The position numbers were made by a program, and so were the translations under genes. Below, piece after piece: positions 1 through 64,000 of a stretch of 64,000 nt of DNA. Position 1 is the stretch's first letter; each line of letters opens with the position of its first letter. Source of the DNA: an uncultured Gammaproteobacteria bacterium. GTDB lineage: Bacteria; Pseudomonadota; Gammaproteobacteria; UBA9214. Under the pieces are notes generated by a model. The model did no database searches, had not been told where the DNA came from, and saw only the letters and a list, made by a program, of their open reading frames with translations. The DNA is taken from contig CAVVHS010000005.1 of the NCBI GenBank assembly GCA_963748215.1, positions 40,922-104,921 on the forward strand, read 5' to 3'.

Positions 1-409
1 TGTTCTCCTTGACCAGCGGGTAGATCTCCTCCGCCATCATGCCTTCGTAGCCGATGTTGTACAGCGCGCCCGGCACCGCCGTCATGCCTTCCCTGATCAG
101 GATCGGGTTGATGGCGAGGTCGCAGGCCACGTCCCAGCGCTGGCGGTTGCGGTGTTCGCGACGCGCGAAGTGGGACAGCGCGCAGTGCAGCGCCTCGTGC
201 GCCAGTGCGAACTGGGTCTGCTCCAGCGACAGACTGTCGATCCAGTCCGGGTTGTAGTAGAACGCGCGTGCGTCGGTGCCGATGGTCTTGCACCACTTCG
301 GATCCGCCACCTTCATCGGCATGCGCAGCACCAGCGCGCCCAGGAACGGCCGGTCGAGGATCAGCCGCGTGCGCGCGGCGGAGAGCTTGGTTTCTATTTC
401 ATCGGACAT
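1..409 (-). CDS. Putative metallopeptidase (DUF2201-like N-terminal domain, usual VWA partner of MoxR ATPases); N-terminal ~136 aa only, gene runs off the left edge
   Basis: Not in the ORF track because there is no stop in the window. Own translation from the ATG at 407-409 (GGAG ~8 nt upstream): MSDEIETKLSAARTRLILDRPFLGALVLRMP...QFALAHEALHCALSHFARREHRNRQRWDVACDLAINP. It carries an HExxH motif and lies downstream of the MoxR-type ATPase gene. Confidence 0.7.
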   Translation of the reverse strand, partial: MSDEIETKLSAARTRLILDRPFLGALVLRMPMKVADPKWCKTIGTDARAFYYNPDWIDSLSLEQTQFALAHEALHCALSHFARREHRNRQRWDVACDLAINPILIREGMTAVPGALYNIGYEGMMAEEIYPLVKEN

Positions 410-429
410 TTCTCCATTTTGCCACAAGT

Positions 430-1060
430 ATCAATAGCGATTGTGACTTCGCTATCTCTGGATTTTCTTAGCATCAGGTTTCGCCCTGTCGGGCGAGGTA
501 CTTTTCTTTGCTTCGCCAAAGACTAATTCGCCGGGAGCGGATTTGGACAGCCGCAGGCTGGCCCGCAGGGCGAAGTCCATGGACGGACTTCGCAAAAGTA
601 CCCAACAACGACTGCCCCGGAGGCTGGGTTGTCAAAACACCCAGATATACAAGGCCGCTGCGCAGCCTTGCCCATGCGCTTCTCGACGGTTTGGGACCAT
701 TTCTACAAGCCCGCTACGCAGGCTTGCCCGTCAGGATTTGCCGCGCCTTCGGCTAGCAAATCCAGCTCGACAGGGCGGCTCGCACTGATACTAAAATCCC
801 GCTACGCAGGATTTGGCTGCGATGCTCGGCTGTGCCTGGCGGGACCAAAATGCACCACCCTTTCCCCGTTGGCCGCGCCGAGTACCGCAGTCAAGCCGGG
901 ATCAAGGCGCGCACCCTGTCCGAGGCAAGCCGGAGCGGGATGAACATCCCGCTCCGGCTCCGAGTTGTGCGCGCCCCCGGCTTGGCGAGGAACGGAGGTG
1001 TTCGGCGAAGCCGACGCGGCCAGCGGGTGCCCTTCTCTTTGGGTACTTTCTCTTGGGCAC
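430..1060. repeat. Mosaic array of REP-like palindromic units filling the MoxR / metallopeptidase intergenic gap
   Basis: Dense short hairpins such as gaagtccatggacggacttc (shared 15-mer gtccatggacggact also at 29809-29823), aatcccgctacgcaggatt and ggagcgggatgaacatcccgctcc. Only short overlapping low-complexity ORFs on both strands. Confidence 0.6.
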
Positions 1061-1072
1061 GCGAGAGTACCT

Positions 1073-2119
1073 TCACCTGTCGTACAGCATCACATCCGCG
1101 ACGATGTTCGCCCACTTCGAGAACTGCGGTACGGCGAAGATATCCTGGCCGATGGCGCGGTACATGTCGGAGACCAGCATCACGCCCATCTCGCGCTGCG
1201 CGAAGGAGCCGGCGTAGTCGAGGATATGCCCGTAGATCTCCGCCGAGTTGGCCTCGCTGCGGGCGCGGATGGCGCGGCCGACCAGCGCGGCGGCGACCGC
1301 GTACTGCAGGTCGGTTTCCTTCGGCACGCGCACCTTCTCGCCGCGCACGATGGCGTCGATGTCCGGCAGCTTGTCGAGGTTCTCGACGAAGGCGGACAGC
1401 TCGATACCGGCGGCCGGTCCCACGCAGGCCTGCAGCGATCCGATCAGCAGGTCCTGCACGTCGCCGAACTTGTGCAGCGCGCGGTGCGCGAATTCCCAGG
1501 AGCGTGGCGAGGGAAACGCCACCGGGTTGTGCGCCGGGTCGAATTCGAACAGCAGCTCGGGACGGAAGCGCAGGAAGGCGATCAGGCGCTCGTCGATGTC
1601 GTGGGCATAGGCCCAGGCCACCCAGTCGTCGAGGTTGATATCGACGTCGAAATGCGAGAAGCGGTTGGCGAGCGGCGCCGGCATGGTGTAGGTCACACCG
1701 CGGTCGCCCTGGCGGTTGCCGGCGGCGAAGATTGCCCAGCCGTCCGGCACGGTGTACGCCCCGAGGCGCCGGTCGAGGATCAGCTGGTAGGCCGCCGCGG
1801 ATACGCTCGGCGGCACCGAGGTGATTTCGTCGAGAAACAGGATGCCCTGCCCGCCGTGGCGCTGCGCATCCGGCAGCATGGACGGCACCGCCCATTCGAC
1901 CTGGTTCTCGACACGGAACGGGATGCCGCGCAGGTCGCTCGGCTCCATCTGCGACAGGCGGATATCGATCACCGGCATGCCGTGGCGTTCCGCGATCTGC
2001 GCCACCATCTGCGACTTGCCCACGCCCGGCGGACCCCACAGCATGACCGGGGTGTGTTGTCCGTGGACGGCGGCCTGAAACTCGCGTTCAAGCACGGTAA
2101 GCAGCTGGGCTGGGCGCAT
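1073..2119 (-). CDS. MoxR-like AAA+ ATPase
   Basis: 348-aa ORF with Walker A GPPGVGKS and Walker B ILFLDEI. Size and layout are typical of MoxR/AAA_5 ATPases. Confidence 0.85.
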   Translation of the reverse strand: MRPAQLLTVLEREFQAAVHGQHTPVMLWGPPGVGKSQMVAQIAERHGMPVIDIRLSQMEPSDLRGIPFRVENQVEWAVPSMLPDAQRHGGQGILFLDEITSVPPSVSAAAYQLILDRRLGAYTVPDGWAIFAAGNRQGDRGVTYTMPAPLANRFSHFDVDINLDDWVAWAYAHDIDERLIAFLRFRPELLFEFDPAHNPVAFPSPRSWEFAHRALHKFGDVQDLLIGSLQACVGPAAGIELSAFVENLDKLPDIDAIVRGEKVRVPKETDLQYAVAAALVGRAIRARSEANSAEIYGHILDYAGSFAQREMGVMLVSDMYRAIGQDIFAVPQFSKWANIVADVMLYDR

Positions 2120-2232
2120 GGGATTCCCTTGAAATACGGTGATTCGTCAACTCGGCATCGGCAGGCGCATTCTACTGGCTTTACCCGCCAAAATCATGGC
2201 CGGAACCGCCAGGCCTGACCTCCCCGCACTGG

Positions 2233-3141
2233 TTACTGGCGCTGGCTCAGCCGCGCCAGGCCGTCGAGGATCTGCCGGCGCACATCGCCCGGCGCATCGA
2301 CCAGTGTTTCCACCAGCCCGAACAAGGGATAGTTTTCCACCTCGACCAGGCGGTACTTTCTGACCATTGCCAGGGTGTGGATACCCTCGCCGGTCAGCCT
2401 GCCACAGTCGCCGTGCGCCAGCCGCCGGCCGAGTTCACGGTGATGCGAGCCGGCGCTGGTAGCGGTGGTGACGAGGTCACCAAGGCCGGCCAGCTGCTGC
2501 GCGGTCGCCGCCTGGCCGCCTTTGCCAATGATGATGGCCTGCATTTCACTGAGCGCCTTCACGGTGAGAAAACCGCGTACATTGTCGCCCAGCTGCAGCT
2601 CATCGGCGGCACCGAACAGTATGGCGTAGACGTTCTTGAGCACCGAGGCCCAGGAAATGCCGGTGATGTCTGCGGAATATTCCAGTGAAAGCCCGCTGCC
2701 GTCAAACAGGCCGGTGACCGTGGCATAGCTGCCAGGCAGCGACACGCCCACCTGCGCAAAGGCAGGTCGGCCGGCGCGGATCTCTTCGGCAATCATCGGT
2801 CCGTACAGCACGCCGTAGCGTCGCGTATCGCCATACACCCCGGCGAGGATCTGCGCAGCCGGACGGCCCTGCGCATCCAGTCCCTTCGCCACGCTCAGCG
2901 AGAGGCTTGCCGGTGCCATGACCGGCAGCACGCGCGCCGCCAGCTCGCCCAGCGGCGTGACCGGCACGCAAAAGAGAACGCAGTCCGCACTGGCAGCGGC
3001 CGTCTCCAGATCCACAACCGGGTGGCCCTCGACCGGCCGGATATCCCAGTACGACAGCCGGTGCCGCGTCCCCAGCAGCCGCTCCATGGCATGCCCCATC
3101 TCGCCATAGCCGATAATGAGGACGGATTTTCCGGTTGCCAT
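2233..3141 (-). CDS. NAD(P)H-dependent glycerol-3-phosphate dehydrogenase family protein (GpsA-like)
   Basis: Start trimmed to MATGKSVLIIGYGEMGHAM (Rossmann GxGxxG). The C-terminal segment NVYAILFGAADELQLGDNVRGFLT resembles the GpsA C-domain. Confidence 0.7.
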   Translation of the reverse strand: MATGKSVLIIGYGEMGHAMERLLGTRHRLSYWDIRPVEGHPVVDLETAAASADCVLFCVPVTPLGELAARVLPVMAPASLSLSVAKGLDAQGRPAAQILAGVYGDTRRYGVLYGPMIAEEIRAGRPAFAQVGVSLPGSYATVTGLFDGSGLSLEYSADITGISWASVLKNVYAILFGAADELQLGDNVRGFLTVKALSEMQAIIIGKGGQAATAQQLAGLGDLVTTATSAGSHHRELGRRLAHGDCGRLTGEGIHTLAMVRKYRLVEVENYPLFGLVETLVDAPGDVRRQILDGLARLSQRQ

Positions 3142-3169
3142 CGCTATATCCGTTGAGCGCGTAAGGGCG

Positions 3170-3484
3170 CTACCTGATGAAGCTGCAGATGTAGTCGGTC
3201 GGGGCCCTGACCCGGACGGTGAACGTCGCGGCACCCGGCACGCTGAAGGACCCGCCCGCACCGACCGTTCTCCATTCCGTGCTGCCGGGCAGCAACACCT
3301 CCAGCTCGCCAGCCTGGATATCCATGACCTCCGGGTCAGCGGTATTGAACTCGTATTCCCCCGGCAACATGAAGCCCAGCGTCTTCAGCGAACCATCGGC
3401 AAAGCGCAGCGTGCGACTGCTGACATTGCCGTTGAAATAGACATTGGCTTTTTTTACCACCGTGACATTGCTGAATTCAGGCAT
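3170..3484 (-). CDS. ppnP: Pyrimidine/purine nucleoside phosphorylase PpnP (DUF1255)
   Basis: Start trimmed to MPEFSNVTVVKKANVYFNGNVSSR. Collinear with E. coli PpnP (GEYxFxTAxPExM...LPGxxxW...Y(I/L)C). Confidence 0.85.
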   Translation of the reverse strand: MPEFSNVTVVKKANVYFNGNVSSRTLRFADGSLKTLGFMLPGEYEFNTADPEVMDIQAGELEVLLPGSTEWRTVGAGGSFSVPGAATFTVRVRAPTDYICSFIR

Positions 3485-3616
3485 TGCGTTTTCCTTTCGT
3501 GAACATGATCCAGGTGCACCCATGGTAGAAAATAATGCCGCCGAACACCATTCACCGGTATACGCCTTCAGTGCGTTTTGAACGATAGGGAAAGGTATTT
3601 GGCGAAGTCAGCCGGT

Positions 3617-4048
3617 TCAGCGCAGCGGCGCGACCTGGCCGTGCTCCAGATAATGCAGGTAGTCGGCGATGATCAGGTCATGGTCGAAGACCAGTCGCGG
3701 ACAGAACTGCGGCAGATACAGCTCCAGCTTTTTTGCGTCGTCGGCGGCACGCGGCTCACCCGTGGCTTCTGCAATGTACACGGGCGTGATGGTATGTCCG
3801 CGTGGATCGCGTGCAGGATCTGAATAGACCCCCAGCAGCAGCTTGAGCCGGACATCCAGCGTGGTTTCTTCTTTCGCCTCGCGCACGGCGGCCGCCTCCA
3901 GCGTCTCGCCGACATCGACAAAGCCGCCGGGAATGGCCCAGCCATGCGGCGGGTTCCTGCGTTCGATCAGTACGATGGGCCGGCCCGGCCGGTCGGCCAT
4001 TTCGATAAGGGTGTCCACTGCGACGGCCGGTGTTTCTGGTCGGCTCAT
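3617..4048 (-). CDS. NUDIX hydrolase
   Basis: Start trimmed to [11 protein letters not shown]. Nudix box [24 protein letters not shown]. The ATG overlaps the hslR stop (ATGA). Confidence 0.85.
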
Positions 4049-4446
4049 GTCGGGTCCTGTTGCTTGAAACGGTGAATGAGGCGGCGCGTACGCTTGTCCG
4101 GGCGCCGTTCGCGCACCCTGGCATGATGGCCTTCCAGCTTGCGCTGCGCAAACAGGGCATGGCGCGTGTCGGCGCTTTGTTCGGATTCGATATACAGGGT
4201 GCGCGCCTCCCCGGCCGGGCGCCGCTGCGCGGACAGCTTCACCACGCTCACCTCGAACCGGTACGGGCCCTTGCGGATGGTCAGCACGTCGCCCGCCGCG
4301 AGCTGGCGCGAGGGCTTGATGCGATTGCCGTTGTGATGCACCTTGCCGCCGTTGATGGCCTCGGTGGCCAGCGCACGGGTCTTGTAGAAGCGCGCCGCCC
4401 ACAGCCACTTGTCGATGCGCATGGTTTGTCTTGATTCGTCGCCCAT
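4045..4446 (-). CDS. hslR: Heat-shock protein 15 (ribosome-associated S4-domain RNA-binding protein)
   Basis: [31 protein letters not shown] is near-identical in pattern to E. coli HslR. The start is uncertain among 4464, 4446 and 4419. Confidence 0.85.
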
Positions 4447-4475
4447 CAGCTCATTGTCGCGCAAAGGTGCAAAGA

Positions 4476-4650
4476 AAAGCCACAGAGGGCACGGTGTACA
4501 CAGAGATCAATCATGCAATGTAGGGTGCGTTTCACGCACCGGAAACGGTGCGCACAGCGCACCCTACGAAAACCTTTCGCGACACTCTCCGCAGGGAGAC
4601 AGGATGCAGCGTTTATTTCCGTGTTATTCCGTGTGCTTCCGTGGCGATTT
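4476..4650. repeat. REP-like nested palindromes
   Basis: Perfect 10-bp arms gtagggtgcg (4520-4529) / cgcaccctac (4558-4567) enclose the hairpin gcaccg-gaaa-cggtgc. They are flanked by cacagag/ctctgtg-type units also seen near 8360-8390. Confidence 0.65.
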
Positions 4651-4670
4651 TTAAATATTCTTGATAAGTC

Positions 4671-5324
4671 CTACAGTTGCTGCCCCTGCCGCTGTTGCGA
4701 GGCCAGGCCGGCGCGCGCGGTCGACACGAACCGTGCATAGGGCATGGCGCCGTCCAGGCGGTGCTGTTCACTGAAAAACACCGTCGGTGTCGCACGTACC
4801 GCGTACTTGCCGGCCGCCGCCAGGTTCTGCTGCAGCGTTTCCACGTACTGCGGATCGGACCAGGCCTTTTCCACGATGTCCGCCGGCACCCCGCACTCGG
4901 CGGCCAGCTGCCGCAGCAGCGCCGTATCACCGATATTAAGACCGTCAACGAAATACGCCTCGAACAGGCGCCGGTGCAGCACGTAGAAGGTATCGGCACC
5001 GGCCTGCTTGGCGGCCTCGGCCAGCAGCAGGGCCTGGTGCGAATTGGCGTTGATCGTCTGCTCACGCAGTGTCACACCCTCCTCTGCCGCCAGGTGTGCC
5101 AGGTTGTCCATCATCAGGCGCCAGCGGGCATCGTCATAGCCGAGATCGGTGATCGGCATGCCCCCGGCCGGCGTCTCGGGATGGATCTCGAGCAACATCC
5201 AGTTGATCTTCAGATCGAAATGTTCGCGCAGGCGGTCCAGGCGCAGGTCGCCGATGTAACAGAACGGACAGATGTAATCGGAGAATACAGTAGCGAGCAG
5301 GACGGGTTTTTCGGTAGCGGACAT
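4671..5324 (-). CDS. DsbA-family thiol:disulfide oxidoreductase (FrnE-like)
   Basis: Start trimmed to MSATEKPVLLATVFSDYICPFCY, which contains a CPFC active-site motif. Confidence 0.8.
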   Translation of the reverse strand: MSATEKPVLLATVFSDYICPFCYIGDLRLDRLREHFDLKINWMLLEIHPETPAGGMPITDLGYDDARWRLMMDNLAHLAAEEGVTLREQTINANSHQALLLAEAAKQAGADTFYVLHRRLFEAYFVDGLNIGDTALLRQLAAECGVPADIVEKAWSDPQYVETLQQNLAAAGKYAVRATPTVFFSEQHRLDGAMPYARFVSTARAGLASQQRQGQQL

Positions 5325-5435
5325 GAAGACCTCTCGAAGAGCCCCTCTCCCGGACGGGGGAGAGGGGCACATAAAGCTGCGGCATGGTGGATCACAGCCG
5401 CCGGCCCCGGGTTAAGCCCGACTGGCCACCAATGT

Positions 5436-7349
5436 CTATTGACCGCCAGTCACCGGGCTGGTCATCGCCTGCAGCAACTGGTTCAACCGGTTGACGAAGG
5501 ACACCGGGTCCTCAAGCTGGCCGCCCTCGCTGAGCATGGCCTGGTCGAGCAGGATGTTCGACCAGTCGGCAAAGCGCACGTTGTCCGCCTCATCCTGCAG
5601 GCGGCTCACCAGCGGGTGGGTCGGGTTGACTTCCAGTACCGGCTTGCTGACCGGCACCTCGTGACCGGCCTGGCGCAGCATGTGCTGCATGTGCACGGGC
5701 ATGTCCTGCTCGCCCATCACCAGGCAGGACGGCGATTCGGTCAGGCGCTGGCTCACCCGCACCTCCGCGACGCGCTCGCCCAGCGTCTCCTGCATGCGCC
5801 TGACCAGGCCGGCGTACTCTTCCCCGGTCTTTTTCGCCGCGGCTTTTTCCGCTTCATCGGCCAGCTTGTCGAGGTCCAGCTCGCCCTTGGCTACCGAGGC
5901 CAGCGGCTTGCCGTCGTACTCGTGCAGGTGCGACACCAGCCACTCGTCGACGCGGTCGGACAGCAGCAGCACCTCGATGCCCTTGCGTCGGAAGATCTGC
6001 AGGTGCGGGCTGTTTTTCGCCGCGGCGAAGGTCTCGGCGGTGATGTAGTAGATTTTGTCCTGGCCATCCTTCATGCGCTTGATGTAGTCGTCCAGCGCAA
6101 CCGTCTGCTCCGCGCTGTCGGCCGCGGTACTGGCGAAGCGCAGCAGTTTCGAAATGCGTTCACGATTGGCAAAGTCCTCGCCCGGCCCCTCCTTCAGCAC
6201 GCGGCCGAACTGCTGCCAGAACTGCGCATACAGCTCCGGCTTCTCGCCTGCCATGCCCTCGAGCATGCCCAGAACCTTCTTGACCGAGCCCGCGCGGATG
6301 GTGTCGATCAGCCGGTTGTGCTGCAGGATTTCACGCGATACATTCAGCGGCAGATCGTCGGAGTCCACCAGGCCGCGCACGAAGCGCAGGTAATAGGGCA
6401 TCAGCTGCTCGGCGTCGTCCATGATGAACACACGCCGCACGTACAGCTTGATGCCGTGCCGGCTGTCGCGGTCGTACAGGTCGAACGGCGCGCGCGTCGG
6501 CACGTAGAACAGCGAAGTGTAGGACTGCGTGCCCTCGACGTGGCTGTGCACCCACCGCATCGGGTCTTCGAAATCGTGCGCGACGTGCTTGTAGAATTCG
6601 GTGTATTCCTCGTCGCTGATTTCGCTGCGCGGCCGGGTCCACAGCGCGGAGGCCTTGTTGACCGCCTCGAATTCGCCCGTGGCCTGCTCCTCGTCCGCGG
6701 CCTGCTTCGGCATCTCGATCGGCAGCGGGATGTGGTCGGAGTACTTGCTGACGATGCTGCGCAGCCGGAAGCCGTCGAGGAACTCGTCCTCGCCCTCGCG
6801 CAGGTGCAGCACGATTTCGGTGCCGCGAGCGGCCTTCTCGACTGTCTCCAGGGTGTAGCTGCCGTCTCCGGCCGAAACCCAGCGCACGCCCTGGGCGGCC
6901 GGCAGGCCGGCCTTGCGCGTGGTCAGGGTCACCTTGTCGGCGACGATGAAAGCGGAGTAGAAACCGACGCCGAACTGGCCGATCAGCTGCGTATCCTTCG
7001 CCTGGTCGCCGGTCAGCGATTCGAAGAACTGCCGGGTGCCGGACCTGGCGATGGTGCCGATGTTGTCGACCACCTCGTCACGCGTCATGCCGATGCCACT
7101 GTCAGACACCGTAACGGTACGCGCTGTCTTGTCGAAATCGATACGGATACCGAGCTGCGTGTCACCCTCGTATAGCGCGTCGTTGGCGAGCGCCTCGAAG
7201 CGCAGCTTGTCGCAGGCATCGGAACCGTTGGAGATCAGTTCGCGCAGGAAGATTTCCTTGTTCGAATACAGCGAATGGATCATCAGGTGCAGCAGCTGCT
7301 TCACCTCGGTCTGGAATTCGAGGGTTTCTCTCTGTGCATCAACTGTCAT
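5436..7349 (-). CDS. htpG: Molecular chaperone HtpG (Hsp90)
   Basis: 637 aa. The N-terminus [40 protein letters not shown] is the canonical HtpG signature. Confidence 0.97.
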
Positions 7350-7403
7350 GCGTCATACTCCTGAAAATGCTGTGGATAGTCGCCAGATGGGGGCAGATCA
7401 GCG

Positions 7404-7913
7404 CTATTTCAAGCCCTTGAGGTCGACACCCTCGTGCCCCAGCAGCCAGCGCTTGCGGCGCAGCGGCGGCCCCGACATGTGGCCGCTATAACCGCCCGCG
7501 CCGCTGCTGCTGACCACGCGATGGCAAGGCACCACCACGGGCACCGGGTTGTGCCGGCAGGCATTGCCCACGGCACGCGCACCGCTGCCGAGCTGCCGCG
7601 CGAGCTCGCCGTAGGTGCGCGTCTGGCCCTGAGGAATCGCGCACAGGGCCTGCCACACGCGCTGCTGGAAGTCCGTGCCGTCCAGCTGCACGGGCAGGCC
7701 AACCGGCCGGCTGCCATCAGTGAAATACCGTTCCAGCGCGCGTGCCACGCGGCGCGCACCGGCGCTGCTGCCATCCACCGGCTGGCGGGAGGCCGGCAGG
7801 TAGTCGATGCAGGTCACGGCGTTGTGTTCCAGGCGAATGCCCAGCGGACCGAGTGGCGAGGCGAATATCAGCGCATAGTCCGGGGCCGGATGCTGTTTTT
7901 TTCCTGCAGTCAT
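7404..7913 (-). CDS. ogt: Methylated-DNA--protein-cysteine methyltransferase
   Basis: Start trimmed to MTAGKKQH. Active site PCHRVV, with the upstream TYGELA motif. Confidence 0.85.
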   Translation of the reverse strand: MTAGKKQHPAPDYALIFASPLGPLGIRLEHNAVTCIDYLPASRQPVDGSSAGARRVARALERYFTDGSRPVGLPVQLDGTDFQQRVWQALCAIPQGQTRTYGELARQLGSGARAVGNACRHNPVPVVVPCHRVVSSSGAGGYSGHMSGPPLRRKRWLLGHEGVDLKGLK

Positions 7914-8039
7914 GAAAATATCCTCCCTTCCCGGCATGACCGGAAAATTTCAACTTAACAGGGCTTCAATATCCATTTTTCACCAGGAACGCTGGAATTA
8001 TGGCCCATGGTGGTCGATTTTGACTGGATTCCCTGGTCG

Positions 8040-8395
8040 CTGCGGGCATGGCCCAGGCCAGCTCTCGACCCGGGCTATGCCCGAAAAATGGTCTCTCCTT
8101 CTCCAGCCCTCTCGCGACGCTGGCAGAAGTCCGAGTGTCGCGAAGCACAGGGAGAAGGTGAGACCGCGTAGCGGTCGAGAGGCTGGCCTGGGCTATGTGC
8201 GAGAGCGCCCGCTTGTACTTCACTGTACTTCGTACGCGGGAATGGCATAAGAATTCTCTGATTAATTCGTCATGCCGGCGAAGGCCGGCATCCAGGTCAT
8301 TGAAGAATCTGGATCCCGGCATGACGATGAGTGAATTAATCAGAGGTTCCATAAATAAACTCTGTGCGCTCTGTTTTCTCTGTGGCTGTTTTTTA
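8040..8395. repeat. Mosaic REP-like array (several repeat families)
   Basis: The 21-mer ggtcgagaggctggcctgggc (8173-8193) is identical at 29771-29791, with an inverted near-copy at 8051-8070. The hairpin catgccggcgaaggccggcatccagg (8283-8296 core) recurs at 29878-29892. Ends with a ctctgtgcgctctgttttctctgtgg unit. Confidence 0.7.
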
Positions 8396-8475
8396 TTCAT
8401 TACCTTGGCGACTTTGCGTCTTGGCGCGAGAAAATCTGTAAATTCCCGATGCAGCGCATCTCCCCACAAACGCAA

Positions 8476-8503
8476 ACGGGCACCCCGTTACCGGGGTGCC
8501 CGT
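8476..8503 (-). terminator. Rho-independent terminator downstream of rplS
   Basis: 12-bp stem acgggcaccccg / cggggtgcccgt with a 4-nt loop, followed on the minus strand by TTGCGTTTGTGG. Confidence 0.6.
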
Positions 8504-8535
8504 CAGTATAGACCGCGAACCGGTTGCGGGGAGGC

Positions 8536-8880
8536 CTAGAGCTTTTCCTTGATGCGGGCGGACTTGCCGGACAGTTCGCGCAGGTAGTAGAGCTTGGCGC
8601 GACGCACGTCGCCCTTGCGCTTGACCTTGATGGAGCCGATCGCTGCGCTGTGGGTCTGGAACACGCGTTCCACGCCCTCGCCGTGAGAGATCTTGCGCAC
8701 CGTGAAGGCCGAGTTCATGCCGCGATTGCGCTTGGCGATACACACTCCCTCGAACGCCTGCAGACGCTCGCGATCACCTTCCTTCACCTTCACCTCGACC
8801 ACGACGGTGTCACCGGGACTGAAGTCCGGAATGTCCTTGCGCATCTGTTCCTGTTCAAGCTGTTCGATAATGTTGCTCAT
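8536..8880 (-). CDS. rplS: 50S ribosomal protein L19
   Basis: Start trimmed to [28 protein letters not shown], a canonical L19 N-terminus. Confidence 0.95.
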
Positions 8881-8918
8881 GACTCGATCCTCGGTTTCAA
8901 AATACGGCGATTGATCAC

Positions 8919-9665
8919 TCAATTGCCTGGTTCATGCTCATTGATAAATTCATCCAGCAGCCGCTGCTGCTCGTCGCTCAGGCGCATCCGCGCCAGCAGG
9001 TCCGGGCGCCGCAGCCAGGTCCTGCCCAGCGCCTGCTTTTGGCGCCAGCGCCGGATCGCGGCGTGGTCACCGCTCAGCAGCACCGCCGGCACGTCCCTGC
9101 CCTCGATCCGCTCCGGCCGCGTGTAGTGCGGATAATCCAGCAGACCGTCCATGAAGGAGTCGGCAAGCGCCGAATCCGCCGCACCCAGCGCACCGGGCAG
9201 GAGCCGCGTCACCGCATCCATTACCAGCAGCGCCGGCAGTTCGCCGCCGCTCAGCACGAAATCGCCGACCGACAGCTCTTCATCGACTTCCAGCTCGACG
9301 AGCCGCTCGTCGATCCCCTCGTAGCGCCCCGCCACGAGGACCAGTCGTTCCTGCGTCGCCAGTTCGCGCGCACGCTGCTGGTCGAAGCGTGCACCCTGCG
9401 GCGACAGGCAGATTACCCGGGCCGCCCCCGATTCCGCCGACCGCGCCGCGCGGATCGCGTCGCGCAGCGGCTGCACCTGCATCACCATGCCGGGACCGCC
9501 GCCGTACGGCCGGTCATCGACGTTGCGGTGCCGGTCGGTGGTGAAATCACGTGGATTCCATGTCCCCAGTTCCAGCACGCCCTGCGCGATGGCGCGGCCC
9601 TGGATACCATAGCCGCTGAGATCCCGGATCATCTCCGGAAACAGCGTCACCACATCGATGCGCAT
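8919..9665 (-). CDS. trmD: tRNA (guanine37-N1)-methyltransferase
   Basis: [12 protein letters not shown]...GGGPGMVM...[11 protein letters not shown], in conserved rpsP-rimM-trmD-rplS order. Confidence 0.95.
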
Positions 9666-9675
9666 CGTGCGCCGC

Positions 9676-10209
9676 TCAGTAATCGGGGTCCCAATCGACC
9701 CGTATCACGCGCTGCTCGAGATCAACCGCCTCGACCACCTGGCCGATCACGAACGGCACCAGGATTTCGCGCTCGCCCCTGACCACCAGGACATCGTTGG
9801 CGCCGGTCTCGACCAGGTGATCGACCGTGCCGAGTACCCGGCCCAGCTTCGTCATGACCTGCAGCCCGATCAGGTCATTCCAGTAATATTCGTTTTCACC
9901 GGCCGCCGGCAGCTGGCTGCGCCAGACACCGATTTCCGTGCCGGTCAGACCCATGGCGGCATCGCGGTCCGTACAGTCGGCCAGCAGCGCCACCAGGCCC
10001 TTGCCATGCGGTCGCGCATCCAGCACCTCGGCCTCGCGCCAGTCGCCGTCGTGGCCGAAATACCACGGCGTGTAATCCAGCAGGCCGTCGGACAGCTCGG
10101 TGAACGCGGTTATGCGCACCCAGCCCTTGACGCCGAAGGGTCCTGCAATGCGACCCATGACCAGCATCTCGTCCTGCGCATCTCTGTCCGTACCTGCATT
10201 CCCGGGCAT
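9676..10209 (-). CDS. rimM: 16S rRNA processing protein RimM
   Basis: [18 protein letters not shown] motif and conserved operon position. An alternative start exists at 10167. Confidence 0.9.
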
Positions 10210-10231
10210 ACCGGCAACCCGAGCCCCCGCG

Positions 10232-10477
10232 TTACTGGGCCTGCTGTACCTTCAGCAAATGCGCCACACGATCGGATATCACGGCACCCTGGCTTGCCCA
10301 GTGATCCGCACGTTCGGTATCGATGCGCAAACGCACCTCGCCGCCGGTTGCCACCGGGTTGAAAAATCCGATTCGCTCGATATAGCGTCCGTCCCGGCGA
10401 TTACGGCTATCCGTCACCACGATGTGGTAGAACGGACGCTTCTTGGCGCCGCCACGTGACATTCTGATTGTCACCAT
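10232..10477 (-). CDS. rpsP: 30S ribosomal protein S16
   Basis: Start trimmed to [31 protein letters not shown]. Confidence 0.95.
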
Positions 10478-10891
10478 AAAACCTGTCCTCTGCCTGAAAA
10501 TCCGCCCATGCACCCGCACCTGAAAAATGCGGCTGCTGAAAGCCGGGCAATTCTACGCGAATTCCGGGAAATGTGAAGGGTTGCAGGCAATTAACCCGTG
10601 ACGGTTGCACGTCACCCGGGATCGATCTTCGTCACGTGACACGCCATGTCGGGACACGCTGCCATCGGCTGGACGATCGTCCAGGTTGTCGAGATTGGTT
10701 ACAGTCACTTCACGACGCCATCCCCTGCGGCGCGCAGCCGATTAGTTATTGTTTTCTCGATATTTCTCCCGCGACAGCGGCACGCGCCAAGGCGGCCGGT
10801 CTGTCGGCATTTCTTACGCAGTCGCGCCGGCGCCGGCGCCGCAATTCGGGGCAGCCATCTAACCCATTCTGCTAAATAGGGTTTTCAAGGC

Positions 10892-10907
10892 TGGCACGGC
10901 ATTTGCT
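10892..10907 (+). promoter_or_regulatory. Sigma-54 (-24/-12) promoter
   Basis: TGGCAC-GGCAT-TTGC-T matches the consensus TGGCAC-N5-TTGC(A/T) at every conserved position. It is intergenic and followed by a non-coding unit that ends in a terminator. Confidence 0.65.
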
Positions 10908-10917
10908 TATTTACCAA

Positions 10918-11104
10918 GGCGAGCAAAGAAGAAAAGAACAAGGGGGGGAGGTAGTTCCAACGACACAAGAACAGGAGCTCTCTGCACAACAATTACAAGA
11001 ACCGGCTTGCGCAGTGGTATCTGTACCAGCAGTACAAGAACAACAAATTCGATACCCTTATCGCGCAATGTTTGACGGTGGCCCAGGCCACCGTATTATT
11101 TTGT
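10918..11104 (+). ncRNA. Candidate sigma-54-dependent sRNA with multiple A-rich (AAnAAnAA / ARN) motifs
   Basis: A-rich motifs at 10924-10943 (caaagaagaaaagaacaagg), 10963-10975, 10985-11003 and 11033-11047, with the exact 8-mer ACAAGAAC at 10965, 10995 and 11034. The stem GGTATC (11016-11021) / GATACC (11051-11056) presents the last motif. Ends in an intrinsic terminator. The 5' end is inferred from promoter spacing only. Confidence 0.5.
11076..11104 (+). terminator. Rho-independent terminator of the candidate sRNA
   Basis: Stem cggtggc / gccaccg with loop ccag, followed by tattattttgt. Confidence 0.6.
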
Positions 11105-11120
11105 GCGCCTTCCAGTCTAG

Positions 11121-11248
11121 CTAGCCCGCATTTCTCACCGGGCGGCGGTTATCCGACTCAAATGAACTGAACTATGAAATTAATACTCATTCGGCAATAA
11201 ACAATGTGTCATTGGCCGCTGCCTATCCCGGTGAGACATGCGGGCTAG
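11121..11248. mobile_element. MITE-like ~130-bp element, copy 1 (CTAG-bounded, terminal inverted repeats)
   Basis: The terminal 22-mers ctagcccgcatttctcaccggg and cccggtgagacatgcgggctag are inverted repeats (21/22). The interior 11175-11221 matches the reverse complement of 35922-35968 at 39/47. The right-hand CTAG contains the ffh stop codon. Confidence 0.6.
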
Positions 11249-12597
11249 AACGGCAGGCCCATCGGCCCCTTGCCTTTCATGCCGCGCAGCATCTTGCCCA
11301 TCCCGCCTTTCGACATCTTCTTCATCATTTTCTGCATCTGCAGGTGCTGTTTCAGCAGGCGGTTCACGTCCTGCACCTGGGTGCCGGAACCCGCCGCGAT
11401 GCGACGCCGGCGCGAGCCGTTGATTACACCCGGGAAGCTGCGCTCGTGCGCTGTCATGGAATTGATGATCGCCTTCATGCGATGGACCTGTCCGTCATCG
11501 GCCATGGCGTTTTTCGGCAACTGGCCCATCCCGGGCAGCTTGTCCATCAGGCCGGCGAGCCCGCCCATGTTCAGCATCTGGTCGAGCTGGTCGCGGAAAT
11601 CGTTCAGATCGAAACCCTTGCCCTTGCTGATCTTCTTCGCCAGCTTGGCGACGGCCTCCTTGTCGACCTTCTGCTCGGCCTCCTCGACCAGGCTCAGCAC
11701 GTCGCCCATGCCGAGAATGCGCGAGGCCACGCGGTCGGGATAGAACGGCTCCAGCGCCGCCGTTTTCTCGCCCACGCCGATGAACTTGATCGGCTTGCCG
11801 GTGACCGAGCGAATCGACAGCGCGGCACCGCCACGGGCGTCGCCATCGGTCTTGGTGAGCACCACGCCGGTCAGCGGCAGGACCTCGTTGAAGGTGCGCG
11901 CGGTATTGGCGGCGTCCTGGCCGGTCATGCTGTCGACCACGAACAGTGTCTCCACCGGGTCGATCGCCGCGTGCACGCGGCGGATCTCTTCCATCATCTC
12001 GTCATCGATGTGCAGGCGGCCGGCGGTGTCGACGATCACCACGTCGATGTGCTGCTTGCGCGCATGCGCGACCGCATCGCGGGCGATGGTGACCGGGTCC
12101 TGGTCGGCACGACTCGGGAAGAACACCGCGCCCACCTCGTTCGCCAGCGTCTGCAGCTGGTCGATGGCCGCGGGCCGGTAGATATCGCAACTGGCCAGCA
12201 GTACCGTCTTCTTCTCGCGTGCCATCAGCCTGCGCGCCAGCTTGGCGCTGCTGGTGGTCTTGCCGGAACCCTGCAGGCCGGCCATCAGGATCACCGCGGG
12301 CGGCTGCACGTTCAGATGCAGCGCGTCGTTGGCATCGCCCATCACGTGCACCAGCTCGTCGCTGACCACCTTGACGAGGGTCTGGCCCGGGGTCAGGCTC
12401 TTGAGCACATCCTGGCCAAGGGCGCGCTCGCGCACCCGGTCGATGAACTCTTTCACCACCGGCAGGGCGACATCCGCTTCCAGCAGCGCCATGCGCACGT
12501 CGCGCAGCGCGTCCCGGATATTGTCCTCGCTCAGGCGCCCCTGCCCGCGCAGGTTGCGGATCGTTTTGGAGAGGCGTTCGGATAGATTGTCAAACAT
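11245..12597 (-). CDS. ffh: Signal recognition particle protein Ffh
   Basis: 450 aa. MFDNLSERLSKTIRNLRGQGRLSEDNI, GLQGSGKTT and a Met-rich C-terminal M domain. Confidence 0.97.
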   Translation of the reverse strand: MFDNLSERLSKTIRNLRGQGRLSEDNIRDALRDVRMALLEADVALPVVKEFIDRVRERALGQDVLKSLTPGQTLVKVVSDELVHVMGDANDALHLNVQPPAVILMAGLQGSGKTTSSAKLARRLMAREKKTVLLASCDIYRPAAIDQLQTLANEVGAVFFPSRADQDPVTIARDAVAHARKQHIDVVIVDTAGRLHIDDEMMEEIRRVHAAIDPVETLFVVDSMTGQDAANTARTFNEVLPLTGVVLTKTDGDARGGAALSIRSVTGKPIKFIGVGEKTAALEPFYPDRVASRILGMGDVLSLVEEAEQKVDKEAVAKLAKKISKGKGFDLNDFRDQLDQMLNMGGLAGLMDKLPGMGQLPKNAMADDGQVHRMKAIINSMTAHERSFPGVINGSRRRRIAAGSGTQVQDVNRLLKQHLQMQKMMKKMSKGGMGKMLRGMKGKGPMGLPF

Positions 12598-12703
12598 GGC
12601 GTCGTGTTCCGGTTCGTCCCGGGCCTGGCAGCAAGGACCGGATTATACCCGCTAATCACCTTACTGTGCGGGTAGCCGGCCGACTCTTCAATGCCCGCAG
12701 CAG

Positions 12704-13531
12704 TTGTGCGATGATGCCGCCATGGTTCCGATACTGCCCGGCTTGCTTTCCATAGTCCTGTACCTGGCTGCGAGTTCGCTGCTGGTGATGCGGCTGGCGG
12801 GCGGCGGCACCGTGTTCAACTGCCACCGCAAGCAGATCCTCACCGTCAGCGCGGGTGCGATCATTATTCACGCGGGCTTCCTGTATCCGCTCGTTTTGCA
12901 GACCGAAGGCCTGAACCTGGGCTTTTTCTACGCGGCCTCGCTGATCGCGCTCACCTCGGCCCTGCTACTGGTGCTGGCTAACCTGTTCCAGCCGGTAGAC
13001 AACCTGGGGATCGGCGTGTTTCCGCTCGCGGCACTGAGCATCGGCCTGCTGCTGGCCTTCCCGGCCGAGCACCTCATCACTGAATCCTCGTCCTGGCAAC
13101 TGGACAGCCATATCCTGCTTTCGCTGCTCGCCTACAGCATCCTGGGCCTCGCCGTCGTGCAGGCCATCCTACTGGCCATCCAGGACCGGCATCTGCACAA
13201 CCGCCAGCCGGGCGGCTTCATCCGCGCCCTGCCCCCGCTTGCCGTCATGGAGACGCTGCTGTTCCAGATGATCGCCGCCGGCTTTGTCCTGCTGACGCTG
13301 GCGCTGGTCACCGGCGCCCTGTTTCTCGAGGATATCTTCGCCCAGCACCTGGTGCACAAGACCGTTCTCTCGATCGTGGCCTGGCTCGTGTTCGCCATCC
13401 TGCTGTGGGGGCGCTGGCGCTTCGGCTGGCGCGGCCGTACCGCGCTGCGCTGGACGATCGGCGGCTTCATCTTTCTGATGCTCGCCTACCTGGGCAGCAA
13501 GTTCGTGCTGGAACTGGTGCTGGGGCGCTAG
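12704..13531 (+). CDS. Cytochrome c assembly family inner-membrane protein (YpjD/CcsA-like)
   Basis: Polytopic membrane protein divergent from ffh, as ypjD is in E. coli. The start is uncertain (12704 or 12722). Confidence 0.75.
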   Translation: MCDDAAMVPILPGLLSIVLYLAASSLLVMRLAGGGTVFNCHRKQILTVSAGAIIIHAGFLYPLVLQTEGLNLGFFYAASLIALTSALLLVLANLFQPVDNLGIGVFPLAALSIGLLLAFPAEHLITESSSWQLDSHILLSLLAYSILGLAVVQAILLAIQDRHLHNRQPGGFIRALPPLAVMETLLFQMIAAGFVLLTLALVTGALFLEDIFAQHLVHKTVLSIVAWLVFAILLWGRWRFGWRGRTALRWTIGGFIFLMLAYLGSKFVLELVLGR

Positions 13532-13664
13532 CCCGCGTTTCCCATCGCCCCAGGCATCGCCCATTGACACACTGTCTGGTGTCAAACCGGCATCATTTCC
13601 GTCATTTCCATCATTCCGGCTCGTGATATGGACAACCGCCGCCCGGCGAGAAGCGCGGGCTGAG
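13528..13664. mobile_element. MITE-like element, copy 3 (more diverged)
   Basis: Left end ctagcccgcgtttcccatcgcccc, interior gacacactgt core, right end aaccgccgcccggcgagaagcgcgggctgag (compare 35994-36023). The left CTAG contains the TAG stop of the upstream gene. Confidence 0.5.
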
Positions 13665-13728
13665 CCTGACACATCCCGCGGTTTTGCGTACACTTGGGCC
13701 TCGATAATCAACCAGAGGCTGTCCCCGT

Positions 13729-15024
13729 TTGGACGACACCCCACTAAGCGTGCTGTTTGCGGCGCTGTTCTTCCTGATACTGCTGTCCGCCTTTTTCTCC
13801 GGTTCCGAAACCGGCCTGATGACGCTGAACCGCTATCGCCTGCGCCACCTGGCCGATAAAAAACATCCCGGCGCCCTGCGCGCGCAGAAACTGCTGGAAC
13901 GCCAGGACCGCCTGATCGGGTTGATCCTGCTCGGCAACAACTTCGTCAACATCCTCGCCTCCATCCTGATGACGCTGATCGCACTGCGCATCAATGACGA
14001 TGCAGGCTTCATCTTCGCAGCCGGCATGGTGCTGACCATCGTCATCCTGCTGTTTGCCGAGGTCACGCCCAAGACACTGGCCGCGCTGCACCCGGAACGC
14101 ATCGCCTTCCCGGCGTCCTTCGTGTACGTACCGCTGCTGCGCCTGTTGTACCCGCTGGTGTGGGTCGTGAACATGATCGCCAACGGCCTGCTCAGGCTGC
14201 TGGGCGTGTCACCCGAAGGCGGCGCCTCGCAGGCACTGACCAAGGAGGAGTTGCGTACCGTGGTGCTGGAGGCCGGCGCGATGATTCCCGCGCGCCACCA
14301 ATCGATGCTGCTGAACCTGATGGACCTCGAACATGTGAGCGTCGAGGACATCATGGTACCGCGCAACGAGGTCACCGGCATCGACATCAACGACGACTGG
14401 GCCACCATCAGCAAGACGCTGACCGACAGCCAGTACACCCGCATGCCGCTGTACGATGAAAACATCGATCACGTCATCGGCATCCTGCACATGCGCGACG
14501 TGCTGCCGCACCTGTACCGCGGCGAACTCGATCACGCCGCGTTGAGGGACATCGCACGCGAACCCTATTTCATCCCCGAAACCACCTCGCTGAACCGGCA
14601 GCTGCTCAACTTCCAGCGCAAACGCCGGCGCATCGGCTTCGCCGTGGACGAGTACGGCGACATCCAGGGGCTGGTGACGCTGGAAGATATCCTCGAGGAG
14701 ATCGTCGGTGAATTCACCTCGGACCCGTCCGCCCAGTTCGAGGATATCCAGCCGCAGGAGGACGGCACCTGGCTGGTGGACGGCACGGTCAGCATTCGCA
14801 CCCTGAACGCCGCACTCGACATGGCGCTATCCACCGACGGACCGAAGACGCTCAACGGGCTCATTATCGAGGAACTCGAAATGATCCCCGAGACCAACAC
14901 CAGCCTGCTGCTCGATAACCACCCGGTCGACATCCTGCAGACCAAGGACAACCGGATCAAAACGGTACGCATCCACCCGGCGCTGAAGAAAGCGGAACCG
15001 GACGTGACGGAGCCCGGCACATGA
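13729..15024 (+). CDS. HlyC/CorC family transporter (CNNM/DUF21 + CBS pair + CorC_HlyC)
   Basis: 431 aa. N-terminal FFSGSETGLMTLNRYRL, a CBS region and a C-terminal transporter-associated domain. Syntenic with E. coli yfjD (corB) next to ypjD. Confidence 0.85.
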   Translation: MDDTPLSVLFAALFFLILLSAFFSGSETGLMTLNRYRLRHLADKKHPGALRAQKLLERQDRLIGLILLGNNFVNILASILMTLIALRINDDAGFIFAAGMVLTIVILLFAEVTPKTLAALHPERIAFPASFVYVPLLRLLYPLVWVVNMIANGLLRLLGVSPEGGASQALTKEELRTVVLEAGAMIPARHQSMLLNLMDLEHVSVEDIMVPRNEVTGIDINDDWATISKTLTDSQYTRMPLYDENIDHVIGILHMRDVLPHLYRGELDHAALRDIAREPYFIPETTSLNRQLLNFQRKRRRIGFAVDEYGDIQGLVTLEDILEEIVGEFTSDPSAQFEDIQPQEDGTWLVDGTVSIRTLNAALDMALSTDGPKTLNGLIIEELEMIPETNTSLLLDNHPVDILQTKDNRIKTVRIHPALKKAEPDVTEPGT

Positions 15025-15293
15025 AACTCCTGTTCAATCTCGAGGTCATTGAAGGTAACCGTGTCCGGGCGCGCCCCAGCGATTACCTCAACTCGCTGGA
15101 ACCGCAGGAACAGCTCGCCGCGGTCCGGGAATTCCTCGCCTGGGCCGAGCAGGAGGTGGCCGGCAACAGCGATCCGCAGGCACGCGCCGAGGCCGAAATC
15201 GGCATCGCCACGGCACGGCAGTTTCTCGACCGGCTGGAACAGACACAGGCACGGATCATCACCGATCCACGCGGGAGCCAGACGCATGACTGA
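15021..15293 (+). CDS. Hypothetical 90-aa protein, translationally coupled on both sides
   Basis: The ATG overlaps the upstream stop (ATGA), and its stop overlaps the msrB ATG (cATGACTGA). Helical, acidic, no recognisable motif. Confidence 0.5.
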
Positions 15294-15687
15294 CAAGATC
15301 AGCAAGACCGACGACGAGTGGCGCGCACAGTTGACCACGGAACAGTACCAGGTCACGCGCCGGCACGGCACGGAACGGCCGTTTACCGGCAAGTACCTCG
15401 ACTGCAAGGACGACGGCACCTATACCTGCGCCTGTTGCGGCGCGGAACTGTTCCGCTCGCAGGACAAGTTCGATTCCGGCAGCGGCTGGCCCAGCTTCGT
15501 GCGCGCCGGCAACAGTGAAAACATCCGCACGGTCACCGACTCCAGCCACGGCATGGTACGTACCGAAGTGACTTGCGCACGCTGCGATGCGCACCTCGGT
15601 CACGTGTTCGAGGATGGCCCGGCGCCGACCGGGCTGCGCTACTGCATCAACTCGCTGTCGCTCGGTTTCGACGACGACCCGTCCTGA
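15286..15687 (+). CDS. msrB: Peptide-methionine (R)-S-oxide reductase
   Basis: Start trimmed to [17 protein letters not shown]. Two CxxC pairs ([20 protein letters not shown]) and a catalytic RYCINS. Confidence 0.93.
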
Positions 15688-15923
15688 CCCGTAGCGACGC
15701 GTCGCGTCGCGGGCCTCCAGCCGATTGATATCCATCAAGCCTGCCGCAATGAACGGATGCCGCCGACGGACAATGGGAGTATGGTGACTGTTGCAGGATC
15801 ATCGCCACCTGATGGTTGCGATCACTTACACACGCTGGACGGAATAACATGAACGCGTCTCATCTGTCTTCCCGAAGATCAGATCGAAGCGACGCTCGGC
15901 CAGCTCAGCCAGGAGACAACACC

Positions 15924-16523
15924 ATGCACAACATAACGATCAGACACTGCGCACTTTTCACGGCCGGCCTGTTGCTTGCGAGCACCGCCGGTGCATTCGA
16001 TATGGGCAATATGATGAATCCAACCAAGTGGATGGGCGGCGATAACGATGATGACCGCTATGATGACTACGGCGGCGGCTATCCGGGTGGTTATGGCGGC
16101 GGCTATCCGGGCGGTTACGGCGGCGGCTATCCGGGTGGTTATGGCGGCGGCTATCCGGGCGGTTACGGCGGCGATCCCGGTTATGGGTATGGCACCACCT
16201 ACGGCGCGCCCGGCTACGGCGGCATGCCCGGCTATGGCGGCGAGCCCGGTTATGGGTATGGCACCACCTACGGCGCACCCGGTTATGGCGGCGCGCCCGG
16301 TTACGGTGGCATGCCCGGTTACGGCGCCACGCCCGGTTACGGCGGCTCGCCCGGCGTTGGCGGCGTCTCCGGCTATACCGGCGCACCGCCCCCCAGCGCA
16401 ACGCAGCCGGATAGCGGCAGTGACGAGGAGATCAAGCAGCTGAAAGCGCGCATACGCAAGCTCGAGGAGGCCAACAAGCCGGGGCAGCCGGTCTGGGGTC
16501 AGGAGGGCTACGGATACCGCTGA
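15924..16523 (+). CDS. Secreted Gly/Tyr/Pro-rich repetitive protein, sulfur-globule-envelope-protein-like, with a C-terminal coiled-coil
   Basis: AGGAGA RBS. Signal peptide MHNITIRHCALFTAGLLLASTAGA. Four GGYPGGYG units and two DPGYGYGTTYGAPGYGG(M/A)PGYGG units. C-terminal SDEEIKQLKARIRKLEEANK. Confidence 0.7.
   Translation: MHNITIRHCALFTAGLLLASTAGAFDMGNMMNPTKWMGGDNDDDRYDDYGGGYPGGYGGGYPGGYGGGYPGGYGGGYPGGYGGDPGYGYGTTYGAPGYGGMPGYGGEPGYGYGTTYGAPGYGGAPGYGGMPGYGATPGYGGSPGVGGVSGYTGAPPPSATQPDSGSDEEIKQLKARIRKLEEANKPGQPVWGQEGYGYR
16071..16310 (+). repeat. In-frame tandem repeats inside the Gly/Tyr-rich gene
   Basis: Four copies of a 24-nt unit (16071-16166) followed by two copies of a 69-nt unit (16173-16310). 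Confidence 0.9.
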
Positions 16524-16725
16524 TCTGCCGTCCGGAGACAGCTGCTCCGGCGTTCCGCACTGACTGTTCCGGACTTATTCCCGGGTCAGGGTAAGTGTCC
16601 GGCCATCGTCAAGCGCCCCCTGCAGCGTGTTTTCGTCAACACGCTGCAGGGTGGCGATATTGTCCTTGCTATAGTCTGTACAGACCTGTGACCGTTCACA
16701 GTCGAAAGCGACTGGCTGCCGCATT

Positions 16726-17946
16726 ATGAAACGCAGGGAGTTCATCAACTTTTCGATGCTCGCGCCGCTGGCCGCGGCGTTTCCACCCGGCGTGTTCGCC
16801 ATGCCAGCCCCAAGCGCCCGCGCACAGACACAGATGCCAGATACCCTCACCCTGTTTCTCGCCGGGGATGTCATGACCGGGCGCGGCATCGACCAGATAC
16901 TGCCGCATCCGGGCGACCCGCACATCTTCGAATCCTGGAGCCGCTCGGCGCTGGATTATGTGCAACTCGCCGAGCTGGCCAACGGGCCGATCCCCCGGCC
17001 GGTGGACTTTGGTTATATCTGGGGCGATGCGCTGCCGGTGCTCGAACAGGCGGCACCCGACGTGCGCCTCATCAACCTGGAGACAGCGATCACGGCGCGC
17101 GGCAAGCCCTGGCCACGCAAGGGCATCCAGTATCGCATGCACCCGGACAACATCGCCTGCCTCAGCGTCGCCGCGATCGACTGCTGCGTGCTGGCCAACA
17201 ACCACGTGCTGGACTGGGACTACGCGGGACTCGGGGAGACACTAGCCAGCCTGGATCACGCCGGACTGACGGGCGTGGGCGCCGGTCGTGACGCGACAGC
17301 GGCACGGGCGCCCGCCGTCATCGCACTGCCGGGAGGTGGCCGGCTACTGGTATTCGCCTGGGGCCTGCCCAGCAGCGGCATCCCCGCGGCCTGGGCAGCC
17401 GCCGCGCACAAGGCGGGTGTCAAGCTGCTGCCCGACCTCTCGCAGCAGGCCATCGATCACGTTACCACTACCGTGGCGGCACATCGGCAACCCGGCGACG
17501 TGGTGGTCGTTTCCCTGCACTGGGGCGGTAACTGGGGCTATCAGGTGCCGGATGCACACCGCCGCTTTGCGCATGCCCTCATCGACCTTGCTGCAGCCGA
17601 CCTGATTCATGGCCATTCCTCGCATCATCCGCTGGGGGTCGAGCTTTACCGGGACAAGCTGATTCTCTACGGCTGCGGCGACCTGATCGATGACTATGAA
17701 GGCATCAGCGGTCACGAGCAGTACCGGATCGACCTTGCCCTGCTCTACCTGGTGACGCTGGAAACTGGCAGTGGCAGACTGCGCCAGCTGAAGATGGTGC
17801 CGATGCAACGCCGGCGCTTCCGCCTCAATCGTGCGGCCCATGCGGACAGCATCTGGCTGCAGGGCATGCTGGAACGGGAAAGCCGCGTGGCGGGCAGGCG
17901 GATCGAACTGTCGGATGACACCACGCTGCGACTGCAATGGAATTGA
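16726..17946 (+). CDS. CapA-family (PGA_cap) metallophosphatase-like protein with a twin-arginine signal
   Basis: MKRREFINFSMLAPLAAAFPPGVFA is a Tat-type signal. LAGDVMTGRGID, NLETAIT, ANNHVLDW and GAGRD motifs are typical of CapA/YwtB. Confidence 0.8.
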   Translation: MKRREFINFSMLAPLAAAFPPGVFAMPAPSARAQTQMPDTLTLFLAGDVMTGRGIDQILPHPGDPHIFESWSRSALDYVQLAELANGPIPRPVDFGYIWGDALPVLEQAAPDVRLINLETAITARGKPWPRKGIQYRMHPDNIACLSVAAIDCCVLANNHVLDWDYAGLGETLASLDHAGLTGVGAGRDATAARAPAVIALPGGGRLLVFAWGLPSSGIPAAWAAAAHKAGVKLLPDLSQQAIDHVTTTVAAHRQPGDVVVVSLHWGGNWGYQVPDAHRRFAHALIDLAAADLIHGHSSHHPLGVELYRDKLILYGCGDLIDDYEGISGHEQYRIDLALLYLVTLETGSGRLRQLKMVPMQRRRFRLNRAAHADSIWLQGMLERESRVAGRRIELSDDTTLRLQWN

Positions 17947-17974
17947 TGCGCGACGCGGGGTTGAGAAACGACGC

Positions 17975-19054
17975 CTACTGATCCAGTGCAGGGTAATCGG
18001 TGTAGCCATGCTCGTCGCCGCCATAGAAGGTATCGGGGTCGGGTGTGTTGAGCGCGGCGCCCTGCCGGAAGCGCTCAACCAGGTCCGGGTTGGCGATGTA
18101 GAGGGTACCGAAAGACACCATGTCCGCCGCGCCGGACTGAATGGCCTGCTGTGCGCGTGCCAGATCGTAGCCGGCGTTCGCCAGGTAACAGCCGCTGAAC
18201 GCTGCGCGGATCCGGCCATAGTCCAGGGTTCGCACAAACGACGGCATGTCGCCCTCGACGACGTGCAGATAGGCCAGTCCGAAGCCGTCCAGCATGGCAG
18301 CAACCTGTTCGAAGGTGGCCTGCGGGTCGCTGTCGTGCATATCGTTGAAGCTGTTTTCCGGGGAGATGCGCACCCCGACCCGTCCTGCACCCGTGACCCC
18401 GCACACCGCCGCGGTCACCTCGCGCAGCAGGCGCATGCGGTTTTCCAGGCTGCCGCCATAGAGATCGGTACGCCGGTTGCTGCCATCGCGCAGGAACTGG
18501 TCGAGGAGATAGCCGTTGGCGGCATGGATCTCGACACCATCGAATCCTGCCTGCAGCGCATGATGGGCGGCCTGCGCGTACTGCTCAACGAGCGCCGGGA
18601 GTTCCTGCGTCTCCAGCGCCCGCGGCGTAACGAACGGCTGCATGCCCGTATAGGTGACTGCGTCTCCTGCCGGGCGGATGGCCGATGGCGCCACCGGCAA
18701 TACCCCGCCGGGTTGCAGTGACGGATGGGAAATACGCCCGACATGCCAGAGTTGCAGGACGATACGGCCGCCCCGGTCATGCACGGCCAGAACCACATCC
18801 TGCCAGCCAGCCAGCTGTTGTGCGCTGTGGATGCCAGGTGTCGAGGGGTAGCCCAGGCCCTGCGGCGATATCTGGGTGGCCTCGGCGATGATCAGGCCGG
18901 CCGAGGCGCGTTGCCGGTAATACTCCACGTTCATGGCCTGCGGCACGTTGCCCTCACCTGCCCGGTTACGGGTCAGGGGCGCCATCACGACGCGGTTCGG
19001 CAACTCCAGCTGGCCGGCGGTGAGCGGTGTAAAAAGATCCCTGTCTGCAGTCAT
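17975..19054 (-). CDS. Old Yellow Enzyme family NADH:flavin oxidoreductase (alkene reductase)
   Basis: Start trimmed to MTADRDLFTPL. LPNRVVMAPLTRNRA and HAANGYLLDQFL motifs. Confidence 0.88.
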   Translation of the reverse strand: MTADRDLFTPLTAGQLELPNRVVMAPLTRNRAGEGNVPQAMNVEYYRQRASAGLIIAEATQISPQGLGYPSTPGIHSAQQLAGWQDVVLAVHDRGGRIVLQLWHVGRISHPSLQPGGVLPVAPSAIRPAGDAVTYTGMQPFVTPRALETQELPALVEQYAQAAHHALQAGFDGVEIHAANGYLLDQFLRDGSNRRTDLYGGSLENRMRLLREVTAAVCGVTGAGRVGVRISPENSFNDMHDSDPQATFEQVAAMLDGFGLAYLHVVEGDMPSFVRTLDYGRIRAAFSGCYLANAGYDLARAQQAIQSGAADMVSFGTLYIANPDLVERFRQGAALNTPDPDTFYGGDEHGYTDYPALDQ

Positions 19055-19192
19055 TGCTGTCTCGCTGGCCCGGGGTACCCCGGGCTGCAAATTATCCATA
19101 TATGAAATTCAAAACAAGTGACGGCCGAATGGCCATCAGCGGCAACCATCCCGGGAAACACCTTTTCGCGGGGCATTATCTGCCCCGGTGAT

Positions 19193-19804
19193 TCAGACAA
19201 AGAGTGTGATATCCGCCCCTTTTGCGCTATCCAGATAGGTTGCCGCACCGGCCCATTCGGAGATTTCCGGGATGAAATCCTCCTGCTTCCAGCCAAACAG
19301 GTCGACCGTCATCTGGCAGGCAACCAGTTTGACCTCCGCCTCTATGCACAAATCACGCAGCTCCGGGATGGTCGCGATCCCATGGTTTTTAACCGTCATT
19401 TTCATGAACGATGTCGCCATGTTCTCGAATCCGGGCACACCGGCCATGAGCAGGTTGGGCATGTTCCACTCGACACCCTGAAACCATTTCGGTCCGAACG
19501 GCATTTTCATTGGCATGGCCGGATTGCCCAGGGGACTGATGTGCAGATTCAGATCCTTTTTCAACAGGGCCAGGCCGTAGAAGGTAAAAAACAGCGTGGC
19601 ATCCCAGCCCATCGCGGCAGCAGTCGAGCCGACGATAAGGGGCGGATAGGCCCAGTCCAGCGTGCCTTTTGTCACCATGATGGAGAGTTTTGGCGTCCGG
19701 CTCTCATCCTGCTCCCGCATCTTTTCCTCGAAGCGGCGATCAAACCACGCCTTCAAATCATCCGCCGACATCGCTGCAAGCGATTTACCTGAAATATCAT
19801 TCAT
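19193..19804 (-). CDS. DsrE/DsrF-like sulfur-relay family protein
   Basis: 203 aa. KLSIMVTKGTLDWAYPPLIVGSTAAAMGWDATLFFTFYGL and VACQMTVDLFG resemble the DsrE_2-type fold. Family-level call only. Confidence 0.6.
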   Translation of the reverse strand: MNDISGKSLAAMSADDLKAWFDRRFEEKMREQDESRTPKLSIMVTKGTLDWAYPPLIVGSTAAAMGWDATLFFTFYGLALLKKDLNLHISPLGNPAMPMKMPFGPKWFQGVEWNMPNLLMAGVPGFENMATSFMKMTVKNHGIATIPELRDLCIEAEVKLVACQMTVDLFGWKQEDFIPEISEWAGAATYLDSAKGADITLFV

Positions 19805-19999
19805 ACCAACCCTGAATACCTCCGTCAGTCCCGCCGGTCAGCCCGTGGCCAGCGAAGAATTGATGATGCATATCATTACCGACCGCTGTCCCTGGCCAGC
19901 CCCCGCCACGGCTTTCAGCCGGTTCGCCCGGCGCCTGCGTCCTGGCCGTCGCGCAGTCGCGGCGGCGGACAAAGCCAGGGACAACCGTAACTGGCGCGA

Positions 20000-20269
20000 T
20001 CAGATCGGCCCGACCAGCCTGGCCTCCAGGTTCAGCGAGGTGAAGCTTTTCAGCACCTGCTGCGAGGAAAACATATCGCGGTCGTATTTCACCAGCAACA
20101 GATGATGACGCAACGGGCAAAATTCGGCTGCGCTGATGACATTCATCTGTTTCAGTTTAGAGACCACACGATCACGCTGTTGCTCCCCCAGGTCATCCTT
20201 TACATACACAACCACTTCAACAACACTTTTGACGTTATCAATCGGCATCTGTTCGGCTATCGCATCCAT
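20000..20269 (-). CDS. Small conserved hypothetical protein, paralog A (beta-alpha-beta-beta-alpha-beta pattern, AEFCPLR motif)
   Basis: Start trimmed to MDAIAEQMPIDNVKSVVEVVVYV by alignment with the paralog at 24019-24285. GAGGAGA RBS. Shares AEFCPLR(H/Y)HL(L/M)LV(K/Q)YDR...SQ(Q/E)VL...L(V/I)GP(I/V). Confidence 0.65.
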   Translation of the reverse strand: MDAIAEQMPIDNVKSVVEVVVYVKDDLGEQQRDRVVSKLKQMNVISAAEFCPLRHHLLLVKYDRDMFSSQQVLKSFTSLNLEARLVGPI

Positions 20270-20510
20270 AAGTAGCTGTCTCCTCACTCGATCAATTACT
20301 GTTCTTTCACCCTGTCGTCGGTAACCCGCCACTCGCCCGGGTTACCTGACTGACAGCGCGATACTACTCGCCGGATTACAAATTACAAAATGTTAATACA
20401 CTGTTAGTCCGCTACTCGTATCAGAACGGTGCGTGTCTCACCGGCTTGCAGTAAAAAGACCGCGATGCATGCGACCCTGCTGTCCGGCCGTGACAGACGG
20501 CGTGCAGCCG

Positions 20511-21884
20511 TCAATCGAGTTCGACCATCGCATCCAGCACCTGCGACAGTCTGCCCACCGCAGTCACCTCGATGTCAGCGGGTGGCTTGCGCGGCCGGTT
20601 CGCCGCCGGAATGATGGCGCGCGTGAAGCCGTGCTTGACCGCCTCGTGCAGGCGTTCCTGGCCATTCGGCACCGGGCGCAGCTCGCCGGACAGGCCCACT
20701 TCGCCGAACACGATCAGCTGTTCCGGCAACGGCCGGTTGCGGAAACTGGACATCACGGCCAGCAGCACGGCCAGGTCTGCGGCGGTTTCCGTGACGCGCA
20801 CACCGCCGACCACGTTGACGAACACGTCCTGGTCGCCCAGCGCCAGGCCGCCGTGGCGGTGCAGCACCGCCAGCAGCATGGACAGCCGGTTCTGTTCCAG
20901 GCCCAGCGTCACCCGCCGTGGATTGCCCAGCTGGCTCTGGTCGACCAGCGCCTGCACCTCCACCAGCAGCGGGCGCGTGCCCTCCCAGGTCACCATCACC
21001 ACGCTGCCCGGCACGGGCTGTTCGTGGCGCGACAGGAAGATGGCCGAGGGATTGCTCACCTCCTTCAGTCCCTTCTCCGTCATGGCGAACACGCCCAGTT
21101 CGTTGACGGCGCCGAAGCGGTTCTTGATGGCGCGCAGGATGCGGTAACGATCACCCGGGTCACCCTCGAAGTACAGCACGGTGTCGACCATGTGCTCGAG
21201 CACGCGCGGACCGGCCAGTGTGCCTTCCTTGGTGACGTGCCCGACCAGGAACATGGCGATGCCGCTCTGCTTGGCGAAGCGCACCAGCTGGGCGGCACTC
21301 TCGCGCACCTGCGCGACCGAGCCGGGCGCGGACTGCAGGGCCTCGGTATACAGCGTCTGGATGGAATCCAGCACCATCACCTGCGGTCGCTCGCGTGCAG
21401 CAGTCGCGATGATGCGCTCCACCGAAGTTTCCGAGTAGAGGCGGATTGCTTGACCGTCGATGCCCAGCCGCCCGGCGCGCAGGGAAATCTGCTGCAGCGA
21501 TTCCTCGCCGGTGACGTACAGCGACGACAGGTCGCCGGACAGCGCCGCCAGCACCTGCAGCAGCAGGGTCGACTTGCCGATGCCCGGGTCACCGCCCAGC
21601 AGCACCACCGAACCGGCCACCAGGCCGCCGCCAAGCACGCGATCGAGTTCCGCGAGACCGACCGAGCTGCGCAGATGGGCATCGGGCGTGACGGACGCCA
21701 GCGGCGTCACCACGCCACCGCTGCCGCCGCTGTAGCCGGCATGGCGTGACGGCGCCGCCGTGGAAGGTGCCATGACACCTTCCAGCAGCGTGTTCCAGTT
21801 ACCGCATTCGCCGCACTGGCCTGCCCATTGCGGATACTGGCTGCCGCAGACGCTGCAGGTATAGATTGTTTTCACCTTGGCCAT
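20511..21884 (-). CDS. radA: DNA repair protein RadA
   Basis: Start trimmed to MAKVKTIYTCSVCGSQYPQWAGQCGECGNW (zinc finger). GDPGIGKSTLLLQ, KNRFG and a Lon-like C-terminus. Confidence 0.95.
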   Translation of the reverse strand: MAKVKTIYTCSVCGSQYPQWAGQCGECGNWNTLLEGVMAPSTAAPSRHAGYSGGSGGVVTPLASVTPDAHLRSSVGLAELDRVLGGGLVAGSVVLLGGDPGIGKSTLLLQVLAALSGDLSSLYVTGEESLQQISLRAGRLGIDGQAIRLYSETSVERIIATAARERPQVMVLDSIQTLYTEALQSAPGSVAQVRESAAQLVRFAKQSGIAMFLVGHVTKEGTLAGPRVLEHMVDTVLYFEGDPGDRYRILRAIKNRFGAVNELGVFAMTEKGLKEVSNPSAIFLSRHEQPVPGSVVMVTWEGTRPLLVEVQALVDQSQLGNPRRVTLGLEQNRLSMLLAVLHRHGGLALGDQDVFVNVVGGVRVTETAADLAVLLAVMSSFRNRPLPEQLIVFGEVGLSGELRPVPNGQERLHEAVKHGFTRAIIPAANRPRKPPADIEVTAVGRLSQVLDAMVELD

Positions 21885-22109
21885 CGTCGGCAGTAGAGTA
21901 CCCGGAACGCCGTACGACGTCATCTCCGTCCGCCGCATGCTTCGGAGTGGACTTTACCGGCGCGCGCGGGTTATAAGCGCTTGAACCCGCCATGCATCTG
22001 CCGGCCTGCACAGCACCGGTTTCATGCCCTGCGACTTCAACCCGATGTGAGGAAACGCTTCATGCACTGCCATTCGACTGACCGTCCCCTGGACGACCTC
22101 CGTACCTGC

Positions 22110-23789
22110 ATGCGCCGCGCCTGCCGCCGACTGGTCCTGATGCTGGCACTCGGCCTGCCGCTCCTGGCGCCGCCGGGTACGGCGACCGCGGCAGACGAGC
22201 CGGCACCGGCCGTCGACACCCAGGTCAGTGAAACCATCAATACCCTGAACTCGCTGCTCGACCTGGAGCGCCAGCTGCGGGATGACATCGAAAAACTGAA
22301 TACTCGCCTGGAGGCGACCCAGGGAACTGCGGAAAAGAAAGAGATCCAGGCACAGCTCGACAAGCTGGACAAGGACCTGCAGACCACGACGAAGAACCTC
22401 AAGGAGATCGCCTCCGGTGCAGACATCACCAGCCTGCGCGCCACCGAGGAGACCAAGTTCGACTTCCAGGCCGAATTGTTTTCGCTGCTGCGTCCGGCGA
22501 TGAAGGAAATGAAGGAGATGACCGTCCATGTCCGGCAGAAATCCGATCTCAAGGACAAGATCGCCTACTACAGCGCCAAGCTGCCGGTCACGGAACGCGC
22601 GGTCGCCAACATCACCCGCCTGCTGCAGGCCACCGACGACGCGGCGCTGGAGAAGAACCTGCAGGGCATGCTGGCGGACTGGAACAAGCAGCTGACCTTC
22701 ATGCAGAGCGAATTGCAGTCGGCCGAGCTGCAGCTGGAAAAGCTGGAGCGTTCGGAGGCGACGCTGGCCGAGGCCTCGCAAAGTTACCTGAAGACATTTT
22801 TCCAGGCACGCGGCCTGTACCTGATCGAGGCACTGCTGGTCATCGTCGGCGTCCTGCTGGTGTCGCGGCTGTCCTACGCTGCCATGGTGCGGCTGATTCC
22901 CGGCTACCGGGCCGAGCATCGCAGCTTCCGCCTGCGGCTGCTGGATCTGCTGCATCGCCTGGCCACCACGGTGCTGGTCATCATCGGCCCGATGGTGGTG
23001 TTCTACCTGGTCGAGGACTGGGTGCTGTTCAGTCTCGGTATCCTGCTGCTCATCGGGCTCGGCCTGACCCTGCGCCATGCCCTGCCGCGCTACTGGCAGC
23101 AGATACAACTGTTTCTCAACATTGGTTCGGTACGCGAGGGGGAGCGCATCGATCTCGACGGCCTGCCCTGGCGGGTCCGGCAGATCAACATCTTCAGCAT
23201 CCTGGAAAACCCGACTGCCGGGATCAGCCAGCGCGTGCGCATCGACAGCCTGGTGGACCTGAAATCGCGGCCGCACCACAAGAATGACCCGTGGTTTCCG
23301 TGTGAGCGCGGTGACTGGGTGCTGCTGAGCGACGAGATGCGCGGCAAGGTCGTGGGCATAACCCAGGAACTGGTCGAGCTGGTGGCGCGTGGTGGCGCGC
23401 ACCGCACCTACCAGACTGGCGATTTCCTGTCGCTGTCACCACTCAACCTGTCGCGCAATTTCCGCCTCAAGGAAACGATCGGCATCAGCTACAAACTGCA
23501 AAAGGACAGCGTGACCACCATACCGGCACTGCTCAGGGCCTTCGTGGCACAACGCATAGAGGAATCGGAATACGCCGGTCAGCTGCTCAATCTGCGTGTC
23601 GAGTTCCAGCAGGCCAACACCTCGTCGCTGGACCTGGTGGTGATCGCCGATTTCGACGGTGCGCTGGCCGATCTGTACAACCGCCTGCGCCGCACGCTAC
23701 AGGGCTGGTGTGTCGAGGCCTGCACGACCCACAACTGGGAGATACCGTTCACCCAGCTGACACTGCACCAGGCCGAGGCCGGCGACTGA
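22110..23789 (+). CDS. Mechanosensitive ion channel (MscS) family protein with an N-terminal periplasmic coiled-coil
   Basis: Signal peptide MRRACRRLVLMLALGLPLLAPPGTATA. Long coiled-coil, TM helices, and an MscS-like beta-domain GDWVLLSDEMRGKVVGITQELVELV. Start uncertain (21981, 22062 or 22110). Confidence 0.6.
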   Translation: MRRACRRLVLMLALGLPLLAPPGTATAADEPAPAVDTQVSETINTLNSLLDLERQLRDDIEKLNTRLEATQGTAEKKEIQAQLDKLDKDLQTTTKNLKEIASGADITSLRATEETKFDFQAELFSLLRPAMKEMKEMTVHVRQKSDLKDKIAYYSAKLPVTERAVANITRLLQATDDAALEKNLQGMLADWNKQLTFMQSELQSAELQLEKLERSEATLAEASQSYLKTFFQARGLYLIEALLVIVGVLLVSRLSYAAMVRLIPGYRAEHRSFRLRLLDLLHRLATTVLVIIGPMVVFYLVEDWVLFSLGILLLIGLGLTLRHALPRYWQQIQLFLNIGSVREGERIDLDGLPWRVRQINIFSILENPTAGISQRVRIDSLVDLKSRPHHKNDPWFPCERGDWVLLSDEMRGKVVGITQELVELVARGGAHRTYQTGDFLSLSPLNLSRNFRLKETIGISYKLQKDSVTTIPALLRAFVAQRIEESEYAGQLLNLRVEFQQANTSSLDLVVIADFDGALADLYNRLRRTLQGWCVEACTTHNWEIPFTQLTLHQAEAGD

Positions 23790-23805
23790 GAGTTTTATCG
23801 CCGAT

Positions 23806-23957
23806 AAGATCGCGCTTGCGAAGCGCTCCTACCCCAATAGATGCACCTGTAGGAGCGGACCGCGTCCGCGATCTTTTTCGCACCGGGAAAAGATCGCGCT
23901 TGCGAAGCACTCCTACCCCAATAGACGCAGCTGTCGGAGCGGACCGCGTCCGCGAGC
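23806..23957. repeat. Two tandem REP-like units (~70 nt each, internally palindromic)
   Basis: Unit aagatcgcgcttgcgaagcRctcctaccccaatagaYgcaSctgtMggagcggaccgcgtccgcga occurs at 23806-23873 and 23889-23957. Related copies at 41075-41198 and 53754-53880. Confidence 0.8.
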
Positions 23958-24018
23958 TATACCGGGTGTGAAAAACACCGGGGGATCCCTCCCCCGGCAA
24001 TCCACGCCTGACTGCCGG

Positions 24019-24285
24019 TCAAACCGGACCAATCAGTACGGCATGCACATTCTTCGATTTCACCCGGCCCAGCACTTCCTGCGAGTTCATGCACTCGCGG
24101 TCGTACTGCACCAGCATCAGGTGGTAACGCAGCGGGCAGAACTCTGCCGATTCGATCCCATCGGATGATTCCAGAAAACTCACCAGCTCCTGCCGCTGCC
24201 ACTGATCGAGTGATTCATCCACGTGCACGATTATCTCGACATTACTGCCCGGCATGGGAAAAATGCTTGTTGCTGCTTCAGACAT
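24019..24285 (-). CDS. Small conserved hypothetical protein, paralog B
   Basis: 88 aa. MSEAATSIFPMPGSNVEIIVHV...AEFCPLRYHLMLVQYDRECMNSQEVL...AVLIGPV. A G-rich SD (AAGAGGGGGG) precedes the ATG. Confidence 0.65.
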   Translation of the reverse strand: MSEAATSIFPMPGSNVEIIVHVDESLDQWQRQELVSFLESSDGIESAEFCPLRYHLMLVQYDRECMNSQEVLGRVKSKNVHAVLIGPV

Positions 24286-24447
24286 AGTTCACCCCCCTCT
24301 TGTTGCGTTCGTCCATTCACCCTTTCTTGTAGATTGTCTGCCAGGTAAGAACAGGACACAGCCGGTACGGCTGTTATCCATCAGGTCGCCGGTACCGCTG
24401 GCGCGTGATAAGCGGGCTGCGAAACGGTACTGGCACGTTCTGAAAGA

Positions 24448-24476
24448 ATTGCATGACTCCCTCCGGTCACTGTCAA
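24448..24476 (-). promoter_or_regulatory. Candidate sigma-70 promoter for paralog B
   Basis: On the minus strand, TTGACA-N17-TGCAAT. It would give a ~155-nt leader. Confidence 0.35.
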
Positions 24477-24705
24477 ACCAAGCACGTCAAAATGTCGTCA
24501 CAACACGTACGTTATGCACGCTGCAATGACCCGAGAAAATGCAATGCTCACGCATTAACACTTACCGTAGACGCTGCGGGTGCACTGTCAAGGTAGAAAA
24601 AGGTACTAGCTCGCTCGAGCGAATCCATCCCTGGACGCGTCGTGATGATGACAGGGCAAGGTTTTCCCTGCCTGTGGGGATCGCTCAGGCCACTGCTGCG
24701 ACCTG

Positions 24706-25779
24706 TCAGCGGTAGTGATATCGCACGCGGCTGCTGACGCCGCTGAGCATTTCGTAGGCAATGGTACCGGCTGCGCGGGCGATGTCGTCGACCGGCAGGC
24801 CGTCGCCCCACACAATGACTTCATCACCGATACTCGCCCGGGGGCAGTTGCGCAGATCGATGCAGATCATATCCATGGAAACGCGACCAGCCAGCGCCGC
24901 GCGCTGCCCGTTCACCAGCACCGGAGTCCCCGGTGGCGTGTGGCGCGGATAACCGTCGCCGTAACCGATCGCCGCCACACCGATCTGCATGTCCTCCGGG
25001 CAGGACCAGTCGCCGCCGTAACCCACCGCATCGCCCTTGCGCCGCTCGGCAACCGCGATCAATGCACTGGACAGGGACATGGCCGGCCTGAGGTCGAGCT
25101 GTGCAGCGGATTTTTCCGCGATCGGCGAGGATCCGTACAGCATGATGCCGGGGCGCACCCAGTCGGCATGCGCGGCCGGCCAGGCCAGCACGGCTGCCGA
25201 ATTGGCCAGCGTTCGCTCGCCGTCCCGCGTGCCCAGTGTCGCCTGGAAGGTTGCGATCTGGCGTGCCGTGTAGTCCGCGTCCGTTTCGTCGGCACGAGCG
25301 AAGTGGGTCATGTAACGCACCGTACCGATGTGCCGCAATACCCGCAGGCGCGCCAGCGCCGCGTCGACCCCCGCCGGCGCGAAACCCAGCCGGTGCATGC
25401 CGGTGTCGATCTTGAGCCAGACATCGACGGACCGGGTAAGCCGCCCCTGCTCGAGCAGGTCCAGCTGAAAATCGTTGTGTATGACCAGGTCCAGCCGGTA
25501 ACCGCATACCAGCGCGATGTCAGCGGCCGTGAACAGTCCCTCCAGCAGCACGATGCGCTGCTCGCAGCCGGCCTCGCGCAGGCTGACGGCCTCGTCCAGC
25601 CCGACGACGCCGAAGGCATCGGCCGCATTGAGTGCCTGCGCGACCTGCACCAGACCGTGACCGTACGCGTTGGCCTTGATGACGGCGATGATGCGGCTGC
25701 CGGGTGCCATCTGGCGTACCCGGTTGAGATTATGCTGCAGCGCACCGAGCTCGATGTGCGCGCACGCGGGACGCGCCAT
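24706..25779 (-). CDS. alr: Alanine racemase
   Basis: 357 aa. PLP-lysine motif AVIKANAYGHG. Located directly downstream of dnaB, as in E. coli. Confidence 0.93.
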   Translation of the reverse strand: MARPACAHIELGALQHNLNRVRQMAPGSRIIAVIKANAYGHGLVQVAQALNAADAFGVVGLDEAVSLREAGCEQRIVLLEGLFTAADIALVCGYRLDLVIHNDFQLDLLEQGRLTRSVDVWLKIDTGMHRLGFAPAGVDAALARLRVLRHIGTVRYMTHFARADETDADYTARQIATFQATLGTRDGERTLANSAAVLAWPAAHADWVRPGIMLYGSSPIAEKSAAQLDLRPAMSLSSALIAVAERRKGDAVGYGGDWSCPEDMQIGVAAIGYGDGYPRHTPPGTPVLVNGQRAALAGRVSMDMICIDLRNCPRASIGDEVIVWGDGLPVDDIARAAGTIAYEMLSGVSSRVRYHYR

Positions 25780-25781
25780 GC

Positions 25782-27176
25782 CTATTCGTTACCCGAGTAA
25801 TAGGCGTCGCGCGCGTGGTTCTCGAAGCGCGTGTACTGGCCGCGGAAGGTCAGCATGCACTTGCCGATCGGGCCGTTACGCTGTTTGCCGATGATGATCT
25901 CGGCCAGCCCCTTGTGCGGACTGTCCTCGTGGTAGACCTCGTCGCGGTAGATGAACATGATGACGTCGGCATCCTGCTCGATGGCGCCGGACTCGCGCAG
26001 GTCGGACATTACCGGGCGGCGGTCGGTACGCTGTTCCAGGCTGCGGTTGAGCTGTGACAGCGCGATCACCGGCACACTGAGTTCCTTCGCCAGCGCCTTG
26101 AGATTGCGCGAGATTTCGGAGATCTCGGTGGCGCGGTTTTCGCGATTATTGGTCCCCTGCATGAGCTGCAGGTAATCGATCACGATCAGCCCGAGGTTGT
26201 GCTCGCGCTTGAGCCGGCGCGCGCGGGCGCGCAGTTCGATCGGCGACAGCGCCGGCGTGTCGTCGATGAAGATCGGCGCCGAATCCAGCAGGCTGACCGC
26301 CGAGGTCAGGCGTGGCCAGTCGTCATCGTCAAGATTGCCGGTACGGATCTTGTGCTGATCGATACGTCCGAGCGAAGACATCATGCGCAGCGCGAGGTGC
26401 TCACCGGGCATTTCCATACTGAAGATGCCTACCGGGACCTGGTTCTTGATGGCCGCATTCTCGGCGAAGTTCACCGCCAGCGTGGTCTTGCCCATGGAGG
26501 GACGACCGGCGACGATGATCAGGTCGGAAGGCTGCAGGCCGGCAGTCATGTTATCGAGATCGGTGAATCCGGTGGAGACACCGGTGATGTGGTCTTCCTG
26601 CTGCGACAGCATGTCGATGCGGTCCACGGCGGTCGCCAGCAGGGTGCGGATATTCGTGAAACCACGCTTGCCGCGCTTGCCCTGCTCGGCAATCTCGAAC
26701 ACCAGCTTCTCTGCATTGTCCAGCAGCGCGCCTGAATCACGCCCTTCCGGCACGAAACCGCTGTTGGCGATGCGGTTGCCCACCTCGATGAGCTGCCGCA
26801 TCACGGAATTCTCGCGCACGATATCGGCGTAGGCCTTGATGTTCGCCGCACTCGGTGTGTTTTGCGCGAGCTTGCCAAGTGCCGTCAGTCCGCCGACATC
26901 GTCCAGCAGGCTGTTCTGGTCCAGCCACTCGGACAGGGTGACGGCGTCCAGCGGGTTGTTCTTTTCCGCCAGCTGCGCGATGGCGCGAAAGATCAGGCGA
27001 TGATCACGGCGGTAGAAATCCTCTTCGCTGACACAATCCGCCACGGTATCCCAGGCGGTATTGTCCAGCATCAGGCCGCCGAGCACGGCCTGTTCCGCCT
27101 GCAGGGAATGCGGCGGCACCTTGAGCATGCTGGTGTCAGTATGAATTACGTCTGCGGAACGAAGAGTTTCTGCCAT
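25782..27176 (-). CDS. dnaB: Replicative DNA helicase DnaB
   Basis: 464 aa. PPHSLQAEQAVLGGLM, Walker A GRPSMGKTT, and the RecA-like C-domain. Confidence 0.97.
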   Translation of the reverse strand: MAETLRSADVIHTDTSMLKVPPHSLQAEQAVLGGLMLDNTAWDTVADCVSEEDFYRRDHRLIFRAIAQLAEKNNPLDAVTLSEWLDQNSLLDDVGGLTALGKLAQNTPSAANIKAYADIVRENSVMRQLIEVGNRIANSGFVPEGRDSGALLDNAEKLVFEIAEQGKRGKRGFTNIRTLLATAVDRIDMLSQQEDHITGVSTGFTDLDNMTAGLQPSDLIIVAGRPSMGKTTLAVNFAENAAIKNQVPVGIFSMEMPGEHLALRMMSSLGRIDQHKIRTGNLDDDDWPRLTSAVSLLDSAPIFIDDTPALSPIELRARARRLKREHNLGLIVIDYLQLMQGTNNRENRATEISEISRNLKALAKELSVPVIALSQLNRSLEQRTDRRPVMSDLRESGAIEQDADVIMFIYRDEVYHEDSPHKGLAEIIIGKQRNGPIGKCMLTFRGQYTRFENHARDAYYSGNE

Positions 27177-27302
27177 GTCGCTTTAGTTATGGATGTGAGT
27201 AGCGTTGAAGATGAGGCAGTATAGATATCACAAACACATCATGAAGACACCATTGCGTTGCATCTGCAATTATGCCTCGTGAAGGCCTGCGCGCCGGAAA
27301 CA

Positions 27303-27328
27303 ACACAGGCGCCCGCGGGCGCCTGTGT
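27303..27328 (-). terminator. Hairpin terminator downstream of rplI
   Basis: Perfect 11-bp stem acacaggcgcc / ggcgcctgtgt with loop cgcg, followed on the minus strand by TGTTTCC (weak T tract). Confidence 0.5.
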
Positions 27329-27379
27329 GCTAACTGTTCAGTTACAGGATGTTACGACTTGCGGTAACTGTGCTGTTTA

Positions 27380-27826
27380 TTATTCCGGTGTAATGGTCAG
27401 TTTTATTGTTGCATTGACATCCGAATGCAGGTGTAGCTGCACATCGTATTCACCGACCTGGCGGAACACGCCGTTCGGCAGGCGCACTTCGTGACGCTCG
27501 AGCTCGACCCCCTGCGCCGTGATGGCATCGGCGATGTCCGCCGTGCCGACCGAACCGAACAGCTTGCCTTCATCGCCGGCATTTGCGGCGATGGTGATGC
27601 TCATGCCGTCCAGCCGCTCGCGGCGTGCCTCGGCGCCGGCCAGCGACGCGGAGGCGGCCTGTTCCAGCTCCGCACGAATGGCTTCGAAGGCGGCGATATT
27701 TTCCGGCGTCGCCGGCTTGGCCTTGCCCTTGGGCACCAGGTAGTTTCTGCCATAGCCCGGCCGCACCTTGACCTTGTCGCCCATGGCGCCGAGATTCTCG
27801 ATCTTTTCAAGCAGAATGATTTCCAT
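27380..27826 (-). CDS. rplI: 50S ribosomal protein L9
   Basis: [36 protein letters not shown]. The ORF-track start at 27832 is also possible. Confidence 0.95.
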
Positions 27827-27852
27827 GTTCACAACCTCTGAAAGTAGTTTCG

Positions 27853-28788
27853 TTAATTCCCGCCGCTTCCGCCGCGCTGGAAGCGGCGACGGAAGTCCAG
27901 CCAGGTGTCCAGCAACCCGCCGCCGGCCAGCAACAGACTCGCCTGCGGCAGCAACGCCAGCGCCAGGTACACGGCGACCAGCCAGCCTGTACCCCGTCCG
28001 GCCTGTTTGACCAGGCTGTGTATCACCGCCAGCCCGGTCAGCAGGTAGGGCACCAGCATCACCATGGCCAGCTGCGCGGCCAGGTCACCCGCCGCATCCG
28101 GCACGAAGCGCGCCAGCAACATCATGGCCACTGTCAGCAGCCCGGAGAGGTTTCCCAGCCGCAAGCTGCAGAATTCCTCGCGGAATGCGCCCGGGTGCAC
28201 CAGCAATGACTGCCACCAGCGCGCCAGTAACAGGCTGCCGACGATACCGGTGATCAGTGATGCCACGATCACGCCGGTCATCAGGGCGGCAATCTGTCCG
28301 ACCAGCTCGCTGTCGCCGAGCGACTGCACCTTGATGCCGGCCTCGCCCAGTGTCGTCTCGAATTCCTGCAGCCGGACCACCCACCAGGGCGCCGGGTCGC
28401 CGAAGTAGCCGTACACCGCCAGCATCAGGCAGCCGCCGAACAGCACGGACGCGAGCAGCGCCTGTGACAGCGACCGCGTCTGCCGCAGCACCAGCGCCAG
28501 CATCCAGCACGGCAGCCACAGCAGCAATACCAGCAGCAGGTTCAGCACCACGACCGCGTGCAGGCCGATCAGCTGGTAGAACAGCAGTGTCGCGGCACTC
28601 GCCAGCACCAGCACCTGCAGACCGGGCAGTATGCCGATATGCAAGGTCACCAGCGCAACGGCTGCCGCCGCCAGGTAACTCAGTACCGTGGTGAACGGCA
28701 CCATCAGGTACGTCAATGCACCTGCGGCCGCGGTCACCAGCACGGCCTGCCAGCGCCCTCTGACGATGAGTTCAGCCAGACCCTTCAT
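27853..28788 (-). CDS. Polytopic inner-membrane protein of unknown function (between rpsR and rplI)
   Basis: 311 aa with multiple hydrophobic helices. Same position as the uncharacterised membrane protein in the pseudomonad rpsF-rpsR-x-rplI cluster. Confidence 0.7.
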
Positions 28789-28837
28789 GTTAACGGATTA
28801 CCGGTCTGCAACCCCGGCACCCTGCACGATTCCCGTG

Positions 28838-29062
28838 CTAGTGCGCATCCGTATACGGCAGCAGGGACAGGAAGCGCGCGCGCTTGATCGCTGTGGACAG
28901 CTGGCGCTGGTACCTGGCCTTGGTGCCGGTAATGCGGCTGGGCACAATCTTGCCGGTCTCGCTGACGTACTGCTTCAGTACGGCAAGGTCCTTGTAATCG
29001 ATTTCCTTGGTTTCCTCCGCGGTGAAGCGGCAGAACTTGCGGCGACGGTAGAAACGGGCCAT
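28838..29062 (-). CDS. rpsR: 30S ribosomal protein S18
   Basis: [16 protein letters not shown]...[27 protein letters not shown]. Confidence 0.97.
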
Positions 29063-29097
29063 GGTGATTCCTCTTCAGATTCGGTAACGGTGCGTTT

Positions 29098-29553
29098 TCA
29101 GGATGCGTCGGCTTCGGCGGTTTTGGCGCTTTCGGCGGCTTCGTCGGTTTCGGCAGCGCTATCGTCGTCGGACGCTGCCTTGACATCACCAGCGGCACGG
29201 TCTTCATCACGCGGTTCCCGCTCGCGCTTCTCTTCCGGCCTCTTGATCAGCAGGGACGGCTCTGTCACCGCCGCCTTGCGGCTGATCACGAGGTTGCGGA
29301 TAACGGCATCGTTGAAACGGAAGGAACTGTTCAGTTCTTCCAGCACGGGCGTGCTGCACTCGATGTTCATCAGCACGTAATGCGCCTTGTGCAGTTTCTG
29401 TATCGGGTAGGCCAGCTGGCGACGGCCCCAGTCTTCCAGGCGGTGTATCTTGCCGCCGTCACTCTCGATCGTCGCGCGGTAACGCTCGATCATGCCAGGC
29501 ACCTGTTCACTCTGGTCAGGGTGGACCAGAAACACGACTTCATAATGTCTCAT
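29098..29553 (-). CDS. rpsF: 30S ribosomal protein S6 (with an extended acidic C-terminal tail)
   Basis: [25 protein letters not shown]. The C-terminal ~45 aa are rich in D, E and A. Confidence 0.96.
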
Positions 29554-29720
29554 CTCAAAGACCCCTTGTGGATTGGCAGCCTGCAGTCGCTGCTGCAGGC
29601 AAGGAGTTGGTTTTTCAGCTGATAATCAGCCGCTTGTAAAGAGCGCGCATTTTAGGGTAAGCCACCGGGCATGTAAAGCCCGCGTCCCGCCAGCCTGATG
29701 CATCGGTGAAACTCCGGTCT

Positions 29721-29935
29721 CATTCGTCATGCCGGTGCACGACTGCATGGAGGAGGTGAGACCGGGAACCGGTCGAGAGGCTGGCCTGGGCCATGCAAGA
29801 AGGTACGAGTCCATGGACGGACTCGGTAGAGCGAAGCAGGAAGCCAGAGCCGAGAGCGACGCAGGAAGCCAAAGCCGAGGCCGGCATCCAGGCGTCGGAT
29901 GGAATGGATTCCGGCTTACGCCGGAATGACGGAAA
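29721..29935. repeat. Mosaic REP-like array
   Basis: Shares the 21-mer ggtcgagaggctggcctgggc (29771-29791), gtccatggacggact (29809-29823) and ggccggcatccagg (29879-29892) with the arrays at 8040-8395 and 430-1060. Terminal hairpin ggattccggcttacgccggaatgacg. Confidence 0.7.
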
Positions 29936-29999
29936 ATCAAAGATCAGAGCATCCTGAAAGTCCGCAGTCCTCCCGAAAAATTCCCCAAATATATCTGTT

Positions 30000-30761
30000 T
30001 TATATATTGTTTTTTATACCACCTCGCCGCTGGCGCACGGCCTCGAACAGCAGCACCCCCGCCGCCACCGATACATTCAGGCTCGACACCGTACCGGCCA
30101 TGGGGATGCCCAGCTCGAAATCGCACAGTTCCCGGGTCAGCCGGCGCAGGCCACTGCCCTCGCTGCCCAGCACCAGCGCCAGCGGCCCGGTCAGGTCGGC
30201 GTCGTAGACCTGCTGTGGTGCGCTGTCGCTGGCGCCGTACAGCCAGATGCCCGCCTCGCGCAGTACGCGCAGGCTGCGCGCCAGGTTGGTAACGGTGAAG
30301 ATCGGCATGGACTGCACGGCACCGCAGGCGACCTTGTGCACCACCGGCGTGATACCCGCGGCACGGTCTTTCGGCAGGATCACCGCCTGCACGCCGGCGG
30401 CGTCCGCGCTGCGCAGGCAGGCGCCCAGGTTATGCGGGTCCTGCACCCCGTCCAGCACCAGCAGGAAGGCCGGCGCAGTCAGCGCGGCCAGAAAATCCGG
30501 CAGCGCCTTTTCGTCCATCACGCAACTGCCGCCCTGCACCGTGGCGACCACGCCCTGGTGGTTGCGCCCCGGCAGCCGGCGGTCGAGCGCCTGGCGCGTC
30601 ACGCGTTCGACCGGAATACCGGCCTCCGTCACGCGCGCCAGCAGCTCCGCGCAACGCCGCTCGGCGCTATCGGCTACCGCCAGCGCACTTACCGCGGCCG
30701 GGCGCGCGGCCAGCAAGGCTGCCACGGCATGCGCCCCGTATACGTACTCCGGCGTAGTCAC
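30000..30761 (-). CDS. rlmB: 23S rRNA (guanosine2251-2'-O)-methyltransferase (SpoU family)
   Basis: 253 aa. SpoU motifs LVLGSEGSGLR and IPMAGTVSSLNVSVAAGV. Located downstream of rnr, as in E. coli. Confidence 0.9.
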   Translation of the reverse strand: MTTPEYVYGAHAVAALLAARPAAVSALAVADSAERRCAELLARVTEAGIPVERVTRQALDRRLPGRNHQGVVATVQGGSCVMDEKALPDFLAALTAPAFLLVLDGVQDPHNLGACLRSADAAGVQAVILPKDRAAGITPVVHKVACGAVQSMPIFTVTNLARSLRVLREAGIWLYGASDSAPQQVYDADLTGPLALVLGSEGSGLRRLTRELCDFELGIPMAGTVSSLNVSVAAGVLLFEAVRQRRGGIKNNI

Positions 30762-30777
30762 GGCGAATCGGGCTGAC

Positions 30778-33054
30778 TCACTTGCGCGACTTACGGTTCA
30801 AACCGGAGCCGCGGCGCGACTTGCGCTGCTTCTTGCCGCGCGCCGGCTGGCTCTCGTCCAGTTCGAAGTCGATCTTGCGATCGTCGAGGTTGACCTGCAC
30901 CACCTTGACCGCAACCTCGTCGCCGAGCCGGAAGATGCGCCGGGTGCGCTCGCCGATCAGCCAGTGCCGGGTCGGCTCATAATGATAGTAGTCGTTGCCG
31001 AGCGCGGTGACATGCACCAGCCCTTCCACGTAGATGTCCTTGAGTTCCACGAAAATCCCGAACGAGGTCGTGGTGCTGATGATGCCGGAGAACGTTTCAC
31101 CGATCTTGTCGAGCATGAACTCGCACTTCAGCCAGTCGACGGCATCGCGCGTCGCCTCATCGGCACGCCGCTCGGTCGTCGAGCAATGTTCACCGAGGTC
31201 GAGCATCGCGGCAGCATTGTAATGGAAGGACTTCGCCTTCTTCTCTGCCAGTACGTGGCGGATGGCGCGATGTACCAGCAGGTCCGGATAGCGGCGGATG
31301 GGCGAGGTGAAGTGCACGTAGTGTTCGTGCGCCAGTCCGAAGTGACCGATATTCACCGGGCTGTACTCGGCGCGCGGCATGGAACGCAGCAGCACGGTGT
31401 TGATAAGGTGCTCGTCCGGACGCCCGTGCACCTGTTCCAGCAGTGCGGAATAATCGCGTGCGGACGGCTTGGCTCCGCCGCGCAGCCCGAGGCCCAGCTC
31501 GTTCAGGAATTCCTGCAGGTCGGATATCTTCTCGGCCGCCGGCATGGCGTGCACGCGGAACAGGGTTGGCATGTTGTGGCGTTCCAGCAGGCGTGCAGCG
31601 GCGACGTTGGCGGCGATCATGCACTCCTCGATGACCTTGTGCGCATCATTGCGCACCAGTGGCACGATCCGCTCGATCTTGCGCTCCGCGCCGAACACGA
31701 TACGCGTCTCGGTAGTCTCGAAATCGATCGCGCCGCGCGTCTGGCGTGCATCGCGCAGTGCCTGGTAGAGCCGGTACAGTTCATCGAGATGCGGCACCAG
31801 CGCCTCGCGCCGCGCACACGCCTGCTCGTCCCGCTCGACCATGATGGCGGCCGCCTCCGCGTAGGTCAGCCGGGCATGTGAACGCATCAGGCCATCGAAA
31901 AAGCGCGAACGCACCAGACTGCCATCGCGCTTGATGATCATCTCGCTCACCAGACACAGGCGGTCGACATCCGGATTCAGCGAACACAGGCCGTTGGACA
32001 GGACCTCCGGCAGCATCGGGATGACGCGCTCGGGGAAATACACCGAGTTGCCGCGCTCCAGCGCCTCGGCATCCAGCGCCGTATCGGGGTAGACGTAGTG
32101 CGAGACATCGGCGATGGCGACCAGCAGGCGCCAGCCGCTGGGCGTGCGCTCGCAGTACACGGCGTCGTCGAAGTCGCGCGCATCGGCACCGTCGATGGTG
32201 ACCAGCGGCAGCTCGCGCAGGTCCTCGCGTCCGCGCTTCGCCGCTTCCGGCACCTCCGCGCCCAGCCCGGCGGTCTCCTGTTCCACGGCCGGCGGCCAGG
32301 CCAGCGGCACGTCGTGGCTGCGGATGGCGATATCGATTTCCATGCCCGGCGCCATGTGATCACCCAGCACCTCGATCACCCGCCCGACCGGCGGCGTGCG
32401 CTTGCTCGGCTGCTCGATGATTTCGACGGTGACGATCTGGCCGTGTGTCGCGCCGCCGGTCTCGCCGGCCGGCACGACCACTTCCTGCGGCAGGCGCTTG
32501 CTGTCGGGACTGACAAACGTCGCGCCACTTTCATTGTAGAAACGGCCTACCAGCTTCTGGGTGTTGCGCCGGATCACCTCGACCACCGAGCCCTCGCGGC
32601 GCCCGCGCCGGTCCAGGCCGGTGATCCGCACCAGCGCGCGGTCGCCGTGAAACAGCGCGCGCATCTGGCGCGCCGACAGGAACACGTCGTCGCCGGCATC
32701 GTCGGGGACCAGGAAGCCGAAGCCGTCCTGGTGGCCGATGATGCGGCCGGCGACCAGATCGAGCCGGTCCGCCAGCGCATAGCAATCGCGCCGGTTGCGC
32801 ACCAGCTGACCATCGCGCGACATGGCATTCAGGCGCCGGCGCAGGGCCTCGAGCCCGTCCTCGGTGTCAATGGCGAGCAGCGCGGCGAGTTCCTCCCGGC
32901 TGACCGGGTGATCGACATCGTTGATGACCTCGAGGATGTGCTCGCGGCTGGCGATCGGCCGCTCGTAACGGGTCGCCTCCCGCTCCGCGTGCGGGTCGTC
33001 CTGGCGACTGGAGGAATTCTTGTTACCGGGTTTACGTGGCATGGTCGGGTTCAC
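30778..33054 (-). CDS. rnr: Ribonuclease R
   Basis: 758 aa. RNB domain (TIDGADARDFDDAV), a C-terminal S1 domain and a basic tail. Confidence 0.95.
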   Translation of the reverse strand: MNPTMPRKPGNKNSSSRQDDPHAEREATRYERPIASREHILEVINDVDHPVSREELAALLAIDTEDGLEALRRRLNAMSRDGQLVRNRRDCYALADRLDLVAGRIIGHQDGFGFLVPDDAGDDVFLSARQMRALFHGDRALVRITGLDRRGRREGSVVEVIRRNTQKLVGRFYNESGATFVSPDSKRLPQEVVVPAGETGGATHGQIVTVEIIEQPSKRTPPVGRVIEVLGDHMAPGMEIDIAIRSHDVPLAWPPAVEQETAGLGAEVPEAAKRGREDLRELPLVTIDGADARDFDDAVYCERTPSGWRLLVAIADVSHYVYPDTALDAEALERGNSVYFPERVIPMLPEVLSNGLCSLNPDVDRLCLVSEMIIKRDGSLVRSRFFDGLMRSHARLTYAEAAAIMVERDEQACARREALVPHLDELYRLYQALRDARQTRGAIDFETTETRIVFGAERKIERIVPLVRNDAHKVIEECMIAANVAAARLLERHNMPTLFRVHAMPAAEKISDLQEFLNELGLGLRGGAKPSARDYSALLEQVHGRPDEHLINTVLLRSMPRAEYSPVNIGHFGLAHEHYVHFTSPIRRYPDLLVHRAIRHVLAEKKAKSFHYNAAAMLDLGEHCSTTERRADEATRDAVDWLKCEFMLDKIGETFSGIISTTTSFGIFVELKDIYVEGLVHVTALGNDYYHYEPTRHWLIGERTRRIFRLGDEVAVKVVQVNLDDRKIDFELDESQPARGKKQRKSRRGSGLNRKSRK

Positions 33055-33159
33055 TCAGGTAGGGGTCGATGCGCGTCCTGGAACGGGCAAATTGACAAGA
33101 TAAAAAGCAGACGGTAGAGTTCGCGGCTCTCCAGGCAGCTTCAGGCTGTACTGCATCAC

Positions 33160-33246
33160 GCCGAGGTGGTGAAATTGGTAGACACGCTAGCTTCAGGTGC
33201 TAGTGGGGGAAACCCCGTGGAGGTTCAAGTCCTCTCCTCGGCACCA
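33160..33246 (+). tRNA. tRNA-Leu (anticodon CAG)
   Basis: 87 nt. Acceptor stem GCCGAGG/CCTCGGC; anticodon stem CTAGC/GCTAG with loop TTCAGGT; long variable arm; T-arm GGAGGTTCAAGTCCTCT; encoded CCA. Confidence 0.93.
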
Positions 33247-33280
33247 CTTCAATCCCGTTCCGTCATCCACGCACCCGTGC

Positions 33281-34651
<1,371 letters not shown>

Positions 34652-34697
34652 TCATGCAAACATGCCCGCGCGCGAGTCACAGGTCCGGTGAAATGCC

Positions 34698-35885
34698 TCA
34701 CTCGAGCGCCCGTACGACCCAGGTGCCGGCGTCCCGCACCAGCTGCCGGTCACAGCCCATGTCCCGCGCCCCCCCGGCCTGGCCGGGCAAGGCCATCACC
34801 ACCCGCTCACCCTGACCGCGCAATGTCGCGACCGCGTCGTCAAGCCGGGCATCATTCTCCGCGGGGGCGAATACTGCACCCGGGCGGCCATCGAAGTCAC
34901 GCGGACTCAGGTCCATCAGGGTCCGCAGGTCGGTGCTGAAGCCGGTCGCAGGCCGGGCGCGCCCGAATACCTCGCCGATGGCATCGTAACGACCGCCACG
35001 GGCGACCTCCTGCCCGCAACCGGGCACGAACACCGCGAACACCATGCCGGTCTGGTAGCGGTAGCCGCGCAGTTCCGCAAGATCGAAATCGATCTGCACG
35101 TCGCCGGCACGCTGCTGCAGGCGATCGGCTATGGCACGCAGGTTCTCCAGCGCCTGGATCACCTGCACGCCGGCGCCGTCCAGCACCTCGCGCGCGCCGT
35201 AGAGTACGTCCCAGCCGCCGTTTAGCCCGGCCAGCACCGCCAGCCGTTCGCGCTGGCCGGCATCGCGCACGGTCTGGTCCAGCATCTCGCCGATCTCGGC
35301 AACCGCCTTGCGCTGCAGCGCTTCGAACAGGTCGTTTTCCTGCCCGGCGTTCAGCCCCGCGTCCCGCGCCAGGCCACGGAAAATGCCGACATGCCCGAGA
35401 TTGACATGCACGTCCGGGATTTCCAGCAATGCCAGCGATTCCAGCACCAGCAGCAGGATCTCGACGTCGCTCTCGATGCCGGCATGGCCGAACAGCTCGG
35501 CGCCCACCTGCAGCGGGCTGCGCGAACTGCCGAAGCCGTCGCTGCGCGTGTGCAGCACCGTACCCATGTAGCAAAGCCGTGTCGGCGCATCGCGCCGCAG
35601 CGGGTGCGCGTCGATGCGTGCCGCCTGCGGCGTCATGTCGGCACGCACACCCATCATGCGCCCGCTCATCAGGTCGGTGACCTTGAAGGTCTGCAGGTCG
35701 AGGTCGTTGCCGGCGCCGGTCAGCAGCGATTCGAGATACTCGATAAGCGGAGGCATTATCAGCGCGTAGCCCCAGCCTGCGAACAGGTCGAGCAGTTCGC
35801 GCCGCGCGGACTCGAGCCGCCACGCCTCGGGCGGCAGCACCTCTTCGATGCCTTCCGGTAATAACCATTGGTCCTCGCGACTCAT
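34698..35885 (-). CDS. hisZ: ATP phosphoribosyltransferase regulatory subunit
   Basis: 395 aa. HisRS-like core lacking an anticodon-binding domain. hisZ-purA adjacency downstream of hflKC matches the pseudomonad arrangement. Confidence 0.88.
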   Translation of the reverse strand: MSREDQWLLPEGIEEVLPPEAWRLESARRELLDLFAGWGYALIMPPLIEYLESLLTGAGNDLDLQTFKVTDLMSGRMMGVRADMTPQAARIDAHPLRRDAPTRLCYMGTVLHTRSDGFGSSRSPLQVGAELFGHAGIESDVEILLLVLESLALLEIPDVHVNLGHVGIFRGLARDAGLNAGQENDLFEALQRKAVAEIGEMLDQTVRDAGQRERLAVLAGLNGGWDVLYGAREVLDGAGVQVIQALENLRAIADRLQQRAGDVQIDFDLAELRGYRYQTGMVFAVFVPGCGQEVARGGRYDAIGEVFGRARPATGFSTDLRTLMDLSPRDFDGRPGAVFAPAENDARLDDAVATLRGQGERVVMALPGQAGGARDMGCDRQLVRDAGTWVVRALE

Positions 35886-35894
35886 GTCGGTTTC

Positions 35895-36023
35895 CTAGCC
35901 CGCAATGCTCGCCGGGGCAGTCAGCGACCGATGACACACTGTTTGTTGCCGAATAGGTATTGGTTTCATCGTTTCAGCTCAGCATTTTTGTATAACCGCC
36001 GCCCGGTGAAACATGCGGGCTAG
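35895..36023. mobile_element. MITE-like element, copy 2 (opposite orientation to copy 1)
   Basis: Bounded by ctagcccgcaatgctcgccgggg and cccggtgaaacatgcgggctag. The interior matches copy 1 at 39/47 over the compared core. The right CTAG contains the DUF2065 gene stop, and the left end lies 9 nt from the hisZ ATG. Confidence 0.6.
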
Positions 36024-36217
36024 CGCACCAGGTACAGCATAACGATTCCGCACAGCATGCTGGCCAGTCCGGCCACGCGCAAGGTGCGGTCATCGAGCTG
36101 CGACGCGGTCTCCAGCATGCGCCGCAGGTAGCCCGGATTGAGAAAGGGGATCACGCCTTCGATGACCAGCACCAGTGCCAGCGCCGCCAGCAGATCAGTC
36201 CAGTTCAGCTCCAGCAT
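36020..36217 (-). CDS. DUF2065 small membrane protein (YjeT-like)
   Basis: 65 aa with two TM helices, at the conserved position after hflC. Confidence 0.8.
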   Translation of the reverse strand: MLELNWTDLLAALALVLVIEGVIPFLNPGYLRRMLETASQLDDRTLRVAGLASMLCGIVMLYLVR

Positions 36218-36267
36218 TCAAAAAGCCCCGGGGGTCCGCCCGGGGCATCCTGTCGCATGCAACACTC

Positions 36268-37140
36268 TCAGGGAGCCTGCTCGCCGCTGGCGCTGCCGAA
36301 GTACTTGAAGAACTCGGAATCCGGCTCCAGCACCAGCACGTCCTGCTGGCTCGAGAGCGCCGTGCGGTAGGCATTCATGCTGCGGTAGAAATCGTAGAAC
36401 TCGCGGTTCTTGCCGAAGGCCTTGCCGTAGATCTCCGTGGCTTTTGCATCGCCCTCGCCGCGGATCTTCTCGGCATCGCGCTGCGCCTCGGCGAGCAGCA
36501 CCGTGCGATCCCTTTCGGAGACGGCACGAATGCCCTTGGCCGACTCCTCGCCCTGGGCGCGCAGGTCTTTGGCAATACGTTCACGCTCGGTGCGCATGCG
36601 CTCGTATACCGAGTTGCGCACGTCCTCCGGCAGTTCGATCTGCTTGATACGGGTATCCACGATAACGATACCGAATGCCGCAATCTGCTCATTGGCTGTA
36701 TCGGTCAGGTTATCCGTCATCCGGGCACGATCCTCGGCCACCACCTGCTGGATGGTGCGCTGATCGAACTCCAGCTGCAGACCGTTCTTGATGATCTGCA
36801 ACAGGCGCAGACTGGCCTGGCGCTCGTCGCCCATGAACGAGGTGTAGTAGGCAGCAGGATTGAGGATGCGCCACTTGACGAAGAAATCCACCGTGACGTT
36901 TTTCTTCTCGCCGGTCAGAAAGCGCTCCGGGCGAGTGTCAAGCGTCAGGATGCGCTTGTCGAACTTGCGCACGTTGTTGACAGGCCAGGGCGCCTTGAAA
37001 TGCAGGCCAGGCTCGTAGGACGAGTCGACGACTTTACCCAACTGGAATTTGATGGCGTATTCGCGCTCATCGACGATGAAGACACAACTCAGGCCGACCA
37101 GTGCGGCCAGTACGAATATGACTATCAGTAAACGGACCAT
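36268..37140 (-). CDS. hflC: Protease modulator HflC
   Basis: 290 aa. N-terminal TM plus an SPFH/band-7 domain, directly after hflK. Confidence 0.95.
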   Translation of the reverse strand: MVRLLIVIFVLAALVGLSCVFIVDEREYAIKFQLGKVVDSSYEPGLHFKAPWPVNNVRKFDKRILTLDTRPERFLTGEKKNVTVDFFVKWRILNPAAYYTSFMGDERQASLRLLQIIKNGLQLEFDQRTIQQVVAEDRARMTDNLTDTANEQIAAFGIVIVDTRIKQIELPEDVRNSVYERMRTERERIAKDLRAQGEESAKGIRAVSERDRTVLLAEAQRDAEKIRGEGDAKATEIYGKAFGKNREFYDFYRSMNAYRTALSSQQDVLVLEPDSEFFKYFGSASGEQAP

Positions 37141-37142
37141 GG

Positions 37143-38273
37143 CTATCGTCCTCCCTCGCTACGCGAGCTGCTGCGCAGACGGATGTCGGTCTGCTCGCCG
37201 GACGGCGATTTGCTGTTGTACGACGCACCCTCATCGGGCGAATTCAGATAACTGCCGCGCGGCTCCATCAGCTTGTCGAGCGGGATGTACATCAGGTTGT
37301 TGCCGTCCTTGACCCCCATGACCACCTTGCTGGTATTCGCCAGCACGTATTCCATGGTCTCGATGTACAGGCGCTTGCGCGTCACAGCGGGCTCCTTCTC
37401 GTATTCGGTCAGCGTCTGCAGGAAACGGCTGGACTCACCCTCCGCCTTGGCGATGACCTGCTCGCGGTAGGCATTGGCCGCCTCGCGCAGGCGCGTGGCA
37501 TCACCGCGCGCCCTGGGCAGGATATCCAGGGAGTAGGCCTCGGCCTGGTTGCGATAGCGCACCTGGTCCTCGCGCGCCTTGATGGCATCCTCGAACGCGC
37601 CCTGCACCTCTTCCGGCGGCTGCGGGTCCTGCAGGTTGACACTGGTCAGAATCAGGCCGGTCTGGTATCTGTCGAGCGTCTCCTGGGTCAGCTCCTTGGT
37701 CAGGCGCACGATCTCGCCACGACCGCCGCTGAAAAACTCGTCCATGGTGCTGGATCCGATTACCTCGCGCAGTGCACTCTCACTCGCTTCCTGCAGGGTG
37801 AAGTCCGGATCGCGCACCCGGAACAGGTAATCCTTGGCGTCCTTGACCTGGTATTGCACGGCCAGCTCGACCTGGATGATGTTCTCGTCCTTGGTCAGCA
37901 TCTTGGCCCGGTGACTGACCGTGCGCAGCCGGTCGACATCGACCACGTTGATGGTGTCGATACCGCGCGGATACCAGTGCGGTCCCGGGCCTGTGATGGT
38001 GTGGAATTCGCCCAGGCGCAGTACCACGCCGCGCTCGGCCGGCTCGATGATATAGATGCCGGACAGCACCCAGGCCACCAATGCCACCACCAGCAGCAGG
38101 CTGAAGTTGAACGGCTTGCCGGTCCCGGCGCCGCGCCCGGACTTGCCGCCGAAAAAGCTGTTCATTCGCTCGCGCAGCTTGCGCGCCACTTCGTCGAGGT
38201 CCGGCGGTCCGTCGTTCCCGCCACCGCCACCCCACGGGTCACGCTTGCCACCACCCGGTTCATTCCAAGCCAT
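37143..38273 (-). CDS. hflK: FtsH protease activity modulator HflK
   Basis: Start trimmed to MAWNEPGGGKRDPWGGGGG (canonical HflK N-terminus). SPFH domain. Confidence 0.95.
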   Translation of the reverse strand: MAWNEPGGGKRDPWGGGGGNDGPPDLDEVARKLRERMNSFFGGKSGRGAGTGKPFNFSLLLVVALVAWVLSGIYIIEPAERGVVLRLGEFHTITGPGPHWYPRGIDTINVVDVDRLRTVSHRAKMLTKDENIIQVELAVQYQVKDAKDYLFRVRDPDFTLQEASESALREVIGSSTMDEFFSGGRGEIVRLTKELTQETLDRYQTGLILTSVNLQDPQPPEEVQGAFEDAIKAREDQVRYRNQAEAYSLDILPRARGDATRLREAANAYREQVIAKAEGESSRFLQTLTEYEKEPAVTRKRLYIETMEYVLANTSKVVMGVKDGNNLMYIPLDKLMEPRGSYLNSPDEGASYNSKSPSGEQTDIRLRSSSRSEGGR

Positions 38274-38342
38274 ACATTCGCTCCAGTCAGCAAAAATGCG
38301 CCCTGCATGACAGGCATGCATGCGCGTCGAAAGTGTGCAAGT

Positions 38343-39662
38343 TTAAGAAGCTTGCGCTGTGCCCGCAACAATTGCGGCGGGATCAGCAGGATGAAAATCG
38401 CATTTTCCGCCCGATTCGCGGATCAGCCGGTCGATGTTGCGCTGCGCCATGCAGACTTCCAGCCAGCAGCCGCCCTGCTCGTCCACGCGTTCCGACATCA
38501 CCTGGCCGATATTGTACAGCGAGGAACGCGCGGCGCCGGCCGTGACCGGCATGTGCAGCCAGCCGTGCACCTGGCGGCCCTGGAAATGTCCGCTCAGGGC
38601 GTCGGACAGCAGGTCCAGGCCCGTGCCGGTCACCGCCGAAACCCACACCCGGTCAGGCAGGCCGTCCGCTCCGTATTCCACGTGCGGCTCGATATCCGAC
38701 AGGTCGATCTTGTTGTAGACCCTGATCTGCGGGATCTCCGCGGCCCCGATTTCGGCCAGCACGACATTGACCTGCTCGATATGGGCCATTTTTTCCTCGT
38801 CCTGCGCATCCACCACATGCAACAGCAGATCCGCACGTCGCGTTTCCTCCAGCGTGGCACGGAACGCGGCCACCAGGTCGTGCGGCAGGTGACGGATAAA
38901 GCCGACCGTGTCCGCCAGCACCAGCGGCCCGACGCCCTGTACCTCGATCCGGCGCAGGGTTGGATCCAGCGTGGCAAACAGCTGGTCTGCCGCGTAGGCA
39001 TCCGCACCGCTGAGGGCGTTGAACAGCGTGGACTTGCCGGCATTGGTATAGCCGACCAGCGACACCGTGGGGACCTCGGCGCGCGCCCGCGCGCGGCGCC
39101 CCTGGTCACGCTGGCGCTCCACCTTTTCCAGGCGCCGGTTGATCATCTTGATGCGCGCATTGATCATGCGCCGGTCGGACTCGAGCTGGGTCTCGCCCGG
39201 ACCGCGCAGGCCGATACCACCCTTCTGCCGTTCCAGGTGGGTCCAGCCACGTACCAGCCGGGTCGACAGGTGGCGCAGCTGCGCCAGCTCCACCTGCAGT
39301 TTGCCTTCGAATGACCGCGCGCGCTGCGCGAAGATGTCCAGGATCAGGCCGGTACGGCCCAGCACCCGGCACGACAGCAGGCGTTCGAGGTTGCGCTCCT
39401 GGCTGGGGCTCAGCGTGTGATTGAAAATCACCACGTCGGCCTGGTGCTCATGCACCGCGGCCAGGATTTCCCCGGCCTTTCCCTGACCGATATACAGACG
39501 CGGGTCAGGTACAGCCCGGGTCGCGGTGATGGTCGCAGCCGGCACGGCGCCTGCGGAGCACACCAACTCGGTGAATTCCTGCAGATCTTCCTGCCCGGCT
39601 GCGTCGGGAAAGTACACGTGGACCAGTATGGCCCGCTCACCGGTCTCAGGGCGTTCGAACAA
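38343..39662 (-). CDS. hflX: GTPase HflX
   Basis: 439 aa. G domain GYTNAGKSTLFN and DTVGF. Located after hfq. Confidence 0.95.
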   Translation of the reverse strand: MFERPETGERAILVHVYFPDAAGQEDLQEFTELVCSAGAVPAATITATRAVPDPRLYIGQGKAGEILAAVHEHQADVVIFNHTLSPSQERNLERLLSCRVLGRTGLILDIFAQRARSFEGKLQVELAQLRHLSTRLVRGWTHLERQKGGIGLRGPGETQLESDRRMINARIKMINRRLEKVERQRDQGRRARARAEVPTVSLVGYTNAGKSTLFNALSGADAYAADQLFATLDPTLRRIEVQGVGPLVLADTVGFIRHLPHDLVAAFRATLEETRRADLLLHVVDAQDEEKMAHIEQVNVVLAEIGAAEIPQIRVYNKIDLSDIEPHVEYGADGLPDRVWVSAVTGTGLDLLSDALSGHFQGRQVHGWLHMPVTAGAARSSLYNIGQVMSERVDEQGGCWLEVCMAQRNIDRLIRESGGKCDFHPADPAAIVAGTAQAS

Positions 39663-39691
39663 ATAACTGTACCGTCATGGAGGAATCGCGA

Positions 39692-39946
39692 CTAGGCATT
39701 GCCCGGATCGGGCGCGCCCTGTTCGTCGTTGCCGGGAATGCGCACATTGCGCGCCGGTACCACGGTTGAAATAGCGTGCTTGTAAACCATCTGGCTGACG
39801 GCGTTCTTGAGGAGCACGACAAACTGGTCGAATGATTCAATCTGGCCTTGCAGCTTGATGCCGTTTACCAGGTAGATGGATACCGGGACTCGCTCTTTGC
39901 GCAGTGCATTCAGAAATGGATCCTGCAAAGATTGTCCTCTATTCAT
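39692..39946 (-). CDS. hfq: RNA chaperone Hfq
   Basis: [46 protein letters not shown]. Confidence 0.98.
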
Positions 39947-40087
39947 TTCTTTATCTCCTTTTTGTTGTGCTGCCAGCCAGCTTTGGCCACCAGGCCGCTA
40001 ATTTCGCAGAAATATTAGTGGAATAAGCCGTGTAATACCATGATCTGGATCATACCTGTTTTCCCGCCGAAACACAGGGTTGTTTCA

Positions 40088-41032
40088 CTATTCCGTCAAC
40101 CATTCAGCCACCCGGGCGGCGATCCGCGCGGGGGTCTCCGGCGCCTCGGCCGTGAAGCGCTCGGCATCCTGCTCCCCGCGCAGCCAGGTGAGCTGCCGCT
40201 TGGCGTACTGACGGGTGACCACGATGATTTTCCTGATCATTTCCTCGTGCGTCATGTCCCCCTCGAGATAGTGCCACATCTGGCGGTAACCGACTGCACG
40301 CAGGGCCGGAAGTTCAGGCTCGAGATCACCGCGCGCCCTCAGCCGGCGCACCTCGGCCTCGAAGCCGGCTGCGAGCATGGCCTCCAGCCGGGCCACCATC
40401 CGCGCCTGCAGCCAGTCGCGGTCTGCCGGTATCAGGGCCAGTTTCAGTACTCGGCTGGGCAGCGCCTCGCCTCGCCCGCGGGACAGCAGCTCGCTCATGG
40501 GTTTTCCTGTTATTTCATAGACTTCCAACGCCCTGAGGATGCGTTGCGGGTCATTGGCATGGAGCCGGGATGCGCTGACCGGGTCCACGACCGCCAGGCG
40601 TCGGTACAGGGTATCGAGTCCCTGCCCGGCCAGCAGCCCCTGCAGCATGGCGCGCACACCCGGGTCAGAGGCCGGCAGCGCGGACAGTCCCTGCTGCAGG
40701 GCACGAAAATACAGGAAGGTCCCACCGACCAGCAGCGGCACGCGGCCCTGCGCACCAATTTCAACCATGGCGGCCAGCGCATCGGCGCGGAACTCCGCCG
40801 CCGAATAGGGCCGCTTCGGGTCGCGGATGTCGATCAGACGGTGCGGCGCCCGGCGCAGCACATCCGCGTCCGGCTTGGCGGTGCCGATGTCCATGCCGCG
40901 ATACACCAGCGCGGAGTCGACGCTGATGATTTCCAGGGGGAAGCGGCGCACCAGCTCGACCGCCAGCCCGGTCTTGCCCGAGGCAGTCGGGCCCATGAGG
41001 AATATGGCAGGTGGTAGTGAATGTTCAGGCAT
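40088..41032 (-). CDS. miaA: tRNA dimethylallyltransferase
   Basis: 314 aa. P-loop GPTASGKT. mutL-miaA-hfq order. Confidence 0.95.
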
Positions 41033-41074
41033 CGAAAAAAACCATCTAACGCACAGGCGGAAAGAAATTCACTG

Positions 41075-41198
41075 AGGTAGGACCGGACCGCATCCGCGAT
41101 CTTTTAGCCGACGAAAGATCGCGCTTGTACCCGATAAAGCGCCGGGCATAAACGAAGCGCTCCTACATCAATAGAAATTCCCGCAGGTACGGAACCGA
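41075..41198. repeat. REP-like unit (same family as 23806-23957)
   Basis: gtaggaccggaccgcatccgcgatc ... aagatcgcgcttgtac ... gaagcgctcctacatcaataga, abutting the mutL stop. Confidence 0.7.
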
Positions 41199-42974
41199 TC
41201 AGCGCCCGCGCAGGAACAGTTTGTCGAGTTCCGCCATGCCGAGCTGCACCCAGGTCGGGCGGCCGTGGTTGCACTGGCCGCTGCGCTCGGTGCGTTCCAT
41301 GTCGCGCAACAGGGCATTCATCTCGTCCGGCGTCAGGCGCCGGTTGGCGCGTACCGAACCGTGACAGGCCATGGTCGACAGCAGCGCGTTGACGGATTCC
41401 TGCACGCGCCGGCTGCTGCCATGCTCGAGCATGTCCGCCAGCACATCGCGCACCAGCGCACCGATGTCGGCATTGTGCAGCAGCGCTGGAATGGCGCGCA
41501 CCACGATCTGTTCGCGACCCAGGCGGTCGATGTCGAGACCCAGCTCGCAAAACGCCGCCTGCTGTGCCTCGCAGGCATCGGCCTCGCGCGCGCTGACATC
41601 CAGTCGCAACGGCACCAGCAGCGGCTGTGAACGGATGCCCTCGCCGACCTGGGCCTGTTTCAGCTGTTCGTAGGTGATGCGCTCGTGGGCCGCGTGCATA
41701 TCCACCAGTACCAGCCCGGCCGCGTTCTGCGCCAGGATGTAAACACCGTGCAACTGTGCCAGCGCAAAGCCGAGCGGAAAGTCGTCCGCACCGGCATCGG
41801 CCGGCGATGCCGGTGCGGGCTGCGGGGCCACCGGGTGCAGGGCGGCGTAGCGGCTGATCTGCTCGCGCACATCTAAACGCAGGCCGGGCTGGGCGGGCGC
41901 CGTACCATGCGCGCGGTCCAGCGGCAACGCCGCGACTGGCTGCGCCGGCTGCGGCACCGGCTGATCGGGCGACGGCCGTACCTGTGCCAGCGCCTCGTGG
42001 AGGGTGCGAAACAGGAAGTCATGCACCAGTCGGCTGTCGCGAAAACGCACCTCGTGCTTGGTCGGATGCGCATTGACATCGACCGTGGCCGGATCGATTT
42101 CCAGGAACAGCACATAGGCCGGATGGCGGCCGTGGAACAGCACATCCTGGTAGGCCTGGCGTACCGCGTGCGTGACCAGCTTGTCGCGCACCATGCGGTT
42201 GTTGACGTAGAAATACTGCAGGTCGGGCTGGCTGCGCGAGAACGTCGGCAACGCCACCCAGCCATGCAGCTTCAGCCCGGCTGCGGCATGCTCGATGTGC
42301 AGGGCCTGTTCCATGAAGGCCTTGCCGCACAGGTCGGCGACACGCCGCTCCTGCGCCTCGAGGCCGGGCGCGGCCGGCAGGTGCAGGACCGCGCGCTGGT
42401 TGTGTTGCAGGGTGAAGGCCACCGGAAAGCTGCTCAGCGCGATGCGCTGCACGACTGTCTCGATATGCTTGTACTCGGTGGCATCGGTGCGCATGAATTT
42501 GCGCCGTGCCGGCGTGTTGAAAAACAGGTCGCGCACATCCACCGTGGTGCCGCGCGGGTGCGCCACCGGCGCGGCCGTCAGCGACCGGTCCGAGCCGTCG
42601 CCCTGCACGGTCCAGCCCGATTCCGCGTCCGCGCTGCAGGAACTCAGCCGCAATCGCGACACCGAGGCGATGCTGGGCAGTGCCTCGCCGCGAAACCCGA
42701 GGCTGGCGATGCGCTCCAGGTCCTCCAGCGACGCGATCTTGCTGGTCGCATGCCGCGACAGCGCCAGCGACAGCTCGTCGCGCGGAATGCCGCTGCCGTC
42801 ATCGCGAACCCGGATGCGCTGCCGGCCGCCATTCTCGATATCGATGTCGATGCTGCGCGCACCGGCATCGATGCTGTTTTCCAGCAATTCCTTGACGACC
42901 GAGGCCGGCCGCTCGATAACCTCGCCGGCGGCGATCTGGTTGATCAGGCGGGATGGCAGGATCTGGATGGGCAT
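41199..42974 (-). CDS. mutL: DNA mismatch repair endonuclease MutL
   Basis: 591 aa. [39 protein letters not shown]. Confidence 0.97.
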
Positions 42975-43067
42975 TACGGCATGATGTGGTGGCAGCTCGG
43001 GCCACCGATCATACCGTCAGGGGCGCCGGCAGAGTACCCCGGCAGAAAAACACGCGGATGGCACCCG

Positions 43068-44387
43068 TCAGCTGTCCTGGGTTGGCGGGATGCGCAGGGT
43101 ATCGCCGACCCGCAGCGTGTCGGTCTTCAGGCTGTTGTAGCCGCGCAGACTGTTGAGCGAAACGCTGAATTGCTGTGCGATATCGCTCAGGGTATCGCCG
43201 CGCTTGATCACGTAGTTGCGCGCCATCAGCGTGCCGGGCGGCGGATGCTTGCCGAAATAGTCACGAATCCCGCGCAGCATGGAGGTCGCCAGCTGCTGCT
43301 GATGTTTCGCGTCGCGCAGCTTCTGCTCTTCCGCCGGATTGGAGATAAACGCCGTTTCGACCAGGATGGAGGGAATATCCGGCGATTTCAGCACCACGAA
43401 GCCGGCTTGCTGTACGCTTGATTTATGCGTCTTGCCCATGCGCTTGAGCTCACCGAGCATGTTGTCGGCAACGGAAAAACTCGCCTCCAGCGTCGCGGTC
43501 TGCGACAGGTCCAGCAGCACCTCGCGCAGCAGGTCATCCTTGTCGTCCAGGCTCACGCCGCCCACCAGGTCGGCGGCGTTTTCGCGCGCCGCCAGCACCC
43601 GCGCCATTTCCGAGGAAGCACCACCCCGCGACAGCACGTAGACCGAGGAACCTGAGGCACGGTGATCCTTGAAGCCATCGGCATGGATCGAAATGAACAG
43701 GTCGGCCTTGTGCTTGCGCGCCTTTTCGATGCGCTGGCGCAGGCCGACGTAATAGTCGCCTTCGCGAATCAGCACCGGCCGCATGCCCGGCTCCTTCTCC
43801 ACCAGGCGGGCCAGACGCTTGGCGATGGCCAGCACCACGTCCTTTTCACGTGTCTTGCGCCGGCCGACCGCACCCGGGTCGTCGCCGCCGTGGCCGGCGT
43901 CGATTGCGATCACCAGGTCACGCGCCGTATCGGGCGGTGTGATCATGGCCTGCTTGATATCCCGCTTCACGGGCGCCGTGGCAGTACGGGTCGCTGCCGC
44001 GGCCGGGTCATCCGCATACAGGTCGATGACCAGGCGATGGCCGTACTGGCCGTTCGGCGTGAGGTGAAAGCTGCGCGGCTTGGCCGCCGTAGTGAGATCG
44101 AGCACGATGCGCAGGGTGTCCGGTTTGTTTTTTGCCGCGCGGATGCCCTTGATCACCCCGCCGGTGGCCTGCAGGGCCGCTGGCGCCTGCGCCGACGGCA
44201 CATCGACCACCAGCCGATGCGGATTCTGCAGGGTGAGCAGCTTATGGGTGACCGGGCCGCTGGTGTCGAAGACTACCCGGGTGTGGTCGGGGGCCGCCCA
44301 CAGGCGTACGCTCAAAAAGTCTGCGTCAGCGAACGCAACTCCCTGTCCTGCAACCAGAAAACACAATCCTGTGAGCAGTTTTCGCAC
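43068..44387 (-). CDS. amiB: N-acetylmuramoyl-L-alanine amidase (AMIN + Amidase_3 + C-terminal LysM)
   Basis: 439 aa. Signal peptide, IDAGHGGDDPGA, and C-terminal YVIKRGDTLSDIAQQFSVSLNSLRGYN. Operon position matches E. coli amiB. Confidence 0.92.
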   Translation of the reverse strand: MRKLLTGLCFLVAGQGVAFADADFLSVRLWAAPDHTRVVFDTSGPVTHKLLTLQNPHRLVVDVPSAQAPAALQATGGVIKGIRAAKNKPDTLRIVLDLTTAAKPRSFHLTPNGQYGHRLVIDLYADDPAAAATRTATAPVKRDIKQAMITPPDTARDLVIAIDAGHGGDDPGAVGRRKTREKDVVLAIAKRLARLVEKEPGMRPVLIREGDYYVGLRQRIEKARKHKADLFISIHADGFKDHRASGSSVYVLSRGGASSEMARVLAARENAADLVGGVSLDDKDDLLREVLLDLSQTATLEASFSVADNMLGELKRMGKTHKSSVQQAGFVVLKSPDIPSILVETAFISNPAEEQKLRDAKHQQQLATSMLRGIRDYFGKHPPPGTLMARNYVIKRGDTLSDIAQQFSVSLNSLRGYNSLKTDTLRVGDTLRIPPTQDS

Positions 44388-44530
44388 GGTTCTCGCGCCC
44401 CCTATACCCTGACCATTTTAGGGGATTCTAGCCATAAACGACGGGGAATTGCAACAAATATTGTTTATTCTCCTCAAGATAGCGCTCAAACCTGTGCGTC
44501 AAGAAGAGGTCACGTAGCTAACGAACTCAA

Positions 44531-44992
44531 TCACAACGACTCGAACAAATCCAACATATGCCGTCCACGGACACTTGCAGACACCAGATCGACGCTTCGC
44601 CCCCCGTTGGCAGGGGCGATCCTGACGACCAGGTCCGGCGCCGGCAGGCTGCCGGCGCCACGCTCCGGCCACTCGATCAGGAGCAGCGTTCCGGGATCCA
44701 GCATGTCGCGCAGACCGAGCCACTCCAGCTCCTCGGGATCGGCCAGCCGGTACAGGTCCAGGTGGTACACCATGCCCTGCGCGACCGGGTACGGCTCGAC
44801 CAGCGTATAGGTCGGACTGCGCACGCTGCCTGCGTGACCCAGTCCGTGCAGGATGCCGCGCGCCAGCGTGGTCTTTCCCGCGCCGAGGTTGCCCTCGAGA
44901 AAGACGATGCCGCTGTCCAGCACGCGTGCCAGGCGCCCCCCGAGCGCCGCCATGGCGGCGGCATCCGCGACCTCGATGTTCATTCCTGGCAA
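44531..44992 (-). CDS. tsaE: tRNA t6A37 biosynthesis ATPase TsaE
   Basis: P-loop GNLGAGKTTLARG. An alternative start at 44983 would abut the nnr stop. Confidence 0.92.
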   Translation of the reverse strand: MPGMNIEVADAAAMAALGGRLARVLDSGIVFLEGNLGAGKTTLARGILHGLGHAGSVRSPTYTLVEPYPVAQGMVYHLDLYRLADPEELEWLGLRDMLDPGTLLLIEWPERGAGSLPAPDLVVRIAPANGGRSVDLVSASVRGRHMLDLFESL

Positions 44993-46482
44993 GCAGCGAT
45001 CACGGCACGCAATGCACCGATGACATCGCGCGCGAGCAGGCCGCGCTCCCCGCCGCGCGCGGCATGGTCGGCGGCCCGGGCATGCAGGCAGACGCCGGTA
45101 ACCGCCGCCTCAGGCAATGCCATGCCCTGGGCCAGCAAGGCGCCCAGCAACCCGCTGAGCACGTCGCCCATGCCGCCGGAGGCCATGCCGGGATTGCCGG
45201 CCGCACAGATCACCGGCACGCGGCCGGGTGCCTGCACGATGCTGCCGGCCCCTTTCAGCACCGTCACCCCGCCGTAACGCGCGCTGATTGACTGCGCCGC
45301 GGCGAAGCGGTCGGCCTGTACGGCCCGGCTGTCGAGGCCTGCCAGGCGCGCGGCCTCGCCCGGGTGCGGTGTGAGAATACTGTGTGCGCACACCACCGGA
45401 TCCTGCGCCAGCAGGTTGAGGGCATCGGCATCGATCACGCGTGGCTGCCGGGTGGTCAGCACGCAGGCCAGCAGGTCCTGTGCCCAGGATGAACGACCCA
45501 GACCGGGTCCGATCACGATGACCGTGGCCTTCACCAGCAAGGGTTGCAGGTCGCGCGCGGTGGCCACGCCGTGACACATCAGCTCCGGACAGCCGGCGCT
45601 GATCCAGGCGGCATGCTCCGGGCGCGTCGCCACGCTCACCAGTCCGGCACCGCTACGCAAGGCCGCCTCGCCGGCCAGGCGCGCGGCCCCGGCCATACCA
45701 TGATCGCCGCCGATCACCAGCACATGCCCGAAGTCCCCCTTGTGCGCCGTGCGCGCCCGCGGCGTGGACAGCAGGCCATCGGGCGGTCCGTGCCGCAGCT
45801 CGGCCGCCGGCGCGACGCGCTGCAACACGCCGCCCGGTATATCGAGATCGGCACAGACGATAGTGCCGCACTGCGCCGGCCCCGCGCCCGTGTACAGCCC
45901 CGGCTTGTGACCGATAAAGGTCACCGTCAACTGCGCACGAACGGCGGTGTCCGCCACGTGGCCGGTATCGGCGTGCAGGCCACTGGGAATATCCATGGCC
46001 ATGACCGGCACGCCCGCTCCATTGATGGTATCGATCACCTCGATCCAGTGCGTGTCGAGGCGGCCGGCGAAGCCGGTGCCCAGCAAGGCGTCGACGATGA
46101 GGTCCGCATCCGCCAGTGTGGCGGCATCGAATGGTGCCACGCTGCCGCCGGCCTCCAGCCAGGCGCTGCGCGCTGTCAGGGCATCGCCGCGGATACGCTG
46201 TTCATCGCCCAGCTGCAGCACCCGCACGCTGCGCCCGTCCGCACGCGCCAACCGCGCCAGCACATAGCCGTCACCGCCGTTGTTGCCGGCCCCGCACAGC
46301 ACGACCAGCGTGCGCGCCTGTGGCCAGCGCGTGCGCAAGGCTGTCCAGGCCGCGCCGGCGGCCCGCTGCATCAGGGTGTAGCCGGGAATACCGGCCGCCT
46401 CGATGGCGAGCCGGTCCAGCTCGCGCATCTGCGCCGCGCGGTAGAGCGGGATGCCGTCGCCTGTCAGGGTGTTCGCCGTCAT
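44980..46482 (-). CDS. nnr: Bifunctional NAD(P)H-hydrate repair enzyme (epimerase/dehydratase)
   Basis: The 689-aa ORF is trimmed to MTANTLTGDGIPLYRAAQMRELD (500 aa). It has a YjeF N-terminal domain and a carbohydrate-kinase-like C-domain. The upstream extension would overlap queG. Confidence 0.9.
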   Translation of the reverse strand: MTANTLTGDGIPLYRAAQMRELDRLAIEAAGIPGYTLMQRAAGAAWTALRTRWPQARTLVVLCGAGNNGGDGYVLARLARADGRSVRVLQLGDEQRIRGDALTARSAWLEAGGSVAPFDAATLADADLIVDALLGTGFAGRLDTHWIEVIDTINGAGVPVMAMDIPSGLHADTGHVADTAVRAQLTVTFIGHKPGLYTGAGPAQCGTIVCADLDIPGGVLQRVAPAAELRHGPPDGLLSTPRARTAHKGDFGHVLVIGGDHGMAGAARLAGEAALRSGAGLVSVATRPEHAAWISAGCPELMCHGVATARDLQPLLVKATVIVIGPGLGRSSWAQDLLACVLTTRQPRVIDADALNLLAQDPVVCAHSILTPHPGEAARLAGLDSRAVQADRFAAAQSISARYGGVTVLKGAGSIVQAPGRVPVICAAGNPGMASGGMGDVLSGLLGALLAQGMALPEAAVTGVCLHARAADHAARGGERGLLARDVIGALRAVIAACQE

Positions 46483-46548
46483 GAGCTGCCTTGCAATTGC
46501 GGAGAATACGGCAACATACTCTGAAGCCGACCGCCAAATCCAGTCCTC

Positions 46549-47628
46549 ATGAGCCACCCACCCGCAGCTGACAACCCGATCGATTACGGCGCACTGGCCG
46601 CACAAATCCGGTCCTGGGCCCTTGAGCTCGGCTTTCAGCAGGCCGGTATCGCCGGCATCGAGCTGGCCGCGGACGAGTTGCGCCTGCTCGAGTGGCTGCG
46701 TGCCGGGCATCACGGCGAGATGGACTACATGGCGCGTCACGGGACGCGGCGCAGCCGGCCGGCGGAACTGCTGCCGGGCACACTGCGGGTCATTACGCTG
46801 CGCATGGATTACTGGCCCGGCACGGCCCGCCCCGCCGGGGCGGTGCTCGACGATCCGCAGCGCGGTTATGTGTCGCGCTACGCGCTTGGCCGCGACTACC
46901 ACAAGCTCGTCAGGCAGCGCCTGCAGCGGCTGGCCGACCGCATCAGCGCCGTGACCGGCCCGTTCGGCTACCGCGCCTTCACCGACAGCGCGCCGGTGCT
47001 GGAAAAGCCGCTGGCGCGCAACGCGGGCCTGGGCTGGATCGGCAAGCACACCAACCTGATCAACGAACGCGCCGGCTCCTGGTTCTTTCTCGGCGAGCTG
47101 TATACCGACCTGCCATTACCCATGGACCGGCCCGCGGACGACCACTGCGGCGACTGCCACGCCTGCATCGACGCCTGCCCGACCGGTGCGATCATCGCAC
47201 CCTACACCCTCGATGCGCGGCGCTGCATTTCCTACCTGACTATCGAGCTGCGCGGCCCGATCCCGGAGCCGTTACGCCCGCTGATCGGCAACCGCATCTA
47301 CGGCTGTGATGACTGCCAGCTGGTCTGCCCCTGGAACCGCTTCGCCCGGCCGACCGGCGAACGTGACTTTGCACCGCGGCACGCGCTCGATGCCGGGACA
47401 CTCGTGGAACTGTTCGAATGGAGTGCGCAGGACTTCGACCGGCATACCCGCGGCAGCGCGATTCGTCGTATCGGCCACGATTGCTGGCTGCGCAATATCG
47501 CCGTGGCACTGGGCAACGCGCCCGCCGCGCCGGCGATCATCGCCGCCCTCGAGCGCCGCAGGGCGCACCCTTCCGCCCTGGTGCGCGAACATGTCGAGTG
47601 GGCGTTAGGCCGTCACGACAGCGCGTGA
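46549..47628 (+). CDS. queG: Epoxyqueuosine reductase
   Basis: 359 aa. Two 4Fe-4S motifs, CGDCHACIDACP and CDDCQLVCPWN, and a HEAT-like C-terminus. Confidence 0.93.
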   Translation: MSHPPAADNPIDYGALAAQIRSWALELGFQQAGIAGIELAADELRLLEWLRAGHHGEMDYMARHGTRRSRPAELLPGTLRVITLRMDYWPGTARPAGAVLDDPQRGYVSRYALGRDYHKLVRQRLQRLADRISAVTGPFGYRAFTDSAPVLEKPLARNAGLGWIGKHTNLINERAGSWFFLGELYTDLPLPMDRPADDHCGDCHACIDACPTGAIIAPYTLDARRCISYLTIELRGPIPEPLRPLIGNRIYGCDDCQLVCPWNRFARPTGERDFAPRHALDAGTLVELFEWSAQDFDRHTRGSAIRRIGHDCWLRNIAVALGNAPAAPAIIAALERRRAHPSALVREHVEWALGRHDSA

Positions 47629-49580
47629 TGGCGGCACCCGCGGTGCCGGCGCGCGAGAAAGACCAGCGCCGCGAGCATCAGCCCGGGTAACAGGGGATCG
47701 ATCCGGCCCGCACTCCCCAGGCTGCAGCCGCCGCCACCAGCACTCGCAGCCAAGGGCGCAGCCGGAGGCGCCGCGACCGGCACGGTCACGACCCGGCTGT
47801 CGCTCGCCAGCGTCTCGGCGGTGGGTGGATTGTTCTGGTACAGCGCCTTGAAATCGATCACCCGCGCGTTGTTGCTGCTCAGGCCCAGGACGAAGCCGGG
47901 GCGGATCGTCTGGAACAGCAGCTCCGCATCGACGGTATATGGCCCGTTCGCGCCGCCTGTCGGGACACGGTAATGGACGGTGTCGGAGCCGGTGCCCTCC
48001 ACCGGCCCGGCCAGGTTGAAATCGTTGTCGCCGGCAGTGCCAACCGGCAGCGTCTGCGGTTCGATCGCATTCGCCATGGCCGTGGTGAACCCTTCCGGCG
48101 GCAGGCGGTTGTCCTTCAGATACGCTTCGGCGTACAGCACGATATAGGTGATGTCGGCATTGGTATCACCCAGCACGGCTTCGTACACCGCGACCTGTGA
48201 CGCATTGTCGATGACATCGCGATGCGGCTCGTAGCAGGCACTGCTGTCGAAATTCTGCGGCTTGGTCGCCGCCAGGCATCCCGCCGCCAGGTGCGCGGCA
48301 TCGGTGGTGATGCGGCCATTGGCATCGACCGCGCCCGACTCGAAAATGACCTGGTTGGCCGCATCCCTCACCGTCAGGTGTATCCAGGCGCGTCGACTGG
48401 GAAAGCCGCTCGGAAACTTGTGACCGGTGCGGTTGGTGATTTGCACATCGATAGCCAGCTCGTTATTGGCAATGTTCGCCGCATTGATCACCAGGTCGGC
48501 CGTTGCCGTCTGCAGCAGGTTGCGGGTCACGGCGATCTGCGCATCGAACCCGGCCACGGTGGTGCTGGCGTCGATACCCAGCTGCACACGATTGTCCCGT
48601 AGCAGCTCGAGCAGGTAGGTGTTGCCACCGGCAAGGATATGGCTGAAGTACGGACTGCGCACCGGCCAGTTTTCGTTGACCGCGCCATTCGGCTGGACAC
48701 TGATGCGGGTACTGTACAGACCGGGATCCGGCTCGGGCATGTGGCAGCCCTGGCATTCCTGCGCCTTGGCCGCACCCGTGGTGTAGACGCTGTTTTGCCA
48801 TTCGAGGAACGCGCCCTGCTCCAGAAAATCATTGCCCGTGGCGGTATCGGTATTGATGTCCACGACCGGTGTATACAGGGTGTGGCAGGTGGCACAGTGG
48901 CCGGATCCGGTCACCTGCTGGCCGAACTGCGGCGTGTAGCCGGTGTTGTTGAACATGACATTTGCGCCACCCGGGTGGGGGTTTTGATACGGCCCGTAAA
49001 TGGTCATGGCATCCGCGTCGCCGGGCGCCGGGATCTGGAAGCCACCTGTGAAAGATGCCGCGGTGCCGAGGCCGGCGTCCCTGACCTGGTGACAGAGCGT
49101 GCAGCTGACCCCTTCCCGCGCGGGGTCCTGCGCCTCGGCCGTCGCCAGCCGGTAGCAGCCATCGTTCAGCGTGCAGCTGGCATCCTGGGTCAGATCGACG
49201 CCGGCCATGTGGGCATGCGTGCGGGCCATGGGCGTATGGCAGGTCAGGCACTTGTCCTCGATAAACCCGGCCAGCGCCGGCAGCACGGCAGCCTCGTCTT
49301 CAACGGCGGCACGGAAATAGGGATCATCCAGGGCATGCGCCATGACGCTGTGCTGCCACTGGCTCGGCGGGCTGACATCCGCGCCGCTGTCGGATGCGGG
49401 ATAGCGCATCACGGGAGAAATATTAACGTCCTGATCGCTGCTGGCGCGATGGCAGCGGGCGCAGTTGCTTGCGGCGCTGAACACACCGAGCGTGCCCCAG
49501 TCGGGATCGAACGGCACGGCCTGTACGCCGGTGGCGCAAGCCGCGAGCATGATGACGACCAGCCCGTTGAATGTGTGCAT
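47613..49580 (-). CDS. Secreted pentaheme c-type cytochrome with a C-terminal Gly-rich/Cys + TM + basic sorting-signal-like tail
   Basis: 655 aa. AGGAGG RBS and signal peptide MHTFNGLVVIMLAACATGVQA. Five CxxCH motifs (CARCH, CLTCH, CTLCH, CATCH, CQGCH). C-terminus SAGGGGCSLGSAGRIDPLLPGLMLAALVFLARRHR. Confidence 0.85.
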   Translation of the reverse strand: MHTFNGLVVIMLAACATGVQAVPFDPDWGTLGVFSAASNCARCHRASSDQDVNISPVMRYPASDSGADVSPPSQWQHSVMAHALDDPYFRAAVEDEAAVLPALAGFIEDKCLTCHTPMARTHAHMAGVDLTQDASCTLNDGCYRLATAEAQDPAREGVSCTLCHQVRDAGLGTAASFTGGFQIPAPGDADAMTIYGPYQNPHPGGANVMFNNTGYTPQFGQQVTGSGHCATCHTLYTPVVDINTDTATGNDFLEQGAFLEWQNSVYTTGAAKAQECQGCHMPEPDPGLYSTRISVQPNGAVNENWPVRSPYFSHILAGGNTYLLELLRDNRVQLGIDASTTVAGFDAQIAVTRNLLQTATADLVINAANIANNELAIDVQITNRTGHKFPSGFPSRRAWIHLTVRDAANQVIFESGAVDANGRITTDAAHLAAGCLAATKPQNFDSSACYEPHRDVIDNASQVAVYEAVLGDTNADITYIVLYAEAYLKDNRLPPEGFTTAMANAIEPQTLPVGTAGDNDFNLAGPVEGTGSDTVHYRVPTGGANGPYTVDAELLFQTIRPGFVLGLSSNNARVIDFKALYQNNPPTAETLASDSRVVTVPVAAPPAAPLAASAGGGGCSLGSAGRIDPLLPGLMLAALVFLARRHRGCRHHALS

Positions 49581-49614
49581 CGATCCCCCTCCTGCGGCAA
49601 CAGCAGATTTGAAT

Positions 49615-49639
49615 GGTGATAAGCAAAATCATTATCACC
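49615..49639 (-). promoter_or_regulatory. Fur-box-like palindrome upstream of the cytochrome gene
   Basis: ggtgataagcaaaatcattatcacc has perfect 8-bp inverted arms. The core 49618-49636 matches GATAATGATAATCATTATC at 16/19. It lies 38-56 nt upstream of the ATG. Confidence 0.5.
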
Positions 49640-49834
49640 GGCATTTATGCCAACCGCATTGAGGATGATCATAATTAGGCCGAATTCGTGCCACAGTCTC
49701 GCCATGCCAATCGTGCCGGATCATTGACGGCGGCAAGACCGGCTACTGCTGCGGCCACCGCCTGGCCTGGGGCCGCACGCGGCATGCGCGCAACGGGGAA
49801 TGGCACAGGACGCCTGGCCCCGCGTATCGACACA

Positions 49835-50695
49835 TCAGGACAACCGGTTTTTCAGCTCCAGACCGTACTCGTACAGCCGGTTTTTCGAGACGCCACTGAT
49901 GCCGGCCGCCAGTGCCGCGGCCTGCCGGAGCGGCAGTTGCCCGAGCAGGACCTCGAGCGTGTGGCGTGCGGCCTCATCCAGCTGGTCCGGATCGTGCGCC
50001 GCGCCCTGCACCAGCACCACGAACTCACCCTTTTGCTGATCGGTATCGTGGCGCAACCGCTCGAGCAACTCCGCCAGGGTTCCCTCGATGAGGGTTTCAA
50101 AGGTCTTCGTCAACTCGCGCGCGATTACCGCATGACGTGCCGCATCCAGGCAGTCCGCCATATCGACCAGGCTATCGAGGATGCGGTGGCTGGATTCGTA
50201 GAACACCAGCGTGACCTCCGAGCCGCGCAATGCCTGCAGGCGTTGCCGGCGCGCCGCCTGCCGGGGTGGCAGAAAACCCTCGAACAGAAAACGGTCCGTC
50301 GGTAACCCGGACACGGAGAGTGCGGCCACCAGCGCCGACGGCCCGGGCACCGGTACCACGCGCACGCCGGCCTGGCGCGCCGCGCGCACCAGCACGAATC
50401 CGGGATCGCTGATCAACGGCGTGCCGGCATCGGATACCAGTGCAATCCGTTCCCCGGCCAGGAGCCGGTCCAGCAGCCGTCTGCTGATATCGCGCTCATT
50501 GTGCTCGTGCAATGCCAGCAGCGGCGTGGCAATGCCGTAGTGCGCGAACAGCTTGCGGGTATGCCGGGTATCCTCGGCCGCAACCCGATTCACCGACTTG
50601 AGGGTATCGACGGCACGCCATGTCATGTCCTGCAAATTGCCGATCGGCGTCGCAACGATATACAGCACACCTTTTTCAGTCGCGTCTCGGGACAT
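49835..50695 (-). CDS. rsmI: 16S rRNA (cytidine1402-2'-O)-methyltransferase
   Basis: 286 aa. LYIVATPIGNLQDMTWRA. Divergent from lpoA, as in E. coli. Confidence 0.95.
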   Translation of the reverse strand: MSRDATEKGVLYIVATPIGNLQDMTWRAVDTLKSVNRVAAEDTRHTRKLFAHYGIATPLLALHEHNERDISRRLLDRLLAGERIALVSDAGTPLISDPGFVLVRAARQAGVRVVPVPGPSALVAALSVSGLPTDRFLFEGFLPPRQAARRQRLQALRGSEVTLVFYESSHRILDSLVDMADCLDAARHAVIARELTKTFETLIEGTLAELLERLRHDTDQQKGEFVVLVQGAAHDPDQLDEAARHTLEVLLGQLPLRQAAALAAGISGVSKNRLYEYGLELKNRLS

Positions 50696-50808
50696 GGCAG
50701 CCGCATCCTAGCAGAGATAGCCACCTGCGGTCGGCCGGCACGGTTAAAAGTGGACGCCACAGCCGCTTTTCAGTAGAGTCTGCCGCACATCCATGCGCCT
50801 GATTTCAC

Positions 50809-52710
50809 ATGACTGTTTTCACGTTTAACTGGAGAATCCGGCTGTGTGCCGGCCTGCTGGCCGCCCTGCTCGCCGGGTGCGGTGGCATGCCCCCGCTCGT
50901 CAAACCCGGCACCGACCGCTTGCAGACGCAGGCGCAGGCACTGGAGGACGCCGGCAACTACCAGGGTGCCGCGCAGGTCTACCTGCAGGCCGCGACCGGG
51001 GCGGCCATCCCGGAAAAATACCGCCTGCAACTGCTCGCCGCGGGCAGCCTGATCCGTGGCAACGAGCTGGCGAGCGCCGCGCCCCTGCTTGACCAGCTGC
51101 AGGCGGCGGGTCTTACCGGTGTCCTGCAGCAGCACTACGACATTCGGCGCGCGGCGCTGGAACTTGCCCAGCAGCATCCGGAACAGGCACTGGCCCTGCT
51201 GCAGACCCCACCGGCCGATGAAACCTTGCGGATCGAGTATCACCGGCTGCGCGCCGAGGCCCTGCTGCAGAATTCGCAGTTTTTCCCCAGTGCCCGGGAA
51301 CGTATCCTGCTCGACCCCCTGCTGAGCGATCCCGCACAGCAGCTGGCCAACCAGCGCGCGCTCTGGGACGCACTCAACAACCTGACCGACAACGAATTGC
51401 AGCAGCTGCGCAAGGCACCACCACCCGACGCGCTGAGCGGCTGGATGGAGCTGGTCGAACTCACGCGCCTGTACCTGCAGCAGCCGGATGCCCTGGCCGA
51501 GGTGATTCCGCACTGGCAGCAGCGCTATCCCGAACATCCGGCCAGCCGCCAGTTCACCGCGCGGCTGCTGGAGACCATGCGCACCGCCGGGCAAGCGCCG
51601 GAACAGGTGGCAGTCCTGCTACCGCTGCAGGGCGAGCTTGCCGAGGTCGCCGGCGCCGTGCGCGACGGCATACTGGCTGCCTACTACGACACGCCCGAGG
51701 GCAGCAAGCGCCCGGTGTTGCGTATCTACGATTCCGGCACCTCGCCCGACCAGGCCGTCGCGGCCTACCAGCAGGCGGTGGCCGACGGGGCACGCTTCGT
51801 GATCGGCCCGCTGCGCAAGGAAGCGGTGGATGCGCTGGCGGGCCTGCAACCGCTGACGGTCCCGGTGCTCGGACTGAACCAGAGTGAGGACCAAGGCCTC
51901 ATGAATCCGGGCCTGTACCAGTTCGGCCTGGCGCCGGAGGACGAGGCCCGCGAGGCGGCGCGCCTGGCGTGGCGCAACGGCCTGACACGCAGTGTTGCAC
52001 TGCTGCCGGACAATGACTGGGGTGAACGTGTCTACAGCGCGTTCGCCGATGAATGGCAGGCACTGGGCGGACGTATCCTGGAAACCGGGCGCTACAACGA
52101 CAGCGAGGCCGACCACGGCAAGGTCATCAGCGCCCTGCTGAACCTGGATGCGAGCAAGGCACGTTACCAGCAACTCGCCCGGGCACTGGGTACGCGTCTG
52201 GAATTCGAACCGCGGCGCCGCCAGGATATCGATTTCGTATTCCTGATCGCCTCCCCCAGGCAGGCACGCCTGATCCGCCCGCAGCTCAGCTTCTACCACG
52301 CCTCCTCCCTGCCCGTGTATGCCACCTCGCGCGTGTACACCGGCATCCCCGACGACGCGCGGGACAGCGACATGAACGGCATCGTCTTCTGCGACATGCC
52401 GTGGACACTCGAGAGCCGCGAGAACTGGTCACACCTGCAGGGCTCGGTCGCGGAATTCTGGCCGGACAGCAGCAGCCGCTATGCCCGCCTGCTGGCGCTG
52501 GGTATCGATGCCTACCGCATCATTCCCTACCTCGGCGAACTCGGCAACAACATGCCCGGTGCCTACCACGGCGTCACCGGCAACCTGTCGCTGGGCGAGC
52601 ACGGCCGGCTCAATCGAACACTGCGCTGCGCCCGTTTCCAGGACGGCGTGCCCGTGCTGCTCGAGCAGACCACCAGCGACAGCGCGACGGACAGCGGCGG
52701 CTTGCGTTGA
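50809..52710 (+). CDS. lpoA: Penicillin-binding protein activator LpoA (LppC family lipoprotein)
   Basis: 633 aa. Lipobox LLAGCGG, an N-terminal TPR-like domain and a periplasmic-binding-protein-like C-domain. Confidence 0.9.
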   Translation: MTVFTFNWRIRLCAGLLAALLAGCGGMPPLVKPGTDRLQTQAQALEDAGNYQGAAQVYLQAATGAAIPEKYRLQLLAAGSLIRGNELASAAPLLDQLQAAGLTGVLQQHYDIRRAALELAQQHPEQALALLQTPPADETLRIEYHRLRAEALLQNSQFFPSARERILLDPLLSDPAQQLANQRALWDALNNLTDNELQQLRKAPPPDALSGWMELVELTRLYLQQPDALAEVIPHWQQRYPEHPASRQFTARLLETMRTAGQAPEQVAVLLPLQGELAEVAGAVRDGILAAYYDTPEGSKRPVLRIYDSGTSPDQAVAAYQQAVADGARFVIGPLRKEAVDALAGLQPLTVPVLGLNQSEDQGLMNPGLYQFGLAPEDEAREAARLAWRNGLTRSVALLPDNDWGERVYSAFADEWQALGGRILETGRYNDSEADHGKVISALLNLDASKARYQQLARALGTRLEFEPRRRQDIDFVFLIASPRQARLIRPQLSFYHASSLPVYATSRVYTGIPDDARDSDMNGIVFCDMPWTLESRENWSHLQGSVAEFWPDSSSRYARLLALGIDAYRIIPYLGELGNNMPGAYHGVTGNLSLGEHGRLNRTLRCARFQDGVPVLLEQTTSDSATDSGGLR

Positions 52711-53063
52711 CCAGCGTGACCGCCGCCCGCGGCAGGGACGCGGAACAGCACGCCCGGGAACACCTGCAGGCACACGGACTGAAGCTGTTGCAATGCAACT
52801 ACCACAGCCGGCACGGCGAGATCGACCTGGTCATGCAGGACCGGGACAGCGTGGTCTTCGTTGAGGTACGATACCGCCGCCAGGCGTGCTTTGGCTCGGC
52901 GGCCGAAAGTGTGGACCGGCGCAAGCAGTCGCGTCTCATCGCCTGTGCGCAACACTACCTGCAGACACATCCGCACAGCGCCAGGCTGCCCTGCCGATTC
53001 GATGTGGTCACGATCAACGGCAACGACAGCCTGGACTGGATCAGGAATGCATTCAGCGCATGA
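52707..53063 (+). CDS. yraN: YraN family endonuclease-like protein (UPF0102)
   Basis: GEIDLVMQDRDSVVFVEVRYR motif. The start is TTG 52707 (overlapping the lpoA TGA) or GTG 52716. The long upstream part of ORF 52053-53063 overlaps lpoA and is discarded. Confidence 0.85.
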   Translation: MTSVTAARGRDAEQHAREHLQAHGLKLLQCNYHSRHGEIDLVMQDRDSVVFVEVRYRRQACFGSAAESVDRRKQSRLIACAQHYLQTHPHSARLPCRFDVVTINGNDSLDWIRNAFSA

Positions 53064-53153
53064 AGACACCGCGCCGCGGAACAACCGCCCGGACGCGGGG
53101 TCGCATAGCGAGTGATAACCGATAACCGCAGCATCGAGAGGAGAATCCCTTAC

Positions 53154-53738
53154 ATGAAATCCGCCAGCACCCTGCTACTGATCAGTCTTGCCCTCACCAC
53201 TTTCTATGGCTGCGCCCCCATCGTGGTGGGGGGCGCCGCGGCCAGCGGTAGCGCGCTGCACGACCGTCGCACCGTCGGCACCTTTGTCGATGACGAGGGC
53301 ATCGAGCTGAAGAGCCGCCTCGCCATACTTGATAACAAGGAACTGAACAGCCAGATCCATATCAACATTATCAGCATCAACGGCGTGGCGCTGATGGTAG
53401 GCCAGGCACCCACCGAGGCACTCAGGCAGCAGGCGCAGGGCATCGTTGCCGCAACGGAAAAAGTCCGCATGGTGCACAATGAGATGACCATCGCGGCGCC
53501 CAACTCGCTCATGACCCGTTCCAGCGACACGCTGATCACCGCCAAGGTCAAGACCGCGCTGTTCAATATCAAGGGCCTCGAAAAATTCGATCCGACCCGC
53601 GTCAAGGTGGTCACCGAGGACGGTATCGTCTACCTGATGGGCTTGCTGTACCGGAACGAGGCGGCTGCCGTGAGCGACCAGGCGCGCCAGGTCGGCGGCG
53701 TGGAAAAGATAGTCAAGGTGTTCGAATACCTGGACTAG
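53154..53738 (+). CDS. dolP: Outer-membrane lipoprotein with two BON domains (DolP/YraP)
   Basis: Start trimmed to MKSASTLLLISLALTTFYGC (lipobox). Two BON repeats. Position after lpoA-yraN is conserved. Confidence 0.88.
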   Translation: MKSASTLLLISLALTTFYGCAPIVVGGAAASGSALHDRRTVGTFVDDEGIELKSRLAILDNKELNSQIHINIISINGVALMVGQAPTEALRQQAQGIVAATEKVRMVHNEMTIAAPNSLMTRSSDTLITAKVKTALFNIKGLEKFDPTRVKVVTEDGIVYLMGLLYRNEAAAVSDQARQVGGVEKIVKVFEYLD

Positions 53739-53753
53739 GCTGTATCCGGGTGT

Positions 53754-53880
53754 TGTAGGAGCGGACCGCGTCCGCGATCTTTTCTGGAAATAACATCCCG
53801 CGATGTACATGGACGTACAAGTGCCGCGAGAGGGCATGGATGCCCGTAGCGGCCTTGCGAAGCGCACCTACAACACTCGG
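53754..53880. repeat. REP-like unit (same family as 23806-23957)
   Basis: tgtaggagcggaccgcgtccgcgatc (53754-53779) matches the 23849-23873 unit exactly. The partner arm is gccttgcgaagcgcacctacaac. Confidence 0.7.
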
Positions 53881-53916
53881 TCTATTTCACGAACAGGCGT
53901 TCGTGTTGACGGCCGG

Positions 53917-54360
53917 CTAGCGCCGCCTTTCCGCCCAGGACCCGGTCCTGCCGTTGAACGACAGCACCCGGCTGGTCGTGACGATAACGGCCGACGTGTC
54001 TTCCGCCTCGGTACTGACTACCTTTTCCCCGGCCACACGGCGGTTACTCGACCAGCCCGTGGGCCACACGCCAACACCGGCAAAACGCTGGTTGGTGATG
54101 ACAATGGCGACCCCCTTGGCCACGACACGCTGCTCGACCACCTCCTTGGCACTCATGTCGAGGTCGAAGAACTGGCCGGTCTCGGCGTTGACCGCGGTCA
54201 CGCGCCTGTCTTCCTTCACCAGGAATATGGCCTTGCCGACCTCTTCGCCGCCTGCCGTGGCGGCGCTGGCCAGCAACAGGACGCCGACCAGACCGCACAG
54301 GCCGAATGTGGAAACTCTTGATACTGGCACTGGATTCTCCCGAATGGTTGTCCAGTCCAT
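53917..54360 (-). CDS. Hypothetical exported or membrane-anchored protein (147 aa)
   Basis: ORF trimmed to [38 protein letters not shown] (N-terminal hydrophobic segment). The longer ORF would overlap the trhO promoter and start. No recognisable motif. Confidence 0.45.
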
Positions 54361-54477
54361 TATAGGCCCTTGCGGTGTCGCCGCCCCGGCAGCGGCACCA
54401 CCCGCCGCGGACCGGATGGCGGGCCTGTGCACCCGCACATTATAATAATGTCCCGATTTCCCCAGCGAGCACGCCCC

Positions 54478-55494
54478 ATGGACAATACCGCCCACCCGAT
54501 CGTCGTCTGCGCCCTGTACCGGTTCGTTCGCCTGGACGATTTCCGCGATCTGCGCGATCCTCTGCAGCAGGTAATGGAACAACACGGCGTCAGCGGCACC
54601 CTGTTACTGGCCGGGGAAGGCATCAACGGCACGGTCGCCGGCACGCGCGCCGCCATCGATGCCCTGCTCGCGTGGCTGCAGCGCGATAGCCGCCTGGCCG
54701 GCCTCGAATTCAAGGAATCGGTGACCGACCGGCCGCCGTTCAAGCGCAGCCGGGTGAAACTGAAAAAGGAAATCGTCACCATGGGCGTGGCGGACATCGA
54801 TCCGAACCGGGTAGCGGGCACCTACGTCAGCCCGTCCGACTGGAACGCCCTGATCAACGACCCGGATGTACTGCTGGTGGATACCCGCAACGATTACGAG
54901 GTCCGCGTCGGCACCTTCCGCAACGCCATCAACCCGGGCACTGCCACGTTCCGCGAATTTCCGGACTTCGTGCACGAACAGCTCGACCCGGCGCGTCACC
55001 GCAAGGTGGCGATGTTCTGCACCGGCGGCATCCGCTGCGAGAAGTCCACCGCCTACCTGAAGCAGCAGGGCTTCAGCGAGGTGTATCACCTGCAGGGCGG
55101 CATCCTGAAATATCTGGAGGAAGTACCCGCGCAGGAATCACTCTGGCAAGGCGAATGTTTCGTCTTCGACGAACGCGTCACGGTAGATCACAGCCTGCAG
55201 AAAGGCAGCTTCGAACAGTGCCATGCCTGCCGCATGCCGATCTCGGCCAGCGACATGGCCAGTGATGACTACCGGCCGGGCGTGAGCTGTCCGCACTGTG
55301 CCGGCACGCTCAGCGAGCAGCAGCGCACACGGTTTGCGGAACGCGAAAAGCAGGCGCGGCTGGCCCGCGCGCGCGGCGCGCACCACATGGGCGCCGCAGC
55401 GCGAGTGACCATGCAGGAAAACCGCGCCATCAAGCAGCTCGACAAGGAACGCCAGCGGCACTCGCTGGCGTTACAGAACGCGCGCCATCGCTGA
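54478..55494 (+). CDS. trhO: tRNA uridine(34) hydroxylase (rhodanese-domain protein YceA/TrhO)
   Basis: Start trimmed to [22 protein letters not shown]. Rhodanese active-site loop [10 protein letters not shown] and a C-terminal Cys cluster. Confidence 0.9.
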
Positions 55495-55593
55495 CACGAT
55501 ACCCTTCCTGCGTTTGGACAACGTTTTGAATGTATCACTTCGAGCGGCAGCCGCCGTTTAGTCGGTAAATTAATTGTTTGCGCGACTGAATCA

Positions 55594-56154
55594 TTACCGT
55601 CCATCGGCGCCGCAACACAGGTCACGGGACCAGGGCGCAAGGGATAGGGAGGAAAGTGCGCCCTTGATAAATACCCTGGTCTGCGAATATTCGCTATAGA
55701 GAAACATGATATAGGCATCCGCCTTACCGTCCTTGTGGATACCGATCAGGAGCGCCTGACTGTAGTCATCCGAGAAGTCCGGGTTTACGTCGTATACCGC
55801 TGCCGCGGCCCAGCCCGCATTGAACAGTTCCTGTGCCTGTACTTGCGGATATTCCGAGTTGGGGGTGCCGCCGGCACCGGACAGCTCGGCGGTCAGCGAC
55901 TCGAACAGCAACGGGAATAGGACGTCACCCCGGCCGGCATCGCGGCGGGCTATGACTTTGACGTCGGCCATGGCAGCAAGCTCGGGATCAATGCCGGCTA
56001 CGTCTCGCTGCCAGCCGGCATGAAGGAATTCTGCGGCAACATGGCGCATGGCCAGGCGGTATTCAACACCTCCATGAATGATGTCGGGCTGACCGCTGCT
56101 GCGGGTCTGTTTGATATCGGCGAGATATAGTTCCAATGACAGCGATTGTGTCAA
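55594..56154 (-). CDS. Orphan hypothetical protein (186 aa), possibly a gene fragment
   Basis: Open frame with no signal peptide or recognisable motif. Its 5' end overlaps the truncated porin remnant. Located in a lower-G+C region. Confidence 0.35.
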   Translation of the reverse strand: MTQSLSLELYLADIKQTRSSGQPDIIHGGVEYRLAMRHVAAEFLHAGWQRDVAGIDPELAAMADVKVIARRDAGRGDVLFPLLFESLTAELSGAGGTPNSEYPQVQAQELFNAGWAAAAVYDVNPDFSDDYSQALLIGIHKDGKADAYIMFLYSEYSQTRVFIKGALSSLSLAPWSRDLCCGADGR

Positions 56155-56159
56155 CCCTC

Positions 56160-56653
56160 CGTCCCCTTACCAGCGCAACAACGGCGAGCGTGACTACACC
56201 ATCTGGGTCGGCAACCTGCAGGCGAAGCTCAAGGCAGGTGGACGGCCGCTGGCCGTCGGCGTGGACTACACGCACAACACCGTAGACTATGTTGCCGGTG
56301 TCACTCCCGGCGTTAACGCCACCAACCAGAACGAGACCGACGGCTGGGATGCCTATGTCACCTACGGCAGCACCAAGAGCAAGGGCGACTGGCTGCTGGG
56401 TTACTGGTATGCACACATCGAGCAGTTTGCCGTAAACAGCTCCTTTGCCCAGGATGACTGGGTGGCTGGGGCTCTGCTACCGAGGCCCGTGCCAGTGACA
56501 TGAAGGGACACGAGCTGCGTGCCGCCTACGGGCTCGGTGATGGCATGAACCTGATGGCGCGCCTGTACCTGGTAGAGGCAATCACCAGCGTCGAGGACGG
56601 CAACCGCTTCCGGATCGACTTTAACTACAGCTTCTGGATTCGACTGTCAGTAA
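56160..56653 (+). pseudogene. Decayed outer-membrane porin (C-terminal ~160 codons, frameshifted)
   Basis: Two ORF pieces (56111-56503 and 56500-56796) carry beta-barrel-like strands (DYTIWVGNLQAKL, WDAYVTYGS, GDWLLGYWYAH, KGHELRAAYGL, NRFRIDFNYSF). The frame switches near 56458-56465, the N-terminal part is missing, and the current frame reads through the terminator hairpin. Confidence 0.6.
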
Positions 56654-56658
56654 ATGAA

Positions 56659-56692
56659 TGCCCGGTACCGCAAAGGGTGCCGGGCATTTTTT
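56659..56692 (+). terminator. Strong rho-independent terminator at the end of the porin remnant
   Basis: 11-bp stem tgcccggtacc / ggtgccgggca followed by tttttt. Confidence 0.8.
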
Positions 56693-56931
56693 CTGGCCGG
56701 GGAACGCTGGCAGCATACGTGCAGCAGTGGGGTTTTCTGCTCTTGGGAATGGCTGATTCTGGCCGTATACTGGCCATCTATTGCCCTCCACAATAGCTAT
56801 CAATCAACTAGCCCACGGAGTATAAATTCACCCATCATCTTGCCCCAGATCAATATGCTACAAGCCCCCATGTGCCATAATATCGCCGCTCTAGTTAATT
56901 AGCGCGTTTGTTTACACACGAGGTAATACCA

Positions 56932-57324
56932 ATGAAAAACGTTAAAACAATTCTTGCCGCCGCTGCAATTGCCGGCTTGGTCGCAGTCCCGATGTCATCC
57001 GCCCATGCTTGGGGCGGTAATGACTGGGGTTCCGACTGGGGCCCCTTCGACGGTGATGGGTGGGGTGATATGGACTTCAACATGAGCGGTGGTGGTTCCG
57101 GTCGTGGCCATGGTCGTGGCTACGGTCGTGGCTATGGCTACGGCTATGGTGGTGGCCCGTACGGTTACGGCGGCTACCCTGGCTATGGCGGCTGGGGTGG
57201 TCCTGGCTATGGCGGCGGCTATCCCGGTGGCTATGGCGGTGGTTATCCCGGTGGCTACGGCGGCTATGCCCCCTATGGCTATGCTCCGGTTGCCCCGGCT
57301 GCACCGGCTGCACCAAGCCAGTAA
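56932..57324 (+). CDS. Secreted Gly/Tyr-rich repetitive protein, sulfur-globule-protein-like (130 aa)
   Basis: GAGG RBS. Signal peptide [26 protein letters not shown]. Mature part [19 protein letters not shown]...[57 protein letters not shown]. Confidence 0.75.
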
Positions 57325-57358
57325 GTCCTGCCCAGGCAGTTCTTCACTATGCTCCATT

Positions 57359-57386
57359 CGGCGGCCTTCGGGTCGCCGTTTTCTTT
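57359..57386 (+). terminator. Rho-independent terminator of the Gly/Tyr-rich gene
   Basis: Stem cggcggcc / ggtcgccg with loop ttcg, followed by ttttcttt. Confidence 0.75.
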
Positions 57387-57635
57387 CCTGGGAACGGCAA
57401 CTACTGGCCGATCCTGGTCCTGGACGAGGCGCTTGTATAAGATTTCGCTAAACAGCGGCAGACGACCCGTTGCAGCCATTCAAGCTGAATATCTGAACGT
57501 CTGAAAAAGCAGAAGAGACGGATGCACACATAATGCTGCGCTAATCGATCGGTCATGTGGCCGGCGTCGGGGTGCCCGGCAGAAATCGGAGTCTGAGGGC
57601 CTGTGGATGATGTCGGAAATCTGCGCTTCTCGGAT

Positions 57636-58895
57636 TTACATGATGGTCTGCAGGGCGTCGTGAGCCTGCTCAAATGCGTTGATATACAGTACGTTCAATT
57701 CCCCGGTTGGCAACAATTCGCAGGCCGGGTCGTGCCAGTTGCCGCGTTCCAACGCTATAGCGCACTTGATCTGATCGCCATAGTGGCCAGTCTGATGGGT
57801 CAGGGCCTGCGCTACCTCGTCTGGCAGGGGCAATTGTCTCACCAGCTCCTTAATGGGCATATCCAGCAAGGTATCAAGCACCGATAGCAGTCCCACAATG
57901 TAAGCACTCTCCGGGGTTCCTGTGTCGAGGCTGCGAGACAGGGACTCGCACAGATAGGCTCGTACCATGCCGGTAGTGATGACCTCGGCGGATTTGTCTG
58001 TCTGGCGTGCCATGATTACCAGAGAGACCCAGGCACGGATGCGGGCCATGCCGATATAGATTACGGCCTGGCGGATGGAATCCATCTGGCGGGGAAGGCC
58101 CAAACCCGCCGAGTTGATATATTTGAGTGCCTTGAAGCTCAGCGACGGATCCTGTGCAATGAGTCGTTCTAGGGTGTCGATGGTGCAGTCGGGATTATTG
58201 AGTTTGGCCAGCAATTGCAATATAACCACCTGGTTTTGTTGCAGCCGGCGGCCGCTGACCAACTTGGGTTTGGCGAAGAAGTAGCCTTGGAACAGGTCGA
58301 ACCCGAGCCGGTAGGCGAGCTCGAATTCAGCCTGGGTTTCCACCTTCTCTGCCAACAGGATCAGGCCCTGCTCCTTGAGGGCCTGCAAATGGTCGGCTAG
58401 AGCCTCCAAATCCAAACCGGTGATGTCCACCTTGATATGCGATACAAATGGCAGCAAGGGATCCCAGCGGGATTCAAAGCGATAGTCGTCCAGGGCCACC
58501 TGGTAGCCTGCCTCGGTCAGGCTCCTGACCGCCTCGATCAGCGGCGGGTCCACCGGGATGTCCTCCAAGACTTCAAGCACCACCCGGTCTTTATAAAAGG
58601 GAATTGGCGGCAGTTCGGTGAAGAAGGTCTTGGTTAGATTGACGAAGATTTTGTGGGGACCTGCGATGCGCTCCAGGCCGATTTCAATGAAAGTGTTGAG
58701 CAAGGTGCGTGAAGTCGCCAGATCGCCATCGAAATCCCGTCCTGGCCCATGTCCCGCTTCGCGGTACAGTAGCTCGTATGCTTGGGTGTTGAGATTTCTA
58801 TCGAGGATTGCTTGGCGGCCCACCTGGACTGTATCGTGAACACGCTGCTTGTGGGCAGCTTGCCTATTCTTAAGTGGGCTTGACTGTTTTGACAT
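57636..58895 (-). CDS. EAL-domain + HDOD-domain signalling protein
   Basis: 419 aa. EAL-type residues are present (AYELLYR, FVNLT, VLEVLED, ALDDYRF, IKVD, LLAEKVET, FQGYFF). The C-terminal HDOD-like region contains ALKYINSAGLGL. G+C is lower than the surrounding genes. Confidence 0.8.
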   Translation of the reverse strand: MSKQSSPLKNRQAAHKQRVHDTVQVGRQAILDRNLNTQAYELLYREAGHGPGRDFDGDLATSRTLLNTFIEIGLERIAGPHKIFVNLTKTFFTELPPIPFYKDRVVLEVLEDIPVDPPLIEAVRSLTEAGYQVALDDYRFESRWDPLLPFVSHIKVDITGLDLEALADHLQALKEQGLILLAEKVETQAEFELAYRLGFDLFQGYFFAKPKLVSGRRLQQNQVVILQLLAKLNNPDCTIDTLERLIAQDPSLSFKALKYINSAGLGLPRQMDSIRQAVIYIGMARIRAWVSLVIMARQTDKSAEVITTGMVRAYLCESLSRSLDTGTPESAYIVGLLSVLDTLLDMPIKELVRQLPLPDEVAQALTHQTGHYGDQIKCAIALERGNWHDPACELLPTGELNVLYINAFEQAHDALQTIM

Positions 58896-59417
58896 CCTTG
58901 GAGCCTCTCTCCGTCTACATTATGTCGTCCGTCCCACTTGTGACTTGAGATCATCATCCCCGCTTTTCGCTTCAGGTTTTGCACTGGATTTCATTGACCG
59001 TTTGGCGGCCCGGATCCCTAAGCCCTGAGTGAACCTGACCCGGCAACACGGTCTGCACACCCCATCGTATTTTTGATCCAAGTTGCAGCGGATTGATAAC
59101 GGTAATTTAATAATCGCTGACAGTATTAAAACGGACGTTTACTGGAATGTGGCAAATGACGTGTATTGGCCGGTAGTTGCCGCCCAGTAACCACGTATCC
59201 GCGGAGTTTTCTTTAACCGGAAACGGCAAATTTATTACCAATAGCAGACATTCAGAAATACCGCTTAGTTACCCGCGTACCGGAAATTTCGTTTCCAGGT
59301 GCAGGCGGTCATTCAGCAATCATGCTGACTCACTTTTGACCAACCTATCACTCCCTGCTTTTCACTTTCGGGCGCTAGCTGCTTCGCATTTATTCAGCGG
59401 CGCCTGCAGGCACCCTG

Positions 59418-60821
59418 TTATCGGCGTTTCTTCGCGACGTGTTTTTTCAGGCGCACCTTGCGCTTGACCTGGCGCGGCGTTAGCGTGTTCCTGCGTCCCT
59501 GGTAGGGATTCGCGCCGGTCTTGAACTCGATGCGGATCGGTGTTCCCGTCAGCTGCATGGCGGTACGAAAGGTATTCACCAGGTAACGACGGTAGGTCGC
59601 TGGCACGGCGGCGGTCTGGTTGCCGTGAATCACGATGACCGGCGGATTGCGGCCGCCCTGGTGGGCGTAGCGCAGCTTGATACGCCGGCCACGCACCAGC
59701 GGCGGCTGGTGTGCCTGCACGGCGCGTTCCAGGATCCGGGTCAGTTCCGGCGTGGACAGCTCGCGCGTTGCCGACTCATGGGCCTGCCGGACCTGGGGAA
59801 ACAGCTCGCCCACGCCGGTACCGTGTTTTGCGGAAATGAAGGTCCTGGTGGCGAAGTCGAGAAACGGCAGGCGCCGGTTCAACTGCTCGCGGATCGTATC
59901 GCGCGCATGACTGTCCAGGCCATCCCACTTGTTGACCGCGACGATCAGCGCCCGCCCCTTCTCGGTAATATAACCGGCCAGACTGGCATCCTGTTCACTG
60001 ATCTGGCGCTGTGCATCCAGCACCAGGATGACCACGTGAGCGGCATCGATGGCCTGCAGCGTCTTGATGACGCTGAACTTCTCGACAGTTTCCTGGACGC
60101 GCGCGCGGCGCCGCACGCCGGCCGTGTCGATCAGGGTGTAGTCCACGTCGTCACGCCGCAGCGGGATGAATATGCTGTCCCGCGTCGTACCCGGCATGTC
60201 GAACACCAGCACGCGTTCCTCGCCCAGCATACGGTTGATGAGCGTCGACTTGCCGGCATTCGGGCGTCCGACCACGGCGACGCGGATACTGCCATCCCCG
60301 GCTTCTGCCGTACCGTCTTGCGCCGCGGCGGACGGCAGCCGCGTCATCGCCAGATCCATTAGCGCACCGACGCCACGCCCGTGGCTGGCGGCAATCGGCA
60401 CCGGGTCGCCCAGGCCGAGCGTGTAAAAATCCGCCAGCGCGGTTGTTTCATCGATACCGTCGGTCTTGTTGACGACGAGGATGCAGGGCTTGCCGGTGCG
60501 GCGCAGTGCGACGGCCACCGTCTCGTCCAGCGCGGTCAGGCCGTCACGTGCATCGACCATGAAGAACACCAGGTCCGCCTCGGTCACGGCCTGCCAGGCC
60601 TGGCGGGCCATCATCCCTTCCAGGTCACCGTTTTCACCGGTCAGGCCACCGGTGTCGATGGCGATATACGGGCGTTCGCCGAGCCGGCCGTCGCCGTACT
60701 GGCGATCGCGCGTCAGCCCGGGAAAGTCGGCAACCAGGGCATCGCGGGTGCGGGTGATGCGGTTGAACAGGGTCGACTTGCCGACGTTCGGACGACCCAC
60801 GAGTGCAATGACCGGTAACAT
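59418..60821 (-). CDS. der: Ribosome biogenesis GTPase Der (EngA)
   Basis: 467 aa. Tandem G domains [12 protein letters not shown] and [12 protein letters not shown], and a KH-like C-terminus. Confidence 0.97.
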
Positions 60822-60890
60822 GGCGTCGGGTAAGGAATCGTGTTGGCTGGAAAAGCTGCGCTGCCGGCGCGCACAGGCGCCGGCGGCCGG

Positions 60891-62063
60891 CTATTTATCT
60901 TTCAGGGTGTAGGCAATCAGCTTGCCGGAATTACCGAACACGTACAGCGTGTCCTTGATCGCCAGCGGCCTGGCGCGAATACCCGCGCCGTCCGCCTCGA
61001 TACGTGCGGCGATGTGTCCGTCATAGCGCGACAGCAGGTGCACATAGCCCTGCGAATCGGCAACGACGACATAATCGCCGAACGGTTGCGGGGCGGTCAG
61101 GCCGCGCCATGCCAGGCTGTCGTTCTTCCATGCCGAGGCCCCCGTGTTGCGTGACAGCGCCCACACCTGGCTCTTGTCATCGGTGATGTAGACCTGCGAG
61201 AAGTCCACGCCCAGGCCCGCACTGGAAGACATATCGCGTTCCCAGCCGACGTTGCCGCTGCGCAGTTCGAGCATGGCGATACGGCCCTGGTAGGTGGTAA
61301 CGAACACGGCACCGCCGACGATCACCGGATCGCCGTCGATATCGACGATGCGCTCGAGTTCGGAGCGTCCCTGCGGGACGGCAATGCTCTTCTCCCAGAC
61401 CGGGAATCCCCTGTCAGCGCTGAACGCTACCAGCTTGCCGTTGGAGAAACCGGCCACCACCAGCCCCAGCGATACCGCCGGGGTGCTGGTGCCACGCAAG
61501 GTGAGCACCGGCACCGTCCGGTCGTTGATCCACAATTGACTGCCATCGGCGCCGTCCAGTGCGGCGATACTGCCATCGGCGGTTTGCACGATGACCTTGT
61601 CGAGGTCGATCCTGGGCACCGACAGCACCTCGCTGCTGACATCAACCCGCCAGCGCACGGCGCCGTCCCCGGCATCCAGCGCGATCACTTCCGCATCACT
61701 GCTGCCGACCACCACCATACCCTCGCCGACCCCTGGACCGGCCGCGAGCGCGGTGTCCATGTCAGTCGACCACAAGCGCTTGCCGCTTGCTGCATCGAGC
61801 GCCACGACCCGGCCCTTGCGGTCGGCGACGTACAATCGATCGCCGGCAACAGCCGGCTGCAGGTTGATGAACTGTTCGTCGTAACCGACGCCGATATCCA
61901 CGCTCCAGCGTTTGTCGAATTGTGCCGACGCCTCGATGTCGGTCAGCGGTGTCGGCGGTTCGGCGTTGTCATCACCGCCGAGGATGCTGTCGAACCATGA
62001 CGACATCGTCGAGCAGCCGGACAACAGGCTGCCGAGCAGGAACAGCAGCAGGACCTGTCTCAC
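60891..62063 (-). CDS. bamB: Outer membrane protein assembly factor BamB
   Basis: 390 aa. Lipobox LLSGCS and PQQ-like beta-propeller repeats. Lies between yfgM and der. Confidence 0.93.
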   Translation of the reverse strand: MRQVLLLFLLGSLLSGCSTMSSWFDSILGGDDNAEPPTPLTDIEASAQFDKRWSVDIGVGYDEQFINLQPAVAGDRLYVADRKGRVVALDAASGKRLWSTDMDTALAAGPGVGEGMVVVGSSDAEVIALDAGDGAVRWRVDVSSEVLSVPRIDLDKVIVQTADGSIAALDGADGSQLWINDRTVPVLTLRGTSTPAVSLGLVVAGFSNGKLVAFSADRGFPVWEKSIAVPQGRSELERIVDIDGDPVIVGGAVFVTTYQGRIAMLELRSGNVGWERDMSSSAGLGVDFSQVYITDDKSQVWALSRNTGASAWKNDSLAWRGLTAPQPFGDYVVVADSQGYVHLLSRYDGHIAARIEADGAGIRARPLAIKDTLYVFGNSGKLIAYTLKDK

Positions 62064-62725
62064 TGCCCGGCCTCCGTCCCGTCACCGCCGAGCGCGCGGG
62101 CATTGTCAAACTTGAGCTGCAGCAGGTGACTGCCAGGATAGTCCGCGGCGGCAATCGACAGTGCCTTGCTGTAAGCCGTGGCGGCCAGTTCCTGGTGCCC
62201 GCGCGCACTGTGGATATCGCCCTTGAGTTCGACAAACATCACTTCCGTATCGGCCTCCGGACCCGCCGCGAGCAGCACGGCCTCGGCGCCGTCGACATCC
62301 TGCAGTGCCAGCATGACGCGCGCCAGCCGCAGACGTGCGATGAGGCGGGTGTAATCCACGTCCGCATTGTCGACCACCCACTGCAGCTGCGTCTGCGCGG
62401 CTTCCAGCTCACCTTCCTCGATCCTCAACCGGGCGATGGCGAGCGCCGCCAGCGCGGCGTACGGCGAGCCGCTGTAATCGGAGATCAGAATGCCGGCGCG
62501 TTCGGTCGTTGCCATGCGGTCGCCCTGCTCCAGCGTCGCGATCATCGAGGTATAGATATCGGATGCCTGCTGGGCGATGTTCTCACGCCAGGCAAACCAG
62601 GCCTTGGTGCCGAACAGGACAGCGATGCCGAGAATCACCCCGGTAATGATCGAGCTGCCGTTCGCCTGCCACCATTTCTTGATTGTTTCGAGCTGCTGCT
62701 GTTCTGTTACATTCGTTTCCATCAA
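62060..62725 (-). CDS. yfgM: YfgM family protein (TM + TPR-like, SecYEG-ancillary)
   Basis: 221 aa. N-terminal EQQQLETIKKWWQANGSSIITGVILG (TM). Its stop overlaps the bamB start by 4 nt. hisS-yfgM-bamB-der order is conserved. Confidence 0.88.
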   Translation of the reverse strand: MMETNVTEQQQLETIKKWWQANGSSIITGVILGIAVLFGTKAWFAWRENIAQQASDIYTSMIATLEQGDRMATTERAGILISDYSGSPYAALAALAIARLRIEEGELEAAQTQLQWVVDNADVDYTRLIARLRLARVMLALQDVDGAEAVLLAAGPEADTEVMFVELKGDIHSARGHQELAATAYSKALSIAAADYPGSHLLQLKFDNARALGGDGTEAGQ

Positions 62726-62744
62726 GGACTCCCGTCTCTGTCGA

Positions 62745-64000
62745 TTATTCCGGCTGCCCGGTTGCCGGCGCCATTTTGAGCATGTCGCGCAAGCGCTCCT
62801 TCAGTTGTTGTTGCGGCACCGCAAACTGCTCAGCCGTATCCCGCAGCGGCTTGATGACCACGGCCTGCTGCGCAGCCTCCTCGTCACCGATCACCAGCGC
62901 GTACGCCGCCCCGCTGCGGTCCGCGCGCTTGAACTGGCTTTTGAAACTGCCGCCGCCGCAATTGGTTTCCACGCGCAGGCGCGGCTCCGCGGTACGCAGT
63001 TCCTCGGCGTACACCATACCCCGTTGCATGCCTTGTACGCCGCTCAGCACCAGGTAAAAATGCAGGTCGGCCTCCGGCTGCCGTGTTTTGCCCGCCAGCA
63101 GCAGCGCATGCAGGCGCTCCAGGCCGATGGCGAAACCGAACGCCGGGGTCGGCCGGCCACCGAGGTACTCGACCAGGCCATCATAACGTCCACCGGCGCA
63201 GATCGTGCCCTGCGCGCCGAGCTGGTCAGTCACCCATTCGAACACGGTCTTCGAATAGTAATCCAGGCCGCGCACCAGCCGCGGGTTCAGCACGTAGTCT
63301 ATCCCTGCCGCATCCAGCAGGCTGCACAATCCGTCGAAGTGCTGGCGCGATTCGTCGTCGAGATAGTCCGCCAGGCTGGGCGCGGCTTCAATTACACCCT
63401 GCATTGCCGGATTCTTGCTGTCCAGGACGCGCAGCGGGTTGCCGTCGAGCCGCCGCCGGCTGTCCTCGTCAAGGTCATTCGCGCGGGACTGCAGGTACTC
63501 GAGCAGTGCGGTACGGTAGCTGGCACGTGCCGCCAGCGTGCCCAGCGAATTGAGCTGCAGCACTGTCTGCCCGATTCCGAGGCGCTGCCAGATGCGCGCG
63601 CTCATGAAGATCATCTCGGCATCGATGTCGGGACTCGCCATGCCGAAGGCCTCGACGCCGATCTGGTGGAACTGGCGATAGCGGCCCTTTTGCGGACGCT
63701 CGTGCCGGAACATCGGCCCGGCATACCAGAGCCGCTGCACCTGGTTGTACAGCAGACCGTGTTCCATGCAGGCGCGCACGCAGCCGGCCGTGCCTTCCGG
63801 ACGCAGTGTCAGGCTGTCGCCGTTGCGGTCCTCGAAGGTATACATCTCCTTTTCGACAATATCGGTAATCTCGCCGATCGAGCGCTTGAACAGCTCGGTC
63901 TTTTCCACCACCGGCAGGCGAATCTCGCGGTAACCGTAGGCATGCACTACCTCGCGCAGCACCGCCTCAAGATACTGCCAGGCGGTGGTATCGCCCGGCA
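62745..64000 (-). CDS. hisS: Histidine--tRNA ligase (N-terminus beyond the right edge)
   Basis: [50 protein letters not shown] (class II motifs). The frame stays open to the window end (..[17 protein letters not shown]). Confidence 0.95.

Follow-up and report, generated by a model that had tools for sequence, protein, structure and literature searches.

A predicted sigma-54-dependent small RNA family between ffh and rpsP in uncultured Gammaproteobacteria, with CrcZ-like competition for Hfq as a tentative mode of action

We analyzed a 64-kb stretch of DNA from an uncultured sediment gammaproteobacterium (hereafter, the window) and found, between rpsP and ffh, what is probably a member of a new family of sigma-54-dependent small RNAs (sRNAs), absent from Rfam, that bind Hfq. 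Judging from conservation across genomes, the locus very likely holds a real sigma-54-dependent non-coding RNA gene. Binding of the RNA to Hfq is a reading that we favor with moderate confidence, and titration of Hfq as its main mode of action is a tentative proposal. The case for the unit rests on the comparison of genomes rather than on the statistics of chance matches within the window.

The unit in the ffh–rpsP spacer and its relatives

The spacer between rpsP and ffh is 767 bp long (10478-11244). Both genes have Pfam matches, which also confirm the flanking genes rimM, trmD, rplS, a cytochrome c assembly protein, and a CorC/CNNM transporter. The sRNA unit (10892-11104) is on the plus strand and both neighbors are on the minus strand; thus, it converges with ffh and diverges from rpsP. 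No plus-strand gene is found downstream of the unit, so that there is no gene for it to lead. A profile search finds a single copy of the RNA in the 64 kb of the window. The features are:

10232-10477, minus strand: rpsP (Pfam)
10687-10702, plus strand: distal activator-site candidate TGTCGAGATTGGTTAC, with the family motif; distal copies read TGT-N11-ACA
10802-10817, plus strand: proximal activator-site candidate TGTCGGCATTTCTTAC, with the family motif
10892-10907, plus strand: predicted sigma-54 (-24/-12) promoter TGGCACGGCATTTGCT, a perfect TGGCAC-N5-TTGC
10918-11103, plus strand: non-coding RNA body of ~186 nt (nhmmer E=2.6e-38; covariance model 154 bits)
10925-10941, plus strand: A-rich module 1, AAAGAAGAAAAGAACAA, with two AAnAAnAA motifs; predicted unpaired, position kept in subfamilies A and B
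10942-10951, plus strand: G-rich, Shine-Dalgarno-like box (G-box) GGGGGGGAGG; in the family GGNGGRG, at least GGAG
10963-10986, plus strand: A-rich module 2, ACACAAGAACAGG, joined to a GAGCUC-N2-UGCA block conserved in the alignments
10987-11003, plus strand: A-rich module 3, CAACAAUUACAAGAACC, predicted unpaired
11007-11068, plus strand: predicted long-range helix, UUGCGC (11007-11012) with GCGCAA (11063-11068) and GGUAUC (11016-11021) with GAUACC (11051-11056)
11034-11047, plus strand: A-rich module 4, ACAAGAACAACAAA, inside the long-range helix
11075-11104, plus strand: predicted intrinsic terminator ACGGUGGC-CCAG-GCCACCGU with a U-rich tail; 8-bp G+C-rich stem at 11075-11094
11245-12597, minus strand: ffh (Pfam)
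39692-39946, minus strand: hfq, in the same window

The rest of the window is occupied by housekeeping genes, including htpG, radA, alr, dnaB, rnr, purA, hisZ, hflCKX-hfq-miaA, mutL, amiC, der, bamB, and hisS, and by one tRNA gene (33160-33243). Three long minus-strand ORFs (21954-23402, 27853-28788, and 47613-49580) have no Pfam match at 1e-5; they may be uncharacterized genes or wrong-strand artifacts of high G+C content.

A search of species-representative genomes with Ffh returned at least 80 loci. Among the matches listed, only the two closest have a sigma-54 consensus immediately 3' of ffh and in the same relative orientation: an Ectothiorhodospiraceae metagenome-assembled genome (MAG; L001, Ffh 82% identical to that of the window) and a Gammaproteobacteria MAG (L002, 84%). 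When these two loci are aligned with the window, the promoter and the 5' and 3' ends are conserved, and the indels are not multiples of three. Scanning of metagenome contigs with a pattern from the 3' end alone, by which the promoter is not preselected, yielded 26 loci, all between ffh and rpsP on the opposite strand and with Ffh 80-97% identical. TGG[CT][AG][CT]-N5-TTGC is found 199-237 nt before the terminator end in 23/23 of these loci with enough upstream DNA, the remaining three being cut off by a contig end. Because the pattern fixed some 3' bases, loci were also fetched through four Ffh proteins (83-87% identical to that of the window). This yielded six loci, all with the element, promoter, and upstream motifs, and with more diverged 3' regions. 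Six loci reached solely through Ffh (L001, L002, L107, L108, L109, and L111) reduce the ascertainment bias of the 3' pattern.

In total, the metagenome assemblies and MAGs provided 27 distinct homologous sequences from uncultured Gammaproteobacteria (Ffh 80-97% identical), all at the same position; the contigs came from sediment and seep samples. Synteny and strand are identical in the 28 loci first found and in the six fetched through the four Ffh proteins, and the neighbors are ffh and rpsP-rimM-trmD-rplS in every locus. In contrast, the family profile matches nothing in 78 listed loci with Ffh at most 73% identical, so the family appears to be confined to one clade of uncultured Gammaproteobacteria, with a boundary that is approximate among the matches listed. 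Second copies or paralogs were found neither in these 78 loci nor in the window. By eye, the sequences fall into subfamilies A (the window, L082, L089, L092, L100, L087, and L106), B (L001, L081, L084, L088, and similar ones), and C (L002, L083, L094, L096, L097, and L102).

Within subfamily A, identity to the window is concentrated in islands. The rpsP promoter with its leader forms one (0.76-0.95) and the distal site another (0.6-0.7); the proximal site stands out at 0.88 amid a diverged spacer, and the sigma-54 promoter with the whole RNA is at 0.6-0.92. Identity falls from 0.92 to ~0.2 right after 11104, that is, past the T-run. The first of these islands (region 10538-10597) includes a sigma-70-like rpsP promoter, TTCACA-16-TAGAAT (10577-10550, minus strand), and the leader start, conserved at 0.76-0.95 among relatives; the distal activator-site candidate is located ~110 bp upstream of this promoter.

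Sigma-54 promoter and candidate activator sites

The element TGGCACGGCATTTGCT is the sole perfect TGGCAC-N5-TTGC in 64 kb. Chance alone would yield 0.28 such matches, and at least one is present in 22% of shuffled windows, so the match by itself is weak. Among homologues, GG-N10-GC in a near-consensus context is kept in all 27 complete sequences, 23 of them found by the 3' end alone and four by Ffh alone, with the variants TGGCAT, TGGCGC, and TGGTAC. The predicted transcription start is at ~10917-10919, and matches to the profile and to the covariance model begin at 10917/10918.

Upstream of the promoter the family has two same-orientation copies of a 16-bp motif, TGTCGR-N2-TT-N2-TTAC, lying about 115 and about 230 bp upstream of the predicted start. 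The motif is read from matches to the relaxed pattern TGTC[GA]-N7-TTAC, of which each of the 25 loci scored contains two. The proximal copy begins ~90 bp before TGGCAC in 25/25 loci scored, a distance fixed within 1 bp, and the same holds, again within 1 bp, for four further loci found through Ffh. The distal copy, by the relaxed pattern, is present in 26/27 loci with enough upstream DNA and is missing only in L087. The copies are ~113-128 bp apart, with two spacing classes, 113-118 and 126-127 bp, that differ by one helical turn. The strict motif recovers both copies in most loci; it finds a single copy in L087 and L108 and misses L109/L110 altogether. The relaxed pattern detects the two copies in L108 and L109/L110 alike. 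With at most one mismatch allowed, these are the only two copies in the window (0.10 expected), and in the 810 kb examined the strict motif was found solely upstream of this element.

Conserved candidate activator sites with constrained phasing are present ~100-250 bp upstream. Together with the predicted sigma-54 promoter, the two phased copies form the layout expected for a bacterial enhancer-binding protein. Genes for such a protein (GAFTGA/Walker-A signature) and rpoN were found neither in the window nor in any family locus examined. In organisms known solely from metagenomes, these two phased, invariant candidate sites offer a direct way to search for the activator and, through it, the signal.

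Distal copies, in the window (10685-10705) and in L001, L002, L083, L094, L097, L102, and other loci, often extend to NNTGT-N11-ACANN. Their flanks are complementary and differ by locus (GATGT..ACATC, GGTGT..ACACC, GTTGT..ACAAC, TCTGT..ACAGA), which looks like covariation in a DNA site.

Structure and motifs of the RNA

The terminator stem (11075-11094) is followed by ATTATTTTGT. Terminator tails in the family carry 4-8 U, and that of the window is interrupted (UAUUAUUUUG). The stem ACGGUGGC/GCCACCGU is invariant in 27/27 distinct members, including those found through Ffh only, for which it was not used as a pattern; terminator stems usually drift by compensatory change. The distance between the terminator and ffh varies across loci from 4 to ~140 nt. 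In L108, the sRNA match and the terminator end 4 nt from the ffh stop, and the hairpin may therefore also serve the convergent ffh transcript.

The predicted long-range helix encloses A-rich module 4 and in the family consists of UUGCGC/GCGCAG plus (C)GG/CC(G). In a covariance-model alignment of the 27 distinct sequences 94.3% of its cells are paired, compared with 30-58% for slid partners. Compensatory changes are observed at three pairs, including a change of C:G to U:A in L108, and the support for the helix is only modest because most pairs never vary. For the 5' half no common fold was obtained, as RNAalifold and single-sequence folds disagree between subfamilies. The folds common to all subfamilies are the long-range helix and the terminator only, and all members share five elements: the G-box, CAUUGC, the long-range helix, an A/U-rich spacer, and the terminator.

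Apart from structural elements, the only blocks that every member conserves are the G-box and CAUUGC, neither of which is A-rich. The G-box contains G columns that vary little or not at all in any subfamily and also reads GGAGG(U); inspection of the alignments by eye revealed no start codon after it in any member. CAUUGC is common to all subfamilies and has the version CUCUGC in the window.

The A-rich modules occupy four conserved positions, vary in sequence, and are predicted to be unpaired. In the window, AAnAAnAA occurs 16 times against 4.7 expected, and the only four occurrences on the plus strand are all inside the unit. Against dinucleotide shuffles, the RNA of the window (four AAnAAnAA, five ARN runs of n≥3, and three of n≥4) has P≤0.003, and the family as a whole contains 51 AAnAAnAA (8.5 +/- 3.2 expected, an approximately sixfold enrichment) and 87 ARN runs of n≥3 (32.8 +/- 4.8 expected), statistics that overstate significance since the sequences are related. 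The octamer ACAAGAAC occurs exactly three times in the window (10965, 10995, and 11034), within 77 nt, with 0.73 expected per 64 kb; this exact triplication is peculiar to the window's own lineage. The six sequences of subfamily C have 0-1 AAnAAnAA, the same as shuffles, and keep every other feature.

The ORF at 10903-11124 (73 aa) starts with a TTG that lies within the promoter, and Pfam has no match to it. It is broken in L089, the closest relative (Ffh 97% identical), where no plus-strand ORF is longer than 31 aa. Across the family no ORF is conserved in any frame or strand, and the indels are not multiples of three.

These observations bear on an initial annotation of the window, which had proposed a non-coding unit in a 767-bp ffh/rpsP gap, running from a sigma-54 promoter at 10892-10907 to a hairpin with a T-run and including the stem arms GGTATC (11016-11021) and GATACC (11051-11056). 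The gap is confirmed at 10478-11244, promoter and arms are where they had been placed, the hairpin has an 8-bp stem (11075-11094), and the non-coding nature of the unit is upheld by the lack of a conserved ORF. The annotated hfq (39692-39946) is indeed present, on the minus strand, and encodes a canonical Hfq. The claim that the unit is packed with AAnAAnAA/ARN motifs stands in part, as these are enriched and predicted to be unpaired; it does not extend to subfamily C, and the octamer repeat on which it drew is lineage-specific.

Possible modes of action and comparison with known systems

The best explanation of these data, which we put forward with due reserve, is a sigma-54-dependent sRNA of ~186 nt whose leading candidate mechanism is CrcZ-like competition for the Hfq distal face. 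The gene would be turned on via sigma-54 by an enhancer-binding activator that answers a signal. On Hfq, the proximal face would be occupied by the terminator hairpin with its U-tail and the distal face by three to five unpaired (ARN)n/AAnAAnAA modules. The RNA would thus compete for the distal face, being CrcZ-like in mechanism and not in ancestry, and A-rich mRNAs would thereby be freed from Hfq-dependent repression. A second, sequence-specific contact would come from the G-box and CAUUGC, both of them conserved. Competition is placed in the lead because several distal-face sites would be carried by one short, strongly inducible RNA. The Hfq of the window has Y25, G29, I30, K31, and K56; its distal-face residues are canonical, and its core is nearly identical to that of E. 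coli Hfq. The RNA is half the size of CrcZ, which counts against titration.

The hfq leader (39947-39975, minus strand), just upstream of the start at 39946, reads ACAACAAAAAGGAGAUAAAGAAAUG. Here, the gene's own Shine-Dalgarno sequence lies between A-rich ARN-type stretches, one AAnAAnAA (39959-39966) among them, and Hfq autoregulation could take place at this site.

The same features may also be explained by a sigma-54- and Hfq-dependent class II sRNA that acts by base pairing, its A-rich modules and U-tail only anchoring Hfq and its G-box (GGNGGRG) and/or CAUUGC(A) serving as seeds for specific mRNAs or another sRNA. This is a plausible reading, if a somewhat doubtful one. Most Hfq-bound sRNAs act by base pairing, and ARN motifs combined with a terminator and U-tail fit class II; none of the non-structural blocks common to the three subfamilies is A-rich, and subfamily C retains the G-box and CAUUGC while losing most AAnAAnAA. 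However, three to five separate ARN modules exceed the needs of anchoring, the candidate seeds are partly paired (predicted unpaired probability 0.2-0.6), a G-rich Shine-Dalgarno-like seed would be atypical, and in the 64-kb window no target complementary to GAGCUCAUUGCA or to the G-box stands out above chance, a weak test given that the window is only ~1-2% of a genome. Competition for Hfq is ranked slightly higher because of how many A-rich modules there are, where they sit, and how accessible they are predicted to be. Base pairing follows closely because it is the usual mode of Hfq-bound sRNAs, because subfamily C keeps everything except the motifs, and because titration leaves the G-box and CAUUGC unexplained.

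The conserved Shine-Dalgarno-like GGAGG(U) box, with no start codon seen after it and with one GGA inside, would also suit an RNA that sequesters or partners another factor (CsrA/RsmA by way of GGA, or the 30S subunit by way of the orphan box), the A-richness being incidental. We consider this improbable, as the triplet periodicity of the A-rich motifs exceeds that of dinucleotide shuffles. Csr/Rsm sponges carry many GGA; here the mean is 1.7 in each RNA, and A-N-GGA hardly occurs, which makes a CsrB/RsmZ-type sponge of CsrA unlikely. The constant orientation of the unit, always converging with ffh and diverging from rpsP, is compatible with a cis-acting role in which the RNA is a by-product, for instance of convergent transcription or antisense read-through into the 3' end of ffh, of a terminator shared with ffh, or of activator binding with an additional effect on the divergent rpsP operon. 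The oddly invariant terminator stem, its proximity to the ffh stop in L108, and the location of the distal site ~110 bp from the conserved rpsP promoter point in the same direction. Yet a by-product would not need an RNA body conserved over its full length, structured and motif-bearing; the terminator is strong, and its distance to ffh varies. Conservation of the entire RNA fits poorly with a role in cis alone, to which we give little credence. Finally, the 73-aa Q/E-rich ORF or another ORF might encode a small protein. Apart from the existence of ORF 10903-11124, everything speaks against it: the start within the promoter, the lack of a Pfam match, the 31-aa limit in L089, and the absence of a conserved frame on either strand, with indels not in threes. 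From these sequence comparisons, a small protein is excluded for practical purposes.

To our knowledge, Hfq-titrating RNA decoys have so far been a specialty of Pseudomonadaceae. A stronger version of the preferred reading, competition for Hfq, is that a CrcZ-type decoy arose independently outside this family, its activator acting through the new motif TGTCGR-N2-TT-N2-TTAC; we regard this combination as rather unlikely. If a non-homologous Hfq decoy does exist elsewhere, the solution is convergent and provides a second system for study, and direct Hfq-mediated translational repression relieved by a decoy is wider among environmental Gammaproteobacteria than the Pseudomonas paradigm of catabolite repression suggests. 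Independent of the mode of action, the unit defines a cleanly delimited sigma-54-dependent sRNA family that is missing from Rfam.

Searches against Rfam revealed no sRNA match, whether by cmscan of the whole window at the gathering score or of 10400-11300 at E≤10, and five homologous loci at E≤1 gave chance matches only, far below the gathering score. CrcZ, Qrr, GlmY, NrsZ, and other Rfam families were rejected on this basis. Thus, the element is not a member of the CrcZ/CrcY family. Qrr/LuxO, GlmY/GlrR, and NrsZ/NtrC exemplify stand-alone sRNA genes with a -24/-12 promoter and an enhancer-binding protein answering a physiological signal. The element resembles Qrr, GlmY, and NrsZ in being a stand-alone sRNA gene with such a promoter, and differs in its activator motif, locus, and taxon, and in matching no Rfam family.

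In class II Hfq sRNAs such as ChiX, MgrR, and CyaR, ARN motifs engage the distal face and a Rho-independent terminator with its U-tail engages the proximal face; these sRNAs are transcribed from sigma-70-type promoters, typically contain one or two stretches of ARN, and pair through defined seeds. The element is similar in its terminator with a U-tail and upstream ARN motifs, and dissimilar in its sigma-54 promoter and three to five ARN modules.

The candidate activator sites were compared with known boxes. NifA sites read TGT-N10-ACA, and the NifA, TyrR, and GcsR boxes are alike in style only, with a different spacing and left arm. The TyrR box is TGTAAA-N6-TTTACA and the GcsR site is TGTAACG-N4-CGTTCCG (PMC4894688). 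As in TyrR-family sites, the copies are in tandem, ~17-18 bp long, start with TGT and end with TTAC(A/G), the distal ones forming TGT...ACA dyads. In contrast to them, the site is 1 bp shorter (TGT-N11-ACA versus N12), its left arm is TGTCGR and not TGTAAA, and the two copies are well apart (~115-127 bp) instead of adjacent. The likeness to TyrR/GcsR sites is a resemblance only, not a match. A CbrB site was rejected, since the conserved motif TGTCGR-N2-TT-N2-TTAC shares only the TTAC tetramer with the CbrB subsites TGTTAC/GTAACA (PMC6296734).

From CrcZ, CrcY, and CrcX the element differs in several respects. It has no sequence or structure similarity to them, is ~186 nt long compared with about 400 for CrcZ, and has ffh and rpsP as neighbors in place of the cbrB that adjoins genes of the CrcZ family. 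It has an extra conserved G-box, and one of its subfamilies largely lacks A-rich motifs. Its host is an uncultured non-pseudomonad, while CrcZ, CrcY, and CrcX are found in Pseudomonadaceae; the different locus and host had been anticipated in the initial annotation. CbrAB is described as exclusive to Pseudomonadaceae (PMC6296734, PMC8871633). CrcZ binds the distal face of Hfq, and its binding is abolished by Y25D (PMC4063720). Of the CrcZ-like Hfq sponge that had been proposed, the motif logic, the promoter class, and the presence of an encoded Hfq stand; the element is not a relative of CrcZ/CrcY, and the motifs are not general, given the motif-poor subfamily C. What the element shares with CrcZ, CrcY, and CrcX is a predicted sigma-54 promoter with upstream activator sites (here, candidate sites), several AAnAAnAA/(ARN)n motifs predicted to be unpaired, a non-coding body, and an intrinsic terminator. 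The density of motifs is like that of CrcZ in the subfamily of the window and in one other, the third being largely without them: the window has three ARN runs of n≥4 in ~160 nt, and CrcZ has six in 407 nt (PMC4063720).
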